From positions 1-31,414 of the IMG/VR virus record IMGVR_UViG_3300037478_000061: DNA of 31,414 nt, one strand, 5' to 3'. The translations under genes and the position numbers were made by a program. The first letter of the stretch is position 1, and each line of letters begins with the position of its first letter. This DNA is from a virus. Lineage: Duplodnaviria > Caudoviricetes. The notes beneath the pieces are model-generated. The model did no database searches and was not told where the DNA came from. It was given only the letters and a program-made list of their open reading frames with translations. Of this stretch, positions 1 through 31,414 are shown piece by piece.

Positions 1-17
1 TTGGTGAAGCCCTGCAC

Positions 18-710
18 CTAGTACTTCGGGTACGATTGCAGCAGCATGGCAACGAGCGCTGTGCCTGTGCTCGTGAAGCTGACACTGCGATTGGCTTGCG
101 TCACCGTTGGATGATCCCAGCCCCAGCTTCTCCTGTGGCTTCCCTGCGTGTCTTCGCCCCGTTCCGTCAGGTTGGTCCACGTGATGTTGTTCGTGTTGCT
201 CTTGCATGCCCCGCCGAAGAGGATTCCATTGGCGATAGTGTCGATGTTGAGCGTCTTGCCGGTGCCGCTTTGTTGAACGTTCGGCAGTTCCGCGGTATCA
301 TGCAGCGTCGTCAGGTTAAAGCCGACCACGCGCAGCATCACCAATGACAGCGCTGGTCTGGCCGCGGTTGCCCAAGTGAGTGCGACTGACCCGCTCGATA
401 CTCCAGGCTGGGCGCGCGCTATGCAGATGCCAGCCGCCACGCCAGAGCCATTTCCGGTGTTGTCGAATTCAAACGCCGCAACCTCACCACCGATAGTTAC
501 CCCGGTAACGGTAGCCTGATTGGTGACATTGAAATGGTGAAATATCGCGACGCTCCATACCTGTGGTCCCGGAGAGCCGAATGCAACCGAGGAAAACGTG
601 TTTGGAGAACTGCCAGATCCTTGCGAGTTGCGAATGTCGGTCTGCTCGACGTTCTGTACCGCCGCCCCGGAAATCGCGCCGAGAAGTGCTTGCTGACTGA
701 CTGATGCCAT
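18..710 (-). CDS. Putative tail-fibre-associated/receptor-binding structural protein
   Basis: 230 aa, Ser/Thr/Gly/Asn-rich, beta-strand-like; start overlaps the tail fibre stop (TGATG coupling). Confidence 0.55.
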   Translation of the reverse strand: MASVSQQALLGAISGAAVQNVEQTDIRNSQGSGSSPNTFSSVAFGSPGPQVWSVAIFHHFNVTNQATVTGVTIGGEVAAFEFDNTGNGSGVAAGICIARAQPGVSSGSVALTWATAARPALSLVMLRVVGFNLTTLHDTAELPNVQQSGTGKTLNIDTIANGILFGGACKSNTNNITWTNLTERGEDTQGSHRRSWGWDHPTVTQANRSVSFTSTGTALVAMLLQSYPKY

Positions 711-1924
711 CAGGTCAGACCCGTCCCGTTGATGCGCCAGCGTGTGGCCGTGACCTTGATTGCGGTGGCCTGCCCACCGGATGCAAGCGTGCGGCTTCCT
801 GTGCCACCACCCGTTCCGACAAGCACCAGCGTATCTGTCGTGATCGCGATCGTGATCGCCCCGGCGCCGAAATCATTGTCGAAGGTGACAGCCGTCCCGA
901 TTGGGAAGGCAACGGAAGCGTTTGCTGGAATGGTCCAGACGCGCGCCGTAGTGTCGGCGGCCGGGTGATAGATGTGCTTGCCGCCATCGGTCAGGACGAG
1001 CGTGTAAGCCGCGCTCTTGCTGTTCTGCCGGATGAGCGAGGACAGTTGCGCGTCGAAGGCCTGGACATCGGTCCCTATGGTAAGCCCGAGCGCATCGCGC
1101 GCGTCTGATGCTGTGCCCGAACCAGTGCCGCCGTCTGCAACCGCGATGACGGCCGCGCTGTCCTCCAATAGCGTTCCGGACGTGCCGTCAAATCTGGCAA
1201 AGCCGTTGTTCGTGGAAGACGCCGGGCCGATGACATCGCCTGTTCCCGCGCCTGCCGCGCCTTCCTGTCCTTCCGGAAGCGCAAAATCGAGGATCACATT
1301 TCCAGGCGTTCCCACGTTGTTGACCGTGGCTGGCGAGCCGGCCGGAAGCGTCGTGACCGTGCCGATCGAGAGAACGCTATAGTCCTCCAGAAGGGTTTCG
1401 ACATCGGCGAGGCTTTCCGCCGCCGCAGTGGCCGAAGCGCCAGCCGCCTCGACTGACGGGGCAACAGCCGCCTCTGCCGCCGCCACGATATCGGCAAGGA
1501 TGCCGTCGGTTGCCGCAGTCACATCGGAAATGATATCGTCGGAGAGGTAGAACGTAACAGTGATGTCATCCGTCCCTATGACCGGGGCATCGCTCTGGAA
1601 GGAATACACCTTTCCGGCGTTCGTGGCGCCGGCCTGCACATGGACCGTCGTTCCCTTCTGCATCGTCCGCGCCGTGCGGGAATCTGCTGCGCGATACCAA
1701 TAGCCCTCGGATGCCGTGTAGATGCCGTTCAACGTGGCGTTGGTCTGGTCCTTCACCAGCACCCGGTCACCGACCTCGGTCTGCACGCCGTCTATGGTTT
1801 GCAGGCCATACATCAACCACTGTCCGCTCACCTTGACGGTTGGCAAGTTCGCAGTGGTGGCGAGGCGAACGGGCTCGCGCTCCCCTGTCAGCAAGCGAAC
1901 AGAAGCGGTAACGGGTCGGGCCAT
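710..1924 (-). CDS. Tail fibre protein
   Basis: N-terminal phage anchor motif VRLATTANL..GLQTIDGV..GDRVLVKDQT..NGIY, Ala-rich stalk, GDVIGPASSTNNGFARFDGTSG segment and C-terminal AYTLVLTD..TIPANASVAFPIGT module; GGAG RBS; follows the ejection genes. Confidence 0.8.
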   Translation of the reverse strand: MARPVTASVRLLTGEREPVRLATTANLPTVKVSGQWLMYGLQTIDGVQTEVGDRVLVKDQTNATLNGIYTASEGYWYRAADSRTARTMQKGTTVHVQAGATNAGKVYSFQSDAPVIGTDDITVTFYLSDDIISDVTAATDGILADIVAAAEAAVAPSVEAAGASATAAAESLADVETLLEDYSVLSIGTVTTLPAGSPATVNNVGTPGNVILDFALPEGQEGAAGAGTGDVIGPASSTNNGFARFDGTSGTLLEDSAAVIAVADGGTGSGTASDARDALGLTIGTDVQAFDAQLSSLIRQNSKSAAYTLVLTDGGKHIYHPAADTTARVWTIPANASVAFPIGTAVTFDNDFGAGAITIAITTDTLVLVGTGGGTGSRTLASGGQATAIKVTATRWRINGTGLT

Positions 1925-1938
1925 AAGGCTCTCCGGAC

Positions 1939-1967
1939 TTGAAAGGTCGTTGGTTTTGCGATTTAGT
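1939..1967 (+). promoter_or_regulatory. Putative sigma70-type promoter of the moron gene
   Basis: TTGAAA-17 nt-TTTAGT ending 8 nt before ATG 1976; no SD, so possibly a leaderless mRNA. Confidence 0.4.
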
Positions 1968-1975
1968 GCGCGCCG

Positions 1976-2224
1976 ATGTCAGCCAACACTCTGGAATTTC
2001 TAACGTTCATCGCATTCGTGGTTCTGTGGTCCGCCGGTGGCGGGCTTATGATCAAAACCGGCATCTATCCGATTGCCATCTCTGTCGTCTGGTTTCTCGG
2101 CTTCGTCTGGGGCGTCGGCGTCATTGTCTCGGGAGTGCAGGTTGCCGATCGCTTCGTGTTGATCTGGCTTGTTCCCTACGCCGTGCTAGGCGGTCTGACG
2201 CTGCTTGCCTCACTGATTTTCTAA
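1976..2224 (+). CDS. Small membrane protein (about 3 TM segments), moron-like
   Basis: 82 aa, almost wholly hydrophobic; fills the gap between two late genes in the opposite orientation; its stop overlaps the convergent stop at 2221-2223. Confidence 0.7.
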   Translation: MSANTLEFLTFIAFVVLWSAGGGLMIKTGIYPIAISVVWFLGFVWGVGVIVSGVQVADRFVLIWLVPYAVLGGLTLLASLIF

Positions 2225-4758
2225 AAAGCTCCGAATGGATCGAGAGGCTTCGGCGCGATGTTGCTCTGCCCCATTTCCTTCCGGCGCCTGCCCTCAACAC
2301 GTCTCGTATAACCTGGAGAAGCCGCTTCCTTCATCGACTTGAGGAATAGATAGTCCACTGCCGGTCTGACATAGAACAGGTTTGCGAACGGCGTGTTCTG
2401 CGTTGCGAAGTTCAGCCAGTCGGCGGCCTTGACCTGTTCATCGCCGCTCAGCCCAGCATCCCTCGCCTTCAGCACGAGCTTGACGAAATCTGCCGCCGTT
2501 CCGATACCTGGACCGGCTACGGTTTCAAGCGGCCCGCTACCGAAGCGGTTGACCTGGCTGAACAGATAATCGCCATAGATACCCATCGCGCCACCCTGCA
2601 CGAAGGCAGCCGCCCAAGTCTTGGGATCGGTGGGATCGCGCGGTGGCCATTGTCCTCTAGCCAAGTCCTTCATGGTCATGGCGGCGTAACCGGCCATCGT
2701 CAACCCGCCGAGAATCGTTCCGATGTGGGCGGCCTGTTCTGCCCTTGCGCCCTCGCGGAAACCGAAAGCGGCGCGGCCAAGAATCCGCTCACCGAAAGCG
2801 ATCGGGAAGCCCTTGAACTGCATCACGAAGCGGATGGATTCGCCGGCAAGCGTTCCGGGTCGCGTACCCCATGTCGTTGTGCGACGGGAACGGGCATCCG
2901 TCACGATGACGCCATACGATGTTTCATCCGCGAAGAAGCGAAGCACAGACATTTCCAGATCGCGCCGGGCGTCGTCGGCATTCCGGCCAAGCCCCGCGAC
3001 GGCCTCATCGGGAAGATCCCGGATGCGATCCGGCGTGATGTAGGACTTGCCGTTGGACTCGCGGAGTTCGGCTTTCCGAATTGCCTCCCATTTCGCTTCG
3101 GTGATACCGTGCAGGCCAAGCACATGCTTGTAGTTGGCCGGCAATTTGGCGAAAGCGGTCTTGGCGCGCATGCCCATCTCGGCCGAGATCATGCGCCCGG
3201 CCGCGGCGCGCTGGCCATCCGTCCATCCTGTCAGACCGTTCCAGCGGAAGAACTTTTCCTGAAGCTTCGACATAACCCCTACCGGGCCATCGATGGCTGC
3301 CGCCGGGGCGACGATGTTGCCGATCAGGCCGTCGAACCCCTCGCCAATCAGGTAGGAGATTTCGGCGACCTCGCCTTTTGACCTAGTGAGGCGCATGCCT
3401 TCGATCTGGGCAACGAACCCCTTGAAGAACCCGCTGCCGCGAAACTGTGAGGCAATCCCGCCCGTCACCGTATCCAGCGCCGATGAGAACAGCGCACCGC
3501 CCAGCTTTGCCATCGATTGCGTAGCGCGGATGTCGCCGCCGATCTTGGCGCCTGTCACGCTCACCGGACGTGAGATCATGCCAGTCGAAATGTCCAGCGC
3601 ATGGCGCATGGCGCCGCCGTCCAGCCTTAGCGATTGCGTCTGCTTTGCCTTGATCTCGGGTGAGAGTTTCGGGTCATCCGAAATCTTCCTCGCCAGCCCG
3701 TCGACCAGCGACGTGAACATGGCTTCCGGATTGGGGCCGAGGGTTTCCATGCTTGCCGCCATCCGGGCGGAATTGCGCAGATGTGCAGCCATGCCGGAGA
3801 TCGTGTTGCCATAGCCGAATTCATCGCGATAGGACAATGCCGCTTCCGCATCCCTGAAATGCAGGACACGCGATTTGCCGAGCGACTTCGCCATATTGGC
3901 CGGACCGACGCGCTGACCCAATTCGCCAGCCGTAGGCTTGTTCGGCATACCGGTGATGATCGTATCGTAGATATCGCCAAGCACACTCTTGAGTTCGTCG
4001 ACAGACGCGATGTCAGGGAACGTTCGGGCCGTGTCGAGACGAGGCATGATGCGATCGACCCACGTCGCCTTGCCTGCCGCGATCATCTTCATGTCGTCAT
4101 GCGACTGATGGCCTGCCCAGCCGTCCAGCTTGCCGATCGACGCGCCAAGCCTGTTCAGATCTGTGCGGCTCAACTCGGCATACTTGGCAAACAGCTTTGC
4201 GGCGTACTGCGCATCGGCGTTGCCGGTTACCCCCGGCCTCCCACCTTCCTTAAGTTCAGCCATCTCGCGAAGAATGTCGCCATCGAAACGCTGATCGCTC
4301 AGCATGTCGACGATGTGCGGACGTTCAGCCTGCATCTCGCCAAGCATGCCGCCAAGATAGCGGCTTTCGTAGGCCATTTTCAGCGCAGAGACCGAGTTGC
4401 GCCCACCCTCGACGCCCTTTTGCGTGCCTTCGAGAACGGCGAGCAAGGCTTTCTTCGGCGACATGCCGGCCTTGATGAAACCATCAACCGTCGTATCGAG
4501 ACGGTCGCGGGCAAGGATGTTCAGCGCCGCATGGCGCTTTTGCATGGCGGCCGCGATCTTGGTGCGCTCGGCCTCACGTTCGGCGAAGGCCTTTAGCTTG
4601 TCGCCAAGATTGGCGATGTCGCCGCTGGTCTGTAGGCTGGCCTTGTGCTCGGCCACGCGCTGGAAAGCTGCCTCGATGTCCTCGCGGCTGAGCTTTTCGC
4701 CCGATGCAGCACGTGCTGCGGCGAGGCAGTCGGCGCCGATCTTGTAGCGGATTTTCAC
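2221..4758 (-). CDS. Large internal virion (DNA ejection) protein
   Basis: About 845 aa, Ala/Gly-rich and helical, last of the internal-protein cluster before the tail fibre. Start moved to GTG 4758 (GTGA overlap with the upstream stop). Confidence 0.75.
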   Translation of the reverse strand: MKIRYKIGADCLAAARAASGEKLSREDIEAAFQRVAEHKASLQTSGDIANLGDKLKAFAEREAERTKIAAAMQKRHAALNILARDRLDTTVDGFIKAGMSPKKALLAVLEGTQKGVEGGRNSVSALKMAYESRYLGGMLGEMQAERPHIVDMLSDQRFDGDILREMAELKEGGRPGVTGNADAQYAAKLFAKYAELSRTDLNRLGASIGKLDGWAGHQSHDDMKMIAAGKATWVDRIMPRLDTARTFPDIASVDELKSVLGDIYDTIITGMPNKPTAGELGQRVGPANMAKSLGKSRVLHFRDAEAALSYRDEFGYGNTISGMAAHLRNSARMAASMETLGPNPEAMFTSLVDGLARKISDDPKLSPEIKAKQTQSLRLDGGAMRHALDISTGMISRPVSVTGAKIGGDIRATQSMAKLGGALFSSALDTVTGGIASQFRGSGFFKGFVAQIEGMRLTRSKGEVAEISYLIGEGFDGLIGNIVAPAAAIDGPVGVMSKLQEKFFRWNGLTGWTDGQRAAAGRMISAEMGMRAKTAFAKLPANYKHVLGLHGITEAKWEAIRKAELRESNGKSYITPDRIRDLPDEAVAGLGRNADDARRDLEMSVLRFFADETSYGVIVTDARSRRTTTWGTRPGTLAGESIRFVMQFKGFPIAFGERILGRAAFGFREGARAEQAAHIGTILGGLTMAGYAAMTMKDLARGQWPPRDPTDPKTWAAAFVQGGAMGIYGDYLFSQVNRFGSGPLETVAGPGIGTAADFVKLVLKARDAGLSGDEQVKAADWLNFATQNTPFANLFYVRPAVDYLFLKSMKEAASPGYTRRVEGRRRKEMGQSNIAPKPLDPFGAF

Positions 4759-6491
4759 AGCATGCACCCCGCTACACTCTTCAGCGCTTCGGCATAGGCC
4801 GCGCCGGTTTCAAAGTCGGCCTGCGCTTGCGCCATGGTCTCTGCATCCTGTCCGGTGAAGCGGCCTTCTGCGGCAAGTTGCTTGATGTCGGCTTCCTCCT
4901 GAAAGGCTCCGGTTTCCGGATCGACGCGGTATTGAGTGGCAAGCGCCTTGCTATCATCTGACTTTGCGATGGCGGCTTCGGCCTTTTTGATGCCTTCGGG
5001 TACGGGCTCTGGACGAGCGGTGCTGGTGTCGATGGACGACCTGTTCCGAAGACTGCTTACCGCGTCGAGTTTAGAAGCGATGGCGTCTGCCTCGCGCCGC
5101 ACCTTGGAGAATTCTTGCCGCGCCGCCGCCAGTGCTGATCGCGCCTGCTTGGCCTGCTTCTGCGGCTTGATGCGAAAATCGCTCTCGGCACTGGCGACCT
5201 GATCCGGCCCCAAGCTTTCGACGATGGTGTCGCGTTCAGATTCCAACTCGGCTGCCCGTCTTGCCGATGGTTTCTTGGCAAGCTCGGCCTCGATCGCGCG
5301 AACCCGCTCGGCCGATGGTTGATCTATCAAAGCAACGGCATCGGACTGCTTCCTTGCTGCTAACTGCTCTTCTATGGCGGCAACCTTGTCCTGCGCCGCA
5401 TTGAATTTCTCTTCGGCGGCGCGAAAGCGAGCCGCTAAATCCGGGTCTGTCGCCAACACTTCGCCGCGCATGGCTGTTTCGAAATCCGCGATATGCGCTG
5501 CGCGATTGTCGATCACGCGGCCAACAGCGGTTGATCTGTACAAGTCTTGCCGTTCGAGCGGAGCGAACAAATCCGGTGAGCGCGTCGGGTTGATTTGTTC
5601 CGCCACGCGCGCCATCGGATCTGTCGCGTTCGGCGAAAGCCTGACATCCTCGCCCCGGACAATGGCATCGATGCCTTCATTCAGCGCTATGCGGGCTTCC
5701 TGCGTGGTGCGGAGCGTCGAGAGGCTCTGTTCCGTCTCCGCAACCAGCCGCGCGTCCCTGCGCCTTCCTACGGCTCCTACGATGGTACCGAAGGCGCCGC
5801 CGATCAAAGCAGCGGTGGCGATCTGCGAGACCGTTGTTTCCCATGAAACATCGTCGCCGAACTTCGCGCGCTCACCAGCAGTTCCGATGCCGAAGACAGC
5901 GGTGTTTGCCGCCGCATCCAGCGACGATGCCGCTGCAACGCCGCCGACCTTGCCGAACCGCGCAAGCGCAGCAGCCTTGACCGCTGGTCCGGCGATCGGA
6001 ATATAGTTGATCGGATCAACCGCTTGGCCGGCGAGATTGCCAAAGAATGCTGAGATCGGGCGCTTTTGCGCGTAGAACTCGCGGACCCTCTTGGCGTCGT
6101 ACATCGTCGCCAGCGCCGCTGCGCGGGCTTCCGTCATGCCGGCATCCCACGGGACATCATCACGGAACCATGCCGAGGCCTTGTATGCGTCCGCGTCTAG
6201 CGCGCCCATATCGGCCCGGCGAGCCTCAAGTTCCTCCGGACGCTCCCGGCGGGCGTTCAGAAAGTTGCGGCCCCCCGGTTCAGTGGTTATTCCTGGAACG
6301 GTCGGTGCTTCCTCCGGCAACTGGGCTTCGCGAATGGCTGTTCCAAGTCCAAAACTCTCAAGCACACCGCCCTTGGCCTGATCCAGCAGCGTCGAGGTGA
6401 TGCTCAACGGCTGCTCCATAGCCGCGTCGAACATCTCCTGTCGGCTGGCGGCGCGATAGTTCGGAGACCACATCGAATAGACGCCGGTCAT
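4755..6491 (-). CDS. Internal virion (ejection) protein with hydrophobic Gly/Ala segments and a coiled coil
   Basis: 578 aa; GNLAGQAVDPINYIP motif and ALIGGAFGTIVGAVG hydrophobic stretch; ATGA coupling to the upstream gene. Confidence 0.7.
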   Translation of the reverse strand: MTGVYSMWSPNYRAASRQEMFDAAMEQPLSITSTLLDQAKGGVLESFGLGTAIREAQLPEEAPTVPGITTEPGGRNFLNARRERPEELEARRADMGALDADAYKASAWFRDDVPWDAGMTEARAAALATMYDAKRVREFYAQKRPISAFFGNLAGQAVDPINYIPIAGPAVKAAALARFGKVGGVAAASSLDAAANTAVFGIGTAGERAKFGDDVSWETTVSQIATAALIGGAFGTIVGAVGRRRDARLVAETEQSLSTLRTTQEARIALNEGIDAIVRGEDVRLSPNATDPMARVAEQINPTRSPDLFAPLERQDLYRSTAVGRVIDNRAAHIADFETAMRGEVLATDPDLAARFRAAEEKFNAAQDKVAAIEEQLAARKQSDAVALIDQPSAERVRAIEAELAKKPSARRAAELESERDTIVESLGPDQVASAESDFRIKPQKQAKQARSALAAARQEFSKVRREADAIASKLDAVSSLRNRSSIDTSTARPEPVPEGIKKAEAAIAKSDDSKALATQYRVDPETGAFQEEADIKQLAAEGRFTGQDAETMAQAQADFETGAAYAEALKSVAGCML

Positions 6492-9157
6492 TGCGGCGTG
6501 CCCATGCGGCGTTGGAACTCGTCAAAGTCCTGATCGGTCAGGGGCTTGGAACGGTCATCCTGCGGTTCGACCAAACCCGCTTCCGGGATATTGAAGATAA
6601 GCGGCTTGCCATCCGGACCAGCAATCGCAGCCCCGACATAGGGATCGATGAACACATAGCCATCGCCGGAATTGCGGAAGTAGCCTTCGGACATGATGTT
6701 TTCGGCGTGGGCCTTGGTCGTGGCGTCGAGAATAGCCCTGGTCCCATCGGCCGCTTTGGCTTCCGTCGGCACGGCCAGCGCCGTTGCCAGTGCTGTTCTC
6801 ACCTCGGGCATCAGGGCGCGAAGCCCATCGACAACCTCGCCGGCATCCTGGTCCTTCGGGACAAGGATCTTCGCATTGGTGGTATCCACCGCTTGCACGT
6901 CGCCATAAAGGTCTTTCGAAACACCCTCGATAGCCTGGTCAAGCGTCTCGCCATTGCGAAGTCGAAGGTTGACGGAATTGTTGATCAGCTTCGAATCACG
7001 CTGGGCGCGGGTGAAATTCTCAGCCGTCCCATCACTCAACCCATAGTAGATATCGCCGATCTGGCCGTCCTCCATGATCGCGCCCTGCACGGCTTCGTCG
7101 ATGTTGGCCGGCTTGATACCGTTCGGCAACGTGCCGGCGAGCTTCGCGGGGTCGACCATGGCGGCCTGAAACAGACGGTTCGCCGCGCCTTCATCGCCTC
7201 GGGACAGCGCCTCGAACGCGCCCTCCGTAGCGTCCGGGAGGCCGGCGTCGACCATCTGATTGAACAGGGCCTTGCGCTGTTCCGGGTCGGGCGTGGCCAT
7301 GAGGATGGCGGACACTTCAGCTATGCGGCTTTCCTGCGGCTTGCTCTCATTCTTGAAGGACTCGACGGCAGAGGCCGCAAACTCTTTCGGAAGCGGCTGG
7401 ACATTCCTGATACCGAGCTGTTGCTGTGCCGCGATCGAGGCGGCAACCGCGCTCTGGTAGTTGCCTTGGGATTGGGCGTTGTTCCACTGCTCATTGACGC
7501 TCGGGAACACCTGCCGGACATAGGATGCCGGGTCAGCCTCTCTCGCCTTCAAAGTCGCGGCGGCGGCATTCGAGATGACTTCATAGCGCTTCTGATCCAG
7601 AGCCGCTGTTTCGCCCGTCGATGTCGGCTGCGCTTTCTTGACCATCTCCTGGATTGTCGATTCCGGCATGGTCTTCATGTCGAAAGCCTGCCGGCTGGTA
7701 TCGATAGACGCCTGGAACTGATCAAAGCGCTGGCCGCCCTCGCCTTCGCCATAGGCGGCAACGAACTGCTCGCGGCCGGGGATGTTGCCGGAATAGGTTC
7801 CGGTGTTCTGGATGGCGGCGGGCGCGTTTGTGGTGGCAACCTCGATGCCTGTGCGCATCTCGACGCGCTGGCCTGCGGCAGCGGAATCCGCCTGATTGGC
7901 GAGCGACCACCGATCCTCCGGCGACAGTCCTGCAAGGCGTGGGTCGACTGGCGCAGAAGCGACACCGGAAGCCCCGCCCATCTTCTTGTTTGACCATGCG
8001 ATTGTGTCTGCAACGCTCTTGCCGGCAAGAAACGGGTTCGCGGTGATGGCATCCTGCCCGACAATGCTGCCGATCGAAGCACCAGGATCGGCCTTGAGAA
8101 CCCGAACCGCACCGCCGGCGCCAAGGAAGTGGGCAAGGTAGATGTTGCCGGGAGTAGTCGCAACACCGCGATTGGTCAGGTATTCGGCGTTGTCCTGAGT
8201 GAACGCCTTGGTCATCTCCCTTGCAAGCGCGGGGTCTGTCTTCAGTGCGATGATCTGCGCGGCGCTCTTGCCTGCCGCGATGTCTGGCCGATGCTTCTTG
8301 ATTGTCGCCAGCCATGTCGAATCAATGAACTGACCAAGGCCGGCCGCCGACGATTTGGGGTTTTTCGCCGAAGCGTTTCCGCCGCTCTCGACGCCGATGA
8401 TCTTGTTGACGACGGTATCGATTGCCGTGCCGCCAGTCGTCGCAGCTTCGGAAGGCGCCATGCCAAGCATCGACCGAAGCTTGCCGGGGTCGCGCGTCAT
8501 GATCGCCTGAGCCAGCGCCTTGGGTGCCGTTTGGTCCCACTTGTCAAGCGCCACCTGCTTCAGCAGCGGCTTCATCGGGCTTGCTTCGATCGCCTCGCGG
8601 CCCTTGGCCTTGTACTCCTCATAGGAGGCGCTATCGTCAGGGTCCATCTGCAGAATGGAATTGAGCAGCCCATCCTGGATTTTGGCTGTCTCGACCTTGG
8701 CGTATTCCTGTTCTTGAGAGGACTGCACCGCAGCGGCATTGCCGGACATCTTGAGCCGCTTGGCGCCGAGGTTCGCATCGAAATGCTCCCGCTGGCTCGC
8801 GGGTACGCGATCACGGAATTGCTGCGCCAGATTGTCGAACAGGCCAGGCTTTGCCACCTGTCCGGTTGTCGGGTCGATCTGACCGACAATGCCGTCGTGA
8901 ATGCCGGAACCGTCAGCCGGTGCGTTTCTGGCGAATTCCTCGGACTGGTTTTGCACAGCCTGGTCGTATTCGTTTTCAAGCGTGATGCGCTTGAACTTGT
9001 CCATCTCCTCTTGCTTGGCCTGGAAGCGAACGGCAACGGCCTGCAATTCGTCGCCGGCACTTTCCAGCGCGGACCCGATAGGCGAGCCTGTCGGATAGGA
9101 AACGACGCTTCCGGTGTCGAGCGAGCGACTGGCGACGGCCAATGGAATCCGAGCCAC
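6488..9157 (-). CDS. Internal virion protein with a lytic transglycosylase (SLT/lysozyme-like) domain
   Basis: IIGVESGG (catalytic Glu), AAGLGQFIDSTW and YLAHFLGAGG motifs. Start re-assigned to GTG 9157 (MARIPL..) with GGAGGG RBS 7 nt upstream. Confidence 0.82.
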   Translation of the reverse strand: MARIPLAVASRSLDTGSVVSYPTGSPIGSALESAGDELQAVAVRFQAKQEEMDKFKRITLENEYDQAVQNQSEEFARNAPADGSGIHDGIVGQIDPTTGQVAKPGLFDNLAQQFRDRVPASQREHFDANLGAKRLKMSGNAAAVQSSQEQEYAKVETAKIQDGLLNSILQMDPDDSASYEEYKAKGREAIEASPMKPLLKQVALDKWDQTAPKALAQAIMTRDPGKLRSMLGMAPSEAATTGGTAIDTVVNKIIGVESGGNASAKNPKSSAAGLGQFIDSTWLATIKKHRPDIAAGKSAAQIIALKTDPALAREMTKAFTQDNAEYLTNRGVATTPGNIYLAHFLGAGGAVRVLKADPGASIGSIVGQDAITANPFLAGKSVADTIAWSNKKMGGASGVASAPVDPRLAGLSPEDRWSLANQADSAAAGQRVEMRTGIEVATTNAPAAIQNTGTYSGNIPGREQFVAAYGEGEGGQRFDQFQASIDTSRQAFDMKTMPESTIQEMVKKAQPTSTGETAALDQKRYEVISNAAAATLKAREADPASYVRQVFPSVNEQWNNAQSQGNYQSAVAASIAAQQQLGIRNVQPLPKEFAASAVESFKNESKPQESRIAEVSAILMATPDPEQRKALFNQMVDAGLPDATEGAFEALSRGDEGAANRLFQAAMVDPAKLAGTLPNGIKPANIDEAVQGAIMEDGQIGDIYYGLSDGTAENFTRAQRDSKLINNSVNLRLRNGETLDQAIEGVSKDLYGDVQAVDTTNAKILVPKDQDAGEVVDGLRALMPEVRTALATALAVPTEAKAADGTRAILDATTKAHAENIMSEGYFRNSGDGYVFIDPYVGAAIAGPDGKPLIFNIPEAGLVEPQDDRSKPLTDQDFDEFQRRMGTPQ

Positions 9158-9172
9158 GCTTATGCCCTCCCG

Positions 9173-9201
9173 TTGCAAATAACCGGATTTTCTGGCATAG
9201 C
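9173..9201 (+). promoter_or_regulatory. Putative promoter of the HNH cassette
   Basis: TTGCAA-17 nt-CATAGC immediately before a structured leader. Confidence 0.4.
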
Positions 9202-9205
9202 AAGC

Positions 9206-9240
9206 GGGCCGATCCGGTGTTGGAAGCACCTCGTCGGCCC
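9206..9240 (+). ncRNA. Structured 5' leader hairpin upstream of the HNH gene
   Basis: GGGCCGA/TCGGCCC outer stem, 3x3 internal loop, GGTGT/GCACC inner stem closing a UGGAA loop; the U-G pair forms only on the + strand. Confidence 0.5.
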
Positions 9241-9270
9241 TGACCAGACCAACCTGTTTCGGAGGCTGAA

Positions 9271-9849
9271 ATGGCTACCAAACCAATATGCAAGATCGAC
9301 GGATGCGGCAAGCCACACTTTGGGCGCGGCTGGTGCAATGCGCATTACGAGCGTTGGCGGCGTCATGGAGATCCGTTTGGCGGGAGTACGCGCGCGCCAG
9401 ATGGCGAACCAGAGCGCTATTTTCGAGAAGTCGTCCTCACATATGAGGGCGACGAGTGTCTGCCATGGCCGTATGCAAAGAACGAACATGGGTATGGTAG
9501 GATGAATGGTTGTCTTGTCTCCCGCCGCGTCTGCGAAGAAACCAAAGGACCGCCGCCGACTCCAGCGCACGAGGCTGCTCACAGTTGCGGGAAAGGACAT
9601 TTGGCCTGTGTCACGAAGGGACATCTGTCGTGGAAAACGCACGCCGAAAACCAGACTGACAAACTCATTCATGGCACAGACAATCGTGGCCAAAAGCATA
9701 TGATGGTGAAACTGACCGAAGATGATGTCCGTGAAATCCGCGCGTTGCGAGGCACCATGCTCCAGCGTGAGATCGCCAGACAGTTCGGCATCTCGCAACA
9801 GAGCGTTGGAGACATATTCAGGCGGGCAACATGGGGTTGGCTTGAGTAG
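9271..9849 (+). CDS. HNH (His-Me finger) homing endonuclease with N-terminal Zn-finger and C-terminal HTH
   Basis: CxxxGC..RGWCxxHY N-terminus; AAHSCGxGHxxCVxxxHLxWxTxxEN..D core; KLTEDDVREIR..QREIARQFGISQQSV HTH; GGAGG RBS. Confidence 0.88.
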   Translation: MATKPICKIDGCGKPHFGRGWCNAHYERWRRHGDPFGGSTRAPDGEPERYFREVVLTYEGDECLPWPYAKNEHGYGRMNGCLVSRRVCEETKGPPPTPAHEAAHSCGKGHLACVTKGHLSWKTHAENQTDKLIHGTDNRGQKHMMVKLTEDDVREIRALRGTMLQREIARQFGISQQSVGDIFRRATWGWLE

Positions 9850-9857
9850 GGTTGCCG

Positions 9858-10340
9858 TCATGAAAACACCGAGCCGCCGAATTTCACGGCTTTGTTGGGA
9901 TCATAGAGATTCGACAGGCCCGATACCAAGCCACTGCCGGCCTTAAGGATGCCGCCTGCCATCGCTTGCTTGCCGGAATATTTCGAGATCGCCGCTTGCG
10001 TGGTCAAGCTGTTCTGGCGAAGCTGGGAACCATATTGGATCGCCTTCAAGTCAAGCTGGTTCTGTGCGGCATTGGCGGCGAGGACTTCCGTTGGCGATCC
10101 TGCCACGGCCACGCCGGACGCGCCGACCGCAGCCCGCGCGCTAGCTTGAAGCAAATCTTGTTTTTTCCTTTCTTGTGCAGCCTCGAACGCGCTGCTTTGA
10201 GCCTCAGCCTGTGCCTGCTGTTCATAGGCCTTGGCCTGCATGTTGGCCATTTGCTGCTGCTGCGCTCCAGATGCGAGCGCGCCACCTGCGGAAACAGCAG
10301 TGCCGAGGACTCCGAGGAGAGCGATAGTGCACATTTTCAC
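9858..10340 (-). CDS. Small internal virion protein (T7 gp14-like position)
   Basis: MCT-type N-terminus with a hydrophobic Gly/Ala helix, Gln/Ala coiled coil and GASGVAVAGSP motif; directly after tail tube B. Start is GTG 10340 or ATG 10334. Confidence 0.7.
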   Translation of the reverse strand: MKMCTIALLGVLGTAVSAGGALASGAQQQQMANMQAKAYEQQAQAEAQSSAFEAAQERKKQDLLQASARAAVGASGVAVAGSPTEVLAANAAQNQLDLKAIQYGSQLRQNSLTTQAAISKYSGKQAMAGGILKAGSGLVSGLSNLYDPNKAVKFGGSVFS

Positions 10341-12793
10341 GGCTCTCCATCAAAGGCTGTTGAGATCGCACGGACGGTGCACGGTGTTGGATTGGTGTGC
10401 TTGATGCGAACCCGCCCCTGCCCCTCCCAAGAATCGTCGATCGGCACCGCGACATTGCCAGTGAACAGCGAGGCCATGCCATCGGGCGCCACGATCGAGG
10501 GGATTCGAACTGGCTCCCAGCGGCCACGCTGAAGCGACTGGATTTCAAGGCCTGTCGTGTCGGTCTCCATCAGCGACAGGATGATGCTCGAAACCTTCTT
10601 GCGGCGGCCGACGCGCGAACCGTCCTTGCCGCCGACATCAAGTTCGAGGGTGTCGGCATTCGAGGCGTAGGGAAGTCCCACAGCCCATTTTGCCGCCGTT
10701 TCTCCACCGGGCAGGGAAACGGAACCGCCTGATACGGTAAGGCTCTTGTAGACCTTGCCGTCTGCCAAGGCGTCGACGGTCTCGCCTTCGAGATGATCGA
10801 GGCCTGTGACCGTCCCTGTCGCGGCACCGTCATAGGTGAGGCCGCAATCGACTTCGAATGCATCCTCGATAGACTGGTATTCGAAGGGAACCGTCTTGAT
10901 CTCGATATAGCGACGGGTCACACCGTCGATGGTGCGCTTGACGATAAGCCACAGATCATCGTTGCCGTCCTGCCCCGGCGTCACTGTGGCGCTCTCGACG
11001 ATGGCCCAATCAGATCCGCCGAAGGAACCGGCGATGTCGTGGCGATGCATGCCGCGAACCTCTTGGGAAGGCTGGTGCGTGTAGCCGCCGAGCTCGCCAT
11101 TATCCAACGGGAACCACAACAACGGATCGGGATCGGTCTGGAATGCCAGTTCGACGACGCCCTTCTTAGGAATATGCTCGGAAATCTGCCCGACATCATC
11201 CGAAGTGAAGCGCCCGGTGTTGTTCTGTGTCAGCTCTGCGATCGATTTGCGCGAGCGCGTGACATACAGGAACGACTGACCAGCATCGACGGGGCGGACC
11301 TTTGCACAACCGAACGTCCGCGACCGGCGGTTCTTGAAGGACGAAGGGGTAAGCGCTTCATCAATGCCCGAGCCGGACAGCGCCCGCACCCCGCCAAGTG
11401 TGCCGATCAGCAGCGCGCCATCGGATTCCGCAATCCAGACGATATCATTGGCCTGTCCACCACCTGCCTGGGTGAACTCCATGGCGTCATCGTCTTCCTC
11501 GCCGAGCCCGAAATTGTCGAAATCGCCGGTCACTGAGGCGTAGACGGAAAACTTTCGGCTGAAGGCCAAGCGCTCTTCGTACAGTGAACCGCTCTCGACA
11601 TACTGGCCCGGCACGAATGTCCCGAGCCGCCAGCGGGTGATCGGGCTTAGATCGGGCAGAGCGTGGCCGTAAAGCTGGACGGTGACAACCGTTGTGCTGG
11701 TCCGCGTGACGATCTTGGCCCAACGCCATCGGCCATCCGATCCCAAGAGCCTGATGGCGCGGCCAACGTCTGAAGTCTGAAACCCCGTCCCGTCATTGAT
11801 GCCGACTATCGATGAGGCCGTGAGATTGAACGGTGTCTGGCTCACCGCCGCCTTGTTCATCGTCACTTCGGCGAAACGCGTATTGGCCGACCCATTGACG
11901 CCCAGCCAGCGGAATCGATGATATTCGAACGGCGTCTTGTTGAAAAACTCGTAATAGCGCGTCTCGCCGCCCGTCCATCCGCTTTGCCCCTGCTGGCTGT
12001 CAAGCGCCGTCCATGTGGAGCCGTTGTTCGAACCTTCGATTTTCCACGCAGTGGGCTGTCCGGCAATGCCGGTGGTATCTGTCGCGGTGACATAGTAGGC
12101 ATCGACTACGGCCTGCCCGGCGGCGGGCAGTCGATAACTGATGAAGGCGGCCGAGACGCCATTAACCGCGAAATCTGTACCGACATCCTTATCAAAAATA
12201 TTCCAGGCAGAAGCGTAACCGCCAGTCGATGACACTGTGCCGCTTGGCGATGTCAGGCCCGTCATCAACGGGGTGAGAGAGCCGTAGTCGGCCGGCGTCA
12301 GCGTCGTTGCAGTGTCGTTGATGTCGTCGTATGGCCCATCCTCGAAAGGGTAGTCCTCAAGCGTCCATGTGGTGTGCGCTGTCCTGGTCAGGACTTTGAG
12401 TGGATAATTCTTGTGGCTGATCCACATCTGATCAGCCGACTGCACAAAATCCAACTCGAATAGATCGGCCTCCACATATGGCGTCACCACTTCAACGGTC
12501 CCGACCCGGGCGCCGTAAGCATAGATACGGATGTAGAATTCGCCGACCTCAAGCGCATAGGCCTGCACGGCGCTGAATATGAACTGAACGGCGCGGGTCT
12601 CCTTGGATGAATCCTTGACCTCGCCGACGAAGTATGTCCCGCCGCGCTTGCGGATGCCGCCGTGGGGAAGCGTGATGAAGTTCTCACATTTGGAAAGTGC
12701 CGCCCTGTAGAGATCGAGCGAGGCGCGTGCATGCAGCCGCGGCGAGATTTCACCGCGGGTCAGTGCGTCCTGAATTGGGTAAAGCGTCGGCAT
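10337..12793 (-). CDS. Tail tubular protein B (nozzle) with an inserted discoidin/F5-8-like domain
   Basis: 818 aa; N-terminal GEISPRL..R.....Y......CEN....PHGG..KRGGT.FV and QSAD motifs typical of podovirus nozzle proteins; follows tube A. Confidence 0.85.
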   Translation of the reverse strand: MPTLYPIQDALTRGEISPRLHARASLDLYRAALSKCENFITLPHGGIRKRGGTYFVGEVKDSSKETRAVQFIFSAVQAYALEVGEFYIRIYAYGARVGTVEVVTPYVEADLFELDFVQSADQMWISHKNYPLKVLTRTAHTTWTLEDYPFEDGPYDDINDTATTLTPADYGSLTPLMTGLTSPSGTVSSTGGYASAWNIFDKDVGTDFAVNGVSAAFISYRLPAAGQAVVDAYYVTATDTTGIAGQPTAWKIEGSNNGSTWTALDSQQGQSGWTGGETRYYEFFNKTPFEYHRFRWLGVNGSANTRFAEVTMNKAAVSQTPFNLTASSIVGINDGTGFQTSDVGRAIRLLGSDGRWRWAKIVTRTSTTVVTVQLYGHALPDLSPITRWRLGTFVPGQYVESGSLYEERLAFSRKFSVYASVTGDFDNFGLGEEDDDAMEFTQAGGGQANDIVWIAESDGALLIGTLGGVRALSGSGIDEALTPSSFKNRRSRTFGCAKVRPVDAGQSFLYVTRSRKSIAELTQNNTGRFTSDDVGQISEHIPKKGVVELAFQTDPDPLLWFPLDNGELGGYTHQPSQEVRGMHRHDIAGSFGGSDWAIVESATVTPGQDGNDDLWLIVKRTIDGVTRRYIEIKTVPFEYQSIEDAFEVDCGLTYDGAATGTVTGLDHLEGETVDALADGKVYKSLTVSGGSVSLPGGETAAKWAVGLPYASNADTLELDVGGKDGSRVGRRKKVSSIILSLMETDTTGLEIQSLQRGRWEPVRIPSIVAPDGMASLFTGNVAVPIDDSWEGQGRVRIKHTNPTPCTVRAISTAFDGEP

Positions 12794-13393
12794 CTATGCG
12801 CGCCACCGGTTGTCGCCGCGCTGGACGGCCCATGTGGACGTGTTCAGCCTGCCGCCGCGCTGGATGGCCTGTGCGGTATGCGCAGCATCAATCGCAGTGG
12901 CATAGGCGTTCTTGGCCACGTCGATCATGCCGGTCTTGTGGGTCAGTGGATGCGCGATCTTGACGGCAAGTGCTGAAACAAGCACATCGGTGAACAGCGC
13001 GTCCCAGTCGTTCGGATCGGTGAGGTTGGCGATATAGCGGATGATCCGGGGGCTCGACTGGTCCGAGTAGATCAATCCGGCCTCTTGCCGCCATGAGATA
13101 GGAACGCCGTCGGGCTCGCCGTTATAGGTAAGCGGCAAGGGGCGAAGGCAGTCGGGCGGCAGTTCATAGACCCAGTTCAGCGTGTTGTCGCCCGATTCAG
13201 TATCGGTTCCGATCACGGACGCCGACAGGATCGAAAACACCCACGCATATTTGGTCAGTTCGGCCTCTCGCGTCACGTCCATGTGCAGATTGAGCAGGCG
13301 CGCCACCTTGATGTCCTGATCGAGACTGTCGATCGGGGCCTCGTCCAGAATGGCGATGCTCATGTTCGCGATGTCGAGGGGCGTGATCGCCAT
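12794..13393 (-). CDS. Tail tubular protein A (adaptor/gatekeeper)
   Basis: 199 aa; LDIANMSI..L, W.F, YELPPDCLR and DALFTDVL...LA..IA motifs. Confidence 0.85.
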   Translation of the reverse strand: MAITPLDIANMSIAILDEAPIDSLDQDIKVARLLNLHMDVTREAELTKYAWVFSILSASVIGTDTESGDNTLNWVYELPPDCLRPLPLTYNGEPDGVPISWRQEAGLIYSDQSSPRIIRYIANLTDPNDWDALFTDVLVSALAVKIAHPLTHKTGMIDVAKNAYATAIDAAHTAQAIQRGGRLNTSTWAVQRGDNRWRA

Positions 13394-13397
13394 GATG

Positions 13398-13565
13398 TCA
13401 GGCCTTCGCGGTCACGGTCAGATAGTGCGGCTTGCGGCGCGGGCGGCCATGCCCGTCGAACACGGTGACGCCGGGGTTTGGCGCCAAGCGCTCCGCATGT
13501 TCACGATACTGCCGACGGACAATTTCCTTGCGCGTCTCGGCAGGCTTGCGTCTGGTTTTGATCAT
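13398..13565 (-). CDS. Small basic hypothetical protein (55 aa, MIKTRRKPAETRKE...), not in the ORF track
   Basis: Open frame exactly filling the capsid-to-tube A gap, with a GAGG RBS. Confidence 0.6.
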   Translation of the reverse strand: MIKTRRKPAETRKEIVRRQYREHAERLAPNPGVTVFDGHGRPRRKPHYLTVTAKA

Positions 13566-13580
13566 TGTCGAACCTCAATG

Positions 13581-13607
13581 GAAAAGGCGGGGACCGGAGC
13601 CCCCGCC
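13581..13607 (-). terminator. Intrinsic terminator/attenuator after the major capsid gene
   Basis: GGCGGGG-loop-CCCCGCC followed by TTTT; the short U tract is consistent with partial read-through. Confidence 0.75.
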
Positions 13608-13617
13608 GTGCCTACGA

Positions 13618-14607
13618 TCAGACTTCGGTAGTACGGATGGCAATGAACGTCATGTTCTTGACGCTCGATGCCGTGCGGTCCCAGTTTGCCGCCAGTGCGA
13701 ACTCTGCATCGGTGGCGAACTCGCCGGCAACAGACGCGTCGAGCCAGCGGGTGCCGGGGACGTGCGGAACGAAGTGGCGACGTGCCACCATTTCCGTGAT
13801 GCCGCCGCCGTGGCCAAGCTTCGGCTTGCGATCGAACTCGACAGGCCCGCCTTCCGTGTTGACCGGAAGTTCGTTCCACATGATCGCATTCGGCTTGAAC
13901 ATGAACGCCGTATACTCGTTGGTCGACACCGGGATATCGTCATCGACGACGACGCGCAGACCCATGTAGTACGGGATCAGCATGCCGCCCTGCTGGGACG
14001 AAGGAATGAAGTCGATCAGATCGAGCTTCTTCAGTGCCTTCATCTGCCGGGAGTGCATCCACCAGGTCCGGAACTTGTCGGCCTGGTCGCCCATCAGGTA
14101 CGCGGCATCGATCGCGTCCGTCTCGGTGATGGATGCATTCGTGTCGAGGACAAGATCGCTGGAGTCGTTGGCGATGTTGTCGGCGATCACGCCCTGAAGC
14201 ATGTTGATCAGGGTGAGCTTGTGCGCACGCTGCCAGTAGTCGGTCTGGCGGCGAACGACGACCTTCTGCGGATCATCGCCGGCCAGGACCGCAGTCAGGT
14301 CAGCGAAGCCCCACGCCTGGGCGCGGATGTTGCGGGCCGCGACTTCACGGCGCGAACCGATCTTCTTGGTCTCGATCGAATCCGTCTCATCATCGTTGAT
14401 GGGCTCGGACGGATCGTTGCCGAGATCCTTCCAGCCGGGCATGTCGACGGAACGCCCGCCCATGCTCAGCTTTGCGGTGATCATCGGATCGTTGAAGAGA
14501 ATGCCGGCCTGGAAGATTTCCAGGGACTGCACGTGCTCCTCGAACGAGTACTGCGCGAAGACGGACGGGATGATCGCGTCCGTGAGTTTGGTGTAGGCGT
14601 CTGCCAT
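13618..14607 (-). CDS. Major capsid protein
   Basis: 329 aa; TKLTDAIIPSVF..Y, MPGWKDL, R.QAWGFADL..VLAGDDP and YMGLRVVVDDDIP motifs; AAGGA RBS; follows the scaffold gene. Confidence 0.9.
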   Translation of the reverse strand: MADAYTKLTDAIIPSVFAQYSFEEHVQSLEIFQAGILFNDPMITAKLSMGGRSVDMPGWKDLGNDPSEPINDDETDSIETKKIGSRREVAARNIRAQAWGFADLTAVLAGDDPQKVVVRRQTDYWQRAHKLTLINMLQGVIADNIANDSSDLVLDTNASITETDAIDAAYLMGDQADKFRTWWMHSRQMKALKKLDLIDFIPSSQQGGMLIPYYMGLRVVVDDDIPVSTNEYTAFMFKPNAIMWNELPVNTEGGPVEFDRKPKLGHGGGITEMVARRHFVPHVPGTRWLDASVAGEFATDAEFALAANWDRTASSVKNMTFIAIRTTEV

Positions 14608-14648
14608 TGTCGTGGTCTTTCCTTAAAAGTGCGAAGCGCCGATCCCGG

Positions 14649-15551
14649 CTAGCGGGGGTTGTTCGGGAACCAGGTATCGGGGTTTTCGCCCGCCTCTCGG
14701 GCCATTCGCTTCGCGCGTTCAGGGTCGCTCTTGTAGAGGGCTGAAATCGCCGCAGGACTTTTGATTTTGCCATCCGGACCGCGCTTGAACGGGTTTTCCC
14801 CGCTTGGCACGCCATCGGCTCCGATCGTGTCCTCCTTGAACATCGCCTCGCCGATCGCATGGAACGCTTTCGCGATCTGCGGATCGGTCAGACTGCCGTC
14901 GGCCAGGAGAATGCCCTTGGCCTTATAGGCATCGACAAGCCCGAGTTTCTTCATCGCCCGATCGGCAACGGTCAGCTTCTCCTTGAAGCCGTCGCTGTCT
15001 TTCGGTCCCCAGTCCTTCACGAGCTCGTCGTGGGTCGTTTCGACTGAAGCGGCGATAGCGGCCTGTTGAGCCGTTGCCATTTCAGCCATGTGACCCGCGA
15101 ACTTGTCGTGCATGGCCTGCGACTGCTTTGAAGTCAGTCCGGCCTCGACCATCCAGGCTTTGGAGGTATCGGCCAGCCCTTCATCGTAGGGCAGTGCTTC
15201 GGGAAGCCCTTCCGGGCGCTTGAACTCGATCTTGTCAGGCGATGCGACCGGGCGCATGTCCTCGGGAAGCTTGGAATGGAACTTCTCCCATTCTTCCTTC
15301 GGTGCGTCCGGTGCGGGAACCGTCAGGGAAGTGCCGAGCCTTTGTTCAAGGCTGAGCGCCGCCGAGACGACATCTTCGTGCGATTTGTAGCCCTTGGTAT
15401 CGACCCATTTCCGGGCGCCTTCGGAAAGACCGGAAAACGGATTTGCTTCGGTTGCAGCAGCGGACCCGTTGTCTGCTACTACCGCTGGCGTTTCAGGGGC
15501 GCCCGCCGGAGGTGTTTCCACCACCACGGACCCTTCGGCCAAATCTGTCAT
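14649..15551 (-). CDS. Capsid scaffolding protein
   Basis: 300 aa, acidic, Pro/Ala-rich N-terminus; P.DA..EEW.KF..KL, GLT.KQ and L.KDWG motifs; immediately before the capsid gene. Confidence 0.8.
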   Translation of the reverse strand: MTDLAEGSVVVETPPAGAPETPAVVADNGSAAATEANPFSGLSEGARKWVDTKGYKSHEDVVSAALSLEQRLGTSLTVPAPDAPKEEWEKFHSKLPEDMRPVASPDKIEFKRPEGLPEALPYDEGLADTSKAWMVEAGLTSKQSQAMHDKFAGHMAEMATAQQAAIAASVETTHDELVKDWGPKDSDGFKEKLTVADRAMKKLGLVDAYKAKGILLADGSLTDPQIAKAFHAIGEAMFKEDTIGADGVPSGENPFKRGPDGKIKSPAAISALYKSDPERAKRMAREAGENPDTWFPNNPR

Positions 15552-15595
15552 GAGAGAATGTTCCTTTGTTTAGAGCGGCTTACCCAGCCGCAGGG

Positions 15596-16168
15596 TTACG
15601 CGTTGTCTCCCCACAGTTCGTACAGGACGGTAATCGTGCCGCTGACGGCGAGCGTGCCATCAGCATCGATTTCCGTGATCGTCGGAAAGCCGATGTTGAG
15701 GAAGATGTCGATTGCCGTTGTCGTGCCGTCATGCGTGGCAGCGGCGGCGACATCGGCAGTCGAAGCGGTGGTGTAGGCAGCAACGGCGCCGTCAAGCGTC
15801 TTGTCGACCTTGGCGATGACATCGACCATGGTCGAGGCCAGTGTGATCGACGAAGCAGCAACGGTGCCGACAGACCAATCCATCGCGGCATTGTCGTTGA
15901 TGGTGCTGGCGCGGGCGGTGAGAACGGCAAAGGCTAGACTGGCCGTGCCGCCCTTGATGCGCACCTTGCCGTCGGCGAAGTCGAACAGCTTCTGGCTTGC
16001 ATAGGCCAGCGCGTCAGTGACGGTGATCTGCATCGCCGACAGGGTAAGGACGGTTTTGTATGAGCCGCCCTGCCCGGTTGTGACGGCTTTCAGGCCGGCC
16101 TTTGCGGGAGCGCTGCCTGCTTCTCGTGCCGCAGCGCGAGCGAGAGTGCGTGGAAGTCCACGTGCCAT
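15596..16168 (-). CDS. Putative structural/head-associated protein
   Basis: 190 aa, Ala/Thr-rich and beta-rich; inside the head module; GAAGGA RBS. Confidence 0.6.
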   Translation of the reverse strand: MARGLPRTLARAAAREAGSAPAKAGLKAVTTGQGGSYKTVLTLSAMQITVTDALAYASQKLFDFADGKVRIKGGTASLAFAVLTARASTINDNAAMDWSVGTVAASSITLASTMVDVIAKVDKTLDGAVAAYTTASTADVAAAATHDGTTTAIDIFLNIGFPTITEIDADGTLAVSGTITVLYELWGDNA

Positions 16169-16227
16169 GATCGTATTCCTTCATTCTTGGGAGGGATTGT
16201 CCGGCTGGCCGCGCCGTGCGGTAGAAC

Positions 16228-16554
16228 CTATGAGCGCGCTTCCAGCCTTGCGGCCTTTTCGAGCGCGACCAACGCATCATCGTCCAGCGTCAGAAAGCCC
16301 ATGACGTGCTGCAAAACTTCGGCCCGAGCGTTGGAAAGAGCGCTGTGCAGCTCGAAGCCATGCGGTGTTTTGGTCCGCGCCATCCATTCGGCATAGGACG
16401 GGCGGCGATAGTATCCTGTCACGTTGGCGAGATCGGCGAGGATCATTTCGCCGTCAACGCCGGAGAACACCCTGAGATAGGCTTTCGTCAGCGCGTCCTG
16501 TGCCTTGGCTGGGCCTCCGGCCTGAGATGCGCGGGCGAACGGCTTGCGCTTCAT
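16228..16554 (-). CDS. Conserved post-portal protein (Bbp19-like)
   Basis: 108 aa with AY.RVF...DGEMILADL motif; coupled to the portal stop (ATGA). Confidence 0.7.
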   Translation of the reverse strand: MKRKPFARASQAGGPAKAQDALTKAYLRVFSGVDGEMILADLANVTGYYRRPSYAEWMARTKTPHGFELHSALSNARAEVLQHVMGFLTLDDDALVALEKAARLEARS

Positions 16555-18266
16555 TGCGGCATCATCTGTTGCATGCCGTCCAGCAAGCCGCTGTCACGCG
16601 CCTCAACTGCGGCGGGGACAGCATCCTTGGCCGTCTTGCCGGCCGCTGCGATTGCAGCCATACCGGCCTGTGCCTGTGCGGCCTGTGCGCGGGCTTCGCG
16701 CTTGGCAAGCACCTCGTCCTGGCTACGAAGAAGGCGCTGCGGCGCGCGGCTGGCCTCCTTCTTGATCCTGATATATTCGTCGCCGTCGATGTTATCCAGG
16801 ATGTCGGGATCTTGCGCCGCACCCGCATATTGAACGGCGGCCATCACCACGGTATCGGCATCACGGCTTTCAGCGGCCCTGCGCAGGATATCCAGAGGCC
16901 CGGTGAAGGTCGGGCGCACGGTCTTGCCCGCAAGCGACGGAGGCGGCAGGAAGCGGCTGTCAGCCTCGTACAGGCCCTTAGCTTCTAGGATCGACAGTTC
17001 CCTATCTAGATTGGACGCGAACCCAGCCTGGATGATGGAACCAGACGGCCCGAGCAATGCACCTTTCTCCTCTTGACGGATCAGCGCCTCGGTCGCGGTC
17101 ATCTGTGGATTTTGCACCAGCGTTTGAAAGAGGTTCACGAACATCATGTCCCTGATCTCTTCGGCGCGGCCGGCGGCGTAATCAAAGGCATAGGTCGGGT
17201 TCTGCCCGGTGTTGATCGGCTGGATCATCGGCCGACCATTTTCGTCGATCAGGCCGGGATAGTTCTCGCCCGGATTGAGCACCGGCACATAATCCAGATT
17301 TGCCTTGCTGGCGGTCGAAGGATCGGTGATCTGCTGCAATGCACGAAGCCCAGAACGACGCACCGCATTGATCTCGCGAACCGTCGTCAGAGCCTCGATC
17401 GTCGGGGAAATGCCGTAGGTATCGCCCTCATAGCGGCGCCAGTTGAAGCAGGACACCGGGAAAGTGCGGAACCCGCTCTCCTTGACGATCTCGGCCTCTT
17501 CCTCGATCACATGGTATGAGACGAATTCGGTATCGAGGTAATCCGTGGTGCCGCCGATATTGTACATCTTGCGCTCATCGCGCGGCTTGATGCACTGGAT
17601 CAGGCAGATTTTCTCCTCGCTCTTGGCCGGATCGTCGACCAGCATTTTGATCTTGGCCGGCAGCTTGTCGTAGCCGAACAGTTGTGCAGCCTGACGCGCG
17701 GTGCGCTCGTACTTGCGGTGGAAGGTATCGGCGACGCCCCAGCGGTTGCGGCCAAGATATCCTTCGACCACTGGGATGGAAGCGTAGTGAACCAGCGTGC
17801 CGCCAAAACCCTCCTCGGCGTAGAGATAGGCCGGCCCATACCGGACCACGTTCCTGAGACAGGCTTGCGTGGCGGGGACAAAGTTGGAGTTGGCCGAATA
17901 GCGCAGCGAGAACAGGAAATCCCGCAGACCCTCGGCCCATTCCTTCTCCTCGTCGGTTTCCTCGTCGTTCATGGCCGCCGTCGAAAGACCGTGCCATTTC
18001 TCTGATTGAGGGATGATCAGGCTTTCCAGACCGGCAGCGAGGCGGTTGGCAGCGCTGTTGATGGTGTTGTCGTAGACCCTGGATCCTCGACGCTCGGAAC
18101 GCTCCGGCTGCGATGAGCGCCCGAACGAACCACGATTTCGGAACTGATCCGGCGCATCGGGATCGCAGAACTCAGCTACCGCTTCCCATACGCCCTCATA
18201 GTCCGAGCGCTCTGTCTCGAACTCGGTCTGGCGCATCAGCACGTCGAGGGCGCGGGAATCAGCCAT
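16551..18266 (-). CDS. Portal (head-to-tail connector) protein
   Basis: 571 aa; YDNT...AANRLAAGL.S..IP....W, W....G..YG.SP and MTATEA..R.EEK..LLGP motifs of T7-like/BPP-1-like portals. Confidence 0.92.
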   Translation of the reverse strand: MADSRALDVLMRQTEFETERSDYEGVWEAVAEFCDPDAPDQFRNRGSFGRSSQPERSERRGSRVYDNTINSAANRLAAGLESLIIPQSEKWHGLSTAAMNDEETDEEKEWAEGLRDFLFSLRYSANSNFVPATQACLRNVVRYGPAYLYAEEGFGGTLVHYASIPVVEGYLGRNRWGVADTFHRKYERTARQAAQLFGYDKLPAKIKMLVDDPAKSEEKICLIQCIKPRDERKMYNIGGTTDYLDTEFVSYHVIEEEAEIVKESGFRTFPVSCFNWRRYEGDTYGISPTIEALTTVREINAVRRSGLRALQQITDPSTASKANLDYVPVLNPGENYPGLIDENGRPMIQPINTGQNPTYAFDYAAGRAEEIRDMMFVNLFQTLVQNPQMTATEALIRQEEKGALLGPSGSIIQAGFASNLDRELSILEAKGLYEADSRFLPPPSLAGKTVRPTFTGPLDILRRAAESRDADTVVMAAVQYAGAAQDPDILDNIDGDEYIRIKKEASRAPQRLLRSQDEVLAKREARAQAAQAQAGMAAIAAAGKTAKDAVPAAVEARDSGLLDGMQQMMPQ

Positions 18267-18269
18267 TAT

Positions 18270-20108
18270 TCACAATTCTCCCGCTTCAAAGTTATCACCC
18301 CAATCAGTGGTAAATGTAGTCCTACCAATCAGGCCCGCACGTGTAGTTCCTGCGAACAGCCCGCTTAGGGCGACCGGGGCGATGACTTCAGACCCATTCA
18401 CCAATGCGCGGACTGTGTCTGCTGTCGTATCTATTTCCATCCTTACGACATCACCTGCAGTAATGGTGCCAGAAGAGTTACCAAGATTCGCGAATGTACC
18501 AGCAATCCTAGTGTACAACTGGACTTTGTTGGTAGCGCCGTTATACCGGCACCCTATAAAGTTATCAACATCTTGGACACGCCCACCCATAAAGAAGCTG
18601 GGAGTACCAGCAGTGTGATCCCAATTCATCTGGACGTACATGCTGTCTGATGTTACGTCTGGGCACAGATAACAACTGTCTGGTGAGATTATTTGACAAG
18701 ACAGCTTATTACTTACAATAGTGAGTGACCCTGCTGTACCGGACGTTAGTGTCCAATCACTTGATGCTTCAAGACTTCCGTCTGCACGATCAAAATTGTC
18801 CTGGAAGACAACAGCCGGTTCAGGAGGATTGGCCGGTCTGACTAGTACGGCTTCAGGGAAGCTGCTGTCCGTGGCTGCAAGCAGGTTGTAGCCCGCTTGC
18901 ACTGCGTGTAAGCCATCGCCAGTGATCCCCGCGACAGCGCCGGTAGCGAGCCACTTCTGACTGACCGAGGCGTGAGAGAGCGGGGCGGCTAACTCAAAGA
19001 ACCCAGCGGACCCGTCCACCCCCGCGCGTATCGCTTCGTTGTAGGTTTGAATTGCCGCCTGGTTGGCATTCAATGTCTGATCAGTGCCGTCAACCAAAGT
19101 CCAAGCCCCGGAGGTGTTGGGAGCCACGGTGCAGGTGATGACCTTCTCGACACCGGTGAATAGCCCGATGGTGGTTTGCAGCTCACCCAGCACAGTTGCG
19201 GCAGATTTGTTCTGGCCCGAACCACCGGAGCGGAGGGAGTTGATACCTCCAGCTACCACAACATGCGAGACGTACTGCTTCAGGCCGGAGCGGTGAGTGT
19301 TGGCAAGGTTGAACGCGCTATAAACATCGCCGGCCGAGCCCATGTTGATGAAGCCGAATGTCTGGCCGATATTGCGGGCGACATCGCCCAGCCCAACGCC
19401 ATCGTCATAATTGTCGGTAAATCCCCACGTCCGGCTATCCCCGATCAGGAGAAACGAGGGCATCCTTGTTTGTGCGACGATGGCCTGCGGGACGCAGATC
19501 GGACCCGAGACAGCCCCTAAGTCTGTTATCGTCCCGCCCATGGTGAGATCGGAAAGGCCGGATGCCGCGTAGTTGTAGGCCTCGCCATTGGCTGTATCGA
19601 TTTGCTTGAACCCGGTATTGCCCTCGGAGAAGACAATCCCCGTCACGCCGACGACGAAGGTCCGTATCCAGAACCGGGCATCCTTGGGGATGCTGACATC
19701 CACCGCGTCGGAAAGGGCCTGCGAACCGGATGCGATCACCCTGGTCGTCGCGCCAGTCCATAGGACTTGAGTGAAGGTGCCTTCTGGATACTCGATAGAG
19801 GCCGAAACAGTCTGGTTCCCACCGCCGGCAGTCTCAGGCCCCGTGGTTGACCGGACCCAGTACCAGTTCCCAAGCTCGATCTGCAAAGAGGTGATCGCGT
19901 CCCGTGCAATGTGGGAGGTCCGCGCATTGGCCTGCTTGTTGGTCGTGGATCGGTTCGTCGGCATCCGGGAGTTGGTTGCAACCTGCCCGAGATATGGAGT
20001 TCCGACGTTAAAAGGGTCCGAGTCGAGCCGATCGCGCCGGTTCGCCATAGCGCGCCAGACCCACCAGGGATAGCCGCGATTGCGGAACGTGCGCTTCATC
20101 GCGCCCAT
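18270..20108 (-). CDS. SGNH/GDSL esterase domain protein with a C-terminal lectin-like beta-sandwich
   Basis: All four SGNH blocks are present: LIGDS, NMGSAG, GGINS, DGLH. A Pro-rich linker precedes a DNFDRADG..W module. Confidence 0.8.
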   Translation of the reverse strand: MGAMKRTFRNRGYPWWVWRAMANRRDRLDSDPFNVGTPYLGQVATNSRMPTNRSTTNKQANARTSHIARDAITSLQIELGNWYWVRSTTGPETAGGGNQTVSASIEYPEGTFTQVLWTGATTRVIASGSQALSDAVDVSIPKDARFWIRTFVVGVTGIVFSEGNTGFKQIDTANGEAYNYAASGLSDLTMGGTITDLGAVSGPICVPQAIVAQTRMPSFLLIGDSRTWGFTDNYDDGVGLGDVARNIGQTFGFINMGSAGDVYSAFNLANTHRSGLKQYVSHVVVAGGINSLRSGGSGQNKSAATVLGELQTTIGLFTGVEKVITCTVAPNTSGAWTLVDGTDQTLNANQAAIQTYNEAIRAGVDGSAGFFELAAPLSHASVSQKWLATGAVAGITGDGLHAVQAGYNLLAATDSSFPEAVLVRPANPPEPAVVFQDNFDRADGSLEASSDWTLTSGTAGSLTIVSNKLSCQIISPDSCYLCPDVTSDSMYVQMNWDHTAGTPSFFMGGRVQDVDNFIGCRYNGATNKVQLYTRIAGTFANLGNSSGTITAGDVVRMEIDTTADTVRALVNGSEVIAPVALSGLFAGTTRAGLIGRTTFTTDWGDNFEAGEL

Positions 20109-20111
20109 GTG

Positions 20112-20306
20112 TTAGACGCCCAACAGAACTTTTTTCTGACCCTGCAATGAGCTGGGAGCCAGATCGGTTTTTATCGTCTCTGCCGTGCCGTCATTGGCTG
20201 CAAGCTGCTGCTGCAATGCGGCAGCGCGGGCCTGTACGTCCTTGTCTTCCGCTGTTGGTGTTGGCGGGAGCGGCTTCAGAGCCGGCGGTTTGCTGAATAG
20301 ACACAT
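20112..20306 (-). CDS. Small virion assembly protein (64 aa, MCLFSKPPALKPLPPTP...KKVLLGV)
   Basis: MC..-Pro-rich start and K.LLG end, typical of the small gene before podovirus portals. Confidence 0.7.
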   Translation of the reverse strand: MCLFSKPPALKPLPPTPTAEDKDVQARAAALQQQLAANDGTAETIKTDLAPSSLQGQKKVLLGV

Positions 20307-20775
20307 TGGCCCAAGTTTCCCTTGTCCAGTCGAAAAGGATGAAGTCTTCACCGTTCTTGCCGTAGCCGGGAAGATCGCAGCGTTCGGTTGCACCCAGCCG
20401 GTTCAGCCAGCGAAGCGCCAGTTCATTCGAGGCCAGCGCCCTTGCCTCAACCCGCCATGATCCACGTGAAGCAACCTCAGGGCCGAGCACCTCATAAAAG
20501 AACTGTGTTATCCGAGGCACACAGCGCCGCATGCGCTTCGTTCCCCAGCTCCAGGCTATCCAGAGGCCGCTACGAACCTCACCAGCGCCGAAGGCCGCTT
20601 CCGGGTTGCCATCGATCTCGACGACGTAGGCCAGGCCATGCATGGCGCTGAGAGCCAGTTCAGCTGGTGTCCAGCTATCGAACTGGCAATCTATCTCGGC
20701 GCGATCTTCAGGCCGGAGGTTGGCCGCGATGTAGGACAAATCCCGAAGATTGCCGCCGATGATGCGGACGGTCAT
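20191..20775 (-). CDS. Phage acetyltransferase-like (GNAT-fold) protein
   Basis: IAANLRPEDRAEI, N..A.RWL.RLGA and GYGKNGEDF motifs; ATGA coupling with the TerL-C stop gives a start at 20775. Confidence 0.65.
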   Translation of the reverse strand: MTVRIIGGNLRDLSYIAANLRPEDRAEIDCQFDSWTPAELALSAMHGLAYVVEIDGNPEAAFGAGEVRSGLWIAWSWGTKRMRRCVPRITQFFYEVLGPEVASRGSWRVEARALASNELALRWLNRLGATERCDLPGYGKNGEDFILFDWTRETWANVSIQQTAGSEAAPANTNSGRQGRTGPRCRIAAAACSQ

Positions 20776-21527
20776 CGATAATCGGACAGCGGATCGGACA
20801 TCTTGCCGCTCTGACGATGTGCCCTGAACGCGGCAGGATCGACAATCGAATGGCGAAGCATCATCACCCCGTAGCGAGTGGCGGACATCAGATCGTCCTT
20901 CATCTTGACCACGATCCCATCCTTGCGATGATACAGGCGGAATTCTTGAAACCATTCGTTCAGGTTGTCGAAGACCTTGAAGCGTCCGGTTTGCATCCGG
21001 TCCAGCATCGCCATAAGCCCGGCTTCGACCGAATTAGAACCGTCGCTGAACTGAGCGTGCGTGCCCAGCATGTTCAATCCGTGCTCGCCATACTGCTTTG
21101 CCAGTGCGACACCAGCGCCGGCAAGCGTCCGATTGTGCCCGTCATGCGGCCATGCCCATGGAAGCCAAGATCCCCAAGGCCGCAGCGTGATCGCCTGCAT
21201 CGCCGGCGTCTGCTGGCTTTGCCTATGGCATTTGACCACATAGACAACATCAGCTTCCGAATCCCATGCGAGCTCGACAGCGGCGGAAGGATGCTCCCAA
21301 CCGAAATCCAACCCGCCAATCCTCGGCCAGTACGGTGGCAAGCGGATTGGCGCTACCTTTATGTCCTCTTCCGGAAGAGGAAAAATCCGGCCGGAACCCA
21401 GAACAGGGATGCCCCTGGCGCGCGCCTCTCGCTCATGCGCTGGATAAGCGGCAATGACCTCTGCGCGCCTCTCTGGCGTGTAGTGTTCCGCATCGTCGAT
21501 CGTCATGAACGTGACGTGCTTGCTCAT
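20772..21527 (-). CDS. terL: Terminase large subunit, C-terminal part (end of ATPase lid plus RNase H-like nuclease)
   Basis: MTIDDAEHY, EREARARGIP.LGSG, GLDFGWEHP, WPHDG and DDLMSATRY motifs as in P22 gp2-type terminases. Confidence 0.9.
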   Translation of the reverse strand: MSKHVTFMTIDDAEHYTPERRAEVIAAYPAHEREARARGIPVLGSGRIFPLPEEDIKVAPIRLPPYWPRIGGLDFGWEHPSAAVELAWDSEADVVYVVKCHRQSQQTPAMQAITLRPWGSWLPWAWPHDGHNRTLAGAGVALAKQYGEHGLNMLGTHAQFSDGSNSVEAGLMAMLDRMQTGRFKVFDNLNEWFQEFRLYHRKDGIVVKMKDDLMSATRYGVMMLRHSIVDPAAFRAHRQSGKMSDPLSDYR

Positions 21528-22261
21528 TTCTTCGCCTTCACGAGGAGTTCGATATCTTCCTGCGAAAGGAACTGCTGAACAACGTCCGACATGCCCTTGA
21601 GCGGCGTGAAGGTGACGATGGTAATCCCGTCTGTGGCGTTGGTGCGCGTCATGCCCTCGGAATAAATGTCAGGCGGCGGCTCCTCGTCGAACCACACGCC
21701 GTGCAGTGTGTCACCTTGCCATTTGGCCCGGCCCTGCTCATAAGCCTTGAAGAGCAACGTTGATGCACCACCTGTCGTGTGCCTGACCGTCAGCGAATCC
21801 AGTGCATTCGGAACACCAGCGGCGCGCGACCACGAAAGCAATTTGTCCTTCGGGATCGCTCCCGTGCCCCACTCCTCTTCCTTCTCAGGCTCGCCAACCA
21901 TCAGCTTTTGAATGGTGCCGGCCGTCGATGTCCGACTTTCGCCGGCAGCCCACATCCTGACCGGCTCAAGGAAACGGCGTCCTACCCACCAGTCAGGATA
22001 GATGCCGGTGAGATGTATTGACCATTCGAACGAACCGGCCAGGGTCTTGCCCAACTGGTTCCCAGCCATGAACAAGCGCTCGCGGTGGATAGCACCGGCC
22101 GCGTGGAATTCCGCCTGCTTCTTGTACGGACGATAGGCGGCAAGCCTGTTAGTGCGCCGTCGTCGGTCCATCTCCGATAGGAGGGCCAGATACTCCTTCA
22201 TCGACAAGGAAAGGCCGGATGACGGATTCAAGGCTGCGGATGCGGGCTCGTAGCTCGTCAT
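21524..22261 (-). CDS. terL: Terminase large subunit, N-terminal ATPase part
   Basis: PYKKQ adenine-binding motif, Walker A AGNQLGKT, Walker B VWFDEEP and coupling motif TFTP. Start is 22261 or 22201. Confidence 0.9.
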   Translation of the reverse strand: MTSYEPASAALNPSSGLSLSMKEYLALLSEMDRRRRTNRLAAYRPYKKQAEFHAAGAIHRERLFMAGNQLGKTLAGSFEWSIHLTGIYPDWWVGRRFLEPVRMWAAGESRTSTAGTIQKLMVGEPEKEEEWGTGAIPKDKLLSWSRAAGVPNALDSLTVRHTTGGASTLLFKAYEQGRAKWQGDTLHGVWFDEEPPPDIYSEGMTRTNATDGITIVTFTPLKGMSDVVQQFLSQEDIELLVKAKK

Positions 22262-22538
22262 CGCTCAGATCGTCCATGTTGTTGATGTTGACATTCAGAT
22301 CCTTCGGCAGGATCGAGGCGATCACCTTCAGGTATTGATCAGGCTTCTCGTCTCGTACCTTCTGGATTGCCTCGACGCCGTGAGCCTTGAAGTCCTCATG
22401 CATTGCTTCGAGGAAGGCCTCGCCAAGCGCATTGCGTGAGCCTTTGGGCCTGCCATTCGGGTTGCCGGACTGACCTGGCTTGAACTTCAGATCATCGCGC
22501 AGATGAGCCGGCAGCTTTTCGGTTGTAGGTTCAGCCAT
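22149..22538 (-). CDS. terS: Terminase small subunit (DUF5681-type N-terminus)
   Basis: FKPGQSGNPNGRPKGSRN motif and LSDDEL C-terminal motif; directly upstream of TerL. Confidence 0.8.
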   Translation of the reverse strand: MAEPTTEKLPAHLRDDLKFKPGQSGNPNGRPKGSRNALGEAFLEAMHEDFKAHGVEAIQKVRDEKPDQYLKVIASILPKDLNVNINNMDDLSDDELRARIRSLESVIRPFLVDEGVSGPPIGDGPTTAH

Positions 22539-22839
22539 CCCTCGCCCGCCCTTTTTTCTTAGCTCGGTAGATTGTGGCGCGGCTTACGCCTAACACCTCG
22601 GCTGCGATTTTCTGCGAAGGATAAGTCACGCCCTGCACCCTGACTGGCTTATCCGCGATACGCTCGCCCTTCTTGACCCGATACCCGGGCAGGCCGAGGC
22701 CAACGTTTTCGAGGCAGCCGCGCTTCTGCGCTTTGTAGATTGCAGTCTTATCAAGACCGAGCGCTTCGGCGGCGGCGGCGCCAGATTCGTATGTCACGCC
22801 TCGTATGGTTATCGGCTTACACGAGTGCCTATTGCGCAT
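22531..22839 (-). CDS. Tandem NUMOD1-like HTH DNA-binding protein
   Basis: Two repeats, KPITIRGVTYES..AAAEALGL and KPVRVQGVTYPS..IAAEVLGV; probable start MRNRH at 22839. Confidence 0.65.
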   Translation of the reverse strand: MRNRHSCKPITIRGVTYESGAAAAEALGLDKTAIYKAQKRGCLENVGLGLPGYRVKKGERIADKPVRVQGVTYPSQKIAAEVLGVSRATIYRAKKKGRARDG

Positions 22840-23125
22840 CTGCCTTGGACGCTTTCGTGCCCTTGGCAACAGCCGGCGCCGGATCGGTCTTTGTCACGCC
22901 GGTCTGACTGCGGCCGGACTTGCCTGCGGTGCCTTCCGGGAAGCCATAGCCGCCAACTGCATCGACGGGCCCGCCCTTGACCATGCCGATGAGAACACCG
23001 TCGGCGACCTTGACGAACCTGGCGTTGCCGCTGCGGGGTTCGGTCGGAGTGCCTTCCATCTGCTTGATGTCTGAGACAACGGTGTTGCCGTCATTGTCCT
23101 CGATGAGAACTGCGTACCTGGTCAT
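22829..23125 (-). CDS. Hypothetical phage protein
   Basis: 98 aa; strong AAGGAG RBS; phage-like codon usage. Confidence 0.7.
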   Translation of the reverse strand: MTRYAVLIEDNDGNTVVSDIKQMEGTPTEPRSGNARFVKVADGVLIGMVKGGPVDAVGGYGFPEGTAGKSGRSQTGVTKTDPAPAVAKGTKASKADAQ

Positions 23126-23146
23126 GATCGTTCTCCTTTGAACGGT

Positions 23147-23272
23147 TCACTTACAGTTTGGCTTGCGCCCTACCACAGAGCGGACCGTGGTGTCAGGGTG
23201 TTGCTCGGCATAGGCCTTCGAAACAAACCTACCGGTGATCGCCGATCTATAGACGAACCATGTGGCAGCCAT
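23147..23272 (-). CDS. Small phage protein (41 aa, RSAITGRFVSKAYAEQHPDTTV), not in the ORF track
   Basis: TGATG coupling to the upstream stop; the R.A.TG.FV...YA..HP.TTV motif recurs in small phage proteins. Confidence 0.65.
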   Translation of the reverse strand: MAATWFVYRSAITGRFVSKAYAEQHPDTTVRSVVGRKPNCK

Positions 23273-23460
23273 CAGCCGTATTCCTTGAGGATGGCGGCGT
23301 GATCTTCGAGCAGCTTGATGAGCGCTGATAGCTCCATCGTGGTGGCGCAGAGATTTATCGAGCAGTCAAGAAAGGCCGCAGCCTGCTCGCACATGAACAT
23401 CCGAGCCGCTTCCTCAGCTATCTCAGTAATGCGAGATGGTTCGGCCAATGGCTCACCCAT
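23272..23460 (-). CDS. Hypothetical protein, first late gene
   Basis: 62 aa from ATG 23460, just after the terminator hairpin; no clear SD. Confidence 0.5.
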   Translation of the reverse strand: MGEPLAEPSRITEIAEEAARMFMCEQAAAFLDCSINLCATTMELSALIKLLEDHAAILKEYG

Positions 23461-23464
23461 GCGC

Positions 23465-23485
23465 AAAAGCCCGCGCAAGGCGGGC
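23465..23485 (-). terminator. Leader terminator of the late operon (tR'-like)
   Basis: GCCCGC-CTTGC-GCGGGC followed by TTTT. Confidence 0.7.
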
Positions 23486-23537
23486 CGGTGGTGGTGGTTT
23501 GTGAGATTGTGGACGCGAACGCGCATCCTGTGTTTCA

Positions 23538-23566
23538 GACATACGGTGGTCAGGCTGGCGTGTCAA
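23538..23566 (-). promoter_or_regulatory. Late promoter (pR'-like)
   Basis: Perfect TTGACA-17 nt-TATGTC in the intergenic gap ahead of the packaging genes. Confidence 0.7.
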
Positions 23567-23582
23567 TACCGTTTCGGGGGCG

Positions 23583-23738
23583 TTACGTTTTCTCTTCCTT
23601 GGAGGACTTTAGAACGACGCGACGCTCTGGTTTGTAGATCGTGCCATCTCGATCAATGAGCCATGGCTTTGGAGGCTCCTCTTTTACCGGGAGAAACCAG
23701 ACCCGAATGCTTCGCAGGAATTCGGCAACGGTGTTCAC
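23583..23738 (-). CDS. Small hypothetical protein (51 aa, MNTVAEFLRSIRVWF...), not in the ORF track
   Basis: AGGAGG RBS; GTG start overlapping the upstream TGA. Confidence 0.55.
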   Translation of the reverse strand: MNTVAEFLRSIRVWFLPVKEEPPKPWLIDRDGTIYKPERRVVLKSSKEEKT

Positions 23739-24253
23739 CTGAATTTCCTCCTAAGCGCCGCGATGCATGGCTTGATCGCATGGATGTCGCTGGCCTGGTT
23801 ATCGTAGAAGACTACACCGTTGAAGATCATGCGCGCCCGGCTGTCTAGCCCACTAAGCGGCTCGATCCATTCGGCGTAGCGCTTGCGGATGCTGGCGATT
23901 TGATCCTGTGACGGCTCCCCGCCGAATCCCTTGGCCGCGAGATAGTCCATGGCCTTGGGGAACGGATGCTGAGGATTGGTCAGCGCCATGAAGCGCGCCA
24001 CGGTCTGAACGTAGTCGTCGCAGACCTCGACGTCAACGAGATCGATCTGGCCCCTGAGATAGAGCCGGCCGATCTCGTAGCCGGCCAGCCTGTCGCCGGC
24101 TTGAACCAGGGTGAGCTTGTGCTGTGCCATGCGGGCGTGGACGGTGCTGGCGCGGATTTCGGCCACTGTTGCCCGCTGCGGACGCCCATTTGGTTCGCGG
24201 GCTACCTGCTTGCGGATGCGTCCGCGACGTTGCGAGCGGGTTTTCGCCTTCAT
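23735..24253 (-). CDS. Putative late transcription regulator/antiterminator (Q-analogous position)
   Basis: Basic N-terminus with REPNGR and GRLYLRGQI motifs seen in alphaproteobacterial phage late regulators; lies just before the promoter/terminator pair. Confidence 0.55.
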   Translation of the reverse strand: MKAKTRSQRRGRIRKQVAREPNGRPQRATVAEIRASTVHARMAQHKLTLVQAGDRLAGYEIGRLYLRGQIDLVDVEVCDDYVQTVARFMALTNPQHPFPKAMDYLAAKGFGGEPSQDQIASIRKRYAEWIEPLSGLDSRARMIFNGVVFYDNQASDIHAIKPCIAALRRKFR

Positions 24254-24930
24254 GTGCGGTTCTCTGCTTCGCTTTCGGCACGGATGGCGGCCGAAGTCGT
24301 TAGAAGCTCGGTGACTTCACTGGCGTATCCCTTGACCTTCGAAAGATAGTTGGCGCGGCGGTCGGCAATTCCGGCGCATCGCTCCCGCTCAGCCATAAGC
24401 GCCTCGGCGAATTCCTTGTAGAGGCGGTCGCATGGCACGTCGAAAGCGAGATAGCGCCCAGCGAATTCGGTAGCCGCCCTGTGGATGTCTTCTGGGGTGT
24501 CGCTCATCCTAGTGCTCCTCATACGTGCCGAGATCATGCGGTTGCGCTCGCGAACCCGGTCAAGGTCATAGCCGACCAGCTTGGGAAGGTTGTGGGAATC
24601 CTGATGGCTGGCGATTCCGTGCATGCAACTTGTGTGGTCGCGGGCGAACCACCGAGCGATTTGGCTGGACGATGTCTTCTTGGGATTTCGCGCCTTGATC
24701 AGGTACATGGCCTCGTTGCGAGCCTCCACGGCAACCCGAATTCGGCTGTCACCCGCTATCATTTGGATGTTGATGCCTCGATCCTTTGCCACCTGTTTGA
24801 CTATCTCCCGGATAGCCTCAGGCATGCCGCGCTTGCGAAATGCGTCAATCCCGCACCGGTTGAACTCTACCGTTGCCTTGTGAGTGCGGGAGGCGCATTC
24901 GTCGTGTCCTGAATAGGGAACTAGATACAC
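24250..24930 (-). CDS. DnaA C-terminal-like HTH protein fused in frame to an ERERCA-family small protein
   Basis: SR...V.ARNEAMY......SSSQIARWF.RDHTS..HGI matches the DnaA domain IV pattern; internal RBS and ATG at 24507. Confidence 0.75.
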   Translation of the reverse strand: MYLVPYSGHDECASRTHKATVEFNRCGIDAFRKRGMPEAIREIVKQVAKDRGINIQMIAGDSRIRVAVEARNEAMYLIKARNPKKTSSSQIARWFARDHTSCMHGIASHQDSHNLPKLVGYDLDRVRERNRMISARMRSTRMSDTPEDIHRAATEFAGRYLAFDVPCDRLYKEFAEALMAERERCAGIADRRANYLSKVKGYASEVTELLTTSAAIRAESEAENRT

Positions 24931-24942
24931 CGTGAAACTCCT

Positions 24943-25158
24943 TTACGCTTGATTTTTTCTGGTCTCATATGGGCTGAAGAGATTCAGGCGCCGGCTGCGT
25001 TCCATGGTGATCCAGCGATGAATGACTGGCTCACGGATGCCGAAGCGATGGGAAATCTGCAGGGTGTCTAGGCCGCCGGCAAACATCTCGTAGGCTCGCG
25101 CCGGTCGCTCTGCCTTCTTCTGAGCGTAAATCGCCTTTCCGTCTCTCGCCTCAAGCAT
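24943..25158 (-). CDS. Small HTH DNA-binding protein
   Basis: GLDTLQISHRFGIREPVIHRWI HTH-like pattern; AAGGAG RBS, TTG start. Confidence 0.6.
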   Translation of the reverse strand: MLEARDGKAIYAQKKAERPARAYEMFAGGLDTLQISHRFGIREPVIHRWITMERSRRLNLFSPYETRKNQA

Positions 25159-25624
25159 GTGAAATCTCCTTTCCGGGTCCGTAAATGATCCCCAACGAAC
25201 ACCAAGTCGCGCCCACCGGAATCTCCCTCGCCGCGCTCATCTTGCGCCACTGGTCGTAGGAGATGTTTTCGAACAGCACCGGCAAATGGGCGTTTTGGGC
25301 CAGCCGCTTCTGCTGCCGGATTTGGAATGGCGCGAGCGGGCCGGGGAAGAATTGCAGAGCTTTCCGTTCCGGGCGCGCCTTCATGTCGATGTATTCCTGG
25401 CGCTTGCGGGCTTCCGCTACGAACTCGGCCACGGAAGGCGCGAACGTCTTTGATTGGCCTGGCACGTCGCCCATGGTGAACCTCTGTGCTGCTTCAGTGA
25501 CGGCTTGCGGGGAAAGCCCCGACAAAACCGCTTCGTAGGTTCCCATCGTCAGGTCCGGATTCGTAGCTCCCATTGGAAAGCTGTTGAGCATGGCGGTGAT
25601 TGCCAAAAACGCCTTCTGATCCAT
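25151..25624 (-). CDS. Putative replicative helicase loader/inhibitor (P/G39P-like position)
   Basis: Y..VL.......V.EAA.RF..G......FAPSVAEF motif; overlaps the upstream initiator-like gene, as in O/P pairs. Confidence 0.55.
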   Translation of the reverse strand: MDQKAFLAITAMLNSFPMGATNPDLTMGTYEAVLSGLSPQAVTEAAQRFTMGDVPGQSKTFAPSVAEFVAEARKRQEYIDMKARPERKALQFFPGPLAPFQIRQQKRLAQNAHLPVLFENISYDQWRKMSAAREIPVGATWCSLGIIYGPGKEISHA

Positions 25625-25901
25625 TTCCGTTGATCCTGTCTTGAGCGACATCGACGTATGTGCGTCTGCCTGTGCGCTGCTGTGGCCTTGCCAGCCATTC
25701 GGCCTTAAAACCCTGCCATCCACGCAGGATCATTTCCTCGGCCGCTGCATTCGGGTCAGGGCAGAGAGCGAATTGCTTTGCCAGTAGCTTGGCAGCGAAG
25801 ACCGTCAGGGCGCATTTCTTGGTCTTGCGGTGATCTAGGACCGCTGAAGCGTGTTCAGCATCTAGGGCCGTGCCTAGGGCGGCTAGGATGTCGTCTTTCA
25901 T
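25494..25901 (-). CDS. Protein resembling only the C-terminal domain of a phage replication initiator
   Basis: DHRK.KK..LT..AAK.LAK and I.RGWQGFKAEW motifs; ATGA coupling to rusA; no N-terminal HTH and no iteron region. Confidence 0.6.
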   Translation of the reverse strand: MKDDILAALGTALDAEHASAVLDHRKTKKCALTVFAAKLLAKQFALCPDPNAAAEEMILRGWQGFKAEWLARPQQRTGRRTYVDVAQDRINGNGSEGVFGNHRHAQQLSNGSYESGPDDGNLRSGFVGAFPASRH

Positions 25902-26257
25902 GCGGCCTCCAGTTCGATTCTGACCGCGCCGCCCTTGACCGGCGCTTCCTTGCGAGGCGCGCCGAATTCCCACTTCGAATCGTCAATGCCGATAGCGTCG
26001 GCAATGCCGTCAAAGCTCGCCTTGAGTGCGGAAAGGCATCCGTCGATATCGTGCTTGTGATTGTTGGGCGGGAAGAACACCGCCGTGACCTTCAGCGCCG
26101 CCGGGATGTCGGGATCGTTGAGCCTGATACCCGCCTCCTTGGCGCACCAATAGGCGGTGGCTCGGGCGTGCTTGGCGGCTTTGGCGCGCTTTGACCAATG
26201 CTCGCGCGCGTTTGGGTGAAGTTTCCTGTCGGGCCAGGGCAATGAGATCGCGATCAT
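25898..26257 (-). CDS. rusA: RusA-like Holliday junction resolvase
   Basis: LPWP...L.PNAR.HW, FFPP...KHDIDG....LK...DGIADAIGIDD motifs. Confidence 0.8.
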   Translation of the reverse strand: MIAISLPWPDRKLHPNAREHWSKRAKAAKHARATAYWCAKEAGIRLNDPDIPAALKVTAVFFPPNNHKHDIDGCLSALKASFDGIADAIGIDDSKWEFGAPRKEAPVKGGAVRIELEAA

Positions 26258-26448
26258 GACGCCCACTCCGCTGCGCGCTGGTAGTCTTCCTTGGCTTGCT
26301 GAAGCACTGAAAGCTCATGGCGCTTCGTTTCGATTTCGTGATCTGGGCGCTTGTCACGTCCCGACGAAAAGCGGTGCAGCCAATTGATCTTGGATACACA
26401 CATCCTGGTGAATTCGTGGGCCATGTCGGCGTGAGAGAGGCGCGTCAT
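26254..26448 (-). CDS. Hypothetical phage protein
   Basis: 64 aa; ATGA-coupled on both sides. Confidence 0.65.
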   Translation of the reverse strand: MTRLSHADMAHEFTRMCVSKINWLHRFSSGRDKRPDHEIETKRHELSVLQQAKEDYQRAAEWAS

Positions 26449-26699
26449 TGAGCAAGCCGGTAGGTCTGGCTGTCGCCGAAAAGGCCGTCGCCCACTGGCT
26501 CTACAAGGCTGTTTTTGATAGCGTAGGTTCCCGATGCTGTCGGGAATGGCCGACCGTCGGGGTGAGTGAAATAGACGTGCCCATCACCCTTCTGGATGGC
26601 TTCGTCCGTGGCGCTACACTGCCGGACAAGAACCAGATCGCCATGCAGCCGAGATATGGCGCGCTTCACATAATGCGGGATTTTCGCTTCCTCGGTCAT
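26445..26699 (-). CDS. Hypothetical phage protein
   Basis: 84 aa with a DGLFGDSQTY C-terminal motif; GAGG RBS. Confidence 0.65.
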   Translation of the reverse strand: MTEEAKIPHYVKRAISRLHGDLVLVRQCSATDEAIQKGDGHVYFTHPDGRPFPTASGTYAIKNSLVEPVGDGLFGDSQTYRLAQ

Positions 26700-26732
26700 G
26701 TCATGCGTCCTCGTCTTGGGTTGAATGAAGGG

Positions 26733-26918
26733 CTAGGCGAGCGCTTCGAAGACACGCCAGATCGCATACCCGACGCCGATAAACGCCGCCCATGCCGCTA
26801 TCCCGAGGCTGGCCCAGATGCAGAGAATGCAGCGGATGTGCTCTTCATGCTCGGGCTCGTAAAATCCGGATTCGTTCCTGACGAAAATTCCATCTAATGT
26901 GACGACGCGGGTTTTCAT
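26733..26918 (-). CDS. Small single-TM membrane protein
   Basis: 61 aa with a hydrophobic C-terminal helix; GAGGTG RBS. Confidence 0.6.
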   Translation of the reverse strand: MKTRVVTLDGIFVRNESGFYEPEHEEHIRCILCIWASLGIAAWAAFIGVGYAIWRVFEALA

Positions 26919-26947
26919 GTGTCACCTCTAGGTTGTGGGTTAGGAGG

Positions 26948-27256
26948 CTAGAGACGGTTTTGAATGCGCTGCATGTCGCTGATGATGCGTTCGGCGTGGG
27001 AGCGGAAATTCGCCGCGATGTCCTCAATCTGGCCGAAGTAGCTGCCGCTCTTTTCCGCCGCGTCTTTGCCGATCGATTCCGGCTGACTGCCGCAGAGCTG
27101 GTCTGCCGTGGTCCGTGCCATCGACACGGCTTCACTCATGGCCGTCATAGCCTCATAGAGGCGGCCGAGAGCCGGCTGTGTAGTTTGGAGCTTCGCTTCG
27201 CCCGGGTAGGTGTTCATGGCGGCTTGGTTGCTGGCATATTGCTTGTCCATGGTCAT
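26948..27256 (-). CDS. Hypothetical helical protein
   Basis: 102 aa; AAGGAG RBS. Confidence 0.65.
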   Translation of the reverse strand: MTMDKQYASNQAAMNTYPGEAKLQTTQPALGRLYEAMTAMSEAVSMARTTADQLCGSQPESIGKDAAEKSGSYFGQIEDIAANFRSHAERIISDMQRIQNRL

Positions 27257-27274
27257 TCTCCTTTGGGTTGATCG

Positions 27275-27886
27275 TCAGTCGCGAGTTCGGGCGCAATCGC
27301 CTCGGCCCACTCCGCTCGCCGCTGACCGATACGCATCCATCTGCGGGCCATGGATTTTTTCAGCCAGCGCCAGAGCGCTTTCGAGATTGCGGATTTCGTA
27401 GTGTGCAACGCGCGTTGCGCTGGCTTCCCACAGGGCGCGGACGCGCCGTCTTGTCCAAAGAGAGTTGGCGGCGTGAAGAAGCTTAAAGGCCCGCTCTTGG
27501 GCCAATGCGATGCCTTCGTTGAACCCGGCGAGCGCCGGTAGCAGCTTGCGAAGGAGATCAACGGCGATCTTTAGGTCTTCGTCTGCGGCATCACCGACCT
27601 GACGCTGAGTGCGCGGGCCGAAATGGCGTTGTTCCTTGGCGGCAAAACGCCCTATGATGAAATCCAGCGCGGCAGTTCGTTGGAACCACTCGCCTTCGAC
27701 GTGCTCCGTCAAGAAAAGCATGTGCAGGAACGTCTCAACCGGCTTGTCACCGGCGCATGTAGCCAGCAAATCTATGCCGCCCTCAAACGAACCGGCGATA
27801 GCGGTAAGGCGATCTTCTAGTTCTTCCGTCTTGCCGATTTTGACTAGATTCGGCGTTGCGGTTCTGGCGATGAAATATATCATCAC
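27275..27886 (-). CDS. T5orf172/MUG113 GIY-YIG-family domain fused to a CII-like HTH domain
   Basis: IYFI, VKIG.T.....RL, E..LH..F.....GEWF motifs; the C-terminal half resembles the neighbouring gene product. Confidence 0.75.
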   Translation of the reverse strand: MMIYFIARTATPNLVKIGKTEELEDRLTAIAGSFEGGIDLLATCAGDKPVETFLHMLFLTEHVEGEWFQRTAALDFIIGRFAAKEQRHFGPRTQRQVGDAADEDLKIAVDLLRKLLPALAGFNEGIALAQERAFKLLHAANSLWTRRRVRALWEASATRVAHYEIRNLESALALAEKIHGPQMDAYRSAASGVGRGDCARTRD

Positions 27887-28279
27887 TCACCCCTCAGTTC
27901 CGGTGCGATCAAAAGCGCGAGCCATCGTGCGGAACGCATCAACGAACGGGCGAAAGAAATCCGCCTCCGGGCCATCCAGGTAGGCGTCGGCGCGGCTGAT
28001 GAGTTCTTCGAGGGAGCGGAGTTCTTCTCTGCCATAGCGGAGCCCTGTAATCTCTTCGAGGTCGCGGATTTCGTCCGCATTCGGGCTGATGCGCGGATCG
28101 GCGTACCAGCAATCTTTGACGCGGTTATCCGTCCATTGACGGCGCCCCATGATTGTCCGCGCGTGCCGCAGACGCGCCTTGATTGAACCTAAGGAGGGCG
28201 GCGCTACCCTCTCTCGTAGGGCAAATTGCGCGAACTCAGCACTCGACATTTTGGATTTCTCCGACAACTTTTTGGACAT
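27887..28279 (-). CDS. CII-like transcriptional regulator
   Basis: WT..RVK..WY HTH-like motif; typical position downstream of cro; AAGGAG RBS before ATG 28279. Confidence 0.6.
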   Translation of the reverse strand: MSKKLSEKSKMSSAEFAQFALRERVAPPSLGSIKARLRHARTIMGRRQWTDNRVKDCWYADPRISPNADEIRDLEEITGLRYGREELRSLEELISRADAYLDGPEADFFRPFVDAFRTMARAFDRTGTEG

Positions 28280-28684
28280 TTCCGACGCTCCTTGCTTCAT
28301 GTTTGGGGACATGAGCAGCAGCGAACGAAAGGTTTGGACGGAACAAGATTCGAGAGACGCGCGACGGCTCCTGCAAGAACTTGAAGCGCGAAAGAAACGA
28401 CCACCGGCTGAGAGAGCCGGTCAAATTGCAGATCGCCCCGAGTCCCTGGGCGACGGCGCGGGCGACGAGAGCACGGGTATGGGGTATGCTCAATCGTCGC
28501 CCGCCAGCCACTGTCAGGGAGGGGGTGCTGACAGTGGATCTGAAGAACGCGGGCAGACGGGTTTGCATGCTAGAAAAGTGCGTTTCAGCTTTGAGGTGGC
28601 CAAGGAAACCGTCTGCCCTGATCCTGACGATTACTTGGCCGCAGATCGCGCCACCGCGCTCAGGAGATCTGGGGAATGACGCGC

Positions 28685-29029
28685 TCATGACTGCACCGCA
28701 TCGTGTGCGTGAGAGACGGGAGGCTTGGGAGATGGAATCCAGTGCGTCGGCGAGCAGTAGAACTTGTTCAACGTTGGCGACCAGAACGAAATGAATGGCT
28801 CCTGAATGCAGGTCGCTTTCCCTTTCCCGTCGAAGCCCCATCGCGTCCCGAGTATTTCGATGCCGGCGACCTTCTCCGCCGTCTCGATCGGCATCCAACC
28901 ATCGGCGGCGGTAAGAACTTCGGCTGGCGCCTTCATGGACAGGCCGCGTTTGCACGGACCCAAGCCACAATCCTGGCATGTCCTAGGGTACGGCTTGCCG
29001 AGCCGGAACAATTCGTCGGAGCAGGTCAT
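28685..29029 (-). CDS. DUF551-like phage protein with an N-terminal Cys motif
   Basis: PYPRTCQDCGLGPC, W.PIETA and PTHW.P.P.PP motifs; AGGTG RBS. Confidence 0.7.
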   Translation of the reverse strand: MTCSDELFRLGKPYPRTCQDCGLGPCKRGLSMKAPAEVLTAADGWMPIETAEKVAGIEILGTRWGFDGKGKATCIQEPFISFWSPTLNKFYCSPTHWIPSPKPPVSHAHDAVQS

Positions 29030-29051
29030 TTCGCACCTATCTGTGATTGGC

Positions 29052-29150
29052 CGGCCGACGGCGACGGGGAGGTTACGTCGCCGGCCGTTTTCGCTGGGGG
29101 AGGAAGAACCAGCGAAGGGGGAATTGATGCGTCGGTACGGCCGCCGACGC
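29052..29150 (-). ncRNA. Cluster of three GC-rich hairpins, two with CCUCCC loops (cuckoo/alpha-r14-like)
   Basis: Stems at 29059-29083 (loop UAACCUCCC), 29090-29116 (loop UUCUUCCUCCC) and 29129-29150. Confidence 0.5.
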
Positions 29151-29297
29151 TCGCCCTACTTGCAACTCCCGTCACGCCGTGCCCTTCCAAATGGGCCGGA
29201 TAGGCGCCGTTGTCTTCGGTTGCTTTCGCTTGGGAATGGAAGTCGATATGCCTTACCTGCCATGGAGACCAGAGAGAGGCGGAAGGAGCGATCGTGT

Positions 29298-29510
29298 TCA
29301 TGCTGCTCGCTCCGATTTGGAGGCGCGGCGGGCGGCGAGCATGAAGGCACGCAATTGCGCTTCCGTCTCCGGCCAGACCCGACCGCCAGCGCGAAGCCGG
29401 GCGACGATCTCGGAATTACGAACCGCCTGTTTTCCAAAGTATGACGGCCCCATTCCGGTCTCGGAAAGGAACGCTTCAATCTCGTCGAGAAGGTGATTTT
29501 TCGTAGCCAT
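29298..29510 (-). CDS. cro: Cro-like repressor
   Basis: 70 aa; LL.EIEAFL.ETGM.PSYFG..A..N...V.RLR.G motif; divergent from the cI-like gene. Confidence 0.8.
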   Translation of the reverse strand: MATKNHLLDEIEAFLSETGMGPSYFGKQAVRNSEIVARLRAGGRVWPETEAQLRAFMLAARRASKSERAA

Positions 29511-29515
29511 GGCTC

Positions 29516-29545
29516 AATCTATATCCTCTAAAGAGGACATGTCAA
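29516..29545 (-). promoter_or_regulatory. pR-like promoter of cro (probably leaderless)
   Basis: TTGACA (29545-29540) with TATAGATT -10 region ending 5 nt before the cro ATG; an operator lies between -35 and -10. Confidence 0.7.
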
Positions 29546-29591
29546 GCGTCCTTTATTGCGGACGTGCGCTATTCGCCGTTTTAGCGGATAG
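29521..29591. promoter_or_regulatory. Three OR-like 20-bp operators
   Basis: ATATCCTCTAAAGAGGACAT (29521-29540), GCGTCCTTTATTGCGGACGT (29546-29565) and degenerate TTCGCCGTTTTAGCGGATAG (29572-29591). Confidence 0.75.
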
Positions 29592-29598
29592 TCCGGCC

Positions 29599-29949
29599 AT
29601 GATTGTAACGGGATGGAGAGAGCGGCTGGCGAGGGCTGCGGAGAAAAGTGGACGGTCGCTGCGGGATATTTCCCTCAAGGCCGGCATGGGCGCCGGCTAT
29701 CTGCATGGCATCCTGGTCGAGGAGAAAGATCCGACGATCGGAAACATGCTCAAGATCGCCGACCAGATCGGAGTGAGCCTGTCCCACATCATTTATGGGA
29801 TAGAGCTTGGAGCCGACGAGGAACGTCTCCTCCGGTTTTACGCGCAGATGACGCCGCGACAGAAGAAGGCTTTTCTGGAAATGGCGCATACGACGAGCGC
29901 GACGAACGATGCGGGTACAGAAGAGAAGCTGATTTCAGAAGCCCCATGA
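29599..29949 (+). CDS. cI: CI-like XRE-family repressor without an S24 peptidase domain
   Basis: RSLRDISLKAGMGAGYL..IL....DPTI....KIA..IGVSL HTH. Start moved to ATG 29599 because the longer ORF runs through the operators. Confidence 0.8.
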   Translation: MIVTGWRERLARAAEKSGRSLRDISLKAGMGAGYLHGILVEEKDPTIGNMLKIADQIGVSLSHIIYGIELGADEERLLRFYAQMTPRQKKAFLEMAHTTSATNDAGTEEKLISEAP

Positions 29950-30364
29950 CCTTGGAGACAGGCAGCTTTTCAACCGCCTTGATGAAGTTCCTGGCATCAG
30001 TTTCGAACTGCGAGGCCTTGGACATTCTTCATCCCTTTGTTATGGTTTTTTGGTAGGACGATTTTCCTACGATAGCGTCAAGCGACATTCCTGTAAACAA
30101 GGCACGGCTATGTGAGATCGCCAGCTTTGGGGAGTGGCCTGCGCCAGGGTCAGCAAAAGCTGTCAAAGTTCGCATTGAGGCGAAGTCGTTACGGCCCCGC
30201 ATGATGTCGGTGGGTAACCTCATCACAGTATGACGGCTAATGAGATTTCGCAACACCGTAATAGACCGTGAACTGATTTTTGGGTCGCGGGCATTTAAGT
30301 AACATCTTACTTATTCCTGTTTCTACTTCTTAAGTCCCTGAAGGATTGAGAGGGAGGGTTCCTG

Positions 30365-30685
30365 CCAAAAGACCCCCCTCCCCCATAGCCTCAATCAAGA
30401 GGCCAGGAAGAAGGAGAGTCGATTGGCGAGTCCTGAAGGCCCGAGCCGGGATGGGACGCACGCCAACAGCTTCCTCTCGGAAAGCTGGTCCTCTGTTTCT
30501 GGCAGCACCGTAGGACTTTCGACCCCGCGCGCTTGTGGCTTCACCAGCAACGGATTTGCACCGTGTCGCCGCTGCGCAGAGGGAGGATGTTTTCGCTTGC
30601 GTCGGCCTTTGTGGCCTGATACATAAGCGGAGACTTATTTCATCGTCCTCTGCGCCCCGGCTGGATTTCTCCTCCGGGGCTTTTC
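30365..30685 (-). ncRNA. Candidate structured non-coding RNA (~320 nt) convergent on cI
   Basis: Multiple stems with GNRA loops and G-U pairs that work only on the minus strand; upstream TTGACA; terminal 22-bp stem followed by UUUU. Confidence 0.55.
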
Positions 30686-30689
30686 TTTT
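30654..30689 (+). terminator. Terminator-like hairpin upstream of pL
   Basis: GCCCCGG-13 nt-CCGGGGC followed by TTTTCTTTT. Confidence 0.65.
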
Positions 30690-30713
30690 GCCACAGCTCG
30701 CCGCCGCTGTCAA
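30685..30713 (-). promoter_or_regulatory. Putative promoter of the minus-strand RNA
   Basis: Perfect TTGACA (30713-30708), 17 nt spacer ending TGTGG, weak -10 CAAAAG. Confidence 0.4.
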
Positions 30714-30718
30714 AATAA

Positions 30719-30770
30719 TATCCTCTTTAGCGGTTATTCCTGTTGACATGTCCTCAATAGCGGATATTAT
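30719..30770 (+). promoter_or_regulatory. pL-like promoter with two OL-like operators
   Basis: TTGACA (30743-30748)-16 nt-TATTAT; operators ATATCCTCTTTAGCGGTTAT (30719-30738) and ATGTCCTCAATAGCGGATAT (30748-30767) match the OR sites. Confidence 0.8.
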
Positions 30771-30798
30771 TCTCCTCAGCAACCCAAGAGGAGACGAC

Positions 30799-31050
30799 AT
30801 GGCCAGCACCGACACCCAAGACGCCAACGATTGGCCGAACGAAGCCCTGACCGACATCTGCAAGCAGTTGCTCGACGATTGGGGTTTGACGCTGGCCCAG
30901 ATCGCCCTCCTCGCCCAGAACATCGCCAGCGAGTGCGAGGCCATCAACGAAAACCGCGCCGAGGAATATTGGTCGGATCGTTCCGAGCCGGACGACAGCA
31001 GCTACCGCCGCGACATGATCAACGCCGGTCGCGGGCATCTGCTCCGCTGA
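30799..31050 (+). CDS. Hypothetical early protein (83 aa, acidic)
   Basis: AGAGGAG RBS; first gene after pL; YRRDMINAGRGHLL C-terminal motif. Confidence 0.7.
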   Translation: MASTDTQDANDWPNEALTDICKQLLDDWGLTLAQIALLAQNIASECEAINENRAEEYWSDRSEPDDSSYRRDMINAGRGHLLR

Positions 31051-31090
31051 TCCCCAACCCCAACACAAGAACCAGCACAGGAAGACGGAC

Positions 31091-31414
31091 ATGAACGCGA
31101 GCGATACGAAGCATACGCCGACGCCGTGGCAATTCGTTGACGGTTTCATCATGGCTGGCGGCGAAGCCCTGAAAGTTATCGGCGTCCAAACTCCGATGAC
31201 GAGTGGTCCATCCCGAATTGAGGCTGTCCATAATTCTGGCCTGATCGTCCGTGCTGTCAACAGCCATGCCGACATGCTGGCGGCGCTCAAGGCAGCAGAA
31301 GCCTTGGCCGTCTGCGGTATGGCGGTGGACTGCTACTCGCGGCGTGAAATTGAAGAGCTTTGCCGCGGAACAATCGAGACGTTCCGCGTCGCCCTTCGCA
31401 AAGCAGAAGGCCGC
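31091..31414 (+). CDS. Hypothetical early phage protein (HTPxPW...LIVRAVNSH family), runs off the window
   Basis: Open frame MNASDTKHTPTPW...LIVRAVNSHADMLAALK with no stop before the window end. Confidence 0.7.
   Translation, partial: MNASDTKHTPTPWQFVDGFIMAGGEALKVIGVQTPMTSGPSRIEAVHNSGLIVRAVNSHADMLAALKAAEALAVCGMAVDCYSRREIEELCRGTIETFRVALRKAEGR

Follow-up and report, generated by a model that had tools for sequence, protein, structure and literature searches.

ColE1 replicates from an initiator-free origin, at which a promoter-driven non-coding RNA, RNA II, enters a persistent hybrid and thereby primes Pol I, and the passages of the source that bear on the point call the trigger for formation of that hybrid speculative (PMC5043065). 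A G-rich stretch upstream of the ColE1 origin is described as essential in the relevant part of a second source, which also portrays mitochondrial CSBII as an R-loop produced by transcription, with a G-tract in split form close to its end (PMC6317783). In plasmids, the structured motifs ARRPOF, GEBRO, and PAGEV, of 223–349 nt, are placed in replication regions by the pertinent passages of PMC5737381, ARRPOF within a Rep-independent region needed for replication, and an excerpt of PMC12990946 gives ARRPOF as a 255-nt pseudoknotted RNA.

The locus considered here belongs to a window of 31,414 nt, the whole stretch of DNA that we analyzed, a rhizobial virus record with a completeness of 54% whose structural genes are of podovirus type and whose control region is lambdoid. 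Lambdoid phages are thought to depend on both an O-type protein and iterons. Like lambda O/P and the DUF1376/HTH_36 initiator-iteron systems, the window keeps a C-terminal initiator domain and a loader-like partner, but it has no DNA-binding head, linker, or iterons, and a structured RNA element occupies the gap that separates pL from the 3′ end of cI. The comparison with ColE1 yields two likenesses. The window phage is headless and only 3/50 carriers of the element have a head, just as the ColE1 replicon encodes no origin-binding initiator, and an upstream segment of the element equals a downstream site and could pair with the template there. In ColE1, according to what Masukata and Tomizawa reportedly described in 1990, base pairing joins an upstream run of G to a run of C in the template strand. 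The element differs from ColE1 in having no sequence or Rfam match to RNA II or RNA I, in its length (240 nt versus 550 for RNA II), in its double pseudoknot and T-loop, in having four freely varying guide segments rather than one G run, and in its position in the immunity region of temperate phages, where the phage supplies DnaB or a headless initiator; nor was an RNA I-like partner found for it. With CSBII it shares a split G-tract, seen in 79/79 homologues, but here the tract forms one arm of a hairpin that covaries and is itself part of a large fold. The closest precedents among known motifs are ARRPOF, GEBRO, and PAGEV, although they come from other hosts and replicons, have no Rfam match to the element, and are not described in the source passages as carrying a self-copy of the tail such as the one reported below.

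The control region shares operator palindromes between 29522–29565 and 30719–30767 and is laid out as follows.
29298–29510, minus strand: cro-like gene
29599–29949, plus strand: cI-type repressor (HTH_3 match, phrog_2967; start codon inferred), convergent with the RNA element
30337–30574, minus strand: conserved structured RNA element of about 240 nt, with sharp conservation limits in 75 non-redundant homologues, covariation, and no Rfam family
30575–30690: variable 5′ extension, with a plus-strand terminator (30655–30690) and a window-specific stem
30685–30713, minus strand: likely RNA promoter, diverging from pL (TTGACA at 30713–08, weak −10 at 30690–85)
30719–30770, plus strand: OL operators (30719–37 and 30749–67) and pL (30743–70), the operator sequence being that of OR at 29522–29565

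An earlier note on this DNA had drawn a structured minus-strand RNA over 30290–30713. A structured element on that strand is there, but homologue comparison confines its conserved part to 30574–30337, conservation beginning at 30574 and stopping at about 30337. The TTGACA box at 30713–30708 that was said to point into the element is present, but the −10 box behind it is weak and the promoter scan of the window did not list this promoter among its predictions; the scan also gave no plus-strand promoter within the element. Promoter-like boxes occur in 38/77 homologues, 16 of them ending 7–12 nt before P1 (the first helix of the RNA), figures that stand without a shuffle control. Behind the RNA, the window has 2 short ORFs (75 and 78 aa; 29789–30256, minus strand), the second overlapping the end of cI, for which family searches gave nothing convincing. 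Elsewhere in the window, the terminase large subunit appears as 2 overlapping ORFs (20772–22261, minus strand), each matching phrog_2, and this may be a split gene, a frameshift, or an assembly error.

Pattern scans returned 19, 31, and 80 loci from viral contigs and 20 from genomes, the named ones mostly Rhizobiales; after removal of 27 no-hit loci and of 4 chance rows (L028, L030, L034, L041), the profile matches numbered 123, of which 75 were non-redundant. Four further homologues came from the initiator search and 31 from metagenomes, where 98 matches were reduced by 40 chance and 27 duplicate loci and 2 of the remainder were untestable for self-copy. The resulting 110 distinct homologues are mostly from Rhizobiales prophages, at the site bounded by pL and the 3′ end of cI. 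The element is present in 2/150 further genomes of the order and 0/150 of the class, and BLAST placed it in 2 GenBank phages and in prophages carried by four Pseudochrobactrum plasmids, the plasmid search yielding no copies beyond these prophage ones. The two phages, OM868082.1 and PP438429.1, were the only named phages matched by three variant queries and are deposited as Synechococcus phages; since they carry the element and have a gene order like that of Rhizobiales prophages, their host label may be wrong. The slot between RNA and cI is a cargo hotspot (L002–L004 and others, directly behind the element), with DUF5131 accompanied by TcmP, DUF488, or a restriction endonuclease, often in convergent pairs. 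In two records the RNA sits in the right operon, directly before dnaB (G098) or about 1 kb before it (G097).

A search of Rfam 15 with the whole window at gathering thresholds, and with 30000–30900 at E values up to 10, gave chance matches alone, and the element matched no family, ARRPOF, GEBRO, and PAGEV included, at gathering or below E 0.2. An account of it was not found in the literature covered, although it may be listed in the subscription papers and large motif-list supplements that fell outside this scope. A protein-coding reading was rejected: at most 8/46 homologues are open in any frame, lengths are spread evenly modulo 3, and the one ORF across the region (30330–30947) has no family, so that the earlier description of the gap as having no convincing gene holds among the homologues and no conserved protein frame takes the place of the RNA.

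Folding of the minus strand gives z = −3.69, a value equaled by 0/100 shuffles, and folding of the plus strand gives z = −2.75, equaled by 1/100. In an alignment of 46 homologues (A5), a hand-made structure of 45 pairs has 95.2% of its 2062 cells paired, with double changes in 28/45 pairs; none of 500 shuffles scored as high, and slid controls reached 46–54%. One alignment pair, 77:91, keeps its pairing in 46/46 homologues through 24 double changes. G-U cells number 294 against 23 A-C cells, which identifies the minus strand as the folded one. The parts of the fold, which also includes an internal-loop domain, are these, all on the minus strand.
30488–30572: 5′ knot, from covariation and mutual information
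30572–68/30539–35: P1, in the 5′ knot
30564–30550: hairpin in the 5′ knot that we take to be a T-loop
30547–44/30502–499: pseudoknot P3, in the 5′ knot
30533–29/30509–04: pseudoknot P4, in the 5′ knot
30516–12/30492–88: P5 with two extra pairs, in the 5′ knot
30467–30487: P6, a GNRA-loop hairpin (GAGA in the window), from fold and covariation
30371–30427: long G-U-rich hairpin, from covariation, its 3′ arm holding the G-tract 30384–30373

P3 and P4 are two pseudoknot helices into the P5 loop, and this double pseudoknot covaries strongly while the knot core is nearly invariant among homologues. Several helices read from the single sequence survive this comparison. The 22-position minus-strand stem of 30420–30371 was described correctly, with one C-U mismatch, six G-U pairs, and then four U, and the GAGA-loop hairpin at 30487–30467 is recovered by the fold. 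Others were misplaced: the GAAA near 30517, taken for a hairpin loop, is a single-stranded pseudoknot joint to judge by the homologues; covariation supports other partners for the proposed GCAGC/GCTGC stem; and the CCTCTG/CAGAGG stem belongs to the variable 5′ extension, as does the terminator hairpin at 30655–30690. The G5AG6 tract at 30384–30373 is real and matches only once within the whole window, but its exact form recurs in 4/79 homologues, though a split tract of the form G3+/N1–3/G3+ recurs in all of them. The TAAGTAA inverted repeat (30313–30296) is likewise present, in a stretch of 35% GC behind the RNA, but lies outside the conserved part. The suggestion of an undescribed structured RNA class, and the recommended collection of homologues, covariation analysis, and Rfam comparison, have been borne out by the results above, and on this comparative record the element represents a real, uncatalogued family of structured RNAs whose signature of self-targeting is unusual.

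That signature, absent from the earlier note, is by the alignment a four-part self-copy of the tail. Among the top column pairs by mutual information are 60/232 and 129/240, which covary by identity and not by complementarity. A 45-nt tail, Z′-W′-X′-Y′, is copied colinearly by four upstream segments, Z, W, X, and Y. All lie on the minus strand.
30521–30526: guide segment Z, copy of Z′, in a single-stranded joint of the knot
30462–30466: guide segment W, copy of W′ (columns 129/240 identical in 46/46)
30432–30455: guide segments X (30455–48, imperfect) and Y (30439–32, exact), copies of X′ and Y′
30337–30376: 3′ tail, the predicted template-strand target, with Z′ at 30376–71, W′ at 30368–64, X′ at 30358–52, and Y′ at 30344–37
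30290–30336: purine- and AT-rich flank behind Y′, the likely unwinding or initiation zone, its sequence not conserved

Z equals Z′ in 78/79 elements over 7 shared types, where shuffles average 22.5 and reach at most 39, and among the 29 testable held-out metagenome elements the match is 28/29, with one new type. The variable letter of W matches across its three letters. Y and Y′, compared without L087 and L112, share a mean length of 7.06 versus 5.13 when permuted (permuted maximum 5.81), and in the held-out elements 6.90 versus 5.09, new Y types being copied again; X copies X′ imperfectly, and in one subtype its mismatches fall at fixed spacing. These anchored Z and Y tests replaced a general local-alignment score for repeats, which was weak (own 25.7 vs 22.3). 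In the 60 nt behind Y′, 77 elements average 0.62 purine and 0.60 AT; over the following 60 nt the corresponding values are 0.52 and 0.49.

The hairpin pairing counts 163 Watson-Crick, 57 G-U, and 17 unpaired out of 237, so the Z/Z′ identity is stricter than hairpin pairing. The 5′ arm of that hairpin is predicted to pair with Z and W early, in a short transcript, and with the G-tract, Z′, and W′ later; because Z and W would thus have an RNA partner as well, their identity with Z′ and W′ is alone insufficient to argue for DNA pairing. For Y, a partner inside its own RNA was not above background (4.45 vs 4.55 over 22 rare types), an indication of pairing to the template DNA, and the simplest candidate for a strand complementary to both copies would be that template strand.

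The replication genes of the window are a headless initiator and its neighbor.
25494–25901, minus strand: headless replication initiator of 135 aa, the C-terminal domain only (phrog_678 positions 215–300 of 346)
25151–25624, minus strand: partner gene behind the headless initiator, likely a helicase loader by its position, with no named family

No iteron array was found in or near the headless initiator, whose 84 relatives include a family of 132–140 aa, the longer ones bearing DUF1376, HTH_36, or other heads. Across 50 carrier records, taken as 17.5-kb regions where available, 34 encode DnaB, 15 an initiator C-terminal domain (14 of them headless), and 1, a truncated record, nothing. These C-terminal domains fall into two families, the second of which (L219:6993–7373 and four more) is also headless and matches phrog_270 positions 176–277 from residue 4. 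Forty-one head queries matched only the three carriers already counted as headed (G011, G023, G030), with DUF1376 in 2/50 records; L206 has one more initiator-head ORF, which is ambiguous, G026 has an HTH_36 match far from the element, and a search for hidden initiators among 48 unclustered ORFs near replication genes turned up nothing beyond the two DUF1376 genes already known and a single ambiguous ORF. In G023, G030, and G011 the RNA and a full initiator occur together, and the DnaB of G023 is 63–65% identical to that of RNA-less initiator phages, which suggests a recent module swap.

The converse sampling, 37 loci fetched by the C-terminal domain, gave 25 headed loci, 2 of them truncated by a contig end, and 12 headless. 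The RNA occurs in 0/25 headed, searched over the whole record, versus 6/12 headless (Fisher p 0.0004, ignoring kinship); two 13.7-bit model matches in G052 and G053 are counted here as chance, 15/25 headed records are less than 90% complete, and 2/6 headless positives were already in the training set. The RNA is found in 0/5 phages with DnaB followed by DUF1376-type genes, and overall in 0/30 phages with a headed initiator. Since the headless label needs just 2 changes on the domain tree, where the rows of L181 and L207 are long and unsure, the association between RNA and headlessness is not free of kinship, and a single origin of the headless state on that tree is possible. Phages with different slot contents are close relatives on the same tree.

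Six headless records have no RNA: 3 are fragments, 2 have a second element, and L170 has a lone HTH_36 gene. In the pair, a conserved non-coding element stands behind the same promoter and hairpin. This second element, unrelated to the first, occupies the pL–cI slot of initiator-less phages with a core of about 110 nt and an extent of up to about 450 nt.
L251:3790–4200, L248:925–1100, L260, L262, L264, and KT724718.1 34282–34428 (cultured phage BiPBO1): second element
It was found in 5/8 pattern matches (L257, L259, and L261 were dropped as chance), none with a head in the region covered; the L251 and L248 copies have no Rfam match, and a simple 7-mer repeat check showed no shared pattern. At L170:802–1200, a stand-alone HTH_36 head and a 15-nt tandem repeat are in the slot, 7.5 kb from the headless C-terminal half, and by this layout L170 is a split initiator with a relocated origin. 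A protein consisting of DnaA domain IV only (window 24250–24930, minus strand) occurs in 34/76 of these phages whatever the origin type; it was rejected as a substitute head, being present in 23/50 carriers versus 11/26 headed phages with no enrichment, and perhaps acts on the host origin.

Comparative sequence analysis establishes the fold, its strand, the colinear tail copy, the loss of heads in carriers, and the exchange of the slot with other modules, and it is likely that the RNA starts replication in place of an origin-binding protein. The element is probably the phage replication origin, an RNA-primed R-loop that would work like ColE1 RNA II without being related to it. An RNA- or R-loop-primed origin was what the earlier note had proposed, and the idea has gained strong comparative support, as has its fit with the headless initiator, in that carriers mostly lack an initiator head; the mechanism attached to it has changed, with the G-tract now forming the 3′ side of a hairpin that covaries and the four-part tail copy serving as the putative specific signal. 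Transcription of the RNA would most likely start at the promoter that diverges from pL. In a short transcript, Z and W are predicted to be held by the 5′ arm of the long hairpin until the G-tract, once made, takes over that arm and frees them by a strand swap. The freed Z and W, and then X and Y, may capture the template strand just behind RNA polymerase along some 45 nt, Y matching exactly and X carrying mismatches at fixed places, while the purine- and AT-rich flank would stay hybridized. Pol I could then extend a 3′-OH generated by RNase H or by termination, and helicase would be loaded on the displaced G-rich strand either by phage DnaB or by the headless initiator with its loader. The position of the promoter beside OL would tie firing to the repressor, and since that promoter is placed at OL as pRM is at OR, it is conceivable that binding of the repressor turns it on instead of off, a behavior more in keeping with a lysogenic regulator.

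A bolder version, which we hold to be possible but doubtful, is that of a protein-free RNA initiator, in which the four-part reprogrammable guide of the knotted RNA invades its own double-stranded DNA, possibly in trans and possibly by nicking it catalytically, and in many temperate phages has taken the place of the O-type initiator. Because a second, unrelated RNA fills the same slot, RNA-defined origins might on this version form a whole hidden class of phage replicons.

Among explanations that dispense with an origin, the one that fares best, although we judge it unlikely, is a cis-acting regulator of transcription, either an antiterminator like HK022 put or an R-loop roadblock or antisense RNA against cI, that would control cargo or the lysis-lysogeny switch. 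The fixed place of the element right behind a promoter beside OL and facing cI, the pRM-like geometry of that promoter, and the diverse cargo genes (DUF5131/TcmP, DUF488) that come after the element all speak for such a regulator. However, at least 16/75 loci, by a by-eye count, have no same-strand ORF between element and cI, the element also occurs in the right operon before dnaB, and a regulator would leave unexplained both the near-exclusion between RNA and initiator heads and the presence of an HTH head with a repeat in the same slot.

It is also conceivable, at rather long odds, that the element is an origin whose knot is catalytic or trans-acting, a guide-directed ribozyme that nicks or invades its own DNA for a rolling-circle or recombination-type replication. 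The loop segments of the IS110 bridge RNA match a DNA site by identity. Segments of the HYER ribozymes match a DNA site in the same way, and these group II-derived RNAs cut DNA via a 6-nt recognition site, as far as the passages of PMC12990946 go. The nearly invariant knot core with its T-loop is more than an R-loop anchor would seem to need, and guide segments are located inside the knot. In contrast to IS110 and HYER, however, no recombinase or intron core is near the element, its target is its own tail, and it is a single copy at a fixed phage locus; it also resembles no Rfam ribozyme family, and DnaB or loader genes point to theta-type loading.

We give little credence to the idea that the repeats serve an RNA-RNA conformational switch or antisense pairing with cI read-through, a small-RNA-controlled switch of unspecified output. 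It would draw on the predicted early pairing of Z and W with the 5′ arm and on the opposite-strand terminator just past the 5′ end, which is present in the window and in 10/77 homologues, but no RNA partner exists for X or Y, a second copy would be superfluous for a full antisense RNA, and at 123/234 variable Z positions the arm would let Z differ from Z′, yet only one element differs. A template for a realigning reverse transcriptase, as in telomerase or DRT10, is suggested by direct repeats that flank a hairpin and so resemble a realignment template, but it is barely credible with RVT_1 in 0/50 carrier records (divergent enzymes could be missed) and no reverse transcriptase beside any of the 75 elements.

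If the element is an RNA-primed origin, its covarying self-copy names the exact RNA-DNA pairs to be tested, and natural variants with freely changed guide letters make the ColE1-type question of what triggers the hybrid directly testable; the element may also be developed for rhizobia into an RNA-guided origin or R-loop tool that is compact and can be reprogrammed. For the phages themselves, this new RNA is common to dozens of complete prophages that encode DnaB or only a loader-binding domain and no origin-binding protein, and an RNA origin would explain their "headless" initiator genes.
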